Positions 1 to 64,000 of a DNA stretch of 64,000 nt are shown here, one piece after another. A program made the translations under genes and the position numbers. This DNA is from an uncultured virus (IMG/VR IMGVR_UViG_3300034157_000062). Its lineage: Duplodnaviria; Heunggongvirae; Uroviricota; Caudoviricetes. Numbering within the stretch: position 1 is the stretch's first letter; the number at the start of each line of letters is the position of its first letter. The stretch is taken from IMG/VR virus record IMGVR_UViG_3300034157_000062; one strand, given 5' to 3'. The notes beneath the pieces were generated by a model. That model did not search any database and was not told the origin of the DNA. It was given only the letters and a program-made list of their open reading frames with translations.

Positions 1-1230
1 ATGACCACTGCCATTTCAAACTCTATTATTAGTGACTTATCAGGAACCCATACAGGTGCTGATATTGTTCCTTTTATTGATAACGCTATCCGTCAGTTTT
101 GCGAAAAAATGGAGCTTCCTATTTTCACAAGAGAAGATTATAAAAATGACAAGAGTAAAACAGGTCTTTATTTTGAAGATTTTCACAAAGACAATAATTG
201 TTTTTTCTATGATCTAACCTATCAATCTGAATCAAATCTTATTGCTTTGATTGAAACAATTCTTTGTAAAAAAATAAATAATTGTCGTCAATTTTTGTCA
301 GCCGTTCATTTTTACTATGAAATTGCTTATGGTAATAGTTATCAAGATAATAATTTTTTATCAATTGAAATTAGAAACGAAAATGGTTACGTGAAAATTT
401 CAGCGTATGATCACCATAATAATTGGACGCTTCCTATTCTTTTTAAGCTAGACAACAATAGTATATCTTTTGATCTTTATAGTGAGTCTTTTAAACTTGA
501 AACCCTTAATTTAGATAATTTTGATAAGCTTTTTAATGTTTTTATTGACAATTGTTATGCCAGAACAAGGCAAAATATTGCAAGGGTGACTACTCGTTCG
601 CATGTTACATCAAAATACATTTTAGAACGAAGTAAAATGTCTATTTTTGACGCCGTTCAAACCACTACAACTCAATTAAATATTAAAGATCTTACACTTC
701 TTTGTAAAGATTTCAACTTGAAAGAAACGGTTCTTGTTAATGAAAGAAGTAATAACATATGCTATAAAACTAATGATTCAAGTGAAATTTTAATGTTAAC
801 TGATTCTATATTGAATGCCGAAGACGCATCTTTTATTCGACAAGTTGTGAGTTTTATTGAATTTAGGAAAACTATTTCAAAAAGTAAACCATTGATTTAT
901 AGGCTCAGTTTTAAACGACCTTCTCAATATAAATTGAAATATTCCAACATTTATAATTTGTCTATATTGTCAGAAGAAGATTTTGAAGAAACAGTGGGTG
1001 ATATTTCTATCAATTTGGGTGATTACAACAATTCGGCTATATTGTTAGACTTTTTTAGAGCAAAAGATCCTAAAAAAGACAATATTATCAAATACAGAGA
1101 TGAGTTACCAGACGATCTATTTCAATTGATGAAGGATTCATTTAAACAAGAAGTTGCACAACATATAGATGCGTCTGTTGATGATTTAATGACTCAACAT
1201 TACAAGCTGTATGAAATTATGCATTATTAA
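1..1230 (+). CDS. hypothetical protein (may extend 5' of window); variant of the C-terminal Met(-4) motif
   Basis: 409-aa ORF ending ...HYKLYEIMHY. Confidence 0.75.
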   Translation: MTTAISNSIISDLSGTHTGADIVPFIDNAIRQFCEKMELPIFTREDYKNDKSKTGLYFEDFHKDNNCFFYDLTYQSESNLIALIETILCKKINNCRQFLSAVHFYYEIAYGNSYQDNNFLSIEIRNENGYVKISAYDHHNNWTLPILFKLDNNSISFDLYSESFKLETLNLDNFDKLFNVFIDNCYARTRQNIARVTTRSHVTSKYILERSKMSIFDAVQTTTTQLNIKDLTLLCKDFNLKETVLVNERSNNICYKTNDSSEILMLTDSILNAEDASFIRQVVSFIEFRKTISKSKPLIYRLSFKRPSQYKLKYSNIYNLSILSEEDFEETVGDISINLGDYNNSAILLDFFRAKDPKKDNIIKYRDELPDDLFQLMKDSFKQEVAQHIDASVDDLMTQHYKLYEIMHY

Positions 1231-1415
1231 AATATTTAAGTATGAAAACAAACATCTTTTGAGGTGTTTTTTTTTGTTTTTTAAGCATTTGTGAAAATAT
1301 TTAAATTATTTTAAAAAGCCTTATTAAACAACAGCTTACAATAGTATTTTGAGCCTTCTAAATTTGACTTTTATGCTGTTTTTTGGTAAAATGTTTATAT
1401 AGAAGAGAGGGAAAT

Positions 1416-1790
1416 ATGACTACTAAAATCGCTAAGATTACTAAAAAAATGCAAGCTGAAATGGAAGCGACCTATTATGCTTACTTGGTTAAAAGGACAG
1501 CAGATTATGTGCTTGCAAAGAATCCAACCTATCGTTTTGAAATTAAAAGAACGAATATTGCAAACAGAATGCGTTTAAGCATACTGGATAACTCAGCACT
1601 GCGTAAGGCATTGAAAGAATCGCCGTATTCTTTTAAAGTCACCAGAAATAAGTATCCAACACCGCATATTGAACGAGGCTTTCTTAAAATGATTTTAGAT
1701 GTTCATGAAATCATGAAAGATCAAGGAAGGTTTCTAGAACAAGATATTACTGATGATGACTTTCTTCTTGTTGAAATGATGAAGTTCTAA
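1416..1790 (+). CDS. hypothetical protein with C-terminal Met(-4) motif
   Basis: ATG 1416 after GAGAGGG; ends LLVEMMKF; terminator follows. Confidence 0.75.
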   Translation: MTTKIAKITKKMQAEMEATYYAYLVKRTADYVLAKNPTYRFEIKRTNIANRMRLSILDNSALRKALKESPYSFKVTRNKYPTPHIERGFLKMILDVHEIMKDQGRFLEQDITDDDFLLVEMMKF

Positions 1791-1869
1791 CACAAAAGCC
1801 TCGAAAGAGGTTTTTTGCTATCTGTTATTTTCATGTTAATATAATGATGACTAAGTTAGGAAATTAATC

Positions 1870-2880
1870 ATGAATAAAATAGGATTCGCTTGTAAGTATA
1901 TGCACGCTGACAGAACGTTATCAGCAAAAGACCTTGAAACCATTGAAAGACAATATAATACAAAAACAACTACATCAAAGTGGTTGATGGGTGTAGATAT
2001 CAATGACGCCTATGCCAAACTCTTCATGGTCGTAGAACACAACCTTGCTTCTCAGTTAAAACTGCTGGAGTATGTCAATACATTACCAGAACAGCTTCGT
2101 ATGGTGCGTTTAAGCAGCGATCTACTTCCCTTATACTCTCATCATGCATGGGGACACTTTTACAAGCGAAAAGACGTTATAGAGATTTTAGAGCGTGGTT
2201 TTTCAAAGATAGGTGAATACGCTAGACAGCATAATATAAGAATGTCCATGCATCCGGGGCAATTTTGTGTGCTGGCTTCTGAACGTGCAGATGTGGTGAC
2301 CAAAAGCATTGCTGAGTTTGAATATCATGTGGACATGATTCGTATGATGGGCTATGGTCAATCCTTTCAAGATTTTAAATGTAATATTCACATTGCAGGA
2401 ACTCACGGTGTCGAAGGTACTATCTCAGTATTACCATTACTCAGTAGCGAAGCTCGTAATTCCATCACGTTTGAAAATGAAGAAAAGAAGTATGGCTTAG
2501 ATGACTGCATTAAATTAGCTGCCTATGCTCCTGTGGTCCTTGATGTTCATCATTGCTGGATACATGAGGGTGAGTATATTGACATAAACGATGATCGTAT
2601 ACAGCGTGTTATAGAGAGTTGGAGAGGTGTTCGCCCAACCATGCACTATTCTCAGTCCAGAGAATTCATCCAAGACCATTTCAATACCACTGATAAACTT
2701 GAAGTCTCTCAACTTATGAAACACTATAACAAAAAGGACTTGTATGGTCATAGTGACTATATGTGGAATGATTGGAGTAATCGTTATGTTAAAGAGTTCA
2801 TGCCTTATTTTGACATCATGTTTGAAGTTAAATCAAAGAATTTAGCGACTATTCAGTATTATGAAAACTATTTAAAATAG
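1870..2880 (+). CDS. uvsE: UV damage repair endonuclease (UvsE/UvdE)
   Basis: IGFACK start, RLSSDLLP, SMHPGQF, LDVHH, HYSQS, HSD, DIMFEVKSKN motifs. Confidence 0.93.
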   Translation: MNKIGFACKYMHADRTLSAKDLETIERQYNTKTTTSKWLMGVDINDAYAKLFMVVEHNLASQLKLLEYVNTLPEQLRMVRLSSDLLPLYSHHAWGHFYKRKDVIEILERGFSKIGEYARQHNIRMSMHPGQFCVLASERADVVTKSIAEFEYHVDMIRMMGYGQSFQDFKCNIHIAGTHGVEGTISVLPLLSSEARNSITFENEEKKYGLDDCIKLAAYAPVVLDVHHCWIHEGEYIDINDDRIQRVIESWRGVRPTMHYSQSREFIQDHFNTTDKLEVSQLMKHYNKKDLYGHSDYMWNDWSNRYVKEFMPYFDIMFEVKSKNLATIQYYENYLK

Positions 2881-2909
2881 TTGACGCACTAGGCAATAAT
2901 TGATATAAT
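2881..2909 (+). promoter_or_regulatory. sigma70-type promoter
   Basis: TTGACG-17 nt-TATAAT upstream of ORF 2937; one of many similar promoters in the window. Confidence 0.7.
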
Positions 2910-2936
2910 CTTGGCATTAACCGTCGAGGTGTTCAA

Positions 2937-3560
2937 TTGAGAGTATCTATTAATACAACATTCCCTAATCTAGTCATGTCAGAACTTGGCATGGTTGGGG
3001 AGTATTTTGCAAAAAACTTTTACACCCAATTTCAAATTAAAGATGAAGCGATTGTAACCTCACCAGAAGCTGTTGCTTTGATTGCTCAGATTTTTCAAGA
3101 TGAAAACAACAACAGTGAGAACAGTCAATTTATGAAAGAAATTGCTATTGCCGAAGGCGTTGATGGCTATGTGAATGATTGCGATGTTTTTCTTGAATCC
3201 TATAAATCATCTGATGGTTATATTCGTGATATTCCTATTTATTTCTGTTACCAAGTCACTGATCAACGTATTATTGATTTTGTTAAAGAAAAACAACAAT
3301 TTATTTTTGATGAACTACAATTACCCGAAGGTAAATCAAGACATCTTCGAAAACCTGATTCGGTTAAAGTATCCAAAATAAAGATTTCTGACAATCGACT
3401 TTCTGTTGGTTTTGAATTTTCATTTCATGTTAACGAACATGAAGATTTCTTTATTGAACAACTGGGTAAAAACCGTATTCGTTATAAGTTAAAGAAGGCC
3501 AGCGATGGTTATTCATTTTTTAATATTACTACCAACTTTAGTCAGGAGCTAACACCATGA
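2937..3560 (+). CDS. hypothetical protein
   Basis: 207-aa ORF, TTG start after GAGGTG. Confidence 0.7.
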   Translation: MRVSINTTFPNLVMSELGMVGEYFAKNFYTQFQIKDEAIVTSPEAVALIAQIFQDENNNSENSQFMKEIAIAEGVDGYVNDCDVFLESYKSSDGYIRDIPIYFCYQVTDQRIIDFVKEKQQFIFDELQLPEGKSRHLRKPDSVKVSKIKISDNRLSVGFEFSFHVNEHEDFFIEQLGKNRIRYKLKKASDGYSFFNITTNFSQELTP

Positions 3561-4288
3561 ATGATTTTCAAGAAGATTCCATTAAACGGTATATTCATAA
3601 TTATAATACCTTTTTGTATTTGCTTCAAAGCAGAGGTAACAAGTCAGATGAAGAAATCATTCATCTATTGCAAGACAATCACAGCATGTCTCGCTCTTTG
3701 TTGATTGATTTAGGCGTCACCTTTAATGAAGTAGACACTATTAGAAGTCTTAACAATCGAGTTCGTGAACTTGAATCGAATCAAGACAGTTCAGATATTA
3801 GTTATGATAAAGTGTCTATCTATATTAAACAAATCTCAGATAAAGTGAAAAGTGATCTGTCTGGTATCGGCATTTATGCTCTTTTAGATGTAGACATGAC
3901 ACCTAATCTGGAAATTAAAATTCGTATTATGAGTTCAATGCCTCGTGATGGTAGTCGATCAAGTTTCAGAACTGAAGAAGAATTTACGGCTTATGGTCAG
4001 AAAAAACTGGAAGAGCATCAACGTTTCATGACTAATTTTGAAGTATTGAATCGTAGCAGTGATGGGTTTGTAGTGGCCTATACTAATAGTAACCTAGCAC
4101 TTATTCAGGATTGCGTTGAAAAGTCTATTGGTTCAGAAGTCGGTAATTTGGAATTTGTGTTGGATAACGTGTATGATGGTGAAAAACCTAATCATCGTAT
4201 TGTGCCCTATATCAGTGAATTGACCTTACGTTTCTGGACATTGCCTAGTTCTCGTTCTTTTAGTGATGCAATGAAGAATAGATATTGA
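3557..4288 (+). CDS. hypothetical protein
   Basis: 243-aa ORF, ATGA overlap with upstream stop, AGGAG RBS. Confidence 0.75.
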   Translation: MNDFQEDSIKRYIHNYNTFLYLLQSRGNKSDEEIIHLLQDNHSMSRSLLIDLGVTFNEVDTIRSLNNRVRELESNQDSSDISYDKVSIYIKQISDKVKSDLSGIGIYALLDVDMTPNLEIKIRIMSSMPRDGSRSSFRTEEEFTAYGQKKLEEHQRFMTNFEVLNRSSDGFVVAYTNSNLALIQDCVEKSIGSEVGNLEFVLDNVYDGEKPNHRIVPYISELTLRFWTLPSSRSFSDAMKNRY

Positions 4289-4354
4289 CATACTCACGGC
4301 AATAAATTACCGTGGCTTCCCGCAGAAGATCCTAAATAATTTAAGGAATTCGAA

Positions 4355-5044
4355 ATGACTGTTAACACTGAGTTGGATTATGTAGTTAAATATTTTAAAG
4401 AAGCATTTAATGATACTGTTTTTTATGGTTTGAATAAACATGGGGAACTTGTGATTAAGAGTGGTTCGAACGTCCATGACGATATCGACATTGCTAATAT
4501 AATGTTTGATTATGATGAAAAAACACAAACGCTACTCAGTCTTTTTAACCACACGTTGAGAATGATTAGTCCACGGATTAATTTAAGCAAGAATACGCCT
4601 GACTTTGTTGAATATTGGAAAACACATTATCTTAGAACCTATCACTATCCATCGCGTTTGTATGCGGCATTACAAAAAGTATTGGGTCCAACTCAAAAAG
4701 TTATTGATAATCATATTTATTCCATTTCAATACAATTAAAAACTTTTGATGAAAAGTTGACGATTATTCATGAGGTTATATTCTCTATGTGTAATGAAAA
4801 AGGTGGCACTGATAGTTTTATTATTACATTAGACGAAAACTTAGAACTAATTGATGTTGTTCTGTATGAAACTGGTAATTTATTTCTTAAACATTCAAAA
4901 GGTCTTGAAATTGAAGACAAGAAGAACTTGTTTATTGTTGTCTTAGGCACTTTAATTAATAAAGAGTTTTCTAAATATTTTGACAAAACGAATATAGACT
5001 ATTCGGAAAGATCAATAGAACTCCTGACTATGTTAGAGTTCTAA
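4355..5044 (+). CDS. hypothetical protein with C-terminal Met(-4) motif
   Basis: AAGGA RBS; ends ELLTMLEF. Confidence 0.75.
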   Translation: MTVNTELDYVVKYFKEAFNDTVFYGLNKHGELVIKSGSNVHDDIDIANIMFDYDEKTQTLLSLFNHTLRMISPRINLSKNTPDFVEYWKTHYLRTYHYPSRLYAALQKVLGPTQKVIDNHIYSISIQLKTFDEKLTIIHEVIFSMCNEKGGTDSFIITLDENLELIDVVLYETGNLFLKHSKGLEIEDKKNLFIVVLGTLINKEFSKYFDKTNIDYSERSIELLTMLEF

Positions 5045-5101
5045 TCTTATAGATAACAAAAAACTCGACTTCATATCGAGTTTTTTATTGTTTATTAATT
5101 G

Positions 5102-5485
5102 TTAAATAGCAACTTTACAAATGTTATATCGAGCATAATCACCGAAATTACCAATGAAAAGACCTCTTGTATATTTAAAATTTCCAACCACTACGCTGGG
5201 AATAGAGATATCTTTCCCATTATGAACGAAAACGCTGTTGTCTACTACATGGACAATACTGTAAGCTGTATTTCGACCATTTAACCAATAGTCAGTTGGA
5301 TAACTATATTTACATACTGGTTGTGGTGGTAGTTCTGGCTCCGGTGGTGGTGGCGGCGGAGGCGGTGTTCTATCAACGAAATTTATTGATTCTTTTGGCA
5401 ATCCTTTACCAATCACAACACTGTAATCAGCAAAACTAAAACTTATCATCACTAAGGACATAGTGATTAGAAATATTTTTTTCAT
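5102..5485 (-). CDS. secreted protein; repeat-less member of the ADY/C-terminal-domain family, poly-Pro linker
   Basis: signal peptide ...SFA-DYSVVI, PPPPPPPPEP linker, C-terminal CKY...YNICKVAI resembling ORF 25629. Confidence 0.75.
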   Translation of the reverse strand: MKKIFLITMSLVMISFSFADYSVVIGKGLPKESINFVDRTPPPPPPPPEPELPPQPVCKYSYPTDYWLNGRNTAYSIVHVVDNSVFVHNGKDISIPSVVVGNFKYTRGLFIGNFGDYARYNICKVAI

Positions 5486-5619
5486 ATTTTATAATTTTTG
5501 TTATTCAATTACACTTTATCACATATTTAACTATATGTAAAATACAACACCTTGTATAAAAATATTGCATTAAATATTGAATTTTGATATAATCTATTAA
5601 CAATTTAGGAGATTAACCT

Positions 5620-6819
5620 ATGGGTACGCCAGCTACAACAAGAATAGCTAATGAAAATGATTATATTGAACACCACACGCGGTGGGATGGTTTTCCAGAA
5701 GAGATTAAAGTGAGAATGACCTCAATGGCTTACCGTTGGGAATTTGCTATTGAACAGCTAAAAGAAAAACTAAATGATGACAGTCAAGGAACTGTTTCAT
5801 TAACAAAGTGGGTGACTGACTTTGAACAAGCCCTCAATAATTATAAAGCAAACCCAACCATTGAAATGTCGAGTATGCTCTTATGCTTCCTATCATTTGC
5901 TCATCATCATATTTTACCAAGTAAAAGCACTAATGATATGTTGAGTTATTGGGGAGAAGGTTCTCCTGACATTACCGCTCAGCTATTGAACGGTGAATTT
6001 ACCTATTCCATTGAAGAAGCTGGCCCTCAACCTGCCGTTGAAGTGGTGCGTAAAGAGATTGCACCAGAATTTAAAGTCATGAGAATCTATGCTGTCGATG
6101 AAGATGGTAAATTAATGGATGAGAACTATGTTGATTTTAAATATAAAAATATGAATGAGGAAGAACTTTTTGCAAGTATCATTCATTTGCCTTTATTTCT
6201 CAGAGATATTTATACCTTAACCAAAATGTCACAGACAGAAAAGAAAAGTTTAGAGTATAAGTTAGATCCATTAACCATCATGCTTCAAAAAATGGCAGAA
6301 TTTTATAAGCCTACTACTGAATATCTTCGTTTCGGGAGTTCTGAGGGTGATGTTGTTAGGACCAAGGAAGAACGATTGGAAGCTATTCATGAGTCTTTGG
6401 AGTGGTGTCACTCAATGATTCCTTTTGATCTCGATATCACATCATTCGGCACTCATATTGCTTTTACTAATCCCGGCAATGTATTACCCGTCACCAAAGG
6501 CGAACGTTTATCAGATTATGATATCTCGTTTAAAGTGGCTATGTATGATGGTAGAAATAATTATATTTACTGTAATATTCCTAATAAAGAAGAACCTGAG
6601 ATGTTAACTTTACTCAATGATGTTGTTCTTCATTTTGATTACAGAATGCATCGTTTTAACAATTATCATAAAGTTGATAACGTTGCTGAACCTGTTCAAT
6701 TTTCAAAATTGCTATCAGATGAGGTCTTTTTAGGTTTGGCTTATGAAGAAACCATTGTAAAACTGATGGAAAATCAGCAATGTATGGAAATGAATGATGT
6801 GTTAGAATCCAAAGAATAA
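5620..6819 (+). CDS. hypothetical protein, N-terminal MGT...WDGFP motif
   Basis: 399 aa, AGGAG RBS; N-terminus resembles ORF 13699. Confidence 0.75.
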   Translation: MGTPATTRIANENDYIEHHTRWDGFPEEIKVRMTSMAYRWEFAIEQLKEKLNDDSQGTVSLTKWVTDFEQALNNYKANPTIEMSSMLLCFLSFAHHHILPSKSTNDMLSYWGEGSPDITAQLLNGEFTYSIEEAGPQPAVEVVRKEIAPEFKVMRIYAVDEDGKLMDENYVDFKYKNMNEEELFASIIHLPLFLRDIYTLTKMSQTEKKSLEYKLDPLTIMLQKMAEFYKPTTEYLRFGSSEGDVVRTKEERLEAIHESLEWCHSMIPFDLDITSFGTHIAFTNPGNVLPVTKGERLSDYDISFKVAMYDGRNNYIYCNIPNKEEPEMLTLLNDVVLHFDYRMHRFNNYHKVDNVAEPVQFSKLLSDEVFLGLAYEETIVKLMENQQCMEMNDVLESKE

Positions 6820-6861
6820 TTCATTCATTGATAAATGAAAAAGAGCCTTCTGGCTCTTTTT

Positions 6862-7605
6862 TTATATCTTTTTATTTTTTTCTTGTTCTTGAAATAACTT
6901 CCATTCACGTTCAATAATTTCAGTTTGCATCATATAAGAGATTGAACTAGGTTTAATTAATTCAGGAGTTTTCGCTAGTTTTTCATTACTCATTAATGTC
7001 TTGATAACAAAACCCAATGTGATACCCACTACTTTACCATCCTCTCCATAGATAGGACCACCTGACATGCCCATCATGCTTGCCATATTATTGAGTTTAT
7101 ACAATTCTACTGATTTTGTATTATCGGATTCAACATCTTTTTGTAGTCTTGTGATCATTGCCGTTCCTTCAGTCTTAGCAGGAATATAGAGCGGTGATGT
7201 CCCATAAGCGGTTAGCTTTTCATTGGCAATAGAATGCCTCCATTCTGGAATATTATTGTCGGCTTTTCTTTTAATAAAAACTAAATCACATCCAGTACTG
7301 CAGGAGTAGGCAATATTTCTAAGAAATGGCGTGTGTTTGGCAGATACAGCGTAGTCTTCATTCCATTGAACCGATGAGGCCACGAAGAATAAAGGCAACG
7401 GGAAACCAGAGAAAACAGGCTCGTAGCCTTTGGCATCAGAACCTGATGTTAATTGAATGGTACCATTACAGCCTGCTATTATTGAAATTGTTGACGTAAT
7501 CAATCCTATTTTTATAAATTTTGAAATTCCTTTTAACACAATATTCACCTTGAAAATATTATTACACTTATTGTATATCATTACGATAATTAAATGTTTA
7601 GTCAA
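6862..7605 (-). CDS. trypsin-like serine protease, probable lipoprotein (true start likely downstream of annotated start)
   Basis: IIAGC lipobox; SAKH, DL and GMSGGP catalytic-triad motifs. Confidence 0.75.
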   Translation of the reverse strand: MTKHLIIVMIYNKCNNIFKVNIVLKGISKFIKIGLITSTISIIAGCNGTIQLTSGSDAKGYEPVFSGFPLPLFFVASSVQWNEDYAVSAKHTPFLRNIAYSCSTGCDLVFIKRKADNNIPEWRHSIANEKLTAYGTSPLYIPAKTEGTAMITRLQKDVESDNTKSVELYKLNNMASMMGMSGGPIYGEDGKVVGITLGFVIKTLMSNEKLAKTPELIKPSSISYMMQTEIIEREWKLFQEQEKNKKI

Positions 7606-7801
7606 TGGTTAAATTGATAATCGTGTCAATAAAATGACAGATGGTGTAATAGTATTTGTTTATTTTAAAATGTATGTTTTACTACTTGTTATAGGACAAA
7701 AACTGCCTTGCCAAGCACACTGGCGAAATCTTTTGATAAGTCGTTTCAACACAATAAACAGTAAATTAATTAACTAAGTGCTTAAGTTAAAGGAGAATAA
7801 A

Positions 7802-9325
7802 ATGAGTAATTTTGACATTGCCAAGAAAGAAGCTGTACGTCTATTAAAAATAGCCAAAGAAAATATATCAGGTGACACACCTACCCTTCCCATCAAAAAT
7901 CTAAGTCAAGCCAAAGAATATATCGCCAGAATACATGGATATCAAACGTGGTATGAATACGAACAAGACTTAAAAATGCAAGATTCTATGTTTTCTAAGT
8001 CTCATAAGAATGAAAAAATTTCTGAAATAAAACGTGTTCTGGATAATTTAGACGACTTAAACAAAAAGATTCCCTTTCAATTTGTTCTTAATAATAGAAA
8101 GGATGAAGAATTTAAATCATTTGAAAACATAGAACGAAAAACCAATGTAATTGCTAATGAGAAGTTAGAAAAAACTTTTTTACCGGCTGCAATAAAACAA
8201 CATCACTTGAAACACTATCCATTTTATATCAGTGGCGGTTGTGGTTCTGGTGCGGGTGAATGTATTATTTCAATGATAGATGATTATATTTCTAATAAAG
8301 AAGGTGTTATTTTAGTTAATGGTGATGGAGGGTATGGTAGTTATTGGAAACTGTATTCAAGTATTCACCAAGCAAATCGTATTCATGATTTTTATGTATT
8401 GAACTTTACGGCTAAAGAATCTGGTTCATCTAACACCATTGATCCTATCAATGATATTATTGGTGATGAACACTTATTTAAAATATTATTTGGCGATAAA
8501 ATAGGAGTAATTGTTAATGCATTAAGTGAATGTGTTAAACAAGCCGGTGGATTAGTAACTTTTTCTAATTTGGAGTCTTTTATTAATTTCAGTAATTTAC
8601 AACAATTCTTGAATGATTCGTTCTTTAAAGATGCTCATAGTATAGTGGAAAGTTATATCACTGATACATTGGTTGAAGATCCGATTAAAACAATTAAAAA
8701 ACATGTTATTAACTGTATGCAAGCACGAAAGATGATTGATATTATTTTAGAGAACCCTTTTGTATTCTCAACAGAACCACAAATACGATTAGACCGAATA
8801 TTTTACAAAAGACAAATATTAAGCGTAATGCTTCCGTGTCTAGAAAAAGATCCTGACCATTGTACTAATCTTGTGTCATTGATTGTTGGTAATATAGAGC
8901 ATATGGCTCGTAGATTTAAAAATTGCCAAAATATTCAAAATGTTATCTATAAAGAATTAATTTATTCTGTTAATAATGAATTGGTTGATTACATATTTAG
9001 TCATGATAATAATAATACGATTAACTACACTTATCATATCTATGATCATTATCACAAATATAACTTTGATAATAAATGTATAGAAGTCTCAAAAACTTTT
9101 TCATTAATGAAAATGGAATGCGAATATCCAAATGCATTGAAACTAAAAATCTTTGATAATTTGATTATTAATAATAGATCTTTTAATAGAAGAGGTATAA
9201 ACCATCTCAATGCTGGTGAATGTTTCTTGTTTAATACGGTCGATAAAAATCTTAATAAGTGTAAACTTATTTATAAAGATATTAAAAGTGTTGAATATGC
9301 TCAATTGAATAGAATTCAATCTTAA
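7802..9325 (+). CDS. glyoxalase-superfamily-like (Glyoxalase_8-type) N-domain fused to degenerate DotL/IcmO-like coupling-protein domain
   Basis: AKKEAVRL...LSQAKEYIARIHGYQTW; GGCGSGAG (Walker A lacking Lys), VNGDG, YVLNF...SNTIDP; AAGGAG RBS before ATG 7802. Confidence 0.6.
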   Translation: MSNFDIAKKEAVRLLKIAKENISGDTPTLPIKNLSQAKEYIARIHGYQTWYEYEQDLKMQDSMFSKSHKNEKISEIKRVLDNLDDLNKKIPFQFVLNNRKDEEFKSFENIERKTNVIANEKLEKTFLPAAIKQHHLKHYPFYISGGCGSGAGECIISMIDDYISNKEGVILVNGDGGYGSYWKLYSSIHQANRIHDFYVLNFTAKESGSSNTIDPINDIIGDEHLFKILFGDKIGVIVNALSECVKQAGGLVTFSNLESFINFSNLQQFLNDSFFKDAHSIVESYITDTLVEDPIKTIKKHVINCMQARKMIDIILENPFVFSTEPQIRLDRIFYKRQILSVMLPCLEKDPDHCTNLVSLIVGNIEHMARRFKNCQNIQNVIYKELIYSVNNELVDYIFSHDNNNTINYTYHIYDHYHKYNFDNKCIEVSKTFSLMKMECEYPNALKLKIFDNLIINNRSFNRRGINHLNAGECFLFNTVDKNLNKCKLIYKDIKSVEYAQLNRIQS

Positions 9326-9411
9326 CTCCATTATCTTTATTTTCTTAAATCATCATAACAGCTTTATTATTTTGCTAAAAATGCTATAATAAAAAAAACA
9401 ATAAAACTGTT

Positions 9412-11178
9412 ATGAACCAAGAATTTTCTGATATTTCTGCAAACTACAATAACTCTTCAAGATTTACACATTGTATTGGCTATGTTAAGTCCCTTCCATT
9501 TAAAGATATGGTGGATTTTAGTGTGCTTTCATTAAATGTTAAGTATCGAGACATCCTAGTGCCGTTCTCTTCTGTCAAACAATATTTGCAAAACAATCAA
9601 TATCATATGATCTCAATCCAAGGTGATGAGGAAATTGATGCTAAATATCGTTCATTGAACGAAATGAATACGATAAAAACGATAAAAAGCAATTTTACTC
9701 AATTGACAGTATTAGCTGATGAAGCCGGTGCTGATTATGCAGATTTATTAGATCAGGTTAATAGATTAGAACAATTTAATGCTGAACTATTAGAACCAAT
9801 CAAAAGGACGATTGATTATTCATCTGAATTAGGGATGTTATGCCCCTACCTAGTCAAAAGTAAAAACCTTGCAACCCACGCAACCTATTTAGAAATGCTT
9901 AATGAGTTGAATGCAGAGTATAAAGATGTTTTAGTTGATAATTCATATTATGATATTTTTGAAAATATTAAAAAAGTGACTGATAAAAATGTTATTGAGT
10001 TTAAAGGTATTCTTGATAATCTCATAGATAGAATAAATGAGGCGAACCCAGAAGTTTTATCTACGATGAGTTCTAAATATGTAGCAGAATTAAACAGTTC
10101 TACTGGTGATATTTCTCAATTTCTATTAGATAAGACATTTGATGAAACCATTACTGCAGCGATCAAACTAGAAGAAAACCAAAAAATTCAAGCGTACATT
10201 ATCTTTAAGGACAATAGCATTGCTGTAAAGAGTAAAGGAAAATTTTCTACCGTTAATACAATGGATGAACTAGATGACACTTTTACTGGGTTAAAAGAAA
10301 GTATTGTTGCGTATAAATTAAAGAAACGTCCAAAAATAGCGAAATTTTTTATAGGATTAGCCAAGGAGAGTATTCATTTTGATCATTGCATGAATGCTAT
10401 GAATACTTTTCTAGATAATGAACAAGTTTTAAAAAATATGAAAATGGACTTCAATCTTTTTGTTGACAAATCATTTGAAGTGATTGATGACCATATGAAC
10501 GCTTTAATCAGTGAACATAAAACTCATCAATATGCTAATAGTATTCTGAGTAATAAAAACAAACATCTTTTAAGCCCAACGAGCATGATTTCATTCAAAC
10601 AGCTTAAAGAAATGGATGTCACAGAAACCGAATTACAAAATATTATAGGCAAGAAGATAGCGGCTATTAAAACACCAGAAGATCTTGAAGCTTATTTAGT
10701 TAAAGTGGTGGGGCAATATACTGGATTTAGTCATGAAGCTGTTTCTAGTAAGTTAGAACGTGCTGGCATTCAACCTGTTTACGATGAAGGTCAAGTATTA
10801 GTATTCCCAGTGAAAGAGTATAAAGATTCAAAAGAATTAGGTAGCCCTAGCTGGTGTATTGTCAGAACAGAAAGCTATTTTGACACGTATACCGATTATG
10901 ATAAGAAACAATACTTCATGTATGACTTTAATAAGAATGAAAAAGACAATGAATCTTTAATAGGGTTTACATTAACTTATGATGGTGAGTTTCATACACA
11001 ACACCTTAGAAATGATGACTATTTGACAGTAGACGACAATTTACAACACATCGCTGACAAAATTATGTTTCGTGATAAAAATGATTTTAATTTAAGTAAA
11101 GAGAAATTAGCAAGCTTGGAAGATATGTTTAATAAGCAAATGAAAAAAACAACCAACAAACACAAACAAGGTGTATAA
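9412..11178 (+). CDS. hypothetical protein with C-terminal GSPSWCI (PcfJ-like) region and basic tail
   Basis: 588 aa; SKELGSPSWCI motif; ends KKTTNKHKQGV. Confidence 0.7.
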   Translation: MNQEFSDISANYNNSSRFTHCIGYVKSLPFKDMVDFSVLSLNVKYRDILVPFSSVKQYLQNNQYHMISIQGDEEIDAKYRSLNEMNTIKTIKSNFTQLTVLADEAGADYADLLDQVNRLEQFNAELLEPIKRTIDYSSELGMLCPYLVKSKNLATHATYLEMLNELNAEYKDVLVDNSYYDIFENIKKVTDKNVIEFKGILDNLIDRINEANPEVLSTMSSKYVAELNSSTGDISQFLLDKTFDETITAAIKLEENQKIQAYIIFKDNSIAVKSKGKFSTVNTMDELDDTFTGLKESIVAYKLKKRPKIAKFFIGLAKESIHFDHCMNAMNTFLDNEQVLKNMKMDFNLFVDKSFEVIDDHMNALISEHKTHQYANSILSNKNKHLLSPTSMISFKQLKEMDVTETELQNIIGKKIAAIKTPEDLEAYLVKVVGQYTGFSHEAVSSKLERAGIQPVYDEGQVLVFPVKEYKDSKELGSPSWCIVRTESYFDTYTDYDKKQYFMYDFNKNEKDNESLIGFTLTYDGEFHTQHLRNDDYLTVDDNLQHIADKIMFRDKNDFNLSKEKLASLEDMFNKQMKKTTNKHKQGV

Positions 11179-11179
11179 G

Positions 11180-12814
11180 ATGAATTTAACAGAATACAGC
11201 AAAATAATGAATGAGGTCTTTGAGAAGATAGAAAAGGAGACGGGTAAGCCTTTTAGTAAGGATGTTGAAATCTTAACTATTCATAAATTTTTGAGCACAC
11301 CTGCTATGAAGGACGCTTATCCTAATATCAATGTTTATCATGATCCAAACGATAATGATCTTATTATTGAATATAAAAAAGCGGGTTATTATAAATTTTA
11401 TGGCACTATGGGACAAGATGGTTTTGAATTCAGATCTAAGATTGATAACAAAAGTACATTTCTGGGTGATATGACACCCATTATATCAGAAGAGATACAA
11501 AGATCTGCATTAAAAATAAAAGAACATACACAACCAAACAGTAAATTTGAAGATTTTTTAAATAATATTACGATTAAAGATATTGATAATGTTATGTTGT
11601 CATGTAACCGTGCTCAGTCAGATTTCTTGAAAGTGGTTAAGATGATCAAAGAAGAAGACCCTTTAAGTAGAGACTTTTTAAAGTTGGCGTTGAAAGTAGC
11701 TAAGAAAGCTCATCAGAATGATAGATCAATAGATAATAATGTTGAAGATACTATCTATAATATCATAAAAAATGGGGGTGGTAATGGTGATGGATATAGT
11801 TATGATAGTATTCATCAGATGAGACGATTATTTTATATTGAAAATATGGACATGACTAACTATGATTTTGAAGACATTGAAGACGAAAGACAATTTGAAT
11901 TTTTCAATAAATTTGTGGCCGATCAATTACCTAAAAATAGCATTACTTATTTGTTGTTAACTGATCCAAATAACTTTATTTATAATGCTGTGGATCAATC
12001 AGGATATGAACACATTAAAAAGTCATTGTCATTTGCTATGAAATTAGTGAGTAATGATTTAACCCTTGAACAACTCTACAAAGAAAATCCAGTAGTGGAT
12101 ACAGTGTTTAATGAAGCATTGAAACAAGACCCAACACTCAATGAATTACCAGAAAACCTATTTAAGCACACGGTTGTTAAGGATGAGGATATCTATACAC
12201 AAGAGAAAGGTATTGTTTATTTCAATTATGTTGATCATATTGTTGATGAATTTGAGAAACCAAAGGCGATGGATGAACACTTTAAAACTGATTTCTGCAA
12301 AAGATCCTATGGTATGATTGATCCTGAGCTGGATGTTGACGTTATTCGATTCATCGGCACAACAGGCGTTGATATTAAATACATGATGTGTGCTGGTATT
12401 GCTAAAAATGATGAGTCCAATTATAAGACATTAAGATTAGACAGTTATAGATTAACTCATAATATGCCAGAAGGGCAATTAGAAGCCGCAATAAAACAAG
12501 TTATTAACTATTGCAAAGAAAACCAGTACGTCTTATGTTTAGATTTCGCATCAACCCAACAAGGATTGAATTTTGCTGAAGCAGACATTGTGTTAGATAC
12601 CGTTGATAAATTTAAAAATGAAATCTGTGCTGTATTGTTACCATCTTCATCTGAAAGAACGAGGCTTTCATTGATCTCAAAATTAGACATTCCTTATGCT
12701 GATATTGTGGCTAATGAAAAGAAAATTACTGAAATGATAGATTTAAAACTCAGTGAAGACGATATGATTAAAACACTTAAAGGCGGTAGTAAACCTTTGA
12801 AATTAAAAATGTGA
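11180..12814 (+). CDS. hypothetical protein with basic tail
   Basis: about 544 aa, ATG directly after upstream stop; ends KPLKLKM. Confidence 0.75.
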   Translation: MNLTEYSKIMNEVFEKIEKETGKPFSKDVEILTIHKFLSTPAMKDAYPNINVYHDPNDNDLIIEYKKAGYYKFYGTMGQDGFEFRSKIDNKSTFLGDMTPIISEEIQRSALKIKEHTQPNSKFEDFLNNITIKDIDNVMLSCNRAQSDFLKVVKMIKEEDPLSRDFLKLALKVAKKAHQNDRSIDNNVEDTIYNIIKNGGGNGDGYSYDSIHQMRRLFYIENMDMTNYDFEDIEDERQFEFFNKFVADQLPKNSITYLLLTDPNNFIYNAVDQSGYEHIKKSLSFAMKLVSNDLTLEQLYKENPVVDTVFNEALKQDPTLNELPENLFKHTVVKDEDIYTQEKGIVYFNYVDHIVDEFEKPKAMDEHFKTDFCKRSYGMIDPELDVDVIRFIGTTGVDIKYMMCAGIAKNDESNYKTLRLDSYRLTHNMPEGQLEAAIKQVINYCKENQYVLCLDFASTQQGLNFAEADIVLDTVDKFKNEICAVLLPSSSERTRLSLISKLDIPYADIVANEKKITEMIDLKLSEDDMIKTLKGGSKPLKLKM

Positions 12815-12817
12815 GTA

Positions 12818-12846
12818 TAAAAAAAGAGCTTCTAAAAGCTCTTTTT
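12818..12846. terminator. bidirectional intrinsic terminator
   Basis: AAAAAAGAGCTT-CTAA-AAGCTCTTTTT between convergent genes; similar hairpins separate most convergent pairs. Confidence 0.75.
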
Positions 12847-12859
12847 ATTTTACTTTATT

Positions 12860-13675
12860 TTAGTAATTGAAACTTTCTTCAAATACTTTTTTGACCACAT
12901 CTGAAATAGGTGAAATCAGCTTATAATTAGCTTCTAAGCTCTCTAAGTCTTCTTTTGAGACATTATCACCGACCCATACCCATGTGTTCTTATTTGGAAC
13001 ATCAAGTAGCGTTAAAGCGTCACAGGCTTCAATAGCACCTTCAATCAAATGGTTTTCAACACAGAAATCACCCACAATGGCTACGGAATAACCAACATTC
13101 GGTTCATAGTTATTGTATAAGCTGTTAAAGAAGATAGTTTCATCTAAGAACCCTTCTTGATATAAGAAATACAAAACTTGATTACCATGTGTGTTCATGT
13201 CTCGCCCAAAGCATAAGTTATCAATCAAATGACAATCGTCATAGGCGAAAAACGTTGACATATCGCTGTCATCAACATTTTCTAATGTTAAAAATTCATT
13301 AACAATAGTATCAATAACAGAATTCATGTCTCGTTGTGTATCAACAAATACCATGCCTGTCTTGGTCTGTGCATATAGCAATATATTAGAAAGCCCGTCA
13401 TCATTCATATCATCAGTCAGATCTTCATAGTTTTCTTCAAACCATTTATCTGCGAATGCCAAGAACTTTTCACCCAGTCCGCGTTTAAACCAGAACATTG
13501 CTCCATCCCATGAGAAACTAGTCTCATTTTCAAGGAAGCCTATGTGGTCACCATTCATTATATCGTCTACTGATTGCGTGGTTTCCATATTGATGACCAT
13601 AAGAACACCATCGAATTTATGAAAGCCTTCAGTATAGCTGAGTTCAAACTTTTCTTTTACATGTTTATAATACAT
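12860..13675 (-). CDS. acidic hypothetical protein
   Basis: 271-aa ORF, AGGAG RBS. Confidence 0.75.
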   Translation of the reverse strand: MYYKHVKEKFELSYTEGFHKFDGVLMVINMETTQSVDDIMNGDHIGFLENETSFSWDGAMFWFKRGLGEKFLAFADKWFEENYEDLTDDMNDDGLSNILLYAQTKTGMVFVDTQRDMNSVIDTIVNEFLTLENVDDSDMSTFFAYDDCHLIDNLCFGRDMNTHGNQVLYFLYQEGFLDETIFFNSLYNNYEPNVGYSVAIVGDFCVENHLIEGAIEACDALTLLDVPNKNTWVWVGDNVSKEDLESLEANYKLISPISDVVKKVFEESFNY

Positions 13676-13698
13676 TGTAAGCTCCTATTTTTTTTGAT

Positions 13699-14250
13699 TT
13701 ATTCATCTTCGTCATCATTAAATCGTTCCACAAAATCTTCGGGTTCTGGTAAATTTTCAAGTCCATATGAAGCCACCAATTTCACTGGGTAATAGTGCGT
13801 TGTCCTATAAGCAGGAAGTTCTTTATATTTTAAGAAGATTTCAGCCGATTCGCTTTCTTTTTCCACAAAACCTTCATAGACACTGAATGTGTTATTATCT
13901 AAGTTTAACACATAGGCCCATTCACAAGATAAAGAATCTCCAGAAAATGAAACGCTATTGATGAGATGAACTTTATCTTCTGAATTAAATATACGATTTA
14001 ATACTGATGAGCCAGAAGGTTGTTCATAATTTTCTTTGTCATAGAGATTGAGTTCTTTAAATTCCTCAGAACTGTATAAGCGGACATTTCTTAACTTTTT
14101 CTTGAAGACGGCAAGAGCTTTTGGATTAAGCCCCCGAATAAATTCTAAAACTTCTACACCAGCACCACCCGGATAACCATCGAATTGACCATATTGTGCA
14201 GCTTGAAACCTTTTATTTGCATAGACGCAGACTAAATGTCGAGTTCCCAT
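13699..14250 (-). CDS. hypothetical protein, MGTR...QFDGYP family
   Basis: AGGAGG RBS; DGYP and CEWAYVLNLD motifs. Confidence 0.75.
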   Translation of the reverse strand: MGTRHLVCVYANKRFQAAQYGQFDGYPGGAGVEVLEFIRGLNPKALAVFKKKLRNVRLYSSEEFKELNLYDKENYEQPSGSSVLNRIFNSEDKVHLINSVSFSGDSLSCEWAYVLNLDNNTFSVYEGFVEKESESAEIFLKYKELPAYRTTHYYPVKLVASYGLENLPEPEDFVERFNDDEDE

Positions 14251-14346
14251 AGAACCTCCTAAAATTAAGTATCGTCTATATTATCAGCTTTATCTTGAAA
14301 TTACAATAAAATAATGATAATGTATGGTGAGAAAAATGGAGAAACC

Positions 14347-15087
14347 ATGAATATTCAGTTGATTTTAGAAAAAACTAAATTTACGGATTTAGAAAAAATA
14401 AAAATAGGTTCATTTATTACACCCTTAATAAATAATATGAGCATTATGTCGATTGAATATTTAGACCAAAATGATTATGAAATGATAACCATTTGCTTAT
14501 ATGACATCATTTATTACTTTGGTAAATCAAATATTAATAAGGTACTCACATTAAGCTCTTATGAGAGATCCAAAGAAGTGTATACGGAATATCAATTTTT
14601 CAGTAGCTTTATTCCAACGATTGTTTATAAGTTTTATGAAGGTAAGTCATTAGGGATGGGTGATGGACAACGAGAGCGAAAAAGAAGCGTTCTGTACAAT
14701 ACAGCCTATGTAGACTCGATGATAAAAGTGGATATCGGTTATGCTGGTGGTTCTGATAAAGCTAAGCGTATTACTGTCTATGTGCAAAAAAATGCGTTGG
14801 TCAAAAGTGGCAGTGGTTTCACATTTGATTTGGTTAATTATTACTTTACGATAGACATGAAATCAAAAGAAGTAATGGAAACACACCCGCATGGTGCAAA
14901 GCGATACAACATGCTATTTTCTGATAGGCAATATAAGAACCATACCAAATATAAATATTCTACTGAATTAGCGGAAAATTTTCTGGGTTGTTTTAATTCA
15001 CTTAAAGATGTTCAGGATGTGTATTCAGAAGTAGGTCGTGAAGGTATTAAGAATTTTGTTTACTTAACAAAGATGATTTTAATTTAA
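14347..15087 (+). CDS. hypothetical protein with C-terminal Met(-4) motif
   Basis: GGAG RBS before ATG 14347; ends YLTKMILI. Confidence 0.7.
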   Translation: MNIQLILEKTKFTDLEKIKIGSFITPLINNMSIMSIEYLDQNDYEMITICLYDIIYYFGKSNINKVLTLSSYERSKEVYTEYQFFSSFIPTIVYKFYEGKSLGMGDGQRERKRSVLYNTAYVDSMIKVDIGYAGGSDKAKRITVYVQKNALVKSGSGFTFDLVNYYFTIDMKSKEVMETHPHGAKRYNMLFSDRQYKNHTKYKYSTELAENFLGCFNSLKDVQDVYSEVGREGIKNFVYLTKMILI

Positions 15088-15127
15088 AGCTATTTGATAG
15101 ACAATAAAAAAGCCCTTTCGGGCTTTC

Positions 15128-16132
15128 TTATGTTTCGTCGTTACTCAGAATATGACTGTATATTTGCTTCATCGTAATGGTGCTTATCGGTGTTTTAGTT
15201 TCCTGATCAACCACAATACCCAAAGCAGTGTTGTTTTCTTTCAATTCTACAATAACATCCATCAAGTTATCATCTGTTTCAAGAATGATGGCAGGTCGTG
15301 TGAAGTCTGACACTTTCGCTGTTGTTCCACCTTTCACAAACTCAGGGGCGACATCACGATAGAATACAATCCCGACCATTTGATCATTATGCATCACAAA
15401 GAAACGTTTGTTATTAACGTCTTCGAAGGCAGAACGATACGTTAACACTGATTCATTGTAATCCATGATAACTGGGTGGAAGTGTTTATCAATCACATCA
15501 CCAATTTTCACTTGTTTAATACTGAAAATCTTTTCCAACATTTTTTGTTCAGCTTTATCAATAATACCATTTTTTCTGTAGTGTTTAATAATCATTTTCA
15601 ATTCATTCAAGCTCATGAGCCTTTTTGATTCAAGTTTGAATATCTTAACCCACATGTAAGTCAACAAAATAAATGGGTAGTTGACAAAGTATGAACCACG
15701 AGCAACCCAGCTTAATTTAATCAAAATTCTTTCATAGTTGTAGTTAGCAATAATCTTGGGTAGCGTTCTTGCAAAAACAAGCATGAAGTAAGTGAGTGCA
15801 GCCGTAAACATAATGATGTATTCTTGTGGTAAGTATTTTGCTGACATGGCACCCAGTAGCGAACTACCTAAAATACTACTGAATGTGATAGCTACCACCA
15901 TTGCTGTAATATGCCAGTCTTTCTTATTCATTATTTTTTCGACACGTTTCTTTGTTTTTTCTGGTACATCTTCTCTGTTCATAAATATGTGTAGTTTTAT
16001 GTCATCCATGATGATGATGGATGATTCGACAAGTGCAAAAAGTCCTGAAATGATTACAACAAAGATAGAGGCCAAAATGAGCAATCCAATTTCTATGTAC
16101 ATAAAGTCTTCCTTATTAGCGTTTATAATCAT
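15128..16132 (-). CDS. CNNM/DUF21 + CBS-domain membrane protein (CorB/TlyC-like)
   Basis: ISGLFALVESSI, several TM segments, LPKIIA, CBS-pair-like C-terminus. Confidence 0.85.
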   Translation of the reverse strand: MIINANKEDFMYIEIGLLILASIFVVIISGLFALVESSIIIMDDIKLHIFMNREDVPEKTKKRVEKIMNKKDWHITAMVVAITFSSILGSSLLGAMSAKYLPQEYIIMFTAALTYFMLVFARTLPKIIANYNYERILIKLSWVARGSYFVNYPFILLTYMWVKIFKLESKRLMSLNELKMIIKHYRKNGIIDKAEQKMLEKIFSIKQVKIGDVIDKHFHPVIMDYNESVLTYRSAFEDVNNKRFFVMHNDQMVGIVFYRDVAPEFVKGGTTAKVSDFTRPAIILETDDNLMDVIVELKENNTALGIVVDQETKTPISTITMKQIYSHILSNDET

Positions 16133-16281
16133 CAGTTTACCACATCTGTTATTAAAATAAAATGATTATTTTTTTATTTTTCCTTTAAAAGAATATCAAT
16201 TTTCGAATATTTAAAAAAGTATTTGTTTTTTTTATCAAAACCTCTATACTTAGAGATAGTTTATACATAAGGAGATAAAAT

Positions 16282-17292
16282 ATGATAAAAGTAGCAATTA
16301 ATGGATTTGGTAGAATTGGTAGAAACGTTTTGAGAGCCTTTCATGAACACCCACACTACAGAAGTTCAATTCAAATTGTAGCCATTAATGATCTATCACC
16401 TATTGAACACTCTGTTCATTTACTCAAATACGATAGCATTCATAAAATATTCGATAAAATTGTAACAAATCAAGACAACACTATTCAAATTAACAATCAT
16501 ACGATGAAATACACATCTATTAAAGATGCGAAACTTCTTCCGTGGGCTGAGCTTGACGTGGATATCGTCTTCGATTGCACAGGAAAATACACTACACACG
16601 ATACAGCGTCTGATCACCTGATTGCGGGTGCAAAACGTGTGGTTGTTTCAGCACCATGTGATGGAGCCGACAGAACTGTTGTTTGGGGTGTGAATGAATC
16701 CTCATTGGTTGCCAGTGATAAAATTATTTCAAATGCATCATGCACCACTAACTGTTTAGCACCTATTGTTGCTCTTATCCATAGAGAGTTTGACATAAAA
16801 AATGGCTTGATGACAACCATACATTCTTACACAGGTGACCAACGTTTAGTTGATACTGACCATAGTGACCTTTACAGAGCACGAGCTGCTGCACTTTCAA
16901 TGATCCCATCAAAAACGGGTGCTGCCAAAGCAATTGGCTTAATCATTCCAGAGCTTAAAGGTAAAATTAATGGTCTTTCTGTTCGTGTGCCAACACCAAA
17001 CGTTTCATTAGTTGACTTTACTTGCAATGTTAATAAAGATGTCACTGCAGAAGCCGTCAACAATCTCTTTAAAACAGAAGTTGAAAAAGGTGTGTTCAAT
17101 GGGGTTCTGGGTTATAATGATGAACCTTTAGTGTCGGTTGATTTTAACCACAATAGACATTCAAGCATTTATGACTCAACTCAAACTATTGTTCATGATG
17201 GTATGGTGAAAGTTTTTGCTTGGTATGACAATGAGTGGGGATTTTCAAACAGAATGCTTGATTTGGCAATAAGCATTTCAAAACTCAAATAA
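16282..17292 (+). CDS. gap: type I glyceraldehyde-3-phosphate dehydrogenase
   Basis: INGFGRIGR, SNASCTTNCLAP, RVPTPNVS, WYDNEWGFS. Confidence 0.96.
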   Translation: MIKVAINGFGRIGRNVLRAFHEHPHYRSSIQIVAINDLSPIEHSVHLLKYDSIHKIFDKIVTNQDNTIQINNHTMKYTSIKDAKLLPWAELDVDIVFDCTGKYTTHDTASDHLIAGAKRVVVSAPCDGADRTVVWGVNESSLVASDKIISNASCTTNCLAPIVALIHREFDIKNGLMTTIHSYTGDQRLVDTDHSDLYRARAAALSMIPSKTGAAKAIGLIIPELKGKINGLSVRVPTPNVSLVDFTCNVNKDVTAEAVNNLFKTEVEKGVFNGVLGYNDEPLVSVDFNHNRHSSIYDSTQTIVHDGMVKVFAWYDNEWGFSNRMLDLAISISKLK

Positions 17293-17370
17293 TTAAAGGC
17301 TCGAAAGAGCCTTTTTTGTTGACATGTACCTATCATTTTTGATATCATAGTCAAAATTTAGGAGATCTTT

Positions 17371-18312
17371 ATGTCAACTGTCATCTATCATGCTTATCGT
17401 TTTAAATCAAACAGAGCGTCTACTGTTGAAAAAAATAATACACATATTCGTGAAGTAATGACTAAAAAGCTTAAATCATCTCTTTATCAAACAATGACGG
17501 ATCTGTTTATTGACTATAAATTTCATCTTTTAGCGAATCCTGAAAGTCCCAACAGTGTGGATACTGTTCATGAATTCTTAGAATACAACAACTTTGAGTC
17601 CTCGAAAGAACAACTTAAATTTTTACAATCAATTGTCAATGCTCGTGTTTATTCGGATGTAAAATTTTACAAATTTTTTGTTGAAATGACCACTGAAGCA
17701 GCAAAATTTAATCTCAACATCAAATTGAACCATAAAGTGACTGTTTATTTCAGAACATTAGGTGAATACACCTATTATCTTTTCACATCCAATGACAGTG
17801 ATCTTTTGCATGAGTTCAGAACAGACTTTGACACCTACATGCCAGAAAAGTTTACCACTTATGATTACTGGAACAATACCGATGGTCCTGACGATATAGG
17901 TCAAGCTGCATGGAATGGTCGTGGCAATAAGTGGGACAAAGTATTTGGGTCTAAACCCTCAGATGACATGAATAAAATTGATATTGAAATTGCTCCTTAT
18001 CATTTAACAGAATATGAAAAGTGTATTGATTATGTTCCTGATGATTTTGCGTTGTTTAAACGCTATTATAATGAATTGAAATCAGAAATCTATTTTGAAG
18101 AAGAAGCTGACAAGATGTTTAAAGCGACGGGTAAGCGAAGTGAAAGCAAGATTTATAGTGCATCACTGGCTCGTATTCGTGAAGAGTTAAAAGATGGAAC
18201 GGCGTTCAGTGCTTATCCTGATTTTGAAGGCAGTGAGTTCACACGAGACAAGATTTTGAATGCTATGTTTTATGAAAAAATTAAAAAGTCTATTCACAAT
18301 ACCGATGAATAA
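17371..18312 (+). CDS. hypothetical protein, paralog of ORF 18375
   Basis: shared MST-x-I start and Y-x-Y-x-x-NTD-x-PDD...W...W motif. Confidence 0.75.
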   Translation: MSTVIYHAYRFKSNRASTVEKNNTHIREVMTKKLKSSLYQTMTDLFIDYKFHLLANPESPNSVDTVHEFLEYNNFESSKEQLKFLQSIVNARVYSDVKFYKFFVEMTTEAAKFNLNIKLNHKVTVYFRTLGEYTYYLFTSNDSDLLHEFRTDFDTYMPEKFTTYDYWNNTDGPDDIGQAAWNGRGNKWDKVFGSKPSDDMNKIDIEIAPYHLTEYEKCIDYVPDDFALFKRYYNELKSEIYFEEEADKMFKATGKRSESKIYSASLARIREELKDGTAFSAYPDFEGSEFTRDKILNAMFYEKIKKSIHNTDE

Positions 18313-18374
18313 TAATCTTTTATTGATTTTTCAAGTTGGTCGATGTATAATTGCAGGTAAATTAGGAGAGCTAA

Positions 18375-19313
18375 ATGTCAACATGTATTTCAAATGGTTA
18401 CATACTTGAAACCTCTAACTCTAAAAAAGTTAACAAGGTTAATGAACGACTTCGTGTCATTTTTAATCAGATTTTAAAGAAAACGTTAGTTTCAAATATA
18501 GCGTCATTGGTTGCTCCTATTGCTAATTATAACTGCAATCCAAAATCAGATTGTCAACAACGGCATGAATCTTATTTAGCTGATCTTCAATCAAAAAATC
18601 ACGAATTAAACAATAAAGTATTCGAACTTCAAATTCAACAAAGATTTAAACAGAAAGAAGGTTCGCTATTTGATTTTGCAAAAGATGTTATTGGCTTTAT
18701 GTCAGACAATAATATTCGCAATATGTACAGTGTTAATTCAGAAAAGATCTATTTTAAGACAGTGGGACATGTCACCCTTTATTATTTTGCTATTTCAGGC
18801 CCAGTTGCAAAAGAATTTGAGCGTATTAATGAACGACTTAATATTTTGAAGAATTATGAATATTACGACAACACAGATAAACCAGATGATGTGACAACCA
18901 AAGCATGGAGTCACCGTAATCATACGTGGAATCGCGTTTTAAATGGTTTATCAAACGTCTCTGAGGCTATGTATAATATCCCACTCAAAGTCGATTTTTA
19001 TGATATTACTGAAATAGATATTATGACTGAACTTCCTGATGAACATCAACGTTTAAAAAGCATCTACAAACGTAGTCGTGTTAATGAACTTGGGGCACAA
19101 CTTAGGGCAGAACATGTTAAAAAACATGGCCCTGATCTTTCGTCTTCTGACTATTCACAAATTTATTTTGATGTATCTGAACAGGTTATGGAAGAAATTA
19201 AAAATGGCGTTTACACAACGTCTCAAAAGCATTTAGACATGATGATCAGTCAAGATGAATTTATAAACAGTATTTTTTATGAAGAAAACACTTATTTCAA
19301 AAAAGAAGAATAA
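18375..19313 (+). CDS. hypothetical protein, paralog of ORF 17371
   Basis: YEYYDNTDKPDDVTTKAWSHRNHTW. Confidence 0.75.
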   Translation: MSTCISNGYILETSNSKKVNKVNERLRVIFNQILKKTLVSNIASLVAPIANYNCNPKSDCQQRHESYLADLQSKNHELNNKVFELQIQQRFKQKEGSLFDFAKDVIGFMSDNNIRNMYSVNSEKIYFKTVGHVTLYYFAISGPVAKEFERINERLNILKNYEYYDNTDKPDDVTTKAWSHRNHTWNRVLNGLSNVSEAMYNIPLKVDFYDITEIDIMTELPDEHQRLKSIYKRSRVNELGAQLRAEHVKKHGPDLSSSDYSQIYFDVSEQVMEEIKNGVYTTSQKHLDMMISQDEFINSIFYEENTYFKKEE

Positions 19314-19314
19314 T

Positions 19315-19998
19315 ATGATTGTAAATGAAATATATGATGAAGATGAACCATCTGAAATGGAACATATTGATATATTTAGGGAAGCCCTACTTCCCTATAT
19401 GTCAGAAGACGCTATTGTGAATATTGAGTATTTAGGTTCTAGGTACGATGTGGATATCAGGGAAGGTCGTTTTGCTGGGGTTAGTTTCTTAGGGTATTAT
19501 CATGGTGACTATATCAGTATTGAATTAAAAAGTAAGCAAGCTTTTTATAAATTATATGAATTGTTTCCACAAGCCAATCCTATTGACTACAAAACATTGA
19601 ATGAAAATATCAATCGTTTTAAATTTTTGTATGCGTTTGCTTTTGGTCGAAACCTTAATGTTAAAAGTGTTCATACAATGGATGACTTAATGAGTTGCTA
19701 CATTTATGATGGACCGAATTATAACCATCTTGTTGCTGAACGAGATCAGCCCTATTCACACTTCTCAGTCGGTATGGGGATTGGAATAAGCACTCTTCCT
19801 ATTCTACTCCGTGATAATTTGTCATATAACTATTCCGTTGGTCAGTATTCTCATCAAGATAAAAACGCCATTAGACGAAAAGATTTTGAAGAATTTGAGG
19901 CTGAATTCATTAAACGCTTCATTACAGCTAAACTGGGGATTGATAAATCTGAATTAACGTTTGAACATTATAAGATTTTGAGGATGTTAAATATTTAA
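19315..19998 (+). CDS. hypothetical protein, paralog of ORF 22094; Met(-4) motif
   Basis: shared INxFxFxYAFxxG and YDGPNY/WDGENY; ends ILRMLNI. Confidence 0.75.
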   Translation: MIVNEIYDEDEPSEMEHIDIFREALLPYMSEDAIVNIEYLGSRYDVDIREGRFAGVSFLGYYHGDYISIELKSKQAFYKLYELFPQANPIDYKTLNENINRFKFLYAFAFGRNLNVKSVHTMDDLMSCYIYDGPNYNHLVAERDQPYSHFSVGMGIGISTLPILLRDNLSYNYSVGQYSHQDKNAIRRKDFEEFEAEFIKRFITAKLGIDKSELTFEHYKILRMLNI

Positions 19999-20092
19999 AC
20001 AACGACTTTTGGTTATTCTCTTTTTTTTTATTGGTGTTATAGTTTAATCAAATCGAGTAAAAAACTTTCTAAACTATAAAGGATATCTAAAT

Positions 20093-21946
20093 ATGAGCGG
20101 AATTATAGGTCAAATATCATTTGATAAACAAACAGACAAGCATTTTATAAAAAAAGGATTACGACTTATTGGTCATCGTGGCGAAGATGATAGCGGTTAT
20201 ATGATGACTGACTATGTGGGTATCGGACACAATCTATTAAGCATTACGGGCGATAAAACCAGACAGCCTGTATCAAATCAAGAACGAACCATCTTTGCTG
20301 CTGTAAACGGTGAATTTTATGATTATCAAGACATCATAAAAGAATTTAACATGAACGTTCAAACAAATTCAGATTCAGAAATGATTATTCAGCTCTACCA
20401 GCGAGGATTGCTTTTCAAGTATTTAGAAAATGGCAAGCTTAATGGTGAGTTTTCATTCTTCTTGTATGACAGCATTAAAAATAAAGTCTACCTTGGCCGA
20501 GATTCTTTTGGTATCAAACCACTCTATATTTACAGACACAACGAAAACGTGTATGTTTCATCTGAAATCAAAGGCTTCTTAGCATTACACAGCTTGGCCT
20601 TTGATCCTAACTCATTATACAGTGTTTTGTCTATGCAATACCATGACACTTACAATACATTATTTGATGAAGTGAAACAGGTTCAACCCGGTACCGTATT
20701 GTTGATTGATGTCAATAAACGAACATTCTCAGAAATAACCTATTTTAATATGAGTTTTGAAGAGAATACAAACACCTTCGAAGAAAACAAAATAATCTTG
20801 TTATCCACACTGAAAAATAGTGTAAGACGACGAATTGAAACCACCAAGAAAACAGGGATTGCTCTCAGTGGTGGAATTGACTCCGCATCTGTATTAGCCC
20901 TTGCCTCAGAATGTAGACCTAATCTTAATGCTTATACTATTAGTTTCAAAAATGGTCACGATTATGATGAGTTAAAAGCTGCAGAAGAAATGGCCTTACG
21001 TTATTCAGCTAATTTCACCGCGATTGAAGTGGATGAGAACACGTTGTTACAGAACCTAGAAAAGTCTTTGTATCACTCAGAAAACGTTTCTATGAACATG
21101 CATGTGGCTTCAAAATACTTACTGTTTAAGAAAATGGCCGATGATGGCTGTAAGGTATCGCTCAGTGGTGAGGGTGCTGATGAGATCTTATTGGGCTATC
21201 CCCATTTCAAGATGGACATGGGCTATGGTTTGAATATGGAGAACAATAAATATGCAAGCTTGGAAAACCTTTCTGAGATTTTAGATACTCGTAAAATAGA
21301 AAAGGAGCTGGGTTTCGTTCCAACTTTCTTAAAAACAAAATATGCATTAGGGTTTAAAATGCATACGCATACCTTACGTGATGATTACTTGGCCCATTAT
21401 GTAAACCATGATCCGGCCAGTTATATTATTCGTTTGTATGAGTTATCGAAAAGCAATAAACCCGTCTTTAATTCCAGTATTCTGTGGAGTAAAATAGGTA
21501 TGAGCAATTATGTTCTCAATGCTTTATGTGACAAAGTTGAGATGGCTCACACCATTGAAGGTCGTATTCCATTCTTAGACAGAGAGTTCTATAACTTTGC
21601 CAGAACCATTCCCCTTGACCAAAAAATTCATATGGGTCAAGAGAAGTATATACTCAAAGAAGCGATGAAGCCATTTATCACTGAGACTATTTACAACCAA
21701 GAGAAACAACCGTTTATTTCACCACCTTTGTTTAACTGGCAGAACAGTAAGTTTGTGTATGAACACTTAATGGATGTGGTGCATTCTTCAACTATTTTGA
21801 ACAGTCATTGTTTTGATCAGGCTAAAATATTGAACATGATCGATTTAATCAAACAAGGCAAACTAGAAGCCGGAAGTTATGACCAAGTGATTATGATGAT
21901 TTTTAGTTTGTATTATCTTGATAAAAACTTTTGTAGAAATCCGTAA
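20093..21946 (+). CDS. asnB: asparagine synthetase B-like amidotransferase (N-terminal Cys replaced by Ser)
   Basis: HRGED, NGEFYD, RDSFGIKPLY, LSGGIDS, SGEGADE, EGRIPFLD; starts MSGI. Confidence 0.88.
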   Translation: MSGIIGQISFDKQTDKHFIKKGLRLIGHRGEDDSGYMMTDYVGIGHNLLSITGDKTRQPVSNQERTIFAAVNGEFYDYQDIIKEFNMNVQTNSDSEMIIQLYQRGLLFKYLENGKLNGEFSFFLYDSIKNKVYLGRDSFGIKPLYIYRHNENVYVSSEIKGFLALHSLAFDPNSLYSVLSMQYHDTYNTLFDEVKQVQPGTVLLIDVNKRTFSEITYFNMSFEENTNTFEENKIILLSTLKNSVRRRIETTKKTGIALSGGIDSASVLALASECRPNLNAYTISFKNGHDYDELKAAEEMALRYSANFTAIEVDENTLLQNLEKSLYHSENVSMNMHVASKYLLFKKMADDGCKVSLSGEGADEILLGYPHFKMDMGYGLNMENNKYASLENLSEILDTRKIEKELGFVPTFLKTKYALGFKMHTHTLRDDYLAHYVNHDPASYIIRLYELSKSNKPVFNSSILWSKIGMSNYVLNALCDKVEMAHTIEGRIPFLDREFYNFARTIPLDQKIHMGQEKYILKEAMKPFITETIYNQEKQPFISPPLFNWQNSKFVYEHLMDVVHSSTILNSHCFDQAKILNMIDLIKQGKLEAGSYDQVIMMIFSLYYLDKNFCRNP

Positions 21947-22093
21947 GCGATAATGTAATAAAAAAGTTAACAAATATAACAGCCTTCATGGCTGTTTTTT
22001 GTTGATATATTGTTTTAATTTTGATATGATAGCCGAGATTTTATAACAATTATTCGCGGATAATTATTATAACAAAGACGATAAGGTATTAAC

Positions 22094-22801
22094 ATGAATG
22101 AAATAGATGAAGTAAAAATACAAGAAATGATTGATGAGACATTGAGAAAAGGTAAGGAAACTATGGAGATCATACGACCTATTTTTAATAATGTCATTGA
22201 TCTCTCTATTCCATCTGATTTTTATACTCGTGAACTTGAATACATTTTATCATACGATAATCCAGACCAACCTTTTTATGGTTCGTATTACATGGGGTGG
22301 TATGATGCCAAAAGTGAGTGCATAGACATTGATATAAAATCAGAAAAAGGTTTTGATTTATTTTTTGAGGTTTTCCCAACAGCTCCCAAAATAGATATTG
22401 CACACATTAATCAAGTCATTAATGAATTTAGATTTATGTATGCCTTTATATTGGGTAAAGATATATTTTATCAGGTGACGAGTATGGAAGATCTTAAAGA
22501 CAATTATCGCTGGGATGGTGAAAACTATCGTTTTACAGTGCGGTTATTAGATGAATCTATTTTTGATCAAGAACACTTTTCTATTAAAGTATTCTATGAT
22601 ATTTGCACGAAAACCTGTAAGATTAATCAATCCTATAAATATGAATTTATGCATCCTGATATTGCTGTTTCTTTTGAATCCTTTGATTCAATAGCTTTCA
22701 TTAAAGAAAGTTTTTTTCAACATGTTGCTAAAATGATGAATAAATCAGTTAATGAAATACGATTAATTGATTATAAAGTATTACCGATGTTAAATTGTTA
22801 A
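22094..22801 (+). CDS. hypothetical protein, paralog of ORF 19315; Met(-4) motif
   Basis: ends DYKVLPMLNC. Confidence 0.75.
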   Translation: MNEIDEVKIQEMIDETLRKGKETMEIIRPIFNNVIDLSIPSDFYTRELEYILSYDNPDQPFYGSYYMGWYDAKSECIDIDIKSEKGFDLFFEVFPTAPKIDIAHINQVINEFRFMYAFILGKDIFYQVTSMEDLKDNYRWDGENYRFTVRLLDESIFDQEHFSIKVFYDICTKTCKINQSYKYEFMHPDIAVSFESFDSIAFIKESFFQHVAKMMNKSVNEIRLIDYKVLPMLNC

Positions 22802-22811
22802 GGAGCTTTAG

Positions 22812-23447
22812 ATGTTATATGTTGATTACGATGTATTCATGAGAGATATTCAATCGGAGTTAGATATTTCGCTTCCTGAGTATACTCGGCATTCTGGTTA
22901 TTTTGATGACAAAAATTTCATTTCATGCAATCGAAAGGATGATGAGCTTATTTTAATGGAAGTGGCGATACAACACAATGAAGATTACAGTTCGAACGAT
23001 GTCAGTTTTAAAATCCCTTTTGAGATACATGATAAACAAACAGTTTTTAACTATCCAATTCATAATACTCAAATAATGGATGGTGTTAAAAAGTTTAATG
23101 ATTACCTGCCTGTGTATCATTCTATTGCGGTGGCTGGAAAATCCAATATTAATTTATTGGAAACCTATTATACATCTTATTTATTAATTTCTGCGAAACT
23201 TGTTATAACGAGTGATTTCTCTCGCAATCTGTGTTATGTCTTAGATGATATTTATTTTGATTTTCAGCTCAAATACAAAACACATGGATGTCATGAAACA
23301 GTTAGTGCTCAAAATATGTTTAAAAAAGTTGATGAAAAATTGATTTCTAATTTATATGGCAATCCTAGTGATTATGAAAAATTAAGTATGATTGACCGAG
23401 TTAGAGCCTATAATATTGCACAAAAATTGATAAGCACTGCAAATTAA
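22812..23447 (+). CDS. hypothetical protein, distant paralog of ORFs 23513/24117
   Basis: AGGAG RBS; YLPVYHSI resembles YLPIFKKI of ORF 23513. Confidence 0.65.
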   Translation: MLYVDYDVFMRDIQSELDISLPEYTRHSGYFDDKNFISCNRKDDELILMEVAIQHNEDYSSNDVSFKIPFEIHDKQTVFNYPIHNTQIMDGVKKFNDYLPVYHSIAVAGKSNINLLETYYTSYLLISAKLVITSDFSRNLCYVLDDIYFDFQLKYKTHGCHETVSAQNMFKKVDEKLISNLYGNPSDYEKLSMIDRVRAYNIAQKLISTAN

Positions 23448-23512
23448 GTAGCTATATTCATCGTAATTTGATATAATGTCGCATTAGAAAATTATAGATA
23501 AGGTCAATAACG

Positions 23513-24115
23513 ATGAAAACATTCAATGATGAGAAATTCCTTAAAACCTTTCAGTCTTATTTTGATTTAAAAGTTGAAAAAGGTCGCACGACTTTTTACT
23601 ATGGCAAGAAAGATCTCACCATTTATTACAACAACGAAAATTATCTAACTTCTAATGACCTGCGTATTATGGTTATGGATTTTAAGTATAGTGAGAATAT
23701 TGAAAACCTTTCCTTATTTGTTCGTATTCCATTAGATAATGGTTTCAAAAAAAGCAATGGAATGGTTATCAACAGCTCACTGATTAAAAGTAATCTCCAT
23801 AAAGCTAAAATGTATTTACCTATTTTTAAGAAAATCACCAGTGCTTCTTATAATGGAAGACCTTATTTGAACATTAAGTGTGATGTTGAACAGGTGAATG
23901 ATGAACGAGGTATTTTACGCCATAAAATTAGCAATGTGAGCTATGAGTTTGAAGTCTCATTTAATGTTAAAGAAAACGGTCAATCTGACAACTGTACTGA
24001 TTTTATCGGTTATGTTGACAGCTACCTTGAATCGTATTTCTCAAAAGCCAATCTTGATATGGACGGCGTTGATTATAAACGTAAGTTAGAACTGTATGGC
24101 ATGATGGAGATTTAA
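23513..24115 (+). CDS. hypothetical protein, paralog of ORF 24117; Met(-4) motif
   Basis: ends LELYGMMEI. Confidence 0.75.
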   Translation: MKTFNDEKFLKTFQSYFDLKVEKGRTTFYYGKKDLTIYYNNENYLTSNDLRIMVMDFKYSENIENLSLFVRIPLDNGFKKSNGMVINSSLIKSNLHKAKMYLPIFKKITSASYNGRPYLNIKCDVEQVNDERGILRHKISNVSYEFEVSFNVKENGQSDNCTDFIGYVDSYLESYFSKANLDMDGVDYKRKLELYGMMEI

Positions 24116-24116
24116 A

Positions 24117-24707
24117 ATGAAAAATAAGAATTTTGAATTTGATGTTTTTTTTAAATTTTTACAAGATTATTTTGGATTAGATATGACAACAGGCACATCT
24201 AGATACTATCCGATTAATAAGTTGATGACGATTCATTACAATTTTGGTTCATCTCGAATAGTTACCTTGGATTTTAAATTTAATAAGAATATTGATGATG
24301 TTATTGTCGATATTAGAATCCCTATTGATTATAATTTTAATCAAGCTAATGGTGCTAATTTTAATGGAATAGAAATTCAAGAAAAAATTAGTGAAGCCAT
24401 TCATTATTATTCAGCCTTTAAAAAAATTGTTGATGTTTCGGAAGAATATGAACCTTATTTAAATATTAGTTTCATAGCGAAACAATGTATAGATGAGAAA
24501 AAGCATGTATCTTATCAAATATCACCCGTTAATTATAATTTTGAAATGACGTATAATGATAAGAAAACAGGTAGGGAAGATAATTCTAAAAATTTTATTA
24601 AATTTGTAGACGGTTATTTAGAATTTTATTTTAAAGAAAAAGATTTAGATATTTCTGATGTCAATTATCAGTATAAAATAGACTTATATAGTATGATGGA
24701 GATTTGA
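24117..24707 (+). CDS. hypothetical protein, paralog of ORF 23513; Met(-4) motif
   Basis: ends IDLYSMMEI. Confidence 0.75.
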   Translation: MKNKNFEFDVFFKFLQDYFGLDMTTGTSRYYPINKLMTIHYNFGSSRIVTLDFKFNKNIDDVIVDIRIPIDYNFNQANGANFNGIEIQEKISEAIHYYSAFKKIVDVSEEYEPYLNISFIAKQCIDEKKHVSYQISPVNYNFEMTYNDKKTGREDNSKNFIKFVDGYLEFYFKEKDLDISDVNYQYKIDLYSMMEI

Positions 24708-25547
24708 ATGGAAGTTAAACAAAAAACAGTTAATTCGGTTGACATTGAAGAAATCTCAGCGATTAGAGTTTCGCAGTTTATTAGAACATTTGCAGAAGAC
24801 ACACTGCTTGTTCATTGCAATGAGTTAACTATTAAAAAAGATGAACCTATAAAAAACAAATCAACTTTGAATAAAAACAATTGGAATAATAAAGGTCATT
24901 TAAAACAAAACCAAATTTCAATTTATGATTTTAAATTTAATACAGGTGCATCAAGTGTTAACAAGAATAAATCAGCTTACATTTTTAAATATTATGAATT
25001 TTTTAAAGATATTCAAGGAAAGGCTTACTATTCAAATGGGAATATTATTCGGGTTGTTCTGTCTTTTTATGGCGACCAAAAGACTATGCTAAATTTTGTT
25101 AAATTTAACAATGAATGCCATACGATTATTGATCGCTATTATCGACTTTCATTAGCAGCTATTAAAGACAATAATTCCAGCAATACAATTCTTCGTGGGC
25201 GTATTGAATGTTCATTTCAAATAAAGAACGGAAACTCTTATATTGAACATATTATTAGTGACGAAAAAATTGGGCCAAAATCATATGTGCAAAAAATACT
25301 AGGAGGACAAACATCTCAGAGCATGTCCAGCGTATTACCTAATCTATTGTTAGCAGTTGTGGATAAAAAGGATAATTTTTACGAAAACTTTATGATTAAA
25401 TTTGAAAACAACTCTATTAAATCTATTGTATCAAAAAAGTTGCACCAATTACAAAATTGTTTTCATGATTTTCCAAAATTAGATGAGTTGGTTCGGTCAC
25501 ACTCTTTTGATGATTATTTAGTTGTTTTAGAAATGGAAAAAATTTGA
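24708..25547 (+). CDS. hypothetical protein with Met(-4) motif
   Basis: abuts upstream stop; ends YLVVLEMEKI. Confidence 0.7.
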   Translation: MEVKQKTVNSVDIEEISAIRVSQFIRTFAEDTLLVHCNELTIKKDEPIKNKSTLNKNNWNNKGHLKQNQISIYDFKFNTGASSVNKNKSAYIFKYYEFFKDIQGKAYYSNGNIIRVVLSFYGDQKTMLNFVKFNNECHTIIDRYYRLSLAAIKDNNSSNTILRGRIECSFQIKNGNSYIEHIISDEKIGPKSYVQKILGGQTSQSMSSVLPNLLLAVVDKKDNFYENFMIKFENNSIKSIVSKKLHQLQNCFHDFPKLDELVRSHSFDDYLVVLEMEKI

Positions 25548-25628
25548 TTCAATGCCTTATAGTGTTAATAAAACTTGACATATAATTGTTATAAAGTATT
25601 ATAATGTTTAAACAATAACAATAAATAT

Positions 25629-26276
25629 ATGTCATTTAAAATAACTTTACCTCTATTAATCGGTATTATTAGTGTTAACTCATTTGCCGATTATACAGTC
25701 ATCTACCCTGTTAAATATATTTCATTTAAAAACATAGTTAAATGGGAAGCAACAGACTCACAGTATTCAGAATGGGTCAATGTAGGCAGTCCTAGTAATT
25801 GTAAAATACAATCTCCATTAGAAAACACAATGCCAACAGGTCAGGGTTATGAAAAATCATTTTCTAAATGTGATATCAATCAGGAAAGAACAGTAACTCA
25901 ATATCTTGTCAGAAAAGACACTGGTGAGACAAAACCTAATGGCACGTCACAAGAAAGTAGAGTATTCAGTGATTATTCTTATAAGGCACAAAGTATCGGA
26001 ACAATGCCAATAGAAGAATGTCGTTATTCAATGTCTGGCAAGAATTTCCACTGGTATGATGTATCCCGTGCTGTTGGTGCAACGGATGGTAAGGGTTCAG
26101 TATTAACATGGGATGGCGTTCAAGTGAAAACTACGATGGGTGTAGGTGGTGGTAATCAACCAACAGAATTTGTAGTCGGTTCTTACAAGTATAAACGTTC
26201 AACCTTTCAATATAAATCACTTTATAACGATAGCTTATGGTATCACTACTACCAAATATGCAGAACAGCTATTTAA
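25629..26276 (+). CDS. secreted protein with one ~90-aa Trp/Cys repeat and variable C-terminal domain
   Basis: signal peptide ...SFA-DYTVIYP; YSEWVNVG..NC...SP unit; ends YQICRTAI. Confidence 0.75.
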   Translation: MSFKITLPLLIGIISVNSFADYTVIYPVKYISFKNIVKWEATDSQYSEWVNVGSPSNCKIQSPLENTMPTGQGYEKSFSKCDINQERTVTQYLVRKDTGETKPNGTSQESRVFSDYSYKAQSIGTMPIEECRYSMSGKNFHWYDVSRAVGATDGKGSVLTWDGVQVKTTMGVGGGNQPTEFVVGSYKYKRSTFQYKSLYNDSLWYHYYQICRTAI

Positions 26277-26341
26277 AAAGATAGAAACAATAAAAAAGCC
26301 TGACATCGAAATCAGGCTTTTTTATTTACAACGTATTCGTC

Positions 26342-27301
<960 letters not shown>

Positions 27302-27449
27302 TCATAATTATACTTCGAAAAATAAAATTAATCAATAAGTTAGTAGATTTATTGTGGTTATGATTTCAATAGTTAAAAACTATAATATTTAATAAATAGG
27401 CAAAAAATCATTTATTTAAAACGTAAATATAAAAATATATTTTAATGTA

Positions 27450-27478
27450 TTGACAATGATATCATTGAGCCTTATTAT
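27450..27478 (+). promoter_or_regulatory. sigma70 promoter with palindromic operator in spacer
   Basis: TTGACA-17 nt-TATTAT; perfect palindrome CAATGATATCATTG at 27454-27467. Confidence 0.65.
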
Positions 27479-27484
27479 AGTATT

Positions 27485-27564
27485 AGGTAGCGTTGATTAA
27501 GTTACTTTTGCATGTTGTTCTCCGATAGTTAGAAGAAAAAATTACAGAAATGTAGTTTTTTTTT
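27485..27564 (+). ncRNA. candidate ~80-nt base-pairing sRNA
   Basis: promoter, no RBS-led ORF, anti-RBS seed CATGTTGTTCTCC, GAAA-loop terminator with long U-run. Confidence 0.5.
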
Positions 27565-27683
27565 GTCTATAATTTAATAAATTTCCTATATTCGATACAT
27601 TTTTTTTGAGTCGTATTTTAAAATTTAGTAACATTATTTTCATTTTTATGATACAATGTAAAAATAAACACGAGGGATAAAAT

Positions 27684-28502
27684 ATGAGTACTGAAATGAC
27701 TCCAATGAAACGATACAGCACTGGCCTAAGCAACCTTAAAATGCACCTTAATAGTGTATCGAAAAGGACTGAATTGAATAAAACGGCTTCTAAAAGCAAC
27801 CATGATGGCGGCTATTCAAAAGGTGTTGAATCTGATTTTATCCTTATCTTCAAAGACCACCACTCAGACACATCTTTTGCTTTGGTGTTTGAATACATGG
27901 ACCTTCCTGCTGATAAGCAACGTGTTGTTGGCAGTATTAAGACAGGTGATGACAGTATCAAGACCAGCTACAACATGACGTTGGAAGATTTTAAATCTAA
28001 TCTCAATTCATTGAATAAAGATTTGAACATTGCTCAAACAAAAGGAGGTTACGACTTCCCAGAAGCTTTGTCTCTTTTCTCTAAGCACATGTTGAAAGAA
28101 GTGATTGACTTCAAAAATGATTTGAAGCAAGCTACCAGCACTGTGAGCAAGTTCCTAACAAGTAAGTTGAAAGAACTTGAAAATGCTGGCTATGAAGAAA
28201 TGATTGCTAATGCAGAAAAGGCACTGGATAAAGCACAAAGATCAGTGGCTAAAAAGATTGCAGATTCTCCATTGACCATTGAGAGAAAAGAGCTTGTTGA
28301 AAGAATTAGAGAGCTTGACCGCCTTATGGACGAAGAAAGAAAAACGTTTACTCAGAAAGCAGATATTACGGGTAAGAAACAAGCCGTGGCTGATAGTCAT
28401 AAAGCTTTGGCTGATAAACGTCTAGAGATTGATAAAGAAGTTGATGTTAAACTTGAAGCTTTCCCAGTAACAGTAAGAAACAGAGTTAAAAACTCAATTT
28501 AA
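27684..28502 (+). CDS. coiled-coil hypothetical protein
   Basis: 272 aa, GAGGGA RBS, heptad-rich C-terminal half. Confidence 0.75.
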   Translation: MSTEMTPMKRYSTGLSNLKMHLNSVSKRTELNKTASKSNHDGGYSKGVESDFILIFKDHHSDTSFALVFEYMDLPADKQRVVGSIKTGDDSIKTSYNMTLEDFKSNLNSLNKDLNIAQTKGGYDFPEALSLFSKHMLKEVIDFKNDLKQATSTVSKFLTSKLKELENAGYEEMIANAEKALDKAQRSVAKKIADSPLTIERKELVERIRELDRLMDEERKTFTQKADITGKKQAVADSHKALADKRLEIDKEVDVKLEAFPVTVRNRVKNSI

Positions 28503-28544
28503 TGTAAATTTGATGTAATAAAAAAGGAGCCTAGGCTCCTTTCT

Positions 28545-29255
28545 TTATTTCATTTTATTAGTAAAATTTTCAATATCTTTTTCTTTTGTCGATTGTATAT
28601 ATATTGAACCACCCACAACAACTAATGCTGATATAAATCCCCATGTTATGGTTGATGATGTAAATGTATGTAGACTTAACATACTATGAGTAATCATAAG
28701 TTTTACAGTAAAAAATATTGGCATAAATCCACATATAGCACAAATCAACTTGACCATTTTAATATTTACTTCTGGATAATTCTCTTTTGTTGCTTTAAAG
28801 TCATGTTTAAAAGCTAGTTTAAAGTTCATCAATGTTGATACCACTGGGGTTAGAAATCCAATAAAAGCTAAAATAGCAATAATAATATCTTTTGTTCCAA
28901 GTCTTTTTAGTGAGTTCACTACTTTTATTTTTTCTGATTTAACTTGATTATCTGCTGATTCGTCAATATTGTTCTTTGAGTAAGTTACTATTCTATTATT
29001 TTTTTCACCAATGTAAAGAATATCACCAATTTCGATATCATTTTCTGTTGCTTTTAATGAAAATAGTTGTCCAGTTTCCTCATTTTCAATAGTATAATGG
29101 TATACTTGCTTTTTTTCAGTAGTATCATGATCAATTTCTTCTTTCGTAGCTAGTCCAAAAAAATTTTTCCCATAATATACTGATACTATATGTTCACCTT
29201 CAGTAATTGTATGTTTTCTTTTTTCTCTTACTATAGTTTTATTAATTTTTAACAT
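28545..29255 (-). CDS. membrane protein
   Basis: soluble N-terminus plus about three C-terminal hydrophobic segments. Confidence 0.7.
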   Translation of the reverse strand: MLKINKTIVREKRKHTITEGEHIVSVYYGKNFFGLATKEEIDHDTTEKKQVYHYTIENEETGQLFSLKATENDIEIGDILYIGEKNNRIVTYSKNNIDESADNQVKSEKIKVVNSLKRLGTKDIIIAILAFIGFLTPVVSTLMNFKLAFKHDFKATKENYPEVNIKMVKLICAICGFMPIFFTVKLMITHSMLSLHTFTSSTITWGFISALVVVGGSIYIQSTKEKDIENFTNKMK

Positions 29256-29259
29256 TCTT

Positions 29260-29988
29260 TTAAACTCCCCTTAACTGTTTTTTGATTTTATAAGCATATT
29301 TTTTTATATTGATACAATTAATAACTCTATTAATCGAGACAACAGTCGAAATTATTATGCCACCCGATATATAACCTAACATACTAAGTAAAAAGACTTT
29401 TGCCCCGCCAGTGTACCAATAGTAAGTAAAATAGACATTAAAGATTATTAATATTAAATATAATAAAGCTTTTAATAGACTTCTACTTTCAAGATTGCCA
29501 TCAGAATAATTGTATAACTTAAGTTTTTTCGGTTCGAATATACTTATAAGTGATAAGACTGGTATACTAAATATTGCTGCTGTATATGCAAAATCTCCAA
29601 GATCAAAAAAAGATAGGTTAGGAAAAACATTTTTTATTAAAATGGGATCAGCATTTTTATAAGGGACGTAACCTAATATCTTTTTATCATCATTTACATA
29701 AAATTTTATTGTACTATTTTCAATAGGTAAAAAGTCATCTTCTAAAATAATGCCTTTATATTTCTCATTAGTTTTTTCATCAATGCAATCTATTTCTGTT
29801 TTGGTATAATTTTCATAGGTTGTTTTACTACCTTGACCAGCATATTCAAAAATTTCTGTACCATCTTTTTCAAATTTATCAGTGCTATTTTGATAGGTAG
29901 TAGATTTTGTTTTATGATGTGTCATCATTTGTACAGTTTTACGTACGATTTTTAAGTCTAATAGTTTTCCGTTCATAAAAACTCCCAT
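29260..29988 (-). CDS. membrane protein (same architecture as ORF 28545)
   Basis: soluble N-terminus plus about three C-terminal hydrophobic segments. Confidence 0.7.
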   Translation of the reverse strand: MGVFMNGKLLDLKIVRKTVQMMTHHKTKSTTYQNSTDKFEKDGTEIFEYAGQGSKTTYENYTKTEIDCIDEKTNEKYKGIILEDDFLPIENSTIKFYVNDDKKILGYVPYKNADPILIKNVFPNLSFFDLGDFAYTAAIFSIPVLSLISIFEPKKLKLYNYSDGNLESRSLLKALLYLILIIFNVYFTYYWYTGGAKVFLLSMLGYISGGIIISTVVSINRVINCINIKKYAYKIKKQLRGV

Positions 29989-30088
29989 TTTAATAAGTTA
30001 AAAATAGGATAGATCGAAAAACAACAAAGTCAATAGCAAAAATATAAAAAATTGCTTAATAAAGGCAAAAATTTAAAAATATTTTCAT

Positions 30089-30517
30089 TTAACCCCAACT
30101 GAAATAATCAAAACATAATTTATTGTTTTCATCTAATCTTGCCTCCCTGTCTAAAAACTCTTCAAAGTCGTAATACTGGATATCGACTGAATCAGTTATT
30201 GGATCACCGGAATATATAATGGTACCGTAACTACCATCATTAATAGAGCGAGTATCTATTATTAATCGGTCATTGGTGCTGTTGGTATAAACAACCACTA
30301 AATTTTTACGAATAGCGTCAGTGCTGTCATCAATATCAATATTGAAATCATTACCATTACCTAACTCTTCTAATGCAAGCTATTTACCAGAACCTTTATC
30401 ATTTGAATGTTCGACACCTTCAAAATCTTTTATAAATTTAACATAAGACATAGGCAATTTCAGACCTAATCGTTTTTCAGCTAACTTAACACGTTTAGCA
30501 AACGTTAATTTCTCCAT
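30089..30517 (-). pseudogene. SMI1/KNR4-family gene interrupted by one in-frame TAG
   Basis: MEKLTFAKRVKLAEKRLGLKLPMSYVKFI...GK*LALEEL continues in frame into ORF 30089-30298; TAG at 30380-30382. Confidence 0.7.
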
Positions 30518-30710
30518 GATTTACTCTCTGTTAGTATTTTCATAGTTTAATACGAAATTAAATAAATAATAGCAAACATTTTAAAAAGTTAAATATTTAA
30601 GCCAGTGTCAAAAAACTAACATCCATAAAATTATCTAATATATACTTGATAATTAATTGATTTTACAAAGGAAACATATACAATAATATAGATACACATC
30701 AAGAATAATA

Positions 30711-32984
30711 ATGAATAATAATAATAAATACATTAAAGTGCTTCTTTTAAGTTCTTTAACAGCTTCTCTGTTTGCCGTTACACAAGCAAGTTATTTAATT
30801 GAATATAACTTAAAAGATCAACCGATAAAATTTAAAGATATTACGGCATATCCATCTCTGTACGGTGATTGGATAAAATCAGGTAGCGTTTTTGATTGTA
30901 TCAACTGGAATCCAGATCCGGCTACCATTAAATATGGAACTGTTTTTGAACAGTCATCAAATGAGTGCATTCAAAAAGAAACTAGACTAGTGACATTGAG
31001 AGAGTTAGAAAAGAATACACAGGTTATTAAAATAGTAGGAACCAAAAATGAAATTAGAATACTTGCGGGTCATAACTCAAGATCAAATACTGGCACATTA
31101 GAGAATTGGATAGCTACAACTCCATTATATGGTGAATGGCTTGATTCTGGTATCATTTTAAATTGTTCAAATTGGTCACCATCACCTGCTACAATTACGA
31201 TTAATCAAATCTACTTACAAACCGCAACCGATTGTTCTCAAAATCAAACGAGATCCAAACAAAATAGAGAACTTGGAGAAAATACACAAGTTGTTAGAAA
31301 TATAGGCACAGAAACATCTGAAAGTAGAGTTATCACTGTTAATAATACGAGACAAGGCGTAGGTACAAAAGAAAGTTGGTTGGCTATTGAATCCTTGTAT
31401 ACAGATTGGAGCAATGTTGATTCAATTTATAATTGTTCAAATTGGTCACCAGCCGAATCCACTATTACAGTAGGTCAATCATTTACACAAACTGCAACTG
31501 ACTGTAAGCAAAATCAAACCAGAACTCGACAAGATCGTGAACAAGAGATCACGACTCATGATATTAAAAATTTGGGCGACAGTATAGTTGAGACTAACAT
31601 TATTACTGTATCTTCAACACGAGATGCGACTGGTTCAAAAGAAACGTGGGTTGCAGCAACCCCAACTTACACTGATTGGGTTAATAATGGAGCGATTAAT
31701 AGTTGTACAAATTGGTCACCAGCCGTTACCAGTATGACTGTTGGACAAAACTTTACGCAAACCGCTACGGATTGTAAACAGAGCCAATCAAGAAATAGAC
31801 AAAATCGTGAACAAGAAAACACAACAAATGATTTCAGAAATGTAGGTGCAGTTATACCAGAATCTCAGTCTATCACTGTTTCATCAACAAGGTCAGCCGT
31901 TGGGACTAAAGAAACTTGGGTGGCTATTACGCCAACATATAGTGCTTGGGTTAATAATGGAGGGGTTACAAGTTGTACAAACTGGTCACCAGCCGTTACC
32001 AGTATGACTGTTGGACAATCTTTTACACAAACAGCCACTGATTGTCAACAAGCTCAACTTCGTGATAGACAAGATCGTGAGCAAGAGACTACTACAAATG
32101 CGGTTAGAAACGTTGGATCAGTTGTGGTAGAACCTCAAACAATTTCTGTTTCCTCAACAAGAACAGCGATTGGAACTAAAGAAACTTGGGTGGCGGCTAC
32201 TCCAATATATGGCAACTATACAGTAACTAACAACTTATACAATTGCACTAACTGGACGCCAACAGGAGCGTCTAAAACTGTATCGGGAACTTTTACTCAG
32301 ACTGCCACAAATTGTGCAACTGATAGAACAAGAACTGTTCAAAACAGAGAGCAGGAAACAACCACACTTGCTTACAGAAACGTTGGATCGAGTGTAGCTG
32401 CTCCAGAGACATTGATTAATCAGACTGCAACAAGAAACTATACAGTAACGGTTGGAAGTTGGGTAAACAATGGTTCTATCACTAACTGCACAAACTGGTC
32501 ACCAGCAACAGGTGCTGTTAATAAAGCTATCGGCTTTACACAAACTGCTACTGATTGTCAAATACCACAAACTAGAACTCGTGTTGAACAATATGTTGAT
32601 CACAAAACAAGTGCGACAGTTACAGTAGTTAATACAAACGAAAATCAAACAGGTATTACTTCTAACACGAGAGCAGCCGTGGGAACAAATGCTGTAAGAC
32701 AATGTTCTTATAATAAAGACGCAAACGTAGGTAACTGGAGATATTGGGCAGAAGGTAATTCTATTTGGACGGGTTCATCAATACCTAATACTCCATCCGT
32801 ATGGGCAAGATTGTTTGACTTTGTTGTTCCATTCTCAAGTCCTATACAAGTAGTTCCAAATATGGTAAAAATATCAGATGTTGAAATTCGTTATTCTTAT
32901 GGAAGCTATACTTGGAGTATTACAAGAGGTGCCTATTTAGGCGTAATAGAAGGATACCAAATGTATCAAGTATGTATCCAGTAA
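30711..32984 (+). CDS. secreted Thr/Trp/Cys-rich repeat protein (7 repeats), putative adhesin or fibre
   Basis: signal peptide; seven C-x-NW-x-P...TQTATDC units; unique C-terminal domain ending YQVCIQ. Confidence 0.8.
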   Translation: MNNNNKYIKVLLLSSLTASLFAVTQASYLIEYNLKDQPIKFKDITAYPSLYGDWIKSGSVFDCINWNPDPATIKYGTVFEQSSNECIQKETRLVTLRELEKNTQVIKIVGTKNEIRILAGHNSRSNTGTLENWIATTPLYGEWLDSGIILNCSNWSPSPATITINQIYLQTATDCSQNQTRSKQNRELGENTQVVRNIGTETSESRVITVNNTRQGVGTKESWLAIESLYTDWSNVDSIYNCSNWSPAESTITVGQSFTQTATDCKQNQTRTRQDREQEITTHDIKNLGDSIVETNIITVSSTRDATGSKETWVAATPTYTDWVNNGAINSCTNWSPAVTSMTVGQNFTQTATDCKQSQSRNRQNREQENTTNDFRNVGAVIPESQSITVSSTRSAVGTKETWVAITPTYSAWVNNGGVTSCTNWSPAVTSMTVGQSFTQTATDCQQAQLRDRQDREQETTTNAVRNVGSVVVEPQTISVSSTRTAIGTKETWVAATPIYGNYTVTNNLYNCTNWTPTGASKTVSGTFTQTATNCATDRTRTVQNREQETTTLAYRNVGSSVAAPETLINQTATRNYTVTVGSWVNNGSITNCTNWSPATGAVNKAIGFTQTATDCQIPQTRTRVEQYVDHKTSATVTVVNTNENQTGITSNTRAAVGTNAVRQCSYNKDANVGNWRYWAEGNSIWTGSSIPNTPSVWARLFDFVVPFSSPIQVVPNMVKISDVEIRYSYGSYTWSITRGAYLGVIEGYQMYQVCIQ
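31100..32690 (+). repeat. intragenic tandem repeat, mostly 270-bp period
   Basis: A(T/C)TGGTCACCA at 31171, 31441, 31711, 31981. Confidence 0.85.
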
Positions 32985-33131
32985 ATGAAGTCTACAATAA
33001 ATTAAACCGCCATCAGGCGGTTTTTTCATCTTGTGGTTTCAATTCAATTATTATGAAAAACTATTGCCATTTTTAATTAAAAATGTTATTATAGTGTTCA
33101 AATTTTTATAATGATTATCTGGAGATAATGT

Positions 33132-34199
33132 ATGTCATATAATGCAGTAAGACAATCCAATGAAGAAACATCTCTGAAAGATATATTGGCTGTAATTTTA
33201 GAGAACTTTGGTGTTAGTAAACAAGAGACTGACAACCTTGTATCTCTTCTGGATACTCAGAGTAAATCAATTATAAATGAAAATGAAAACTATTTATTTA
33301 AGTTTGAGAATAACGAAATAAAATTTGATTTTGGTTCAGACATTAATGATGCAATAAAATCATCTTACATCATGATTTATTTGAATGACTCATTCGATAT
33401 GAAAAAAATAGAACTTCATTTTTTCACAGATAACTCAAAGGAAATAGTCATTGCTAATTATAATAGTGAGTATGAATTTATAGATTTAAAATATGATAAC
33501 CCAGAGATGAGAAAAATAAAAGAACGTATAAAAATTGAACAGGAACAACAGGAACTTCAAAAATTAGAAAGACAAAAACAAATGGAAGAAGCTATTTTAT
33601 TTACAAGAATTGAAAAAAATAAAAAAATTATTGGTGCTATAAAAAGTAAATTAAAAATCCTTAACGACACATCCAACGATTTTGAATATGTTTGTAATAA
33701 CTTTTTGTTAAACGGTGTTGAGTATAAAGAATGGAAGATAAATAATCATAAAAAATTTACAATATGGGAATCTGACAAGGACAAAAAATTATCAATTAGT
33801 ACAAATATTTTTAACACAGGTATTTTTCCTGTAAATTCAAGTTTTGTTGTCCAAAAATGTGATATATTATTTGATGCAGATATGAAAATTTCAAATTTTA
33901 ACTTTATAATAAAACAAGTAAAACTGGGTGATTACTGGATGTATTCATTTGACCTTGATTCAAATTTCAATTTAATAAAATTTTATCGTATTGATATGAT
34001 TCATAAAAAAATGAAATCAACTGATGAAATCTGTGATAGTTTAACTTTTGAAGAATTAGTTTTCATTTTAAAATTTAAGTTAAGTGATAATGATGCCATT
34101 TATGAGATTATTCCAGAAGTTGTTGTGCCTTCTGCATATGATTTCAATTCAGAAGATTTTAATAAACGTTTGTTAATTGCTGAAATGTTATTGGTTTGA
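33132..34199 (+). CDS. hypothetical protein, paralog of ORF 34229; Met(-4) motif
   Basis: shared PSAYDFNS-x-DF; ends IAEMLLV. Confidence 0.75.
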   Translation: MSYNAVRQSNEETSLKDILAVILENFGVSKQETDNLVSLLDTQSKSIINENENYLFKFENNEIKFDFGSDINDAIKSSYIMIYLNDSFDMKKIELHFFTDNSKEIVIANYNSEYEFIDLKYDNPEMRKIKERIKIEQEQQELQKLERQKQMEEAILFTRIEKNKKIIGAIKSKLKILNDTSNDFEYVCNNFLLNGVEYKEWKINNHKKFTIWESDKDKKLSISTNIFNTGIFPVNSSFVVQKCDILFDADMKISNFNFIIKQVKLGDYWMYSFDLDSNFNLIKFYRIDMIHKKMKSTDEICDSLTFEELVFILKFKLSDNDAIYEIIPEVVVPSAYDFNSEDFNKRLLIAEMLLV

Positions 34200-34228
34200 T
34201 GATTATTTAATGACTACGAGGATTTTGT

Positions 34229-35218
34229 ATGTTACACAAAAGATATGATAACAAAGAAGAAAATATTCAAATAATAAAGGATAGCTTAACCTATGTTTTG
34301 AAGACATTGGGAGCACCTGATCACTTCATTTCGACTTCTCTGGATAACATTGATTCTGAATGCCTTAGTTATTCTTTTCCTAATGATTTCATCAATGCTG
34401 ATTTTGGCGATGATACTAATAAGTCAATTACATCTTCAACTATTATTACACATTTTAATACGTTAGCAGCCTTATACAAAGTCCATGTAGAGTTTAGAGA
34501 TGAGTTAAAAAAATCAACAATGGTAATGATTTATAATGCAGATATGGAATTTGTTGACTATCAGTTTAAGGATGATATTCCAAGCAGACATAGATATTAT
34601 CAAACTCTTTGTGATATGGAGTTTGAGTTAAAACGATTATTGGTTACTCAATTAAAAAGAATATCTAGTGCATTTAAGTGCAATGAATCACTACTTGAAA
34701 AATTCATTGATCAAATATACCTGACAAAAAATCATGATTATACATCCGTTGGTAAAAATAATAAAAATAGAAAATTTGATTTGTCTTATAGTGACAAAAA
34801 GTTTACAATAAAGACTAATATATTTTCGGTAGATGTTGATTACTTTAACAGTTCAAAATTTGACATGCATTGTGATATAGCATTTGATACGTCTACAAAA
34901 ATACAAAAGGTAATCTTTATCTTTCAATCAAAATCAGTAGATAGATTTAAGCTTACACAAGACATTATTTCATTTGATAAACAATTAAACCTTATAAAGT
35001 ATGAAAAAAAATATTTTGTAGATCATAATATAAGAATAGATTTAATTCCAACGTATGGCTTAATAAATGAAGATTTTTTATTTCTCCTTAACTTAAAGTT
35101 CTGTCCACATAATGAAATTAATGATGTATTACCTGAATTAACTATTCCATCAGCTTATGATTTCAATTCAATTGATTTTAAGAATAGGTTGAATACTGCA
35201 GAGATGTTGTTGTTTTAA
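34229..35218 (+). CDS. hypothetical protein, paralog of ORF 33132; Met(-4) motif
   Basis: ends PSAYDFNSIDFKNRLNTAEMLLF. Confidence 0.75.
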   Translation: MLHKRYDNKEENIQIIKDSLTYVLKTLGAPDHFISTSLDNIDSECLSYSFPNDFINADFGDDTNKSITSSTIITHFNTLAALYKVHVEFRDELKKSTMVMIYNADMEFVDYQFKDDIPSRHRYYQTLCDMEFELKRLLVTQLKRISSAFKCNESLLEKFIDQIYLTKNHDYTSVGKNNKNRKFDLSYSDKKFTIKTNIFSVDVDYFNSSKFDMHCDIAFDTSTKIQKVIFIFQSKSVDRFKLTQDIISFDKQLNLIKYEKKYFVDHNIRIDLIPTYGLINEDFLFLLNLKFCPHNEINDVLPELTIPSAYDFNSIDFKNRLNTAEMLLF

Positions 35219-35279
35219 TAATATAACTAGTCAACAAAGAAAACCCGCCTTCATAGCGGGTTGTTTTTTTGATTACTTT

Positions 35280-35738
35280 TCAATCAGTTTCCTCTTCAAT
35301 CACTTCAATGACTTTTTCCATAAAGAATGTTAAATCGCAGATTAATGCATTTTTGTAGTTGTCATCTTCCATATTGACAATCTCATGAATAGAATCAACA
35401 ACTGCAACAAATAACGGCTCGTTTTCTTCGTATTTTTTTATTACAAACGATGTCTGTGCATTAAAGATGTCAACAGCACTTTCGCCAAGGTAAGGTTTTA
35501 AATCTTTAAAGTAATTTGTTATCTGAGTGATAGTGGTCATTTCTTCAAAACTATCAAATTCACACAGCTCATAAAGGTTGTTCAAATAATGATCCAGTAT
35601 TTCGTCTACTTTTTCAATTGAAGTGTTGTTGATTAATTCAATCATGCCATGTCGTAATCGTTCAGCATCTTTTGAGCAGATATCACCTAGTTTATAGCTT
35701 TTAACTTTCTTAATTAGAAGATCTTTAATATTAGACAT
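35280..35738 (-). CDS. acidic hypothetical protein
   Basis: 152 aa, GAGGTG RBS. Confidence 0.7.
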   Translation of the reverse strand: MSNIKDLLIKKVKSYKLGDICSKDAERLRHGMIELINNTSIEKVDEILDHYLNNLYELCEFDSFEEMTTITQITNYFKDLKPYLGESAVDIFNAQTSFVIKKYEENEPLFVAVVDSIHEIVNMEDDNYKNALICDLTFFMEKVIEVIEEETD

Positions 35739-35842
35739 GACTGCACCTCATTATGAGACATTATTCTACAATAACAGAGTATAAAAGTCAATTTAATACA
35801 ATACAGAGCCTAAAATAAATATCATAATATTAAAAGAAAAGC

Positions 35843-35871
35843 TTGATTAAATGTATAAAATACCGTATACT
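35843..35871 (+). promoter_or_regulatory. sigma70 promoter of proS leader
   Basis: TTGATT-17 nt-TATACT. Confidence 0.65.
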
Positions 35872-35896
35872 AGGTCAATACATAGGAAATCATAAA

Positions 35897-35959
35897 ATGA
35901 AAACTAATATTGCATTATTCAAAACTATTCGACCTCTACCGCTCATGATAGGCGGCTAA
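35897..35959 (+). CDS. proS leader peptide MKTNIALFKTIRPLPLMIGG
   Basis: AGGA RBS; Pro codons CCT and CCG; followed by attenuator hairpins. Confidence 0.75.
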   Translation: MKTNIALFKTIRPLPLMIGG

Positions 35960-36009
35960 GACTCTATTTGCTTCTAAATTGACCTTAACGCCTATTATGG
36001 GCGTTTTTT
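35939..36009 (+). promoter_or_regulatory. transcription attenuator upstream of proS
   Basis: terminator AACGCCTA-TTA-TGGGCGTT-TTTT (35987-36009); its 5' arm CGCCTAT is complementary to leader ATAGGCG; CCGC/GCGG upstream hairpin. Confidence 0.75.
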
Positions 36010-36069
36010 ATTGCTCAAAATAAACGATTACAACACAATAAAATAAATCAATTTAAGAGGATACATATC

Positions 36070-37200
36070 ATGAAATTTTCAAACATATTTTTTAACAACA
36101 GTTCTTTCGCTAAAGACAACACATCATTGAACTTGGTAGACTTAACAAAGAAAGCGTGCTTCTTTAACCAAGATTCATCTGGGATTTATTCAACGTTGTC
36201 ATTAGGCTATATCTTAGAGAAGAAGATAGAACGCATCATCGAAGAAGAATTATCAGAGATAGGTTTTTCACAAATGCGTTTAAGTTTAATTCAAGACGCT
36301 GATTTGTGGAAAGAAACGGGCCGATATGATCAATACGGTGAAGAACTATTCAAATTAAAAAACAGGGCTGGAAAAGAACTTGTTTTGAGTGCTACTTGTG
36401 AAGAATCCATCACGAACATTGTAAAGTCTTATTACAATTTCACTAAAACTAATTTGAAGATGTTCCAAATAGGCAATAAGTATAGAGATGAGTTAAGAGC
36501 TAAGTCTGGGTTAGTACGTGGCCGTGAGTTCTTAATGTCAGATGCTTATCATTTCTCTAACAGTAAAGAGAATATTGTCACAACTTACAATGAAGTCAGA
36601 GAGGCTTACACCAGAATATTTAGCCGTTTAGGTTTAGAGTTTCACATTCAAGGATCAGATGTAGGAGAAATGGGTGGATTAGCTTCCGAAGAATTCCGTT
36701 GCATTAGCGAATTTGGTGAAGACATTGGTGAAGATGGCAGTAAGAACCTTGAAATAGGTCACATCTTTAACTTGGGCACTCACTACTCTGAGAAAATGGG
36801 TTTGTTGGATAATATTAAGCAACACGTTAATATGGCTTGCTTTGGTATTGGTGTATCCAGAACATTGATGGCTTTGTTAGAGAAACAGAGAGATGACAAA
36901 GGTTTCTTTGGTACTGCAGCATTCAATACCTTTGATTACATTATCACAGCCATTGATTATGAGAAGAATAAAGAAGTTGCTGACTCTATTTATCAATCAT
37001 TAAAGAAACAAGGCTATACTGTGTTATTAGATGATAGAAATGTATCGGCTGGTAATAAGTTCAATGACAGTGAATTGATTGGCGTTAGTAATAGAATTAT
37101 TGTCAGTAACAAAAGTATTATTGCCAACGAATACGAAGTTTTAAACAGAGAAACAAATGTTGCGAAAACAGTGAGCCTTGAAACGTTAAAAACATTGTAA
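36070..37200 (+). CDS. proS: prolyl-tRNA synthetase, short form without INS editing domain
   Basis: LWKETGRY, ATCEE, KYRDELR...GREFLMSDAY, LEIGHIF, FGIGVSR, LLDDR anticodon-binding domain. Confidence 0.92.
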   Translation: MKFSNIFFNNSSFAKDNTSLNLVDLTKKACFFNQDSSGIYSTLSLGYILEKKIERIIEEELSEIGFSQMRLSLIQDADLWKETGRYDQYGEELFKLKNRAGKELVLSATCEESITNIVKSYYNFTKTNLKMFQIGNKYRDELRAKSGLVRGREFLMSDAYHFSNSKENIVTTYNEVREAYTRIFSRLGLEFHIQGSDVGEMGGLASEEFRCISEFGEDIGEDGSKNLEIGHIFNLGTHYSEKMGLLDNIKQHVNMACFGIGVSRTLMALLEKQRDDKGFFGTAAFNTFDYIITAIDYEKNKEVADSIYQSLKKQGYTVLLDDRNVSAGNKFNDSELIGVSNRIIVSNKSIIANEYEVLNRETNVAKTVSLETLKTL

Positions 37201-37261
37201 TAGTGACGGATAGATAAACAAAAACCAGCTTAGGCTGGTTTTGTTATGTCAAATAATACTT

Positions 37262-37981
37262 TTACAACCTATGTAAGAAGGTAAGTTTTTCTGATGATAG
37301 TTGTTGTTTTGATTCTTTTTGGTATGCCAATGCATAGGTTTTGAAAGTATCATATTCTTCCAGTGTGACATAATTATCTTTTCTGATTATTTTAAACTGG
37401 TTAACCAGTTCTGGTATTCCGATTTCATTAACAAGAGCCATTTTATCTATCATTGTATTTGCGGAGAGTCCTTCTACTTTTTTATTTACAATGTCTCTGC
37501 TACCTTTTGGATAATATGCATTCAGTGTAGCGTAATCTTTATTATCAATTGCGGATCTTAAAGCCTTCCCTTCTGTTGAGTTTTGAAAGTATATATTAGC
37601 TTCATTTAGCTTTTCATATTTTTCATTAAATTCATTTTTAACATAGTTTTCGGATGAAGTTGAGTGTAGCATTGCGATTACTAAGAATGTTGGCACGGAG
37701 CAAAAAAATATACCTAATATTTTTTTAGTGTTTGTATTAAAAAAATCATGGATAAACACTGGAATCATATAGAAAATCATTAATAACATTGATAATCCGA
37801 ATACAATAACAGTATGGTCATTATACATCGCTATTTGTGATGACATTGCTGTATCTTGTACATATATCATCAGATGATGCGGTAAAAAATAAAATAATGC
37901 ATATCCAAAAATTATTAAAATAGCTATTCCACCTAGGACACCATTATTAAAAATGGCAATATCAACCAATAAATCAAACAT
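37262..37981 (-). CDS. membrane protein (three N-terminal TM segments)
   Basis: hydrophobic N-terminal 105 aa; AGGAG RBS. Confidence 0.7.
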   Translation of the reverse strand: MFDLLVDIAIFNNGVLGGIAILIIFGYALFYFLPHHLMIYVQDTAMSSQIAMYNDHTVIVFGLSMLLMIFYMIPVFIHDFFNTNTKKILGIFFCSVPTFLVIAMLHSTSSENYVKNEFNEKYEKLNEANIYFQNSTEGKALRSAIDNKDYATLNAYYPKGSRDIVNKKVEGLSANTMIDKMALVNEIGIPELVNQFKIIRKDNYVTLEEYDTFKTYALAYQKESKQQLSSEKLTFLHRL

Positions 37982-38046
37982 AATAAAACTCCTTTTTATT
38001 ATGAAATTTTACAGTTATTAATGAGCAAGTCAAGAAAATTTTAATG

Positions 38047-38994
38047 TTATATTTTAAGCATTTTAATAACTGTAAGGTAATCCTTTAATGCTTCTGCTGA
38101 TTTAAATTCATCTGTTGTTCCATTGTTTTCTAATCCCACACAACTTTCAATGAAATATGCAAATATTGGGTTATAAAAAACTTCATAGTTCTTTATTAAA
38201 TAATCAAGTACTATATTCTTTTCATTTATCGAAAAATTATAATTTTTTAAGATTGTGGGTTGAATTTCTTCATTATCTTTATGTTGAAGTTTTAATTTTA
38301 AATCAGATTCGGTACAAAGATATATATTATCAGAAACACTAATTAAATGAATGAATACCTTGTCGATAGTTGTTTTATAGAGTTGAATCTGATGTTTAAT
38401 GCTATCGTTTAATTTAATAACATCATCACCGACAAAGCTATCTAAATTAGCTATATCTATTATATAGTAAGGATTATCTTGTAAATATAAAACGTTACTC
38501 TTCATTGTGACATTATTAATAAAATTATTTACTTTTAATAACCTAATCGTAGCATCTTGCCCCATCGTGGCACTACGAAGGCAATAAGAACCACACAATG
38601 GAATATTAATATTATCAATAAAGTCGTCATGAAAAAATTCTGTTTTTAAAATATTTTTAATATGACGATTAAAATAAGTGTTTAAGAATTTTATTCCATC
38701 TATCTCAATTGTTTTATAATTATTCTCAGGTACACAAATAGGATTTAAAGCAATTAAATTACCTGCTGATCTTACTCTAATGTTGATTCCATTTATACCT
38801 TTTGATAGATGGATATCACTTATGATGGGATGTTTTAATAGTATATAGCTTAAAACATCTTTAAGCTCTTCTTTTGTTTTTGTATTGTAGTAAGTCTTAT
38901 TTTTACAAATAAATTCAATAGCCGACATATCTGTTCCTAATAATTTTAGGAAACTATTTGCAACGGTCATCTCATGTTTTTCAATTGTTAACAT
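38047..38994 (-). CDS. paralog 4 of 4, PilT/GspE N-domain-like segment; Met(-4) motif
   Basis: SDIHLSKG...IRVR..G; ends YLTVIKMLKI. Confidence 0.7.
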   Translation of the reverse strand: MLTIEKHEMTVANSFLKLLGTDMSAIEFICKNKTYYNTKTKEELKDVLSYILLKHPIISDIHLSKGINGINIRVRSAGNLIALNPICVPENNYKTIEIDGIKFLNTYFNRHIKNILKTEFFHDDFIDNINIPLCGSYCLRSATMGQDATIRLLKVNNFINNVTMKSNVLYLQDNPYYIIDIANLDSFVGDDVIKLNDSIKHQIQLYKTTIDKVFIHLISVSDNIYLCTESDLKLKLQHKDNEEIQPTILKNYNFSINEKNIVLDYLIKNYEVFYNPIFAYFIESCVGLENNGTTDEFKSAEALKDYLTVIKMLKI

Positions 38995-39022
38995 ATTTAT
39001 TATTTCATCCTTATTATTCGAT

Positions 39023-39982
39023 TTATACTTTTATCATGTCAAGTGTTGTTAAATAATTTTTAAAGGCTTCTGGTGTCTTGAATTCTCCAATTAACGGGTC
39101 AAATTTTACTTGTGTCACATCTTCGATAAAAGCAGTAAAAATAGGGTCATAGAAATCGCTGTAATGTTTCAAGACATACTTTAAAATAGTTTTATTCATT
39201 TCTACCCTACCAATGCTGTAAGTATTAGGAATGATTACATTTATAGTATTGTTTCCCATGTATTCTAAAACAATTTTAATTTTGTTATATTTATAGATAT
39301 TTAATTTACCTTTAAATTTATTAAACATTTTATCAAGTTTACTTTCATAAAGATCGATTTTAGTTTGTATTTCAGGTGTGAATGTAACACCACTATTATG
39401 AATAAAACCTCCATTTATTAACTCAGCTTCGATAGTATAAATCGGATTTTCTTTTATTTGCAGTATATTATAATTAATATCAGTAGAGGTGTTGTTTTTA
39501 TTTTTAAGTATTCTTGTAATCCCATCATGTCCACAAGATGAGCTTCTTAGTCTATACATGCCAAACATTGGTATATCTAGATCACTATAAAAATCATAAG
39601 TTTGTCCAGTTTCCATTGAACTTGGACCTCTAATTTGTTCCAAAATATCTTTGAAGACATCTATAGCAAATGACTGGTTGTTAATCTTAGCTATTGCATA
39701 GTTATCATTAGCTGCAATGGTTATGGGGATGTCATGCATGTTACCATTTTTTCGAACTCTTAACCTTATTATTTTTTGATAAGAATCAAAGTTGAAATGA
39801 AGATCTGTTATATCCTTATAATTAACTAAAATATAAGTTAAAAAATGGTTAATAGTTTCTTTTGTTTTTGCATTGTAAAAAAAGTTATCTTTTTCAATAT
39901 AATCAATCGAACTTAAATCAGTATTAAGTAGACTTAAAAACTCATTTATTTTATCAAGATCATTGTTTTCAATTTTTAGCAT
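39023..39982 (-). CDS. paralog 3 of 4; Met(-4) motif
   Basis: TDLHF...RLRVRKNG; ends YLTTLDMIKV. Confidence 0.7.
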   Translation of the reverse strand: MLKIENNDLDKINEFLSLLNTDLSSIDYIEKDNFFYNAKTKETINHFLTYILVNYKDITDLHFNFDSYQKIIRLRVRKNGNMHDIPITIAANDNYAIAKINNQSFAIDVFKDILEQIRGPSSMETGQTYDFYSDLDIPMFGMYRLRSSSCGHDGITRILKNKNNTSTDINYNILQIKENPIYTIEAELINGGFIHNSGVTFTPEIQTKIDLYESKLDKMFNKFKGKLNIYKYNKIKIVLEYMGNNTINVIIPNTYSIGRVEMNKTILKYVLKHYSDFYDPIFTAFIEDVTQVKFDPLIGEFKTPEAFKNYLTTLDMIKV

Positions 39983-39999
39983 GACATCTATACCTCTTA

Positions 40000-40962
40000 T
40001 TATACTTTAATCATTTCTAGTGTTGTTAAGTAATTTTTGAAACATTCAGGATCTTTAAAATCTTCCAGTAATGAATCAGATTTTATTTCAGTGATGGTTT
40101 CTATCAGAGTCTTAAATATAGGCTTATAAAAAGATTTGTAGTTTTCTTTTAAATAAGCTAATAAAATTGAGCGGCTTCCATTATCTGATTTCAAGTAATG
40201 TTCGTAGTTACCATAAACATCAACAGTTATCGATCCAAATTTATCATATTCTAAACCAATAGATAATTTATTAGTCATATAATAACTGGTTACTTCACAA
40301 TGAGCATGTAACTTGTTTGTTTCTTCAATATAAAAATAGATATCATCTTCAATTTTTTTAGGTAGTTTGAAATGTGAGTTTTCAATAATCAATCCATCTT
40401 TAATTTTTAAATCAATTTTATAGAGAAGATTTCCATCTAAATTTAACCAATTAATGTTTGTAGCATAGAAAGGAAGAATTGTTGGTATTTTTATTATTCT
40501 AAATGCCGTAGAACTCTCCATCATTGCACTTATTATTACATATAAACCAAAATCTGGAATATACACTATGTCAGACGTATTGTTATCATCTATTTTTTTT
40601 GATATTAATCTTTGAATGTGGTCTTTAAAAAAAACTGTTGAAAATGAGAGTTTATTAATTCTTGCTGTTTCGTAATTATCAAATTTGTTAATTTCTATAT
40701 CAGTGAGGTGCCATGCTCCCATTTCTCTATACATAACATTAATCTTATTGGTGTTGTTGGTTTTAATAAGCAGGTCGCTTGTGTTGTTATAATTTTTCAG
40801 CATATAACTTAAAAAATCATGATCGGCTGTTAATTCAGCAGTAGTATATAATTCGTTATTTTTAATCACGTAATCAATAGATGAAAAATCAGTAGATATG
40901 ATATTTAAAAATTTATTAATTCTGTCTAGCTGCGTATCATTAATTTTTATCATTTTAAGCAC
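40000..40962 (-). CDS. paralog 2 of 4; Met(-4) motif
   Basis: ends YLTTLEMIKV. Confidence 0.7.
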   Translation of the reverse strand: MLKMIKINDTQLDRINKFLNIISTDFSSIDYVIKNNELYTTAELTADHDFLSYMLKNYNNTSDLLIKTNNTNKINVMYREMGAWHLTDIEINKFDNYETARINKLSFSTVFFKDHIQRLISKKIDDNNTSDIVYIPDFGLYVIISAMMESSTAFRIIKIPTILPFYATNINWLNLDGNLLYKIDLKIKDGLIIENSHFKLPKKIEDDIYFYIEETNKLHAHCEVTSYYMTNKLSIGLEYDKFGSITVDVYGNYEHYLKSDNGSRSILLAYLKENYKSFYKPIFKTLIETITEIKSDSLLEDFKDPECFKNYLTTLEMIKV

Positions 40963-40982
40963 CTTTTTAATCTAAGTTTTTG

Positions 40983-41981
40983 TTATACTTTCATCATTTC
41001 TAGTGTTGTTAGGTAATTTTTTAAACAGTCGGGGTCTTTAAAATTTCCATGCAATGTATCTATTTTAGTTTGTGTGACAGTTTCTATCAGGTTTTTAAAA
41101 ATAGGGTTATAGAATATGTGACAATTTTTTTTGATGTACTCTAAAAAATATTTTTTACCATTACATATCATGAAAACTGTTTCGTAATCACCGTAGACAT
41201 TCAAATTTATGTTTTCAAATTTGTCGTATTCTAAACCAATAGATAATTGATCATTTTTATAATACGCATTTTTTATGTAATATTTTGTAGTGATAGATCC
41301 CTCTTTGCACAGGATTGAGAACAATTTATTAATTTCATTAATGTAACAATAGATATCATCTTCGACTTGTTTAGGTAACTTGAAATTATGGTTTTCAACA
41401 ATTAATCCATCGACTAACTTAACATCAGTTTTGTATATAGGATTTTCGTCTATATTTAACCAATGAACAGTGCTTTGATTCTGAATTTTATCAGGCGTTA
41501 ATTTCATTAATTTAAATACAGATTCAGTCCCCATAACACCACTTCTTATTCTGTATAAACCACACTCTGGAATAAAGGCTATTACCAATTCATCATCATT
41601 CTGATGGTGTTTAGTCGTTATTTTTGATACATAATCTCTAAAACAATCAGTTGAACATGTGATTTCTGCGTTTGTGGCTGTCGTATAATTATCGTCATGA
41701 CTAATTAAAAGGTCCAGTAAATTATTTTTTATTCCATGTTCACGGGCAAATAGATTAATTTTCCCTTCATTTTTTTTATGCATCAATATTATTTCATTAG
41801 TGTTAGGATAATTTTTCAAAACATAACTCATTAAGTCATAGTCAGGAGGAAGTCTTTTGTTTGGATAAAATACGTTATTTTTGACCACATAATCAATAGA
41901 TGACAAATTAGTCAATAATCTACCTAAAAACGTATTAATTCTGGTCATTTCGTTGTCTTCAATCTTGATCATTGAGTTCAC
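40983..41981 (-). CDS. paralog 1 of 4; Met(-4) motif
   Basis: ends YLTTLEMMKV. Confidence 0.7.
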   Translation of the reverse strand: MNSMIKIEDNEMTRINTFLGRLLTNLSSIDYVVKNNVFYPNKRLPPDYDLMSYVLKNYPNTNEIILMHKKNEGKINLFAREHGIKNNLLDLLISHDDNYTTATNAEITCSTDCFRDYVSKITTKHHQNDDELVIAFIPECGLYRIRSGVMGTESVFKLMKLTPDKIQNQSTVHWLNIDENPIYKTDVKLVDGLIVENHNFKLPKQVEDDIYCYINEINKLFSILCKEGSITTKYYIKNAYYKNDQLSIGLEYDKFENINLNVYGDYETVFMICNGKKYFLEYIKKNCHIFYNPIFKNLIETVTQTKIDTLHGNFKDPDCLKNYLTTLEMMKV

Positions 41982-42108
41982 CTTTAAAAGCTGTGATTTT
42001 ACTATTTATTTGAGTGTATGTCAAACAAATCTCTAACATATAGACATCTTTGATATTTATCAATTTAATGATAATATAAAAATACAATCAAAAATAGTAG
42101 GTGAAGCT

Positions 42109-42714
42109 ATGTTACACATTCATTTTCCAGTTCATATGAAACCATCATCCATCTATTGGTTGTCTTCATTGCAGCCATCAAATGACGTTAAAATTTATTT
42201 TGACAATATGGTTGCTGATATGAACAAGTTAGCCTATGCAAAAATAATTGATTCCATTTATAAAGTAGGCACTCATTTCAAACTTGATAAAAATGAAATC
42301 AAAAAACTTATGAAAAATGTTCATCGTGAGTTTGTTGGTGATTATATCGTAGACAACGAGAATGGACAGTGGAATATATTCAATGAATTTTACAGATTAG
42401 CAATTGATGAACCTATCAAAAGTTTTCACCTCATTCAAGATGACACTTATTTTAAATCGTTTAATGCGAAATGCCTTCTAAAATTTGATGAAAATTACAA
42501 ATTAATGGATGTTATCTTTCATTTATCTAAGCCAACTAACAATAAATTAAACATAATAGAGATTGTTTTTGATAGCGATTTTAATCTTGTAGCCTTATAC
42601 TTAGAAAAAATAAAATATAATAAACAGTCTACGAAAGTCAAAGAACTTATTAAGGATAAAAACTTAATGTCTTTAACACATGAACTTGCAGTGTGTGTGG
42701 AGTTTTTCAAATAA
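42109..42714 (+). CDS. hypothetical protein, possibly a shortened relative of ORFs 33132/34229
   Basis: KCLLKFD...FDSDFNL resembles KCDILFD...LDSNFNL. Confidence 0.6.
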   Translation: MLHIHFPVHMKPSSIYWLSSLQPSNDVKIYFDNMVADMNKLAYAKIIDSIYKVGTHFKLDKNEIKKLMKNVHREFVGDYIVDNENGQWNIFNEFYRLAIDEPIKSFHLIQDDTYFKSFNAKCLLKFDENYKLMDVIFHLSKPTNNKLNIIEIVFDSDFNLVALYLEKIKYNKQSTKVKELIKDKNLMSLTHELAVCVEFFK

Positions 42715-42786
42715 AATCCAGCGGGTTTCTATTTGGATTAAAATCAAAATTATGGTATATTGTAGTAAACAATTACTCATTCTATT

Positions 42787-43962
42787 ATGAAACAAATACT
42801 CATAGATACGTTGCTTAGTTTACATGAAACACACCCTTTTACATGTCCATATATCAACCCCCTTATCTTTCAAGGTAAAAACTGTTCAAGAGCTTATGAC
42901 ATTGACATAAGCTATAACCCAGAATCATTGCCTGTTTATTCAATGGATCTATTTGAAGTCGTTGATGGTTTAAACAAATGGGTAACTGGTGTAATTGCTA
43001 CCTATGAAAACTTACCTGAACGTGTTAAAGCTCTTAAAGCTGATTTAGAAATTGATTTAATGATAGAGAACATTCAACAGTTACTTGAATTTAGTGTTGA
43101 TATTGATTATCAGGAAAGAGATGTCAACAGAGTGATTGAACGTTGGGATGTGGCTCATAGAACATACAATGAACTTACACAAAAAATAACTGATAAAACC
43201 CGTGAGGTAGAGATAGCAGAATCTATGATAAGTGGATCAATATCAGATAATGATCTACATACTTACAGAGTCTCTGAACGTGATCGTAGTGCCAATGAAT
43301 TACAAAAATTAGAACATGAACTCTTTCTTCTTAATAGAGAATTTAGTGATGAGATAGTTCCTATATTTGAAATGGAAACTGAAACTTACACCCAATCACT
43401 AGAAGCACTAAGAACCAGAAATGATACATTAAGAGAAGAAACAAACGCATTGTTAAATTGTTTGATAATGAATTTTAAGAATGAACTAAATATTGAGCAA
43501 CCAAACGACTATTTGAATAAAAAATTCGGCATTAAAGACAGCTTAAGTGGTATTAAGACATTAAATATTGGATTACTTTATAACAACACACCCTTCACTG
43601 ATGATGACGATTCTTATGATAATGAATATGGAAAGACGTATTTTATAAAATTAGCAGACGACTTATATTCTAGAAATATCTTAACTCATACTGACAAGAT
43701 GGATTTCAAAGCTAAAATAAATCCATTTATGGTATTAAAAGATGATTATTTTATAAAGTATGGAATCGAAAAATCAGAATCACGAACACCCGAATTTCAG
43801 AAGAAGCTATTGTTAGATAAATTAAAGGAATATGGTTATCAAGTTGTTAGGTTTTATGAAACGATTGATGATTATAAATCAGATAAAGATAACTTTAAAA
43901 CAATTGAATTAAAAGATTGGGATAACAAAGTCAAACAGAAGAAAAAAATAAAGCCAGTCTGA
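42787..43962 (+). CDS. coiled-coil hypothetical protein with basic tail
   Basis: PFTCPYIN, LEALRTRNDTLR; ends KVKQKKKIKPV. Confidence 0.75.
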   Translation: MKQILIDTLLSLHETHPFTCPYINPLIFQGKNCSRAYDIDISYNPESLPVYSMDLFEVVDGLNKWVTGVIATYENLPERVKALKADLEIDLMIENIQQLLEFSVDIDYQERDVNRVIERWDVAHRTYNELTQKITDKTREVEIAESMISGSISDNDLHTYRVSERDRSANELQKLEHELFLLNREFSDEIVPIFEMETETYTQSLEALRTRNDTLREETNALLNCLIMNFKNELNIEQPNDYLNKKFGIKDSLSGIKTLNIGLLYNNTPFTDDDDSYDNEYGKTYFIKLADDLYSRNILTHTDKMDFKAKINPFMVLKDDYFIKYGIEKSESRTPEFQKKLLLDKLKEYGYQVVRFYETIDDYKSDKDNFKTIELKDWDNKVKQKKKIKPV

Positions 43963-43978
43963 ACTGGCTTTTCTTTTG

Positions 43979-44599
43979 TTAACTATTTTTCAATGTTCTG
44001 TTTTTCTCTGGGCGTGGTATTTTGACAAGATTGTGTTCTGGGTCAAGTGCTGCTTTTTCAGCTAACTCTTCCTTTTGTTTTCTCAACATAAAGATGAAAC
44101 TTTTAAACTTAGGTGATTCCAATACAGCCGAAAGCTCACTTTTAATTTCAACTACGCTTTTATCCAACATGGTATTGTCAACGTTTCCGAAGTCTTCAAC
44201 AGCTTGACCATCATTACCTGCAGTTTTCATATGTTCTTCAACACGTTCTTTGTAAGGACGGAGATCAGATGTGAATGCAAACACTTTCTTTTTCTGTGCT
44301 GCAGCATACCCCATTTCAAAAGCAGTACCCACATCAGTAGATGGTCCACGAAATGGTGACATGTTGACAATAAATAAATCTGCAGAATCCATTAAGTTGG
44401 TATTCTTTTCATAGATTTCTTGGGATATTTGACTGGGTGTATTATTCGTTGAAACTTCATTATCCAGTGGAATCAAAGCAACAATGCCATGTTTTTCACA
44501 AAGTAGACGTGTTACTTCAGCGTTAATCTTAGCGTCAGGGTGAAAGACATCAGGGCCAGCCATGTATGCTTTAATTACAATTTCATTCTTCATTGTCAT
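43979..44599 (-). CDS. nucleoside 2-deoxyribosyltransferase/nucleotide hydrolase family protein with extra basic tail
   Basis: YMAGPDVF, SPFRGPSTDVGTAFEMGYA, VEDFG..DNTM. Confidence 0.88.
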   Translation of the reverse strand: MTMKNEIVIKAYMAGPDVFHPDAKINAEVTRLLCEKHGIVALIPLDNEVSTNNTPSQISQEIYEKNTNLMDSADLFIVNMSPFRGPSTDVGTAFEMGYAAAQKKKVFAFTSDLRPYKERVEEHMKTAGNDGQAVEDFGNVDNTMLDKSVVEIKSELSAVLESPKFKSFIFMLRKQKEELAEKAALDPEHNLVKIPRPEKNRTLKNS

Positions 44600-44759
44600 T
44601 TGTTCCTCATTAGTTTCTATTAGTTAACTATATTATTATAATACAAAAGTGATAATTATACAATCTTTTATTTTTTGAATAATAATAAAGGATTGTTATT
44701 ATACTTGATAATCTTGACATTTTTTGATATTATTGAACATATACAAGGTATTATTATCT

Positions 44760-45398
44760 ATGAGCACTGACGCCAAACCGTATAAAATAAATAAAGCATT
44801 CAATTTCGATGAACGATTATTAGAAGAATTTTCAAAAGAATCCTCGATTCCATTGGTTAGACCTGTTGGTGTATTTCATCTTGCTATTAAATTAAAAGAA
44901 GATCAAGAACCTTGTGTTGATGGTATTGGTTATCCAGCTCTTATTTGTCGTTATATTTTGAAAGACTACATCAAAGAAGACTATGACGCCTACTTACAAA
45001 GTATTTTCGCTACAATGAAACGTTATGGTCATTATGTGAATATTCAGTTTCAACGCCAGACGAAAAAAACTATTAGCATTACCTTAGCTGATAATTATCG
45101 CTCAATTAAGGACATCACCGCTATTAGTTTTGATTATGATATACATTTACGCGACAAAAAAAACATTTACCCAGACGCTCAAGTGACCATTGTGTTTGAA
45201 GGTGAATCAATCTATGAGTTCAGTATTGATGAAAATAATGAACCATATATTAAAATGGTTGTTAACTATAATGATTTAGATGGTTTCTTTATTAAATTTA
45301 TTGAAGCGTATAAAAATAAGTTTGCACGAAAACTAGGTGTTCAACGATCAACCGAGACAGCCCAACTTAAAATATTAGTTGACATGGTTCTTTTTTAA
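44760..45398 (+). CDS. hypothetical protein, paralog of ORF 45463; Met(-4) motif
   Basis: shared YIKEDYD and NYNDLDGFF; ends LVDMVLF. Confidence 0.75.
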   Translation: MSTDAKPYKINKAFNFDERLLEEFSKESSIPLVRPVGVFHLAIKLKEDQEPCVDGIGYPALICRYILKDYIKEDYDAYLQSIFATMKRYGHYVNIQFQRQTKKTISITLADNYRSIKDITAISFDYDIHLRDKKNIYPDAQVTIVFEGESIYEFSIDENNEPYIKMVVNYNDLDGFFIKFIEAYKNKFARKLGVQRSTETAQLKILVDMVLF

Positions 45399-45462
45399 AG
45401 ATCGTCTTGATTTAATATCATTAATTTGTATAATAACTAGTCTACTATAAGGTGATATTAAA

Positions 45463-46134
45463 ATGACAAATGAAGTTAAAATACATGAAATAGACAATCT
45501 TTTAAACATTGATAAAAATATTTTAACAGCAATTTCTGAAGAGTCTTCTCATTTTATTCTGGATAATGTTGTTGAATTTTCTATGTTTAATACTAAACCT
45601 ATGGATAACTCACATTTAGCGATTACATTAAAAAACGATCAAGCTCCTTTTGTTTCTTATTTAGGAGATCCTTCTATTATTTCGCGTCACATATTAAAAC
45701 CTTATATAAAAGAAGATTATGATATACTTTTGCAAACCATTTTCAAGAAAATTAAAAATTATGGAAAATTTATTGGTATAGATTTTCAGAGATTTACAAA
45801 GATGAGGATGAATATCACACTGGCTGATGATTATCAATCTATTCAAGACATCGAATCTTTTGATTTAGTTTATATTATGCTAATAAAGACATATCAATAT
45901 TATCAAGTGAAAGCGGATATCAGTATTGTATTTAATGGAGAGTCTGTTTATGATTTTAAGTATACTCAAGGTGATTATGCAACACTTAAAATGGTGATTA
46001 ACTATAATGATTTAGATGGCTTCTTCATGAAATTTGCTGAATCCTATCGAGATGAAATTTCAAAAAAATTAGGAGTAGAACACTCAACCGATATGTGGAA
46101 AATGCTAGCACTGGCTGAAATGTTTGTTATCTAA
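45463..46134 (+). CDS. hypothetical protein, paralog of ORF 44760; Met(-4) motif
   Basis: ends LALAEMFVI. Confidence 0.75.
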   Translation: MTNEVKIHEIDNLLNIDKNILTAISEESSHFILDNVVEFSMFNTKPMDNSHLAITLKNDQAPFVSYLGDPSIISRHILKPYIKEDYDILLQTIFKKIKNYGKFIGIDFQRFTKMRMNITLADDYQSIQDIESFDLVYIMLIKTYQYYQVKADISIVFNGESVYDFKYTQGDYATLKMVINYNDLDGFFMKFAESYRDEISKKLGVEHSTDMWKMLALAEMFVI

Positions 46135-46141
46135 TAGATAC

Positions 46142-46167
46142 AAAAAAACCGTAAATGAATACGGTTA
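46142..46167 (-). terminator. intrinsic terminator of the tRNA operon
   Basis: minus strand AACCGTA-TTCATT-TACGGTT-TTTTT. Confidence 0.7.
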
Positions 46168-46182
46168 TTGATGATTACAAAT

Positions 46183-46266
46183 TGGTGCGGAAAGTGGGAC
46201 TCGAACCCACACGCCTCTCGGCACTGGCTTCTAAGACCAGCGTGTCTACCATTCCACCATTTCCGC
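46183..46266 (-). tRNA. tRNA-Leu(TAG)
   Basis: cloverleaf, CTGGT-CTTAGAA-GCCAG, long variable arm, A73, encoded CCA. Confidence 0.95.
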
Positions 46267-46323
46267 ATAGACATTAACACTTCTTTTAAATATAGTTTAA
46301 ATAAACGTTTATTTTGTAAGAAA

Positions 46324-46404
46324 GTATTGAAGCTGCCTAGGATTCGAACCTATATCTTCCAATAGCACTTTTCCGCATCTTGCTTAGGATGGCAACTCCA
46401 ATAC
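46324..46404 (-). ncRNA. tRNA-like element with shrunken arms
   Basis: 14-bp terminal stem, intact T arm TAGG-TTCGAAT-CCTA, reduced D/anticodon/variable hairpins, no CCA. Confidence 0.5.
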
Positions 46405-46409
46405 AAATC

Positions 46410-46495
46410 TGGTGCCCGAAGACGGATTCGAACCGTCACTCCCTCACGGGAAGGGGATTTTAAGTCCCCCGCGTCTACCATTTCGCCATTCGGGC
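46410..46495 (-). tRNA. tRNA-Leu(TAA)
   Basis: GGGGA-CTTAAAA-TCCCC anticodon arm, ACCA end. Confidence 0.95.
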
Positions 46496-46506
46496 ATAAA
46501 AATCAG

Positions 46507-46604
46507 TAATTCAATATTTTAGAATGCATTTCAGCAAGCGTGTCTACCACTCCACCACCCCGTGTAAACACGAGAAAAGGATTCGAACCTTCGATATTGA
46601 ATTA
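46507..46604 (-). ncRNA. circularly permuted tRNA-Leu-like module
   Basis: 11-bp closing stem; order T arm, loop-closed 7-bp acceptor stem, Leu-type D arm, mini anticodon hairpin. Confidence 0.75.
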
Positions 46605-46608
46605 AATC

Positions 46609-46693
46609 TGGTCCCCGGAGCCGGACTCGAACCGGCACGCCTTTCAGCGGGAGATTTTAAGTCTCCTGTGTCTACCAATTCCACCATCCGGGG
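46609..46693 (-). tRNA. tRNA-Leu(TAA)
   Basis: GGAGA-CTTAAAA-TCTCC, ACCA end. Confidence 0.95.
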
Positions 46694-46712
46694 ATAAACA
46701 CATGTATCAATC

Positions 46713-46796
46713 TGGTGCGTTAGGTGAGACTCGAACTCACAATCCTTTCGGCACTGGCTTCTTAGACCAGCGTGTATACCATTCCACCACTAACGC
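46713..46796 (-). tRNA. tRNA-Leu(AAG)
   Basis: CTGGT-CTAAGAA-GCCAG, ACCA end. Confidence 0.93.
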
Positions 46797-46804
46797 ATAA
46801 TTTG

Positions 46805-46961
46805 TTACTTAGAACAGGAGTCGAACCTGTACGTTATAGAAGGCTATGCCTGTGTCTACCAATTCCACGACCTAATCATTTCTGCTTAGGGAAGGATTCG
46901 AACCTTCATCTATAACAAGAAGCTAGGCTTCTCGTGTCTACCACTTTCACCATCTAAGTAA
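46805..46961 (-). ncRNA. double tRNA-like RNA (permuted tRNA nested in the variable arm of a tRNA)
   Basis: two D arms and two T arms in order D-T-D-T with all connecting stems paired; see findings. Confidence 0.8.
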
Positions 46962-46963
46962 TC

Positions 46964-47047
46964 TGGTGCGGAAGGTGGGACTCGAACCCACACGCCTCAC
47001 GGCACTGGTTTCTAAGACCAGCAAGTCTACCATTTCATCACTTCCGC
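46964..47047 (-). tRNA. tRNA-Leu(TAG)
   Basis: CTGGT-CTTAGAA-ACCAG, ACCA end. Confidence 0.95.
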
Positions 47048-47069
47048 GTGATATTGCTTTACATCAATT

Positions 47070-47153
47070 TGGTGCCCCGAGGGAGACTCGAACTCCCACT
47101 CCTTTCGGAAGCGGATTTTGAATCCGCCGCGTCTACCATTCCGCCATCGGGGC
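47070..47153 (-). tRNA. tRNA-Leu(CAA)
   Basis: GCGGA-TTCAAAA-TCCGC, ACCA end. Confidence 0.95.
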
Positions 47154-47185
47154 TTATGTTGTAGCTACATTTGTTACTATAAATC

Positions 47186-47269
47186 TGGTGCGATTGGAGA
47201 GACTTGAACTCTCAATCCTTGCGGCATTGGCTTCTTAGACCAACGTGTATACCATTCCACCACAATCGC
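47186..47269 (-). tRNA. tRNA-Leu(AAG)
   Basis: TTGGT-CTAAGAA-GCCAA, ACCA end. Confidence 0.93.
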
Positions 47270-47272
47270 ATA

Positions 47273-47364
47273 TCTTAATGAGTAAAGGGACTCGAACCCT
47301 TACGCCTTTTAGGGGCATGTCTACGCTTAGACATTATGGCTACCATTACATCATACTCATAAGA
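47273..47364 (-). ncRNA. tRNA-Leu-like element with abnormal anticodon loop and no CCA
   Basis: acceptor ATGAGTA/TACTCAT, D arm, ATGTCTA-AGCG-TAGACAT, variable arm, AAGGG-TTCGAGT-CCCTT. Confidence 0.7.
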
Positions 47365-47455
47365 GGTTTGACTTTGATAATAGTGAGTTACAAATAATTA
47401 CTATGTTTCAAAGTTTCCAGTGGGAACCGGAGCAACCTAATTTTAAATCTTCATT

Positions 47456-47540
47456 TGGTGCGGAAGGTGAGACTTGAACTCACAATCAATTAAGAAACTG
47501 CTTTTGAGACAGTCGCGTTTACCAGTTTCGCCACATCCGC
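47456..47540 (-). tRNA. tRNA-Leu(CAA)
   Basis: ACTGT-CTCAAAA-GCAGT, ACCA end; one T-T mismatch in acceptor stem. Confidence 0.9.
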
Positions 47541-47592
47541 ATATTTATTTCTTGAAGCGTTTTTGTTTGTTTCCTTACTCTTCATGTTTAAC

Positions 47593-47621
47593 ATTCTATC
47601 AACTATATTCACCTTTGTCAA
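47593..47621 (-). promoter_or_regulatory. proximal sigma70 promoter of tRNA operon
   Basis: TTGACA-17 nt-TAGAAT with AT-rich upstream region. Confidence 0.75.
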
Positions 47622-47711
47622 TAACTATTTTAATTTATTTTAAAATATTTTCCTTTTGAATCAATGCTTTACGTTATTTATAGTTGTAGTTTATCCTAGA
47701 CATTCGCCCAT

Positions 47712-47808
47712 AAAAAAAGACCCTTTTGGGGTCCAGATGCGAAATGAGGCGATTGATTAGATTCGATTTCATCTGCATCTGGACAATCTAGTTGTCCAAA
47801 AATGCAGA
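47712..47808 (-). promoter_or_regulatory. attenuator (1:2 hairpin, 2:3 antiterminator, 3:4 terminator)
   Basis: 47792-47808 pairs with 47772-47786; 47775-47784 pairs perfectly (10 bp) with 47731-47740, overlapping terminator GACCC-CAAAA-GGGTC-T7 (47712-47733). Confidence 0.75.
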
Positions 47809-47818
47809 CAAATAGATG

Positions 47819-47881
47819 CTAGCCCAAGCTAAGTAATAGTGAGCATAAGAGTAGCAGTGATAATCGAATAGTTGTGAACAT
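47819..47881 (-). CDS. Leu-rich leader peptide MFTTIRLSLLLLCSLLLSLG
   Basis: GAGGA RBS; 9 of 20 codons are Leu: TTA x3, CTA x2, CTG, CTC, CTT, TTG. Confidence 0.85.
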   Translation of the reverse strand: MFTTIRLSLLLLCSLLLSLG

Positions 47882-47905
47882 GATTTCGTCCTCGTTAATG
47901 TTCAT

Positions 47906-47934
47906 ATTTTATCAAAGGTTCATTCCAAAGTCAA
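47906..47934 (-). promoter_or_regulatory. sigma70 promoter of the Leu leader
   Basis: TTGACT-17 nt-TAAAAT with extended -10 TG. Confidence 0.75.
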
Positions 47935-48010
47935 ATACTTTCGATACAGTTGACTTTAACTTATCAAGTTGTAAAGTATTCCAAATACTCAAACCTTAAA
48001 GGAGCTATAA

Positions 48011-48238
48011 ATGATTAAGCTAAAAAAACTTTTCGAATATATTCAGATTGCTTTTGGTATTATGCTTATAATAGGCATATTGATCCTTCCATTCACGTAT
48101 TTAGATTCTACACTTCCTAGTTATACAGTGATGTTATACTTCGTCATAGCCAGCACTCTATCTTGTGTTGCAGGAATTATTTATGCTTTCTATAAAGTTT
48201 TCATGAAAAAAGAAGCAACCTTTCCTGTTGAACAATGA
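48011..48238 (+). CDS. small two-TM membrane protein
   Basis: AAGGAG RBS; two hydrophobic segments. Confidence 0.7.
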   Translation: MIKLKKLFEYIQIAFGIMLIIGILILPFTYLDSTLPSYTVMLYFVIASTLSCVAGIIYAFYKVFMKKEATFPVEQ

Positions 48239-48951
48239 TGGACCTTTCTCATCTAGTGGTTATCTACAAGAAGCTCATTAAGCATTCTGATTATTCGGAA
48301 CCTTCGGATGTTTCTGTCATAGAATCAAATAGTATCCCATTACAGCCTACTGAACAATATCTGATTAAATCCATATCGACCGTGGATGAATCTGTTTTGA
48401 ATGCTATCTTTACACCAATTGACTCAAATGCGAAGGATTACTCACTGAACATCAGTTGTGAAGGTGTAAAAGTTCTCTCAACTATCAATACCTTCTTTGG
48501 TAAGCTACATTTTGAAAAAATAGATGAATTGGTTCAAGCTTATATCCAGACGGGTTTGGCTTTAAATGTGATTAGAGATGTCTCTTATCCAGCTCATGTC
48601 AATTTATCGTGGTTTTATACCCATCAAACGGTTTATCAATCCTTTGGCGAGTATTACCATTCTATCTATCGAGATTACAACAAGAGATTGGCTAAGGTTT
48701 CATTTTATGATGAAGTCACCAGAGTGGAATCAAAACCCTTAAAGCTGACGGCAAATTTAAACCTTTCAGTCATCAATAATAAATTAGTTCCCACGGTTGT
48801 GTTGTCTATTCCCTTTATTAAGAATAAGCACAGAATGGAAATCGTTATCAATCTCAATGAACCTTTTGATGGTCAACATTATAAAGTCTTATTTGAAGAA
48901 GCCTTTAAGAACGCTTCAAAGACCACCCGTAAAAAGAAAACAGCACATTAA
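48235..48951 (+). CDS. hypothetical protein with basic tail
   Basis: ATGA overlap; ends KTTRKKKTAH. Confidence 0.7.
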   Translation: MMDLSHLVVIYKKLIKHSDYSEPSDVSVIESNSIPLQPTEQYLIKSISTVDESVLNAIFTPIDSNAKDYSLNISCEGVKVLSTINTFFGKLHFEKIDELVQAYIQTGLALNVIRDVSYPAHVNLSWFYTHQTVYQSFGEYYHSIYRDYNKRLAKVSFYDEVTRVESKPLKLTANLNLSVINNKLVPTVVLSIPFIKNKHRMEIVINLNEPFDGQHYKVLFEEAFKNASKTTRKKKTAH

Positions 48952-49019
48952 ACTTAATAGTAAAAGAAAAGCCTACATCAATTGTAGGCTTTTTAGTCTT
49001 CATTATCTCAATGTGATAC

Positions 49020-49823
49020 TTATGGACAATTTTGACAAATAGGGCAGTAATACGTGCCACGTCCACCTTGTTTGATACGAGTCACTGGATGCCCTTTGGT
49101 GTCAACCTTCTTGCCGTAGACATGAAAGTTATCTTGAAAGCTTCCTTCCTTATCAAATGCATCTCGATAATCCGAAATAGATGAACCACCGACTTCAATA
49201 GATTTATTCAGAATAGCTTTTGTTTCTTTTACTAACATATCGGATTGCGGCTGGGTTAAATCCTTTGCTTTCGAATAAGGGCTTATGCCACATATATACA
49301 TCAGCTCAATTACATAGATGTTGCCCAACCCAACCACATAGGTTTGATCCAGTAAAAATTGCTTGATATTTTTCTTGTTGTTTCTAGATAGGTTATACAG
49401 ATAATCTCCTGTAAAAGCCTCAGTCAAAGGTTCTATACCCAGATTTTTGATAAACTTGTTATCCATTGGTGTGTTTTCATAAGTGATGAACCCGAATTTA
49501 CGGATGTCATTATACATAAGAAAGGTACCATCTTCAAACTCAATACACACTCTATTAAATTTGTCGTCAATTTTTTCTGGTTGTATTAAAAACTTTCCTG
49601 TCATGCCTAAGTGGGCGACTATGGAACCTTTATCTAGATTGAAAATAATACATTTAGCACGACGTTCTACGTTCTTAATTGTTCTTCCACTGAGCAAAGC
49701 CTTTAAATTGGGTTGTATAGGCTCTCTAAGTCGGTTGTCATACACTTCAACATCTTTTATCTTTTTACTGGCTATGGTAGCTAATGAATTGACTACGCAT
49801 TGTACTTCTGGTAGTTCTGGCAT
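49020..49823 (-). CDS. mutM: formamidopyrimidine-DNA glycosylase (Fpg)
   Basis: MPELPEV, HLGMTG, DIRKFG, LLDQ..V.GLGNIY, GGSSISDY, RGTYYCPICQ. Confidence 0.95.
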   Translation of the reverse strand: MPELPEVQCVVNSLATIASKKIKDVEVYDNRLREPIQPNLKALLSGRTIKNVERRAKCIIFNLDKGSIVAHLGMTGKFLIQPEKIDDKFNRVCIEFEDGTFLMYNDIRKFGFITYENTPMDNKFIKNLGIEPLTEAFTGDYLYNLSRNNKKNIKQFLLDQTYVVGLGNIYVIELMYICGISPYSKAKDLTQPQSDMLVKETKAILNKSIEVGGSSISDYRDAFDKEGSFQDNFHVYGKKVDTKGHPVTRIKQGGRGTYYCPICQNCP

Positions 49824-50068
49824 TGGGTTTCTCCTAATATGGAGATTATTATATATTAATAAGAAATATATTCAAGAGATATAATTCTCAATATTTTTAC
49901 CATTTTTGTATAGCATTAAAAATAATAATATTCAGCTAATTGCATTATACTATAGTTCATTTTTATATCATCTATACAAACGACATTAATCTAACTTTAA
50001 TTGACTATATACAAAATTATAGTATAATGTTACAATATAATTACAATAAATATTATTAACTTAAATAT

Positions 50069-51256
50069 ATGAAAAAAAAATCAATATTCACCCTAACCCT
50101 CCTAGGGTTTTGTGTTTCACATGCTGACTATTTTGTCACTATTCCATTAGAAATAAACAATATAAAATTTGATAATTGGGTTCCTACTGACAAGATCATA
50201 TCTATGTGGCAAATGTCTGGTTCTATTTATGATTGTTCTAATTGGAGTCCTCTAGCTTCAACAATAACAATTGAACAGCCATTTGTTCAAACAGCAACTG
50301 ATTGTAAACAAAATCAAGTACGAACTGTTCAAGAGAGAGAATTGGACAAAGTTTCTGGTAATGTTCGTAATGTTGGTGCTCCTTATACGGAAACACAAGT
50401 GATACAGGTAACTGATACAAAAAATGCTTTGGGTTCCAAAGAGACTTGGGCTTCTATTAGTTCATCATATACTACATGGACTAATGATGGTTCAATCATT
50501 AACTGTTCTAATTGGTCACCAGCACCATCAACAGTAACAATCGGAACATCTTATACTCAAACAGCTACTGATTGTCAGCAACCACAAATTCGTTCAAGAC
50601 AAGACCGTGAACAAGAGATGACAACAGGTTCTGTTAGAAATGTTGGTGCTGCTGTAACTGAATCACAAAGCATTACCGCTTCTTCAACAAGAGCAGCAAC
50701 AGGAGCAAAAGAAACATGGGTAGCCATTTCGTCCACTTCTACAGCGTGGGTTAATGATGGTGCATTAACAGGTTGTTCTAACTGGTCACCCGCCACATCA
50801 ACTGTCCCTGCAAACCAAGCATTTACTCAGACGGCTACAGACTGTAAACAACCACAAACTAGCATTAGACAAGATCGTGAACAGGAAACAACAACCTTAG
50901 CTATTCGTAATAAAGGTGTTGCTGTTACAGAGACACAAACATTAACTGTTTCGTCTACTCGATCCGCTACAGGCACTAAAATAATGAGTCAACAATCTTA
51001 TAATTCGAATACTCGCGTAATCTTAGAATATTGTGAAGGAACGACAGGTGGTTATATTAAATTTATGTGGAATGGAACTCAAGTTGGTATAACAACTGGC
51101 ACTTGGTCATCAGTAGCAAATGCTGCTGTCAATTATGGGGGGTACCGTTATACAGTCGGTCCTTATGTTGATAATATGGACTGGGATGATCAGGGTTGTG
51201 GATCAAATGGAGATGCAATGGATAATTATTACTATATTATAAGAACTCCATTATAA
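50069..51256 (+). CDS. secreted repeat protein (3 repeats), paralog of ORF 30711
   Basis: signal peptide ...SHA-DYFVTIP; three CSNWSP...QTATDC units; distinct C-terminal domain. Confidence 0.8.
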   Translation: MKKKSIFTLTLLGFCVSHADYFVTIPLEINNIKFDNWVPTDKIISMWQMSGSIYDCSNWSPLASTITIEQPFVQTATDCKQNQVRTVQERELDKVSGNVRNVGAPYTETQVIQVTDTKNALGSKETWASISSSYTTWTNDGSIINCSNWSPAPSTVTIGTSYTQTATDCQQPQIRSRQDREQEMTTGSVRNVGAAVTESQSITASSTRAATGAKETWVAISSTSTAWVNDGALTGCSNWSPATSTVPANQAFTQTATDCKQPQTSIRQDREQETTTLAIRNKGVAVTETQTLTVSSTRSATGTKIMSQQSYNSNTRVILEYCEGTTGGYIKFMWNGTQVGITTGTWSSVANAAVNYGGYRYTVGPYVDNMDWDDQGCGSNGDAMDNYYYIIRTPL

Positions 51257-51492
51257 TAAACCAAAATAAAAAAGACCTTCGGGTCTTTTTTATTTATTCT
51301 TATTAATCTCTTTAATATTATATATCCAAGCAAAGTTTTTGAAGTGCATACTCAGTTTATTGCAAAGAATTAAAAAATAGTGATACTGTTACGAAAAACA
51401 GAATTTTTTAAATGTCAAATCAATAAAAAATAACCATCATTTATTGCTTTTACAACGCTTCAATATATGATATAAGTATTATTAAAAAGGAG

Positions 51493-52503
51493 TTGGACTG
51501 TATGCAATTAAGACAAAAAGTAGACGTTGGCGTTATATGCCTATTAGTAGTAGGGTTTATAACGATTATGAAAGTAGCACTACTACCCGCACTGTTAGCT
51601 GGAATGGTTACTTTTTTGATGATGAGATTTTCCGAAGAAATGATGAATAGCTATATGAAGCTTGGCAATATGTCTAAGTTTGTTTCAACTATAGTCATAT
51701 CACTCATTATCATAGGGTTTTTAACGCTTATATCTATGTATTCTATCTCTTGGCTCTACAAGACGGTAAGCAATCCAGATATGATAGTTAATGAAATCAC
51801 AATGGTTCTTGATAAAACCATCAAAGATCTACCACCAAAAATATCTGGATTTTTCCCACAAGACATTCACAAATTAAAAATCAGCATAGTTGACTTCATG
51901 AAAGAGAACTTATTTGTTCTGAGAGAATTCAGCCGTGGAGCTACACATACATTGATTACTATGATATTGGGTATGATTATCGGTATTATGGTAGCTGCTA
52001 GCGATTCAATTAAAAGTGATAAAATGTTTATCAATTCTCTCAGAACCCGTTATTCTCATTTAATTGAGTCTTTCAGGCATGTGATGGTTGCACAAGCAGG
52101 TATTGCTTTATTTAATGCTGTCATGACAGCGATATTCTTATTGATTGTTATGCCATTGTTTGACGTTGACTTCCCATTTGCTAAAACCATTATCATTCTA
52201 ACGTTTGTTATTGGATTAATCCCTATTGCTGGTAACTTGATTGTAAATGCTATCGTGTTACTGGTAGGTCTTTCTGTTTCACCGTATGTGGGTGTCAGTG
52301 CTTTTGCTTATTTAATTTTCATACATAAATTCGAATACTTCTTGAATGCTAAAATTATAGGGAGTAGAATAGAAGCTAAAGCATTTGAACTCTTAGTTGC
52401 AATGTTGATAATGGAATCCATATTTGGTGTTACAGGGCTTATCGCAGCTCCTATTCTTTACTGTTACTTGAAGAAAGAACTCAAATATCACGAAGTTATT
52501 TAA
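51493..52503 (+). CDS. AI-2E family transporter
   Basis: multi-TM; GLIPIAGNLI, HKFEYFLNAKIIG, FGVTGLIAAPILY. Confidence 0.85.
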   Translation: MDCMQLRQKVDVGVICLLVVGFITIMKVALLPALLAGMVTFLMMRFSEEMMNSYMKLGNMSKFVSTIVISLIIIGFLTLISMYSISWLYKTVSNPDMIVNEITMVLDKTIKDLPPKISGFFPQDIHKLKISIVDFMKENLFVLREFSRGATHTLITMILGMIIGIMVAASDSIKSDKMFINSLRTRYSHLIESFRHVMVAQAGIALFNAVMTAIFLLIVMPLFDVDFPFAKTIIILTFVIGLIPIAGNLIVNAIVLLVGLSVSPYVGVSAFAYLIFIHKFEYFLNAKIIGSRIEAKAFELLVAMLIMESIFGVTGLIAAPILYCYLKKELKYHEVI

Positions 52504-52555
52504 AACAACATAAAATGGAGGTCAATTGACCTTCATTTTTTTTAAGGAGTAAAAA

Positions 52556-53305
52556 TTGAAAAAGCGAATACGATACGCCAAACCCATTACAGTTGATGAA
52601 TTAGAGCATATCATTTTCAAAGTTGGTAAAACTGCAGTATTTGATGAAATAGGACTACAAGGAAAATTATTCAAACAAGCAGGCTTCATTGCAATCCCCG
52701 CCGTCACCGATTGTGAATATTACTTTAAAGATATGGGTGAACATTTATTACTTATAGCTGTTGAAGGTATTGTCAACACAAAACAAGTTTATATGTCAAG
52801 AAAATCATTGATATTAAACAATCCAAGAAATTTAAACATCTTAAAGAATTTAAACGATGATAATTATATTCATACACTATCAACCGTAGGTGATTCAGAA
52901 GAAACGGCTATCGGTAACGAGTTCTATATCAAGAGTAATACGAAACCTTGCAAAGAGGTATTCGACTCGCCTAAATACTTAAATGTTGAAGAATCTAATT
53001 TCACGTATGAAGTTTTTAAATATCAAGATTTCAAATACCGTATAGAACAAATATGGGTGACGGGTGTTATTGATGTACAATACATTTCGAATGAAGACAA
53101 TAATAACCTTATTGTGACTGATCTATCATTCTCAGAATATGGAACGTTGATATCTTACGCAGTGGAGAATAAGAAAGGTTCTATTAAATCGACCAACCTC
53201 AATTCACTGATTGATACCAGTCATGTCAATATAGATAACTATCATCTATTCTTTCAGAAGATAAATAAAGAAACACTCACAGTTATTGAAATGTTAATTG
53301 AATAA
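52556..53305 (+). CDS. paralog 1 of 4 (DNYHLF family); Met(-4) motif
   Basis: IDNYHLFFQK...VIEMLIE. Confidence 0.7.
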   Translation: MKKRIRYAKPITVDELEHIIFKVGKTAVFDEIGLQGKLFKQAGFIAIPAVTDCEYYFKDMGEHLLLIAVEGIVNTKQVYMSRKSLILNNPRNLNILKNLNDDNYIHTLSTVGDSEETAIGNEFYIKSNTKPCKEVFDSPKYLNVEESNFTYEVFKYQDFKYRIEQIWVTGVIDVQYISNEDNNNLIVTDLSFSEYGTLISYAVENKKGSIKSTNLNSLIDTSHVNIDNYHLFFQKINKETLTVIEMLIE

Positions 53306-53385
53306 TTAGGGGCTTAGGCTCCTTTTTTCATTGCTAAAAATAGCTTCCATGTGGTATAATAGTAAACTTTAATGAGGTTTACGTC

Positions 53386-54153
53386 ATGCTTTATATAAAA
53401 AATGTAGAACCCACTCTTGTTTTCGTAACGGCTGCTACCTCTCATGAACAATTGATTGGGTATATTAAAACAGTAGGAACTACCGTTTTTTTCAATAATT
53501 TCACCCAAGGAACTCTACGAGACTACCTTCATATTAATGGCTTCAAAAATGTGAGTTCATCAGTAAAAGTTCTTTATTATGCCGTGGTTGACAAAACTAT
53601 TCTGGTTATCCATCTTGATGGTCAGGTACTTAAAGAAAAGTATTGGGTTAAGTTGTCAGATGAAAACCTTGAGTATGTTGACACTTATGGCAAAGAAAAT
53701 GACGACTTCTTTATGTCATTTAGTACTGAACATATGTCGAATAACGATGTATATGAAATAACCACAGATGTTCCATTTTGTGAATATTTTGTTGTCATCA
53801 TGAATTCTGATAGCACTTCTAAATTCCCGCTGAGACGTGTTGATCTTTACTTTAAACATAAAACTAACCAATATTTGAGTGTTTCTATTTTCAACAAAAA
53901 AAATGGATTTGTTCAAATTCAATATGAGAACCCTGAACCCAATGGTGATTACTATTTTTCTGATTTTATGGAATTTGGGGCTGGCAGATTACTAGTCGCT
54001 AGAATCATAAATAGACACCGCCGAATAAATATAGATATCACCCCTGATTCTGAAATTGTTGATGTCAATGATATTAGTATAGATAATTTTCACTTATTTT
54101 GGGAAAAGTTAACTCCTGAACAACTTGTATTACTAGAAATGACCACTATATAA
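53386..54153 (+). CDS. paralog 2 of 4; Met(-4) motif
   Basis: DNFHLFWEKLTPEQLVLLEMTTI. Confidence 0.75.
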   Translation: MLYIKNVEPTLVFVTAATSHEQLIGYIKTVGTTVFFNNFTQGTLRDYLHINGFKNVSSSVKVLYYAVVDKTILVIHLDGQVLKEKYWVKLSDENLEYVDTYGKENDDFFMSFSTEHMSNNDVYEITTDVPFCEYFVVIMNSDSTSKFPLRRVDLYFKHKTNQYLSVSIFNKKNGFVQIQYENPEPNGDYYFSDFMEFGAGRLLVARIINRHRRINIDITPDSEIVDVNDISIDNFHLFWEKLTPEQLVLLEMTTI

Positions 54154-54167
54154 TTAGGAAAAATATT

Positions 54168-54950
54168 ATGATTGACTTAAAAAACATAGAGATGAATCTT
54201 ATTACATTAGACTCTGAAAATTTTAATGTTAATGAATTTTACAAATACATTCACAAGGTTGAAGTTTGTATGGCTTTCATAAATTTTGATAAATTCATGT
54301 TAGATGACTTATTTATTAATGCTGGTTTTACAAAAATTACGGGAGCAGAAAGTCCTCATTATTTTAAAATTATGGATTCCTTTATATTTGTTATTTATAT
54401 TGAGGCATCGGCGGCAAATTTTGTGATGCTTGAAAAATATTTTCTGATCAATTCAGAAAGAAATCTTTCAACTGTTAAGGCATTTGTACATAAAACTTTC
54501 AATGATGGTAATTTTGCAGATTTTCATAGTGATAGTGACGTATTTGATTATAAACTTTACCCAGAATCATTAGACATGCCATTTTATGTAAATTATCTTG
54601 TTCGATCTGCCTATGCTGTGCCGAAGCTTCTTCGTGTAGACTTAGGATTAAAGTATGGAAATGATAAATTTATGATCGCTTCTATTTTTGATAGAGATGA
54701 TGAATGTATACAGATAGCCTATGATACATATACAAAAGATTGTAATTATATGTATGCAGAATTCATTCAATTCGTAAATGAGAACGTTACAGATTTGAAA
54801 ATCTATACCCCACATAATCAGAAAACAATCTCTATAACACATTGTCTAGATGATTGTGATATAGATCTTATTACATTAGATAACTATCATCTTTTTTGGG
54901 AAAAATTAACATCTGAACAAATTTTATTGTTCGAAATGTCAGTTGTATAG
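54168..54950 (+). CDS. paralog 3 of 4; Met(-4) motif
   Basis: DNYHLFWEKLTSEQILLFEMSVV. Confidence 0.75.
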   Translation: MIDLKNIEMNLITLDSENFNVNEFYKYIHKVEVCMAFINFDKFMLDDLFINAGFTKITGAESPHYFKIMDSFIFVIYIEASAANFVMLEKYFLINSERNLSTVKAFVHKTFNDGNFADFHSDSDVFDYKLYPESLDMPFYVNYLVRSAYAVPKLLRVDLGLKYGNDKFMIASIFDRDDECIQIAYDTYTKDCNYMYAEFIQFVNENVTDLKIYTPHNQKTISITHCLDDCDIDLITLDNYHLFWEKLTSEQILLFEMSVV

Positions 54951-55017
54951 CTGATTGCTAGTATATATGGCAGTGAAAATTTGATAAGGTAGAGAACTTT
55001 AACGAGGGTTACACGGA

Positions 55018-55773
55018 ATGATGAATTTAAATAAAGTTAGTATGAAGCTAGATATTATAGATTCTGTCGCATGGAACATGGACTCATTTAACACGTCCAT
55101 ACAAAAACCAGCCACAAGTGTTTTCTTTAATAATTTTACATCACATGATTTAGATAGGTTTTTAAAAGAATCTGGCTTTGAGCAAATCGAGAATTTAAAG
55201 CTTTTTTATTTTAAGAAGGTTAATGACTTTATATTGATTATCAAATTAGAATCGAGACATATTAAAGAAAAGTATCTTATTCATTATACCGAAGATAATT
55301 TTGCTTACATACGAGACACAAAGAACTATGAGCAATCTTTTGAATCATTCCATAATGATGAGAAAAGAAATCACACACTTTATCCAGAAGGCGTAGAAAC
55401 ACCTTTTTATGAAAATTTCATGGTAAGGGAGAATTATGGAGATCCCACTTTAATCCGAACAGATGTTGGTTTTAAATATTTAAAAAATCGGTTTGTGATT
55501 GCGTCTCTTTATGAAAAGCATAAGAAACAAATTCAGATTTGTTATGATGATTACAGTCATAATCCAGATTGTATTCTTGCGGATGCTATTGGCTTTATTG
55601 GACAAGAGTTGACTGATGTAAAAATACTGAGTACAAAAAGTGGTAAACGGATATCGTTATTAGATCATAAAGATGTATTTGATGTAAGCGATGTCACCAT
55701 TGAAAACTTTCATCTTTTCTGGGAGCGTTATACAACAGAAGAACAAACCTTACTGGCAATGTTGCTGATATGA
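55018..55773 (+). CDS. paralog 4 of 4; Met(-4) motif
   Basis: ENFHLFWERYTTEEQTLLAMLLI. Confidence 0.75.
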   Translation: MMNLNKVSMKLDIIDSVAWNMDSFNTSIQKPATSVFFNNFTSHDLDRFLKESGFEQIENLKLFYFKKVNDFILIIKLESRHIKEKYLIHYTEDNFAYIRDTKNYEQSFESFHNDEKRNHTLYPEGVETPFYENFMVRENYGDPTLIRTDVGFKYLKNRFVIASLYEKHKKQIQICYDDYSHNPDCILADAIGFIGQELTDVKILSTKSGKRISLLDHKDVFDVSDVTIENFHLFWERYTTEEQTLLAMLLI

Positions 55774-55826
55774 TGCTTCATTTAAATATGTTAGTTAACA
55801 ATAAAGGAGCCGAAGCTCCTTTTTTC

Positions 55827-56306
55827 TTATTTAAATAAGGCTGTTAAACTTTCTTTTTCTGTAAACATACGCACCAAATCCATCCTTTTAACGGTGTATT
55901 TTGATTTCTTGAACTTTTCTCCGAGAATAAACAAAGCCGTAATGAGATTGTTGTTATTCTTTGTTAAATCGAGTTCAATCAAGTGGATGTTTCCACGTTC
56001 TTGATGGTCTACCAGATTAAAGACACATTTACCTTCCTGAAACGATTCTCTGAATAGTTTCAAGAGCGTTTCTTTACTGCAGTCTACATCTGTTTCGATA
56101 AGGTATGTCTTTTTTGTCTCTATATTTTTTGTTTTTTCTGGATTAGTGATGGCACCTTCCAATGTATTCCAGTTTTTCATGAAGAATACTTTTGCAATGG
56201 CTTCCAGTATCTTATTGTTAGGTAAAGACACACCTTGTTCTAGAAGGTAGTTGGAAAGATTTTTAGCGGAATTTTTGATGTTTTGCTTGGTGGTTTCGTA
56301 TTTCAT
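55827..56306 (-). CDS. glyoxalase-superfamily-like (Glyoxalase_8-type) N-domain protein
   Basis: IKNSAKNLSNYL...KILEAIAKVFFMKNWNTL; AGGAG RBS before ATG 56306. Confidence 0.65.
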   Translation of the reverse strand: MKYETTKQNIKNSAKNLSNYLLEQGVSLPNNKILEAIAKVFFMKNWNTLEGAITNPEKTKNIETKKTYLIETDVDCSKETLLKLFRESFQEGKCVFNLVDHQERGNIHLIELDLTKNNNNLITALFILGEKFKKSKYTVKRMDLVRMFTEKESLTALFK

Positions 56307-56481
56307 TTTTGAGACTCCTAATTGATGTCCAAAAAGTGCTTCCATTGCTTTATCGGCAATTAGTCGTTAGTTAAGTTGAAAATTCCTTAGTTCGCCAAGT
56401 TGGAAGCGGCTAGCCATAGACACATACTGTGGTAAAGGAGGCTGCAATAATAGTAACCTCCTTTTGATAAAAAATCAAGAC

Positions 56482-57369
56482 TTAAATTGAAATACCGAGA
56501 TCATTTAATTCCAGTTTAGCTTTAATCCTGAAATTTTCTACATAGGTGTTTTTAATACCCTGCTCAGTATCAAGTTGGCTTTTAATCTCAGCATGGTCTT
56601 TATTGATAGTTGTCATGATTTTTTCAATTGTGACTGCTACATTATAGAGTTGACCATCAGTGTTACCAAGACTATTCAGTACCATGAAACTTGAAAAGGT
56701 GTCCATAAAACCGTTGTCAGACATATCAAAAACAAAGTCTAAGGTAGTCCATAGAGAATCTAGCTGAACTTCATTCACTTTTAAACGTGTATATTCAAGT
56801 TCTTTCTTAAATTTATCAATAGCTGGACCCACATCATTGACTTCGGAACGAGCGGTACTGGTACTCATACTGGATAACATAGAAATGGTTTTATCTTTCG
56901 TAAACATGTCTACAGTTTCCATAGATTTTGCTGAGCTAATAGCCGACCTTGCTTCGCTAATTTCTTTCAATACATAATCGCCAGCCTTTTTTGTTTTATG
57001 AATAACATTGTATAAGTCAGTCGCTAGCTGTACTCGTTTATTGATTTCTTCATATTTGGCATTATTTTCTTGATTAGACATAATCAATTGATTTACATAG
57101 TTGTCATTCAAGGATTGTTTTTTGCTGACAATTTCTTTGGCGTATTGTCTAGATAGGGCTTCTTTCTCTGCAATAAAAGCTTTGAGTTCTCGTAGTTGTT
57201 TTCTTTTGGCGAATGCAAACAGCCTTTTGAAAAAGTTAATAGCTTTATATTCAGTCGTAAAATCAATCAAAATTACTTCATATTCTGAAATGATGGTCTT
57301 AGTTTTATTAATTTCTTCTTGTTTTTGGGTTTCAAATCTTTTGAATTCATTGACTAAATTTGACAACAT
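56482..57369 (-). CDS. coiled-coil hypothetical protein
   Basis: 295 aa helical; AGGAG RBS. Confidence 0.75.
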   Translation of the reverse strand: MLSNLVNEFKRFETQKQEEINKTKTIISEYEVILIDFTTEYKAINFFKRLFAFAKRKQLRELKAFIAEKEALSRQYAKEIVSKKQSLNDNYVNQLIMSNQENNAKYEEINKRVQLATDLYNVIHKTKKAGDYVLKEISEARSAISSAKSMETVDMFTKDKTISMLSSMSTSTARSEVNDVGPAIDKFKKELEYTRLKVNEVQLDSLWTTLDFVFDMSDNGFMDTFSSFMVLNSLGNTDGQLYNVAVTIEKIMTTINKDHAEIKSQLDTEQGIKNTYVENFRIKAKLELNDLGISI

Positions 57370-57490
57370 GCGTTAGGCTCCTAAAAGAATACCTAATTAT
57401 ATCTTTTTTAAATTTAAAAATCAATACAAAATTATTATATAAAAAAAGAACATTTCGTATGTTCTTTTTTGTTTTTTTACTAAAAGTTTA

Positions 57491-58168
57491 TTATAAATTG
57501 TTCTTTTTAATTGTGCTTTTAATTCTTATTATTGCATTTTCTTGTGGTTCTTTTGGATTTTTTATACTATCGTCAACAATAGACTTTATTTCTTTAAAAG
57601 CATCTCCAATATTCAAGTCATCTAATTTTTTCAAGAAGTCGTTACCATACTTTTCATTGTGTTTTGCCTTCGCTGGAAGATCAACGTCCATGTTATTCAT
57701 ATATTCTTTCTTTTCTACGTGATTTAAATAAGCTATGAGTCCAGCCCCTATCATCATTCCAGCAGGAATTATAGCAGCTAAACCTGCACCGGCAGCGAGT
57801 TCATTAAAATATTTCCCTACCATCATCCCCGCTGGTATACCGACTGTTGCAATTATACCACCAGCAAGCATTAATGCATTGGGTATAGATTCACGTTTTT
57901 GAGCTAGATCGATAGGAGATTTATAACTTAGTAGTTTATTAGAAAAGTTATCAATAAGTGTGTTTAACTTTGTAGATAATTCATTTGATTGTTTATTTTC
58001 AAATAATGGTTTTGGATTAAACTTTGACGGAAAATCGGCCTCTGACTTAGCTTCTTTAATTTTAATGATTTCAGGATCTGTTATATATTCCTTTTTATCA
58101 AAATTATTAATCAAACCTTTAAGTTGTTCAGACATTTGATCGGCTTCTTTATTTACGAATAGCGTCAT
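57491..58168 (-). CDS. Gly/Ala-rich helical-hairpin membrane protein, paralog of ORF 58238
   Basis: shared IPAGMM, GAGL..YLN, KHNE..G, IKxxVDxSIKNP. Confidence 0.75.
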   Translation of the reverse strand: MTLFVNKEADQMSEQLKGLINNFDKKEYITDPEIIKIKEAKSEADFPSKFNPKPLFENKQSNELSTKLNTLIDNFSNKLLSYKSPIDLAQKRESIPNALMLAGGIIATVGIPAGMMVGKYFNELAAGAGLAAIIPAGMMIGAGLIAYLNHVEKKEYMNNMDVDLPAKAKHNEKYGNDFLKKLDDLNIGDAFKEIKSIVDDSIKNPKEPQENAIIRIKSTIKKNNL

Positions 58169-58237
58169 ATTAAATTCTCTTGTTAATAATTATATATTAT
58201 CATATTTTAGAAAAATATAAACAGACTTAAAAAAAAA

Positions 58238-58774
58238 TCACATTTTATTTTTAATTAATACATTTCTGACTTCTATTCCTATATTTTCTTGAAATTTTGG
58301 TGGATTCTTAATACTCTCATCAACAACGGCTTTAATGTCATTGAAAGCTTTTCCTATGTCTAAACCAGAAATTTGGTCAAGGAATTCTTTACCAGCTATT
58401 TCATTATGTTTTGATTGCATTGGTTTATCGAGTTCTTGATTAATAGCCAGTTCTTTATTGTCTTTACGATTGAGATAAGACACCAATCCAGCACCTAAAC
58501 TAAGTCCCATCGGTAAGATTGCCCCTATGGCTCCACCACTCGTGATATTATCCATATAGGCAGAACCCAACATCATGCCTGCTGGTATTGCAGCCACTAG
58601 TGTCAATTTAGCGGCCAACACGAGATCTTCATTTAAGTCTTCACGTCTTTCTATTTTTTCGCTGATAAATTCATAATCAAGAAGATTATCAGTGTAATCG
58701 TCCACCAGACTATGCAGTTCTGCTGATAATTCTTCTGATATTTGTGTTTTGAACAGTGTCATAGTGATATACAA
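58238..58774 (-). CDS. paralog of ORF 57491
   Basis: same motifs as ORF 57491. Confidence 0.75.
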   Translation of the reverse strand: MYITMTLFKTQISEELSAELHSLVDDYTDNLLDYEFISEKIERREDLNEDLVLAAKLTLVAAIPAGMMLGSAYMDNITSGGAIGAILPMGLSLGAGLVSYLNRKDNKELAINQELDKPMQSKHNEIAGKEFLDQISGLDIGKAFNDIKAVVDESIKNPPKFQENIGIEVRNVLIKNKM

Positions 58775-58910
58775 TTATTATTATAGTAATTTTAACATGT
58801 TTAAAAAAAATGTGAATAAGGAACTTAAAAAAATATATGGCCTATTTGGCATACCTATATAATTAAAAACCCCTCTCAAGAGGGTTTTTAATGTAGTGTC
58901 TTTCAAAATT

Positions 58911-59369
58911 TTAAGCACTTTTTATGTAAGAACTGATACTGACATCAATTATCTTATCAACGTTGATAGATGCCACCAACTTTTTATCTGTGAAATGTTT
59001 ATTCGCTTCAAACAATTCTTCTTTGATGATATGTTTAGCCACTGTCTTCTTATTTACTGATTTAGATAATCTTTGTCTTTTTAAATTAATTTGAAGTATC
59101 CAATCAATGAGTTTGAAATAACATTTTTTCACATCAGGTGAGGCATTAAATTCATTGACACATAATTTAAAACAGTTAGCATCCACTTCACTGATTTGTT
59201 CTTTTATAAGTTTTATTGCATAACCTTCGTTTTTGACATTAGCATTTACATGACCTTTAACAAACTCAATAACTTTTAACCAGTTATCTTCTTTTATTTT
59301 TAAGTCGTAAATGATCTTAGCACTGAGTGTTATCAATACATTGTATGGGTTTTCAATTAGTTTAGACAT
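58911..59369 (-). CDS. hypothetical protein
   Basis: 152 aa, AAGGTG RBS, terminator downstream. Confidence 0.7.
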   Translation of the reverse strand: MSKLIENPYNVLITLSAKIIYDLKIKEDNWLKVIEFVKGHVNANVKNEGYAIKLIKEQISEVDANCFKLCVNEFNASPDVKKCYFKLIDWILQINLKRQRLSKSVNKKTVAKHIIKEELFEANKHFTDKKLVASINVDKIIDVSISSYIKSA

Positions 59370-59426
59370 GTTATCACCTTGTTATACTAATATTATACAA
59401 TAAAAATTATATTAATAAAGTGCCGG

Positions 59427-59708
59427 TCAGAAGTATTCTGCATTCATATTTGCATTTACTTTCTTAACAAATTCGTCCACATTTATAAAAATGTTTTTTA
59501 CGAGGTCTTTATTGTTTTTAACAAACTCAGCATTTTCTTCAATAACCAATTCTACAACAGTGTTGATGTAAAAATTTAAAAGTTCCTCTAATTTCAAGAG
59601 TTCTTCTAAGTCCGACTTCAATAATGCATCTCTGTCTAATGAATCAAACTTTTCTTTTATTGCAAGAAGCTTTATTGATAAGTCGTTTACTTTCTCTAAA
59701 AAAGTCAT
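59427..59708 (-). CDS. hypothetical protein
   Basis: 93 aa, AGGAG RBS. Confidence 0.65.
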   Translation of the reverse strand: MTFLEKVNDLSIKLLAIKEKFDSLDRDALLKSDLEELLKLEELLNFYINTVVELVIEENAEFVKNNKDLVKNIFINVDEFVKKVNANMNAEYF

Positions 59709-59943
59709 GTTTTGCGTCTCCTATTATTTTTTAATGGTGTCTCTCATAATTTAATAACATAATTTATAAAAAAAGAAAGCATGAATGGTATTTTAATCCT
59801 ATTAATTTTTGTTATCATCATTGACGCCAATAATATTATCCATTTGAGTATAGCATTATAATGCGAAATATCCTTCGTTTTTTGACTTTTATCTTTATTT
59901 TATAAAATTTTGGCATGATTTTTGATTTTTTAAATTATTTCTT

Positions 59944-59961
59944 TGTAAGCTTTGTCTTATG
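59944..59961 (+). promoter_or_regulatory. GacA/UvrY-box-like upstream activating sequence
   Basis: TGTAAG-N6-CTTATG versus consensus TGTAAG-N6-CTTACA. Confidence 0.5.
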
Positions 59962-60246
59962 CTGGTTGTGGCGATTTACTCATATGATGATAATCTGCTA
60001 TCTTGCAAAATACCCTAAATTGTCATTTCGGCATTGCAAAAAACTTGATTTATTTATCATTTGACTATAAATAAATAACATATACAAAAAACTCTATATA
60101 AAACAACTTTTTATTGAATATAGTATTTAAATATCATTTTATAAAAAACCTTAAAAATAGCGTTTTTTAAATGGCGTCAATAAAAAATCTTGCAAAATGC
60201 TACAAAATTTAGTTGACAGTAAAAAAAATCCTGTTAGTATGTAATT

Positions 60247-60533
60247 GTCAGCAAGGAAACAATAAGAATAACTGCATAAGAAATGATTTTGAGTGTGGGC
60301 TGGCAAGTGTAATGGACGACAATAAAAAAAGGAATAGTGATTCAAGGATGTAGCAATTATCAGGATGATAAGTTAAGGACTCACTCTATAAAGGACTGTT
60401 ACAAGGAAAAGGAAGACAAATTAGAATTAAAGATGGAATATGTTCTAGTTTATTTACAAGGATAGTAGTTTTGTTTTAATGGATGTATAAACCAAAGGAA
60501 TGATAAGAGAGTCGAAAGGCTCTCTTTTTTTTT
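60247..60533 (+). ncRNA. CsrB/RsmZ-type CsrA(RsmA)-sequestering sRNA
   Basis: 13 GGA motifs (12 in ANGGA context), hairpin TTATCA-GGA-TGATAA, TTGACA promoter at 60213, terminator 60505-60533. Confidence 0.8.
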
Positions 60534-60574
60534 CTTCATTTTTTGTGGTATACTGAAAAGAAAACGAGATTAGC

Positions 60575-61207
60575 ATGATTAACGAATTAAAAGAAAAATA
60601 TAACGCCCTCGCTGTATTCCCTTATGGATCTAACGTCTACAAAAATAAAACCCCAGAAGATTTAGACTTTATCATTGTCAGTGATAAGCCTTATTTTCAA
60701 GAACAGTTTGAAAAAAACGATATTAAATATGAAATCAGCAATTACAGTAAAGATGAGTTCTTGGCTCGTTTACAGGAACATGAAATTTCTGTTTTAGAAT
60801 GTTTGTATATTCCACATAAAGAAAAATACCTCGACCCATCACTTAGCCGTGAGATTGAAGGATTTACGTTAGATAAAGAAAAGTTAAGAGAAAGCTGTTC
60901 TCAGAAAAGTTCTAATAGCTATGTTAAAGCTAAAAAGAAACTGACGGTTGAAGAGGATTTTAATTTAAGTGTTTCTTATAAGTCATTGTGGCATTCACTT
61001 CGTATCTTAGATTTTGGTATGCAGATAGCTAAGACTAATAAAATTAATCCAGAAAGCTGCAATGCATTATATGATCAAGTCATTAAAGATTATCTGCTGA
61101 TGAAGAATGATTGGTCTAAACTTCACGAAAAGTATAAACCAATGCATAATGCAATATCCTCAGAATTTAAACAAATGTGCCCTAAAAAGATTCACAAATG
61201 TAAGTGA
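60575..61207 (+). CDS. Pol-beta-superfamily nucleotidyltransferase
   Basis: YGSNVY...EDLDFIIV motif; helical C-terminal domain KSLWHSLRILDFG. Confidence 0.75.
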   Translation: MINELKEKYNALAVFPYGSNVYKNKTPEDLDFIIVSDKPYFQEQFEKNDIKYEISNYSKDEFLARLQEHEISVLECLYIPHKEKYLDPSLSREIEGFTLDKEKLRESCSQKSSNSYVKAKKKLTVEEDFNLSVSYKSLWHSLRILDFGMQIAKTNKINPESCNALYDQVIKDYLLMKNDWSKLHEKYKPMHNAISSEFKQMCPKKIHKCK

Positions 61208-61847
61208 AGGTGGCTAGAAATAGCAACAACATAAAGCCTTCACCGTCATGGGTGTTATGATTAGCAACACTCATGTCATAAAATTTGTAAAATTTATCAA
61301 TCTTATCACCTACGATAGCTTTAATAGGCTCTTGATCACCTCTTTCAAAGCATTCAGCAATGGCAGCAACACAAAACTTAAGAGCCGTCTTTCTATTCAG
61401 ACCCAAGCTTGTTAAGATATCTTCAACTTCTGTTACTTTTAAATCATAAGGGTTGATTTCAATTCCTGTTTCTTTGTAATACATATGCATGAACAGGTTA
61501 ACAGTCATTGAACAGTTTTCTAAAATAAAATATTTCTCAACTTCTTCTGCTATGCAATTTTTTGTGCTGACCAATTGATCAATTTCGAATAAGACAAGGT
61601 TCCTGTACGGAGAAGTCGTATTTTCAATGTAATCATTTAGATAGTTATATAATGTAGCCATATGACTGTCTGGGTTGGATGTGCTATTGAGCCTATGCAT
61701 CATCTTTCTTTCAATATTATAGATGAACATTCTCTGGTTAAGAATATTCGCGGCAAACATCTCAATATTATCAGAAAACGTATCTTTAAACGCCTCTTCC
61801 ATTCGATGTAAGTCTGATACATAATCATTCAATGCGACTTGAGTCAT
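61182..61847 (-). CDS. hypothetical protein
   Basis: 221 aa, AGGAG RBS, convergent overlap with ORF 60575. Confidence 0.7.
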   Translation of the reverse strand: MTQVALNDYVSDLHRMEEAFKDTFSDNIEMFAANILNQRMFIYNIERKMMHRLNSTSNPDSHMATLYNYLNDYIENTTSPYRNLVLFEIDQLVSTKNCIAEEVEKYFILENCSMTVNLFMHMYYKETGIEINPYDLKVTEVEDILTSLGLNRKTALKFCVAAIAECFERGDQEPIKAIVGDKIDKFYKFYDMSVANHNTHDGEGFMLLLFLATFTYICESF

Positions 61848-61969
61848 ACACTCTCCTTTTTAGCTAATTATATAAAATAAACAAAACAAAGTCAACAAAA
61901 AAAACTTTTTAAAAGTGGATTACTGTGCTATAATAACCATATTAACGTATATATAGGAAATTTATTATA

Positions 61970-64000
61970 ATGAGAATTGTTTACTTCTTATCAGCCATGC
62001 CGGGAACAGGTAAGTCTACTTTTATTAGAGAACATGGTTTAGATGCTCACAGCTTATCACTTGACGCTATCAGACATATTTATGCTGGTGCCGCTACTGA
62101 TATGGATGGCCGTCTTGTGCTGTCTAACAATAGAGAAGATTTAGTCTTTGGTAAATTTATGGAAGCTCTTGAATTGAGACTTCAAATGGGTGGTGTTCTC
62201 TTTATTGATAACCTCAACCAAGATCAAAAAGCGATTGATTCCTATATGGAACTTTTGACTAAGTTTGATTATGATTACCGTGTGGTTCAATTCCCATTGC
62301 AGCCAGTAGAATTCTATTATGCTCGTAATGAACAACGTGAACCTTATAAAAGATTGCCAAAAGAAGCCATTGATAGAAACTATGTGCTATTCACGAATGC
62401 TTCATTTGATGATAGTTCTAAAATCATTAGTCCAGAAGAAGCTATTAAGTTTGTCAAAGCAACACCAGAAGATTTGATAGTTGATTTGAGTGCTTACAAG
62501 AAGATACATTATATTGGTGATCTTCAAGGATCTTTCTATCCATTAAAAAGATACTTTGAACTAGAAGGTGGTTTAAAAAAAGATGAATTCTACATTTTTG
62601 TAGGTGATTACCTTGATCGTGGCATTGAAAATGATAAGTGCCTTCACTTTGTAAGAAAATATATGGAATATCCGAATGTCTTATTTCTTGCGGGTAACCA
62701 TGAGAAGCATTTGTATAACTACAGTCATAACATCTATACACCACCCGATGAATTTATGAAGAATACTTTACCACAACTTGAAAAAGCTGGGTTTACAAAA
62801 GATGACATGAAAGAGTTGTATAGAAAAATGCACTTGTTTAGTTTTGTTCAATACAATGGCAAAAAGATTATGACTACACATGCTGGATTGACTGCTGTGC
62901 CTGAGTTTCCACGTCTTTTAAACTCTGATGAGTACATGCGTGGTTATGGTCCTTATAGCTATGATGTAGATGGTAAGTTTAATGAGCAGAACAAAGATAA
63001 TGAATGGCATCAAGTTCATGGTCATAGAAATCAACATAAATTAGACTTTAATAGTTATGCTAAAAGCTTTGCTTTGGAAGCTGATGTGGAATACGGTGGT
63101 AGCTTACCCGTATTGAGAGTAAGCCGTGAAGGTTTTAATGGTATCTACATTACTAACAAAGTTTTTAATAAAGAAGAAGTTCTTAAAATTGAAAAAGATT
63201 CTGGTATGTTTGGTGTTGCTGAAACCGAAAGCACAGTAGCTAATTTCTTGAACCGTAAAGTAGATGGTCATAAAACAGGTGTTGCATTGCTTCAGGATCT
63301 TAGAAGTAATCAGTTATTGGTAGAAACGGTTTCTATTTCAAATCCTCACTTGTCCACTTTTAATTTTAAAGATGATGTTGTGGGTCAGCCACTTGATGAA
63401 TCATCTGTGAAAATTCGTGGACTTGTTATTAACAATAAAACAGGAGATATTGTTGCTCGTGGTTTTGATAAGTTTTATGAGCTTGATGAAAAAGGTATTG
63501 CATCTAATACATTAGAAGCTCTTAAATCGAAAACAACGGGTTCATTAAATGTGTTTGAACAAGAAGATGGTCGTTTGGCGATGATTGGTTATGATGTTGA
63601 AAATACAGCGTTGGTATTTACCTCGAAGAATGGCATTGATACACCAGAAACAGAAGCCTTTAAAAAGATGGTATTAAGTAACCTAAAAACAAGTGAACTT
63701 GAGTTTATGAAAGTGTTTGCGAACAAACACAATGTTAACTACATTTTTGAAGTCATTGATCCAGTCAATGATCCAAAGATTATTAAAGCTGATGAACCTT
63801 CAATTGTTTTATTATCTGTTGTGAAGCGTGATGTTGTATTCTCACAATTGACATATGAAAACTTAGAAGCTTTTGCTGGTAATTTTGAAAAGCTTGATGC
63901 GAAAAAGAAATTTGTTAGTTTTAGCACGTTTGAAAGTTTTGAGAAATTTTGTAATGCATTAAGCAATGAGAGTGCATTCAAGACAAAAAGACACATGGAA
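61970..64000 (+). CDS. Pnkp-like polynucleotide kinase / metallophosphoesterase / RNA ligase fusion (runs off window; absent from ORF track)
   Basis: MRIVYFLSAMPGTGKST P-loop; GDLQG, GDYLDRG, GNHE, THAG, VHGH; RGL...IVARGFDKF ligase region; frame open to 64000. Confidence 0.9.
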   Translation, partial: MRIVYFLSAMPGTGKSTFIREHGLDAHSLSLDAIRHIYAGAATDMDGRLVLSNNREDLVFGKFMEALELRLQMGGVLFIDNLNQDQKAIDSYMELLTKFDYDYRVVQFPLQPVEFYYARNEQREPYKRLPKEAIDRNYVLFTNASFDDSSKIISPEEAIKFVKATPEDLIVDLSAYKKIHYIGDLQGSFYPLKRYFELEGGLKKDEFYIFVGDYLDRGIENDKCLHFVRKYMEYPNVLFLAGNHEKHLYNYSHNIYTPPDEFMKNTLPQLEKAGFTKDDMKELYRKMHLFSFVQYNGKKIMTTHAGLTAVPEFPRLLNSDEYMRGYGPYSYDVDGKFNEQNKDNEWHQVHGHRNQHKLDFNSYAKSFALEADVEYGGSLPVLRVSREGFNGIYITNKVFNKEEVLKIEKDSGMFGVAETESTVANFLNRKVDGHKTGVALLQDLRSNQLLVETVSISNPHLSTFNFKDDVVGQPLDESSVKIRGLVINNKTGDIVARGFDKFYELDEKGIASNTLEALKSKTTGSLNVFEQEDGRLAMIGYDVENTALVFTSKNGIDTPETEAFKKMVLSNLKTSELEFMKVFANKHNVNYIFEVIDPVNDPKIIKADEPSIVLLSVVKRDVVFSQLTYENLEAFAGNFEKLDAKKKFVSFSTFESFEKFCNALSNESAFKTKRHME

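Follow-up and report, generated by a model that had tools for sequence, protein, structure and literature searches.

The window examined here, a 64,000-nucleotide stretch of DNA from an uncultured virus assigned to the Caudoviricetes (IMG/VR record IMGVR_UViG_3300034157_000062), contains a genuine RNA gene that is under selection and descends from a tandem pair of tRNA-Leu-type units. Very probably, these units are strand-swapped: their acceptor strands form an outer acceptor of 7–9 bp and a sealed inner acceptor closed by a loop of 3–6 nt, their variable regions pair in the window type, both elbows keep the tRNA invariants, the anticodon arms are short hairpins and no CCA is encoded. The RNA probably imitates tRNA rather than working in translation. 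Taken as a whole, our best explanation, namely a selected, strand-swapped double unit that acts as a non-decoding tRNA mimic, is offered tentatively, as possible if not quite probable.

Predicted fold and the surrounding tRNA array

Read in linear order, the element consists of two tandem tRNA-Leu-like units with swapped acceptor strands (Table 1). The outer acceptor joins the first and last acceptor strands of the element, the 5' strand of unit 1 and the 3' strand of unit 2. The remaining two strands, 3' of unit 1 and 5' of unit 2, form the inner acceptor, which is closed by a loop of 3–6 nt. An earlier note on this DNA had described the locus as a "tRNA inside a tRNA", and all of the segments that it listed are present at 46961..46805 on the minus strand, as judged from the sequence and the segment parse. 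The nested double cloverleaf that it proposed is the minimum-energy structure given by RNAfold (−46.9 kcal/mol, z = −2.73), and none of 200 shuffled sequences was as stable. Its description of the loops and of the 3' end held as well: both anticodon loops of the window element have 3 nt (CTA and ATA), and the tail lacks CCA. Each of the two D arms carries a GGTAGA loop, and the segment parse contains no G3:U70 pair.

Table 1. Features of the double element and of its tRNA operon (positions in the window)
Feature	Position	Strand	Sequence and basis
tRNA operon carrying the element	46183..47540	minus	8 canonical tRNA-Leu genes with encoded CCA and 4 non-canonical tRNA-like elements; ARAGORN, Rfam, sequence
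Best sigma-70-like promoter match	47593..47621	minus	TTGACA-17-TAGAAT with TG; 11/12, top site of the region; consensus match only
Intrinsic-terminator-like hairpin and T run past the last tRNA	46147..46166	minus	Sequence
Stand-alone sealed-acceptor, anticodon-less unit	46604-46507		In the window tRNA array
Whole double tRNA-like element, 157 nt	46805..46961	minus	Sequence; minimum-energy fold; covariance model R1, 168.2 bits
Outer acceptor, 5' strand	46953..46961	minus	TT + ACTTAGA; 9/9 pairs with 46813-46805
Outer-unit D arm	46934..46950	minus	GTG-AAAGTGGTAGA-CAC; 3/3 pairs in 4/4 variants
Hairpin at the outer unit's anticodon-arm position	46918..46932	minus	AGAAGC-CTA-GCTTCT, 6 bp and 3-nt loop; segment parse
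Shared variable-arm stem, 5' strand	46909..46916	minus	GTTATAGA; 8/8 pairs with 46840-46833
Inner-unit T arm	46891..46907	minus	GAAGG-TTCGAAT-CCTTC; 5/5 pairs in 4/4 variants; 2 pairs changed on both sides
Sealed inner acceptor hairpin	46871..46890	minus	CCTAAGC-AGAAAT-GATTAGG; 6/7 paired in the window, one G.A mismatch
Inner-unit D arm	46852..46868	minus	GTG-GAATTGGTAGA-CAC; identical to the D arm of tRNA-Leu(UAA) at 46693-46609
Mini hairpin at the inner unit's anticodon-arm position	46841..46851	minus	AGGC-ATA-GCCT; segment parse
Shared variable-arm stem, 3' strand	46833..46840	minus	TCTATAAC; segment parse
Outer-unit T arm	46814..46830	minus	ACAGG-TTCGACT-CCTGT; paired in 4/4 variants; 2 pairs changed on both sides
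Outer acceptor, 3' strand	46805..46813	minus	TCTAAGT + AA, then CAAATTAT; tail is A-ACA, not A-CCA

Standard tRNA finders recognize the element in part. ARAGORN reads its first half (46960-46882) as "tRNA-Pyl(cta)" and reports no tmRNA in the window, and the Rfam tRNA model RF00005 scores the two halves at 29.6 and 23.4 bits, with a gathering score of 29. For two of the homologs described below, the halves reach 38.3 and 28.4 bits (L002) and 41.8 and 31.2 bits (L015); for a third, L021, no match was returned at E<=1. Halves of such elements are thus called tRNA-Pyl(CUA), tRNA-Gln or "tRNA-???", which is a warning for annotation.

The element begins 3–4 nt past the CCA of the upstream tRNA and ends 9–10 nt ahead of the next tRNA, a spacing that is normal for the array. 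Besides the double element, the operon holds two further sealed or anticodon-less tRNA-like elements. Stand-alone sealed units were found in seven copies (six distinct) in six arrays, with closing stems that are unrelated yet complementary; such permuted units in the same arrays fit the earlier description of a permuted tRNA placed on the variable arm of another tRNA. The upstream block of the operon also precedes a second tRNA array in a related contig. This second array has anticodon-less tRNA-like RNAs of its own, among them tRNA-Ala-like genes that, read by eye, keep G3:U70 and an encoded CCA. The related arrays are rich in odd tRNA-like remnants, including short-arm tRNA-Leu genes.

Homologs and selection on the swapped pairing

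A covariance-model search for covariation, which the earlier note had suggested as a check, was run with model R1 over 22 sources comprising 189,364 nt. It returned six copies at 153–173 bits, representing four distinct sequences with compensatory changes, while the next best match scored 54.2 bits. All six lie on metagenome contigs, in related tRNA-Leu operons and always in the same slot. In the MAFFT alignment, 88 of 88 cells were paired and 7 of 22 pairs had changed on both sides; the structure tested was derived from the same four sequences, which fall into two subgroups and represent few independent evolutionary events. The covariation score was 0.424, compared with 0.223 for shuffled alignments. 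None of 500 shuffles reached the observed value, and slid controls paired at 37.5–50%. Since MAFFT misaligned the inner helices, these were parsed by hand using segment lengths. The hand parse comprised 10 helices in four variants, and 186 of its 190 helix cells were paired.

The four variants also distinguish the swapped arrangement from a conventional one. Swapped acceptor strands pair at 52 of 56 positions and cis strands at 38 of 56, with cis pairing worse in every variant. In the window alone the comparison is closer (13/14 swapped vs 11/14 cis), and both of its acceptor stems contain a TTAG/CTAA core. The element as a whole is predicted to be more stable than its two separately folded halves by 9.8–12.9 kcal/mol in all four variants. 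Between the window and L002, 14 of 32 fixed-length pairs differ; L002 keeps every one of the 14 paired, and in 12 of them both partners have changed. The same two loci are 63% identical over the element and 93% and 100% identical over the flanking tRNA-Leu genes. Pairing that is kept through compensatory changes, together with fast divergence relative to the neighbours, therefore marks a selected, structured, non-decoding RNA. The earlier claims that the nested fold reflects selection rather than decay, and that the RNA does not decode, are supported by these comparisons and by the anticodon and 3' regions considered below.

Individual helices differ in how they have changed. In the outer acceptor, 2 of 9 pairs show changes on both sides among the four variants, and the first pair of the outer-unit D arm varies from G-C to A-U. 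The inner acceptor has 7–8 bp in three of the four variants. It is fully paired (7/7) in both L002 and L015, and in L021 it has 4/7 pairs in register, or 6 pairs with one bulged A. Four of its pairs changed on both sides between the window and L002, where the G.A mismatch of the window is a G-C pair. The hairpin at the anticodon-arm position of the outer unit is kept in all four variants with differing sequences (AGAAGC/GCTTCT, AGAAGT/ACTTCT, AGGGT/GCCCT), and the mini hairpin of the inner unit has the counterparts AGC-TTAG-GCT in L021 and GGAC-ATTGA-GTCC in L002 and L015. The stem that the earlier note had drawn between the two variable arms stands in two variants, with 8 bp in the window and 7 bp in L021. 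In L002 and L015 it is reduced to a possible 5 bp (GTCAT/ATGAC), which is absent from the minimum-energy folds of these variants, where a 6-bp hairpin competes with it.

The elbow bases are retained throughout. U8, the D-loop G18G19, the T-loop TTCRA including T54-C56 and A58, and T at position 48 are found in both units of all four variants. The ends that a decoding tRNA uses are different. The tails after the outer acceptor read AACAAA, AACATA, GACAAA and AACATA, so that the first base is A in three variants and G in L002; none of the four variants encodes CCA (the tails are N-ACA), and the inner acceptor is closed by its loop. A canonical 7-nt anticodon loop with U33 occurs in no variant, the loops having 3–5 nt, and the sole reading with a 7-nt loop, an ARAGORN call of tRNA-Gln(ttg) in L002 and L015, carries A at position 33. 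Because the anticodon arms are vestigial and ACA stands in place of CCA, "non-decoding" is a reasonable description. The related arrays L011, L019 and L020 are without the element, and in L020 its slot is a gap of 21 nt; the element is therefore dispensable.

Genome setting and rival explanations

Exact and degenerate DNA patterns found a single related contig in IMG/VR, and an alignment-based protein search led to the same contig, whose IMG/VR label is "provirus". A blastn search against phages and plasmids gave only ordinary tRNA-Leu matches covering at most 22% of the query, an Fpg-based search of species genomes gave only an unrelated Chloroflexota locus, and an Atlas search with a flanking ORFan gave weak leads only, the best at 0.92. 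The related arrays sit on contigs of up to 1.86 Mb. An origin from a giant virus of eukaryotes was considered and rejected: the Mimivirus promoter word AAAATTGA shows no enrichment (15 occurrences vs 18.1 expected), AGGAG/GGAG-like motifs were seen by eye upstream of most ORFs, and terminator-like sites are enriched (20 vs 5.6 expected). A search for NCLDV capsid proteins was uninformative, since the controls were silent as well. On the phage side, a 180-aa protein of the related contig shares 40–52% identity with jumbo phages; no structural or packaging PHROG was matched among 50 ORFs of the window and 75 ORFs of the relative, which argues against an ordinary phage. Integration scars at tRNA-Leu genes were also rejected as a source of the element, since they would not yield loop-closed, complementary acceptor strands with compensatory changes.

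How a non-decoding tRNA mimic might act can be outlined from the predicted structure. The element would be co-transcribed with the tRNA-Leu genes and excised by tRNA-processing enzymes, and would then fold into a back-to-back pair of L-shaped tRNA bodies. Two elbow and acceptor/T-arm surfaces would be on offer to a tRNA-binding factor, or to several; the RNA would not decode and may serve as a decoy, a competitor or a tether. The sealed inner acceptor may be opened by RNase P, as happens in M. smegmatis YrlA, leaving a two-piece RNA; in place of one 157-mer there could then be two pieces of about 80 nt held together by base pairs. With its outer stem of 9 bp and no CCA, the RNA might also be a poor substrate for RNase P. 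The related 181-kb contig encodes RtcB, a fusion of a phosphoesterase with a T4-type RNA ligase, a HAD_SAK_2 RNA-repair domain, aminoacyl-tRNA synthetases and a HipA-like kinase. Since tRNA arrays, tRNA-repair genes and aminoacyl-tRNA synthetases abound in this related genome, the most likely setting would be a tRNA conflict, for instance with tRNA-targeting nucleases. It is conceivable, but unlikely, that the mimic is two-fold symmetric, with two sealed, anticodon-less tRNA-Leu bodies that a shared variable-arm helix holds back to back, so as to engage both sites of a dimeric tRNA-binding enzyme. Such an enzyme could be a processing enzyme or a tRNA-targeting nuclease of the host, and the RNA would bind it with high avidity, as a decoy or inhibitor in a phage-host conflict over tRNA. 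In that case, the element would be the first functional tRNA dimer of the strand-swapped kind known from nature.

The element might instead have no partner of its own and serve processing or stability: a retired tRNA pair would be kept as a compact RNase P substrate in a packed polycistronic precursor, so that the neighbours mature and free acceptor strands cannot mispair. Its array-normal spacing agrees with such a role, as do the restriction of conservation to the acceptor, T and D elements while the hairpin sequences drift, and the lack of any visible replacement in related arrays without the element. However, this explanation leaves the swapped topology, the sealed inner acceptor and the maintenance of two full elbows through 12 double changes unaccounted for, and a plain short spacer suffices at the L020 slot. 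Moreover, the closing stems of the recurring stand-alone sealed units are wholly unlike one another, which suggests that the module is selected for itself, and we consider the processing role rather doubtful. If the locus were a pair of decaying tandem tRNA pseudogenes, the nested fold would be a by-product of duplicated genes with similar acceptor stems and of chance complementarity. The shared TTAG/CTAA core and the only slightly worse cis pairing of the window agree with this, RF00005 still matches some halves (window, L002 and L015), the arrays are full of odd tRNA-like remnants, and the element is dispensable. Against this, helix cells stay almost fully paired at 63% identity with 12 pairing-preserving double changes, cis pairing is worse in all four variants, the elbows are invariant while everything else drifts, and the shuffle and slide controls lie far below the observed pairing. 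The pseudogene explanation is already disfavoured, and we regard it as very improbable.

Two further explanations assign the RNA a more specific biochemistry. It could be a chargeable but non-decoding tRNA-Leu-like RNA in two pieces: RNase P would cut the outer 5' end and the inner loop, 3' trimming and CCA addition would follow, the pieces of ~75–85 nt would stay together as a paired heterodimer, and one or both acceptors would be leucylated for a non-ribosomal reaction. The length of the inner acceptor in three of the four variants (7–8 bp) is compatible with this, given that the 7-bp sealed acceptor of M. smegmatis YrlA is described in PMC4201824 as cut by RNase P and furnished with CCA in vivo. 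The A past the outer acceptor in three of the four variants and the tRNA-Ala-like genes with G3:U70 and CCA in the second array of the related contig also favour charging. Bacterial LeuRS recognizes its tRNA through A73 and the elbow and does not rely on the anticodon. On the other side, CCA is encoded at neither acceptor but in 8/8 canonical neighbours, L002 carries G past the outer acceptor, and the would-be 3' end is buried in the 9-bp outer stem. Scans of 57 ORFs of the window and 105 of the relative revealed no CCA-adding enzyme family, and no aminoacyl-tRNA-dependent transferase was found near the element. We therefore judge a two-piece chargeable RNA to be improbable. Still less likely is a true Y RNA of the YrlA family, in which the outer tRNA-like unit would substitute for the handle and the RNA would tether a Ro60/Rsr protein. 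Its inner unit does show the YrlA order of T arm, sealed acceptor and D arm, and the related contig encodes RtcB; the RtcB of Salmonella lies in an rsr-yrlBA-rtcBA operon. However, the YrlA model RF02553 gave no match at its gathering score in the window and none at E<=1 in 46100-47700, which includes the operon, or in six related loci. Reading the element by eye revealed no GNCGAA motif, and no TROVE/Ro60 gene was found in 57 of the 63 window ORFs, which were scanned, or in the 181-kb relative, while two control genomes gave matches. A Y RNA is thus extremely unlikely.

Comparison with known systems

Non-decoding tRNA-shaped RNAs are known, among them YrlA, T4 rnaC and viral tRNA-like structures, and to our knowledge their partners are mostly unknown. 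The element adds that two tRNA bodies can be fused through a swap of acceptor strands and a shared variable-arm helix, and that the fusion is kept through many compensatory changes. The strand-swapped double-tRNA design was not found in Rfam, and no description of it came up in a literature search that was not aimed at that design. Should a partner be found, the element would lend itself well to studying how enzymes that recognise tRNA are manipulated by mobile elements, and it would provide a natural scaffold displaying two tRNA elbows.

One point of comparison is the class II tRNA-Leu genes, represented by the eight neighbours in the operon. The D arms of the element are tRNA-Leu D arms, and it shares with these genes the T arms, U8, the A past the outer acceptor and a helix at the position of the long variable arm. 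It differs in lacking the 7-nt anticodon loop and CCA, in pairing its acceptor strands between units, and in evolving much faster (63% vs 93–100% identity). Phage T4 provides a parallel in position: rnaC and rnaD (species 1 and 2; GenBank AF158101 annotation) are stable-RNA genes of unknown function and, like the element, are extra units in a phage tRNA cluster. The predicted fold of rnaC, like the element, terminates in a T arm with a closing stem, but this T arm is the only one, and rnaC has neither a GG-bearing D arm nor a second unit or a sealed acceptor; rnaD shows no tRNA-like fold. Placing the element with the rnaC type is a functional grouping, not a homology family.

Permutation itself has precedents. 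In the permuted tRNA genes of Cyanidioschyzon and other algae (PMC3978253) and in two-piece permuted tmRNA (PMC3985003), the 3' half, comprising the T arm and the 3' acceptor strand, lies upstream of the 5' half, comprising the 5' acceptor strand and the D arm, with a short linker between them, and the same order is found in the inner unit and in the stand-alone units. The algal genes mature into decoding tRNAs, and two-piece tmRNA is charged with alanine and bears CCA, whereas the element is without an anticodon, CCA or a tag reading frame.

The likeness to YrlA (Rfam RF02553; Chen et al. 2014, PMC4201824), which is reported there from phages and bacteria, extends to details of the fold. In all four variants, the inner unit follows the order T arm, sealed acceptor, D arm, as do the stand-alone copies, and it keeps the elbow invariants and a possible 15:48 Levitt pair. 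In the same account, the tRNA-like domains of YrlA are modified by tRNA enzymes. In contrast to YrlA, the 157 nt of the element, read by eye, contain neither the Ro60-binding motif GNCGAAN0-1G nor a handle of the YrlA kind. Its closing helix lies at the position of the variable arm, a mini hairpin is kept at the anticodon position, and the place of the "handle" is taken by another complete tRNA-like body, whose acceptor is open and lacks CCA.

The element within a tRNA-Leu operon

The element, a 157-nt double tRNA-like RNA, forms part of a tRNA operon in which all eight canonical tRNA-Leu genes, two each with the anticodons CAA, AAG, UAG and UAA, encode CCA (table of features). The segment-by-segment reading given in the earlier note matches the sequence exactly, and the tail, A-ACA-AAT, agrees with its statement that no CCA is encoded. 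Read linearly, the element consists of two tandem tRNA-like units, 6 nt apart; ARAGORN labels 46960-46882 as 'tRNA-Pyl(cta)', and the Rfam tRNA model scores the halves at 29.6 and 23.4 bits (gathering score 29). The RNAfold minimum-energy and centroid structures were both the nested fold claimed there, with an outer unit (A) whose acceptor is open and an inner unit (B) made of a T arm, a loop-sealed acceptor and a D arm. The folding energy was -46.9 kcal/mol, shuffled sequences averaging -36.6 (z -2.73), and 0/200 shuffles folded as well.

Features of the tRNA operon and segments of the element (window coordinates)
Feature	Position	Strand	Description
tRNA operon	47540-46183	minus	contains the element as one unit
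Best promoter-like site of the region	47621-47593		upstream of operon; 11/12 matches
Terminator-like hairpin	46166-46147		downstream of operon
tRNA-like gene	47360-47277	minus	8-nt 'anticodon' loop, without CCA; ARAGORN tRNA-???(agcg)
Stand-alone permuted unit	46604-46507	minus	sealed tRNA-like unit, same operon
Mini tRNA-like RNA	46403-46325	minus	13-bp acceptor-type stem; fold z -2.55
Element	46961..46805	minus	segments in order below
Outer acceptor 5' strand to D arm A		minus	TT-ACTTAGA / TG / GTG-AAAGTGGTAGA-CAC
After D arm A, hairpin at outer anticodon position		minus	G / AGAAGC-CTA-GCTTCT / T
Shared variable-arm stem, 5' strand		minus	GTTATAGA then T
Inner T arm		minus	GAAGG-TTCGAAT-CCTTC
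Sealed inner acceptor		minus	CCTAAGC-AGAAAT-GATTAGG then TC
Inner D arm		minus	GTG-GAATTGGTAGA-CAC
Inner mini hairpin		minus	AGGC-ATA-GCCT
Shared variable-arm stem, 3' strand		minus	TCTATAAC then GT
Outer T arm and outer acceptor 3' strand		minus	ACAGG-TTCGACT-CCTGT / TCTAAGT-AA

Other units of the operon are remodelled as well. The tRNA-like gene with the 8-nt loop is conserved in three related loci (L002, L018 and L021), its loop letters differing. The mini RNA has a D-like hairpin with GG and a T arm of 4 bp whose loop reads TTCGAAT, without an anticodon arm; L002 has no counterpart of it, a 149-aa ORF occupying that place. The spacer at 47455-47361 (minus strand, ~95 nt) takes a branched hairpin fold with a z of only -1.18; its counterpart in the gap after the first tRNA-Leu(CAA) of L011 has outer-stem letters that differ yet pair (by eye), and the spacer may be a further small structured RNA.

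Homologs and evidence for selection on the strand-swapped fold

Homologs were sought with a string from the unusual tRNA-Leu(AAG) gene adjoining the element. It matched 19 loci in metagenomes and 4 in IMG/VR, nearly all with large tRNA-Leu arrays. Counterparts of the element occupy the tRNA-Leu(UAG)/tRNA-Leu(AAG) slot in L002, L018, L015, L016, L021 and L024, giving four distinct sequences including that of the window (L002 equals L018, L015 and L016 are one contig, and L021 equals L024). R1, the covariance model built from the element homologs as the earlier note had proposed, was run over 22 sources (189,364 nt) and recovered exactly the six element copies, which scored 153-173 bits; an ordinary tandem tRNA pair came next with 54.2 bits. 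The element is absent from the related arrays L011, L019 and L020, the slot in L020 being only 21 nt.

Pairing was tested in the alignable helices, whose 22 pairs lie in the 9-bp outer acceptor, the two T arms and D arm A. Standard pairs filled 88/88 cells, and seven pairs were altered on both sides among the four sequences. The covariation score was 0.424 compared with 0.223 +/- 0.045 for shuffled data (0/500 shuffles reached 0.424); the set comprises four sequences that fall into two subgroups, and the tested structure was derived from those same sequences. When the 3' partners were slid by 1-3 columns, pairing fell to 37.5-50% of cells. Since MAFFT misaligned the inner helices, each sequence was parsed by segment lengths, whereupon 186 of the 190 cells in all ten helices of the four variants were paired. 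The unpaired cells were one G.A mismatch in the inner acceptor of the window and three cells in that of L021, where 6 pairs are formed if one A bulges. Between the window and L002, 14/32 pairs of the fixed-length helices differ, and 14/14 are paired in L002. Twelve of the window/L002 differences affect both sides with pairing kept (two in the outer acceptor, four in the inner acceptor, two in each of T arms A and B, and one in each of D arms A and B), the compensatory changes that a nested fold under selection had been expected to show.

The acceptor strands of the tandem units can pair between units (swapped) or within each unit (cis). Summed over the four variants, the swapped arrangement paired 52/56 positions versus 38/56 in cis.

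Acceptor pairing (outer plus inner, of 14) and folding energy (kcal/mol) of the whole element versus the sum of its separately folded halves
Variant	Swapped	Cis	Whole	Sum of halves
Window	13	11	-45.9	-34.3
L021	11 (13 with bulge)	8	-36.2	-26.4
L002	14	9	-44.4	-31.5
L015	14	10	-48.0	-36.5

The strand swap is solid in all four variants. The proposal of a tRNA inside a tRNA, joined through the variable arm, was sustained in full for the window type only: in the window the variable-arm stem has 8 bp, and in L021 it has 7 bp, while in L002 and L015 a 5-bp stem is possible (GTCAT/ATGAC, one pair going from T-A to C-G). There a 6-bp hairpin competes with it, the minimum-energy folds omit the stem, and the join is not solid.

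Stand-alone units, origin and genomic setting

The inner unit has the same design as the stand-alone unit of the operon; besides a closing stem of 11 bp, the stand-alone unit has a T arm, a 7-bp acceptor sealed by a tetraloop, a D arm and a short hairpin region. Seven copies of the latter, six of them distinct, were found in the window, L002, L011, L015, L021 and L019 (two). Their closing stems of 8-11 bp are complementary and unrelated in sequence (TAATTCAATAT, ACGTAATAT, AATGTTGT), and their acceptor hairpins vary yet pair (TCTCGTG/CACGGGG, TCTCATG/AATGGGG, TCCGGTG/AACCGGG, TGTTGCT/GGCGATG). In the window, the inner T arm of the element is identical to that of the stand-alone unit, and the inner D arm to that of tRNA-Leu(UAA). 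The simplest origin is tandem duplication of a tRNA-Leu-type gene, upon which cis and swapped pairings would have been equally possible, with selection later fixing the swapped form. The window element is nearest that of L021 (87% identical) and the stand-alone unit nearest that of L002 (98%); this disagreement suggests exchange of array cassettes between genomes. The flanking proteins, compared between the window and the L002 contig, are 52-61% identical, and it was through them that the two were linked.

The related arrays hold further unusual contents. Six of them (L007, L008, L009, L010, L012 and L013) carry class-I-length 'tRNA-Leu' genes (77-80 nt) in which the variable region is short, the anticodons are those of Leu and CCA is present, together with CCA-less tRNA-like units of 94-105 nt whose anticodon/variable regions are remodelled. 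A ~140-nt structured element with a long closing stem lies amid the tRNA-Leu genes of L015 (3366-3504), L019 (3867-4005) and L021 (3288-3427) and is absent from the window. The window has also lost an array-embedded ORF of ~125-149 aa, without a Pfam family, that is present in L002 (10799-11248, minus strand), L011, L015 and L020; a different ORF of ~47 aa, with a strong Shine-Dalgarno motif, occurs in the arrays of L007, L009, L010 and L013. On a GC-richer, different contig, 470-530 nt of GC-rich, highly structured sequence between tRNA genes (L017 2432-2957, L023 1492-1958) contains tRNA-like T-arm/ACCA ends and might include a tmRNA-like or permuted RNA.

Gene expression signals in the window are prokaryotic: most of the 60 ORF starts listed follow an AGGAG/GGAG-like motif (by eye), terminator-like sites number 20 versus 5.6 +/- 2.6 expected, and AAAATTGA, the Mimivirus promoter word, shows no enrichment. 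Most window ORFs have no Pfam or PHROG family; those with one include UvdE, GAPDH, asparagine synthase, a thioredoxin-reductase-like protein, Fpg, a ProRS-like enzyme and a nucleoside deoxyribosyltransferase. Two tandem groups of four paralogous ORFans, at 38047-41981 (minus, ~315-332 aa) and 52556-55773 (plus, ~250-260 aa), have no Pfam match among those scanned. G001, a syntenic 181-kb IMG/VR relative labelled 'provirus' with the same array as L018, encodes in loci L032-L040 a cluster of genes related to tRNA and to conflict: RtcB, a 783-aa Metallophos/RNA_lig_T4_1 fusion (phosphoesterase/T4-type RNA ligase), a HAD_SAK_2 RNA-repair domain, class I and class II aminoacyl-tRNA synthetases, RNase T, and HipA-like (HipA_C), Sir2 and ART-PolyVal proteins. 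A 180-aa G001 protein is 40-52% identical to proteins of the jumbo phages RsoM2USA, XacN1 and GAP32 and of a 635-kb uncultured phage, and in 29/29 matching records the match spans at least 80% of the query. The replicon may be either a huge phage/provirus or a small-genome cell, since 50 ORFs of the window and 75 of G001 yielded no PHROG for structure or packaging, and related arrays lie on metagenome contigs of 1.86 Mb (L018), 1.54 Mb (L015), 866 kb (L007) and 604 kb (L020). The second G001 array (L030; Ala/Arg/Met), behind the same promoter block as the tRNA-Leu operon, has two tRNA-Ala-like genes (~711-785 and ~890-970) with a 4-nt loop replacing the anticodon loop. In each of them G3:U70 and A73 are retained and CCA is encoded (by eye); judged from these features, they could be chargeable but not decoding.

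Possible roles and comparison with known RNAs

The conserved RNA structure holds two complete tRNA cores in a strand-swapped topology with no decoding loop; one acceptor is sealed, and the other lacks CCA and is extended to 9 bp. Because the promoter and terminator are common and the spacers are 3-10 nt, the element would be co-transcribed with the tRNA-Leu genes. It would then be excised by tRNA-processing enzymes and may act as a tRNA mimic on one or more factors that bind the elbow or the acceptor. The dyad of the shared helix relates one unit to the other, a geometry that, speculatively, might fit a partner that is itself a dimer. The many remodelled array tRNAs, and the genes of G001 for tRNA repair and synthetases, point to a conflict centred on tRNA as the setting rather than to a particular target. 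As a whole, a mimic, decoy or tether mechanism is put forward tentatively, as possible rather than probable; that the element is instead a processing and stability module within this common transcript is rather unlikely. Element identity between the window and L002 or L015 is 63% or 67%, while that of the flanking genes is 93% or 92% for tRNA-Leu(UAG) and 100% or 99% for tRNA-Leu(AAG). The drift spares helices and elbow bases; it is very improbable that the copies are decaying pseudogenes, and the element is very probably a selected, structured, non-decoding RNA.

The YrlA branch of the Y RNAs (Rfam RF02553) is described as having a tRNA-like domain made of a T arm, a sealed 'AS' stem and a D arm, with tRNA tertiary pairs, that is modified by TruB and DusA (PMC4201824). 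The inner unit of the element has this architecture, and the stand-alone unit resembles a YrlA head without the handle. The element has no GNCGAA motif of YrlA (read by eye), Rfam gave no RF02553 match at E<=1 in the window operon and related loci, and scans of G001 and of 57 of the 63 window ORFs turned up no TROVE (Ro60/Rsr domain) gene; that the element is a true Y RNA bound by Ro60 is very improbable. In M. smegmatis YrlA, the 7-bp sealed stem is reportedly cut by RNase P and CCA is added (PMC4201824), and a two-piece chargeable RNA formed in the element by RNase P cleavage is improbable.

A canonical tRNA was rejected for the element, as were an algal-type permuted tRNA gene, the element being without an anticodon, and a tmRNA (by ARAGORN). 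Single sealed tRNA mimics are already known, as exemplified by YrlA (PMC4201824). A two-headed form of the present kind, with swapped strands and a variable-arm join, was not found in Rfam, and we met no description of a strand-swapped two-headed tRNA form in literature searches aimed elsewhere than this architecture. A functional analogue of the element is T4 rnaC, a stable RNA of the T4 tRNA cluster, which differs in having one T arm and no second unit.

Follow-up and report, generated by a model that had tools for sequence, protein, structure and literature searches.

A GGA-rich intergenic unit is probably a CsrA/RsmA sponge RNA gene

The 64-kb stretch of DNA analyzed here (the window) carries, at positions 60247-60534 on the + strand, what is probably a stand-alone non-coding small RNA gene of the Csr/Rsm protein-sponge kind. 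The putative CsrA/RsmA sponge sRNA is ~288 nt long, contains 13 GGA motifs, and was recognized from its GGA count, its conservation, and a consensus structure. An inverted repeat of the GacA/UvrY type lies far upstream of its promoter, and may place the sRNA under the control of the Gac system of the cell that hosts it.

The unit lies in 866 bp of intergenic DNA, flanked by the genes at 59427-59708 (- strand) and 60575-61207 (+ strand). A sigma-70-type promoter at 60213-60240 (+ strand) comprises TTGACA, 16 nt, and the extended -10 TG-n-TAGTAT (10 of 12 matches, with the TG present), and the start site was inferred at ~60247. The 3' end is formed by an intrinsic terminator at 60505-60535 (+ strand), with a 9-bp stem (60505-60526), a GAAA loop, and a U run, which is invariant in all three genomes that carry the unit. 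An initial annotation of this DNA had described a unit of ~290 nt reaching from a TTGACA promoter to a strong terminator, and both features were found where it had placed them.

The 13 GGA motifs span 60255-60497 on the + strand; 12 of them have the form A.GGA, and 10 of the 13 read AGGA in their printed contexts. These counts reproduce those reported initially (13 GGA, 12 as ANGGA), and the unit ranks first in the 64 kb, where sliding 290-nt segments contain a mean of 2.19 GGA (sd 1.61). The runner-up segment has 8 GGA on the + strand and 7 on the - strand, and the runner-up for A.GGA has 5, compared to 12 in the unit. GGA density was 4.5-4.8 per 100 nt in the sRNA copies from the three genomes, compared to 6.0 in E. 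coli CsrB.

The description of this DNA as G-poor did not hold, as the unit has 66 G and 28 C among its 288 nucleotides. Such skew matters for the possibility that the motifs are a chance cluster or an artefact of composition in AT-rich intergenic DNA: purine and G skew lift the expected number in the shuffled unit to ~7 GGA. However, dinucleotide-preserving shuffles of the unit reached 13 or more GGA in just 2 of 1000 cases, with similar frequencies for the copies in two relatives (1/1000 and 2/1000) and for the E. coli CsrB control (5/1000). Chance also fits poorly with motif positions that are kept in three genomes, with compensatory base pairs, and with the conservation of the promoter, terminator, and upstream box, while the flanks, at just 60-77% identity, argue against very recent common ancestry as the source of that conservation. 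We give almost no credence to a chance origin.

We also considered whether the unit might be no independent RNA gene, but a small-peptide locus or an extended regulatory leader that belongs to the 210-aa gene downstream. Just 40 nt separate the end of the terminator from the ATG at 60575, and small ORFs of 40-64 aa overlap the unit in the window, so that the initial label "ORF-less" was not strictly correct. It stood in the sense that no such ORF is conserved: comparison of the window with the relatives L001 and L020 revealed no ORF common to all three copies, and the indels among the copies have lengths that are not multiples of three. Against a leader, the strong terminator is invariant, and the downstream gene (60575-61207, + strand) apparently has its own conserved extended -10, TGgTATACT at 60546-60554, which overlaps the terminator tail. 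Further, the unit is entirely absent at L002-L006, which encode five more distantly related homologues of the downstream gene. We consider a leader or peptide locus very improbable.

The sRNA is conserved in two relatives with its GGA cores

The downstream gene served as the anchor for finding relatives; its 210-aa product had no Pfam, PHROG, or NCBIfam match. Two independent relatives, L001/L019 and L020, carry the sRNA upstream of this same neighbor gene, one copy with 15 GGA and the other with 13. The downstream proteins that accompany the sRNA are 91% and 68% identical in amino acid sequence to that of the window, whereas the five distant viral loci L002-L006 (33-37% identity) had no comparable GGA cluster, and in L003, L005, and L006 the upstream DNA looks coding and is without a GGA-rich unit.

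Twelve of the 13 GGA cores are common to all three genomes, while their flanks vary. Invariant columns made up 31 of 39 GGA columns versus 127 of 217 other columns in the body of the sRNA (Fisher p = 0.013). Identity over aligned positions was higher in the sRNA than in the adjacent coding gene in each comparison (92.9 vs 86.6%, 79.6 vs 75.0%, and 85.1 vs 76.9%). The -35, the spacer length, and the -10 are kept in L001 and L020, and the promoter stretch is 88-97% identical between genomes.

In a consensus fold of the three copies, the 5' hairpin contains three compensatory pairs, changed on both sides yet kept, although covariation is thin because there are three copies only, giving two independent comparisons. 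Most GGA motifs are predicted to be unpaired, one is presented in a conserved triloop hairpin (UAUCA-GGA-UGAUR), and one lies in a 14-nt loop, so the earlier statement that some GGA occupy hairpin loops is consistent with the modeled structure. The mean probability of being unpaired was 0.58, 0.55, and 0.71 for GGA in the three copies, compared to 0.45, 0.44, and 0.49 for all bases, and the G within GGA was paired less than other G. This accessibility (0.55-0.71) is clearly below that of E. coli CsrB (0.80), and the whole-RNA fold had no greater stability than its shuffles (z = -0.11).

Searches for further copies returned little. A DNA search with 59700-61300 against phage and plasmid records gave no match, and in viral contigs both the Pnkp-like neighbor, used as an anchor, and two DNA patterns derived from the sRNA recovered only the relative already known to carry it. 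A 20-nt terminator pattern searched against 185,579 species genomes yielded 25 matches, all of which were unrelated terminators of a generic sort, preceded by 0-8 GGA. Among terminator matches, a low-GC alphaproteobacterial one (L033/G002) was examined as a possible relative and dismissed as unrelated, with a GAPDH 55% identical. No paralogues of the sRNA were detected in the window and the 181,270-bp relative G001 (245 kb together), where a single copy was seen.

The initial annotation had suggested comparison with the Rfam Csr/Rsm families, which we take to comprise CsrB, CsrC, RsmX, RsmY, RsmZ/PrrB, and relatives. At gathering score, Rfam models found eight tRNAs in the whole window and nothing else. 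With permissive filters and E up to 10, the region 59700-60650 produced seven weak matches, none of them to a Csr/Rsm family. Since no Rfam Csr/Rsm family matches, the sRNA is best described as a sequence family that is new, although its functional kind is known. To our knowledge, Csr/Rsm sponge RNAs evolve too fast for homology detection.

Membership in the functional kind can instead be judged from features. Kulkarni et al. 2006 (PMC1488887) give five sequence criteria for CsrA-regulating sRNAs: an intergenic location, dense AGGA/ARGGA motifs, a rho-independent terminator, GGA in loops or otherwise unpaired, and a conserved 18-bp upstream site. All five are present in the window. With these features and with GGA cores kept in three genomes, the proposal that the unit is a sponge sRNA is well supported in silico.

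A GacA-type box is held at a fixed distance upstream of the sRNA

The upstream site is an 18-bp inverted repeat of the GacA/UvrY type at 59944-59961, a putative upstream activating site with the sequence TGTAAGCTTTGTCTTATG (TGTAAG-CTTTGT-CTTATG). Compared to the perfect repeat, it has two mismatches, both in the right half. The repeat TGTAAG-N6-CTTATG had initially been noted ~290 bp upstream of the unit; we located its start 269 bp before the -35 and its center ~294 bp before the inferred start site. By itself this match carries little weight, as two-mismatch boxes occurred three times within the 64-kb window versus 4.8 expected, which is not above chance.

The significance of the box comes instead from the relatives, because their copies are perfect and the spacing is held. 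The orthologous box in both L001 and L020 is the perfect TGTAAG-N6-CTTACA, TGTAAGCTTCCTCTTACA, and the distance from box to -35 is 270 and 268 bp in L001 and L020, compared to 269 bp in the window. In G001, the orthologous box was the only match with at most one mismatch, and 0.02 perfect matches were expected. The box is also an island of conservation, being 100% identical between L001 and L020 when the next 250 bp are ~63% identical. The sequence TGTAAGN6CTTACA has been published as the GacA box and is cited for both Pseudomonas and Marinomonas (PMC8523701). With a perfect repeat in both relatives and the spacing preserved, the suggested wiring of the sRNA to a GacA/UvrY system is likewise well supported at the level of sequence.

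Other motifs were seen around the box. A conserved TGGCAY-N5-TTTGR motif lies 33-35 nt upstream of it in the window, L001, and L020 (59911-59926, + strand, in the window); we take it to resemble a sigma-54 promoter, but without the -12 GC. Three TGCAAAA motifs on the + strand, at 60004-60010, 60035-60041, and 60191-60197, fall at ~-244, -213, and -57 from the start site. All three occur at the same relative positions in L020, and L001 has the second and third. No strict IHF consensus was found between the box and the promoter. The box might in principle also act on the divergent gene at 59427-59708 (- strand).

The sRNA may titrate CsrA in a gammaproteobacterial host

The cell that hosts the sRNA is most likely a gammaproteobacterium. 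Nearly all of the nearest named relatives of the TrxB encoded in the window are Gammaproteobacteria, from many orders, at ~70% identity, and BarA-UvrY is characteristic of Gammaproteobacteria (PMC4682653). The nearest named relatives of the GAPDH are Alphaproteobacteria, which implies that gene origins are mosaic.

In the mechanism that we propose, a phosphorylated response regulator of the GacA/UvrY family, supplied by the cell, would bind the distal repeat and activate the sRNA promoter, probably by bending or looping the DNA, as happens at csrB in E. coli. In the window, where two positions of the right half of the box are lost, activation may be weaker than in the relatives. The sRNA would then bind several CsrA/RsmA dimers, up to ~six if each dimer takes up two GGA sites of the sRNA, and CsrA control of mRNA targets would be relieved. 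The sRNA might also affect host motility, biofilm, and secretion.

The sRNA could instead have a target other than CsrA, acting as a Shine-Dalgarno mimic that engages 30S subunits or the 16S 3' end, or as a decoy for an RNA-binding protein encoded by the replicon. Ten of the 13 motifs read AAGGA or AGGA, a sequence that also forms the core of a Shine-Dalgarno site, and GGA accessibility is below that of CsrB. In addition, a search of the 181-kb relative for the CsrA Pfam domain, taken to E = 1, gave no match, and most of the replicon's proteins have no known function. Weighing against such a target, in the literature a GacA-type box is tied specifically to CsrA-antagonist RNAs (PMC4682653; PMC1488887). 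The conserved core is GGA and not GGAGG, several sites are A(N)GGA predicted to be presented in loops, and a literature search found no precedent. We regard a target other than CsrA as improbable, and CsrA/RsmA remains the favored partner.

The carrier may be a giant non-cell replicon or an unusual chromosome

The meaning of the sRNA depends on the DNA that carries it. The relatives sit in contigs of 1,859,102 and 1,539,155 bp, and an orphan family from 9412-11178 of the window is also found on contigs of 1.84-1.92 Mb. Pfam domains were detected in 11 of 63 ORFs in the window and 33 of 113 ORFs in the 181-kb relative. PHROG matches were obtained for three of 22 proteins from the window and 15 of 86 from the relative. 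These PHROG matches are all accessory (RNA ligase/Pnkp, MazG, DprA-like, HNH, and radical-SAM-like), with no structural (virion) genes among them in the ~245 kb of the 1.5-1.9 Mb contigs that were covered. Some of these matched proteins are 40-52% identical to those of jumbo phages that infect Proteobacteria. The carrier also has a large set of RNA-repair genes and, in the 181 kb, 25 tRNA genes in two redundant arrays, one of 13 that are mostly Leu-type and one of 12 for Ala/Arg/Met.

At Rfam gathering thresholds, the window and 121 kb of the relative contained tRNAs only, without rRNA, tmRNA, RNase P RNA, or SRP RNA. No ribosomal-protein domain occurred among the Pfam hits of the ~245 kb, nor was a response-regulator domain present among the ORFs scanned over the same length, where neither a CsrA nor a GacA gene was seen. 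Housekeeping enzymes are encoded, namely GAPDH, TrxB, Fpg, IleRS, a non-discriminating AspRS, and PPAT/CoaE, along with a ClpA-like protein whose score was below the cut-off. IMG/VR labels the 181-kb piece as a "provirus," which implies cell-like flanks.

A eukaryotic giant virus was considered on account of the aminoacyl-tRNA synthetase genes, Fpg, UvdE, AsnS, and the low GC content. It was rejected because gene ends show an excess of intrinsic terminators of the bacterial type (24 observed vs 9.1 +/- 2.6), because the sigma-70 promoter and GacA box of the sRNA are conserved, and because lipoproteins of the YiaD/OmpA family and jumbo-phage genes are present.

In a more speculative reading, which we consider less likely than not, the carrier would belong to a family of non-cell replicons of 1.5-1.9 Mb with few Pfam domains and many phage genes, tRNA arrays, and RNA-repair genes, with a gammaproteobacterial host and its own CsrA-sponge RNA, which would be under the host's GacS/GacA signal. 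Among the forms that the carrier might take, we give equal odds, each less than even, to an autonomous giant phage-like replicon and to a prophage or island of very large size within a small chromosome; among the papers listed by a literature search on Mb-scale phages, none matched the carrier. That the carrier is the plain chromosome of an unusual small-genome bacterium we think somewhat less likely still.

In the last case there would be no hijacking, as the sRNA would be the cell's own csrB/rsmZ-type gene on the 1.5-1.9 Mb chromosome of an uncultivated small-genome gammaproteobacterium. The sizes of the contigs bearing the relatives and the 9412-11178 family, the cell-like flanks implied by the provirus call, and the bona fide housekeeping enzymes all fit an ordinary chromosome. 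So does TrxB, whose ~70% identity to proteins of many gammaproteobacterial orders looks like vertical descent, and a chromosome would be expected to carry the sRNA once, under a host-type GacA box. An ordinary chromosome does not sit well, however, with the scarcity of Pfam domains, the redundant tRNA arrays, the many genes shared with jumbo phages together with the large RNA-repair set, or the finding that tRNAs are the sole Rfam RNA genes in 185 kb, where no ribosomal-protein domain was seen. The mosaic origins indicated by GAPDH, and the lack of a homologue of the sRNA 3' end in the 185,579 species genomes, also count against it. We consider this ordinary context rather unlikely.

Whatever the carrier, a new sponge family from an uncultivated lineage of low GC, with its textbook GacA box, would widen the known range of the Gac-Csr system, and the perfect and two-mismatch boxes at an equal ~294-bp distance offer a natural experiment. 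A giant phage-like carrier would mean that a mobile element had taken over the RNA side of a global regulator of its host and had wired it to the host's own sensor kinase pathway. If the non-cell reading is true, this would be the first foreign replicon to steer Csr/Rsm by an antagonist RNA and not a CsrA-like protein, with a reach into immunity where the pathway controls defense, as with CRISPR-Cas in Marinomonas (PMC8523701). If the carrier is a small-genome gammaproteobacterial chromosome, the sRNA would be ordinary, and mainly evidence for the gammaproteobacterial identity of the lineage.

Comparison with known Csr/Rsm systems

A close likeness is to E. coli CsrB, which is also a stand-alone RNA of ~0.3 kb with dense GGA, bounded by a promoter on one side and an intrinsic terminator on the other. 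In PMC4682653, csrB and csrC are likewise described with a distal 18-nt repeat, comparable to the one here, through which the response regulator acts from well before the promoter. That source places the center of the csrB repeat at -183/-182, so that at ~-294 the repeat here is ~110 bp farther away, in agreement with an initial remark that the box is unusually distant. The sRNA also differs from CsrB in being AT-rich, in having no strict IHF site and no match to an Rfam model, and in placing more of its GGA in single-stranded linkers and fewer in well-defined hairpin loops.

The sRNA is presumably longer than RsmY and RsmZ. It shares ANGGA/AGGA motifs and a rho-independent terminator with RsmX, RsmY, and RsmZ of Pseudomonas and with the Csr RNAs, predicted or verified, of marine Gammaproteobacteria (CsrB1 and CsrB2 of Vibrio fischeri, CsrB and CsrC of Marinomonas mediterranea); V. 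fischeri CsrB1 has 21 motifs in 416 nt (PMC1488887). The box of the relatives exactly equals the GacA box given for Pseudomonas and Marinomonas (PMC8523701). Unlike in Pseudomonas, V. fischeri, and M. mediterranea, where there are usually at least two paralogues, a single copy was seen here in 245 kb, and the carrier is not a recognizable bacterial chromosome.

Manipulation of csr/rsm by mobile elements has been described for proteins, namely the plasmid-encoded RsmQ and alleles of csrA that plasmids, phages, and ICEs carry (PMC9928087, PMC7366521). In the available portions of these two sources the element-borne cases are CsrA-type proteins only and not RNAs, and no sponge RNA borne by an element turned up in a full-text literature search, an absence that is not proof. 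If the carrier is an element, the likeness would be that a foreign replicon reaches the global post-transcriptional regulator of its host. RsmQ and the element-borne csrA alleles add a protein of the CsrA family, whereas the sRNA would add an antagonist RNA, opposite in sign, that borrows the GacA input of the host.

Results

The long intergenic gap at 59709-60574, flanked by a 93-aa gene transcribed leftward and a 210-aa gene transcribed rightward, was reported in the initial annotation to hold an ORF-less sponge RNA of the Csr/Rsm type, bounded by a TTGACA promoter and a strong terminator. Both boundaries were located. The top-scoring promoter-like site of the region combines TTGACA at 60213, a 16-nt spacer, and the extended -10 TG-n-TAGTAT (+ strand, 10/12 matches), which places the sRNA start at about 60247, and the sole terminator-like site lies at 60505-60526 (+ strand; 9-bp stem, GAAA loop, T run). 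Between them we counted 13 GGA motifs, 12 of them A.GGA, reproducing the totals first given; 10 are AGGA. Across the whole 64-kb window, 290-nt windows average 2.19 GGA (sd 1.61), with runners-up of 8 (+ strand) and 7 (- strand) versus 13 in the unit; for A.GGA, the runner-up has 5 versus 12. The surrounding DNA had been described as otherwise G-poor, but the unit is actually purine-rich and G-skewed (G 66/288, C 28/288). Shuffles that kept its dinucleotides contained a mean of 7.1 GGA and attained 13 in 2/1000 cases.

Using the downstream 210-aa gene (window 60575-61207, + strand) as search anchor, we found relatives in two scans. Viral contigs yielded locus L001 (91% amino-acid identity), in the 181,270-bp IMG/VR record G001, and five distant anchor homologues (33-37%), all without the sRNA. 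Metagenomes yielded L019, identical to L001 across 6.6 kb, in a 1,859,102-bp contig, and L020, with 68% identity to the anchor, in a 1,539,155-bp contig. Collinearity between the window and G001 extends for ~70 kb; nucleotide identity there is roughly 63-93%, and 67-80% in the majority of long blocks. The sRNA occupies the equivalent position in both relatives, with 15 GGA in 312 nt (L001) and 13 in 274 nt (L020). Twelve of the 13 window GGA motifs are kept in all three genomes, the remaining one being removed by a deletion in L020, and the flanks of the GGA core vary (CAAGGAU / CACGGAG / AACGGA; AAUGGAU / AAAGGAA). Invariant columns make up 31/39 GGA positions versus 127/217 in the rest of the sRNA body (Fisher p = 0.013). 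Over aligned positions, the sRNA is better conserved than the adjoining coding gene in all three pairwise comparisons (92.9 vs 86.6%, 79.6 vs 75.0%, and 85.1 vs 76.9%).

Judged from these alignments, the unit is an RNA gene, neither protein-coding nor a leader. There is no ORF of at least 25 aa common to the three copies, and indels of 1, 2, 10, and about 27 nt occur without regard to frame. The downstream gene retains its own extended -10 directly past the sRNA terminator. The consensus fold includes a 5' stem-loop with three compensatory pairs (C-G to U-A twice, A-U to G-C once), a conserved hairpin UAUCA-GGA-UGAUR with GGA as the loop, a further hairpin with AUGGAAU inside a 14-nt loop, and a terminator invariant among the three copies. 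The global fold was not unusually stable (z = -0.11), which fits short hairpins separated by open linkers.

As a positive control for accessibility, CsrB from E. coli K-12 was run through the identical script. This RNA has 22 GGA in 369 nt, a count attained by 5/1000 shuffles, with P(unpaired) of 0.80 for GGA vs 0.44 for all bases. Corresponding values were 13 GGA in 288 nt, 2/1000, and 0.58 vs 0.45 for the window copy; 15 in 312 nt, 1/1000, and 0.55 vs 0.44 for L001; and 13 in 274 nt, 2/1000, and 0.71 vs 0.49 for L020. The G residues within GGA were less paired than the remaining G in 3/3 copies. The predicted accessibility trend is in the expected direction, yet weaker than in CsrB.

Upstream of the promoter, the window carries TGTAAGCTTTGTCTTATG (59944-59961), which departs at two positions from TGTAAG-N6-CTTACA, the 'GacA box' quoted for Pseudomonas and Marinomonas (PMC8523701). 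Taken alone, this copy is no better than chance, as 3 two-mismatch boxes were found in the window vs 4.8 expected. The orthologous box in L001 and L020, however, is perfect (TGTAAGCTTCCTCTTACA); in the window copy, two positions of the right half-site are lost. Throughout G001 (181,270 bp), no site other than this perfect box comes within one mismatch; 0.02 perfect matches are expected there, and shuffles average 0.74 with at most one mismatch. Box identity between L001 and L020 is 100%, compared to about 63%, with indels, over the next 250 bp. The distance from box to -35 is 269 bp in the window, 270 bp in L001, and 268 bp in L020, and this constant spacing links the box with the sRNA promoter, not with the divergent gene. 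Its centre lies about -294 from the inferred sRNA start.

Further motifs are conserved in this otherwise diverged DNA: TGCAAAA at about -244, -213, and -57 (window 60004-60010, 60035-60041, and 60191-60197), and TGGCAY-N5-TTTGR (59911-59926), 33-35 nt upstream of the box, which is sigma-54-like but without the -12 GC. These may be sites for additional regulators. A strict IHF consensus was not found between box and promoter.

The neighbouring genes form a mosaic in the window and G001, with cell-like enzymes (UvdE, GAPDH, AsnB-type asparagine synthase, TrxB, Fpg, nucleoside 2-deoxyribosyltransferase, and CNNM and AI-2E transporters) interspersed among orphan genes. G001 adds a eukaryote-type protein kinase, NIF phosphatase, PTH2, SIR2, a HipA-like kinase, a PilS-like pilin, and YiaD/OmpA lipoproteins, as well as an IleRS of only 840 aa and a non-discriminating AspRS of archaeal type. 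A ProRS-like gene of 376 aa (window 36070-37200, + strand) aligns with bacterial proline-tRNA ligase models over two segments and lacks the central editing domain. Seven tandem same-strand genes of 247-284 aa (G001 L013:3613-9378, - strand) have no Pfam domain (7/7 scanned) and no PHROG match (2/7 scanned); judging by their uniform size and order, they may be paralogues of one another.

The tRNA arrays are dense, redundant, and grouped by amino acid. The window array (46183-47540, - strand) has 10 genes: eight tRNA-Leu, an amber-suppressor-like tRNA whose anticodon is CTA, and a tRNA carrying a four-base anticodon. Its G001 orthologue (L011:17614-19500) has 13 (11 tRNA-Leu, one tRNA-Gln, one four-base anticodon), and a second G001 array (L015:16104-18247) has 12 (seven tRNA-Ala, three tRNA-Arg, two tRNA-Met-type, one unassigned among them). 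A fused kinase-phosphatase-RNA ligase (AAA_33 + Metallophos + RNA_lig_T4_1; phrog_8238, E 6e-120), about 30% identical to SPbeta-like, Twort-like, and other phage proteins, begins at 61970 (+ strand) and runs off the window end at 64000. G001 encodes RtcB, a HAD_SAK_2 domain protein, and an additional RNA ligase (L008:8791-10224, L016:1057-1506, and L016:18869-19474). Together, tRNA arrays and RNA-repair genes look like a counter-measure to tRNA-cleaving defences.

An ordinary chromosome, or at least a cell-like setting, is a candidate carrier of the sRNA. The sRNA-bearing contigs are 1.5-1.9 Mb long, members of a window orphan family turn up again on 1.84-1.92 Mb contigs, IMG/VR labels the 181-kb G001 piece a provirus, and there are genuine GAPDH, TrxB, Fpg, IleRS, AspRS, and PPAT/CoaE genes, plus a ClpA-like gene scoring below its model's cut-off. 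Against an ordinary chromosome, Pfam domains occur in just 11/63 scanned window ORFs (from 69 of at least 90 aa, the six omitted overlapping longer ORFs) and 33/113 ORFs of G001 outside the window overlap, and tRNAs are the only RNA genes in the 185 kb scanned. The tRNA arrays (10 genes in one window array, 25 in two redundant G001 arrays), the heavy RNA-repair load (Pnkp-type kinase-phosphatase-ligase, RtcB, RNA ligase, HAD_SAK_2), and accessory genes common to jumbo phages of Pseudomonas, Caulobacter, Ralstonia, Xanthomonas, and Erwinia (40-52% identity) likewise speak against an ordinary chromosome. No virion or conjugation gene was seen among the window and G001 proteins scanned.

The orphan in question, a 588-aa protein (window 9412-11178, + strand) lacking any Pfam domain, has 59 homologues. 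None of these is named, and several lie on contigs of 1,539,155, 1,843,594, 1,851,360, and 1,917,244 bp, in some cases as two paralogues per contig. This distribution suggests that genomes or replicons of 1.5-1.9 Mb make up a recurrent, unnamed family.

Intrinsic terminators are enriched (24 vs 9.1 +/- 2.6) and located at gene ends, so the carrier DNA is transcribed by bacterial machinery; the same enrichment ruled out a giant eukaryotic virus. Nearly all of the closest named TrxB relatives, at about 70% identity, are Gammaproteobacteria, a YiaD-family lipoprotein scores above its equivalog cut-off, and BarA-UvrY is characteristic of Gammaproteobacteria (PMC4682653), which together suggest a link to that lineage. 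The closest named GAPDH relatives are Alphaproteobacteria (56-60%), indicating that gene origins in the carrier are mixed.

Discussion

The sequence itself establishes how the gene is laid out, which motifs it contains, how they are conserved, part of its structure, and the phased box. In the mechanism we propose, phosphorylated GacA/UvrY would bind the distal box and switch on the sRNA promoter, the sRNA would sequester CsrA dimers via pairs of GGA sites, and CsrA-repressed mRNAs would be released.

The cellular effect of such a sponge would vary with the host. This pathway switches CRISPR-Cas on in Marinomonas (PMC8523701), and the Serratia Rsm pathway likewise regulates CRISPR-Cas (PMC8450108). 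To a foreign replicon, the sponge would thus be no obvious anti-defence device; our guess leans towards a role in controlling motility, biofilm, or metabolism. CsrA-family proteins on elements are well documented, in RsmQ (PMC9928087) and in csrA genes carried by 161/20,668 plasmids and 30 phages (PMC7366521). A full-text literature search found no element-borne sponge RNA, which does not prove absence from print.

According to Kulkarni et al. (PMC1488887), all known CsrA-regulating sRNAs share five features: they are intergenic, contain AGGA/ARGGA at high density, end in a rho-independent terminator, expose GGA in loops or free stretches, and are preceded by a conserved site. The sRNA has 5/5. 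The Rfam search for CsrB/CsrC/Rsm that the initial annotation suggested came back without a Csr/Rsm family, at the gathering score or at E up to 10, which puts the sRNA outside these curated sequence families. Csr/Rsm sRNA genes are described as not conserved in sequence (PMC8523701), and Rfam failure is common for this fast-evolving class. We assign the sRNA, a putative CsrA sponge, to a known functional kind, within which it forms a new sequence family. GGA motifs in E. coli CsrB are predicted to be more accessible, with P(unpaired) of 0.80 compared to 0.55-0.71 in the three sRNA copies. The csrB and csrC genes of E. coli and Salmonella carry an 18-nt inverted repeat bound by phospho-UvrY, that of csrC being far less symmetrical, yet bound (PMC4682653). 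The E. coli csrB repeat is centred at -183/-182 (PMC4682653), and the box described here, at about -294, indeed lies further upstream than in this chromosomal system, as first remarked. In L001 and L020, its sequence is the same as that of the Pseudomonas/Marinomonas GacA box (PMC8523701).
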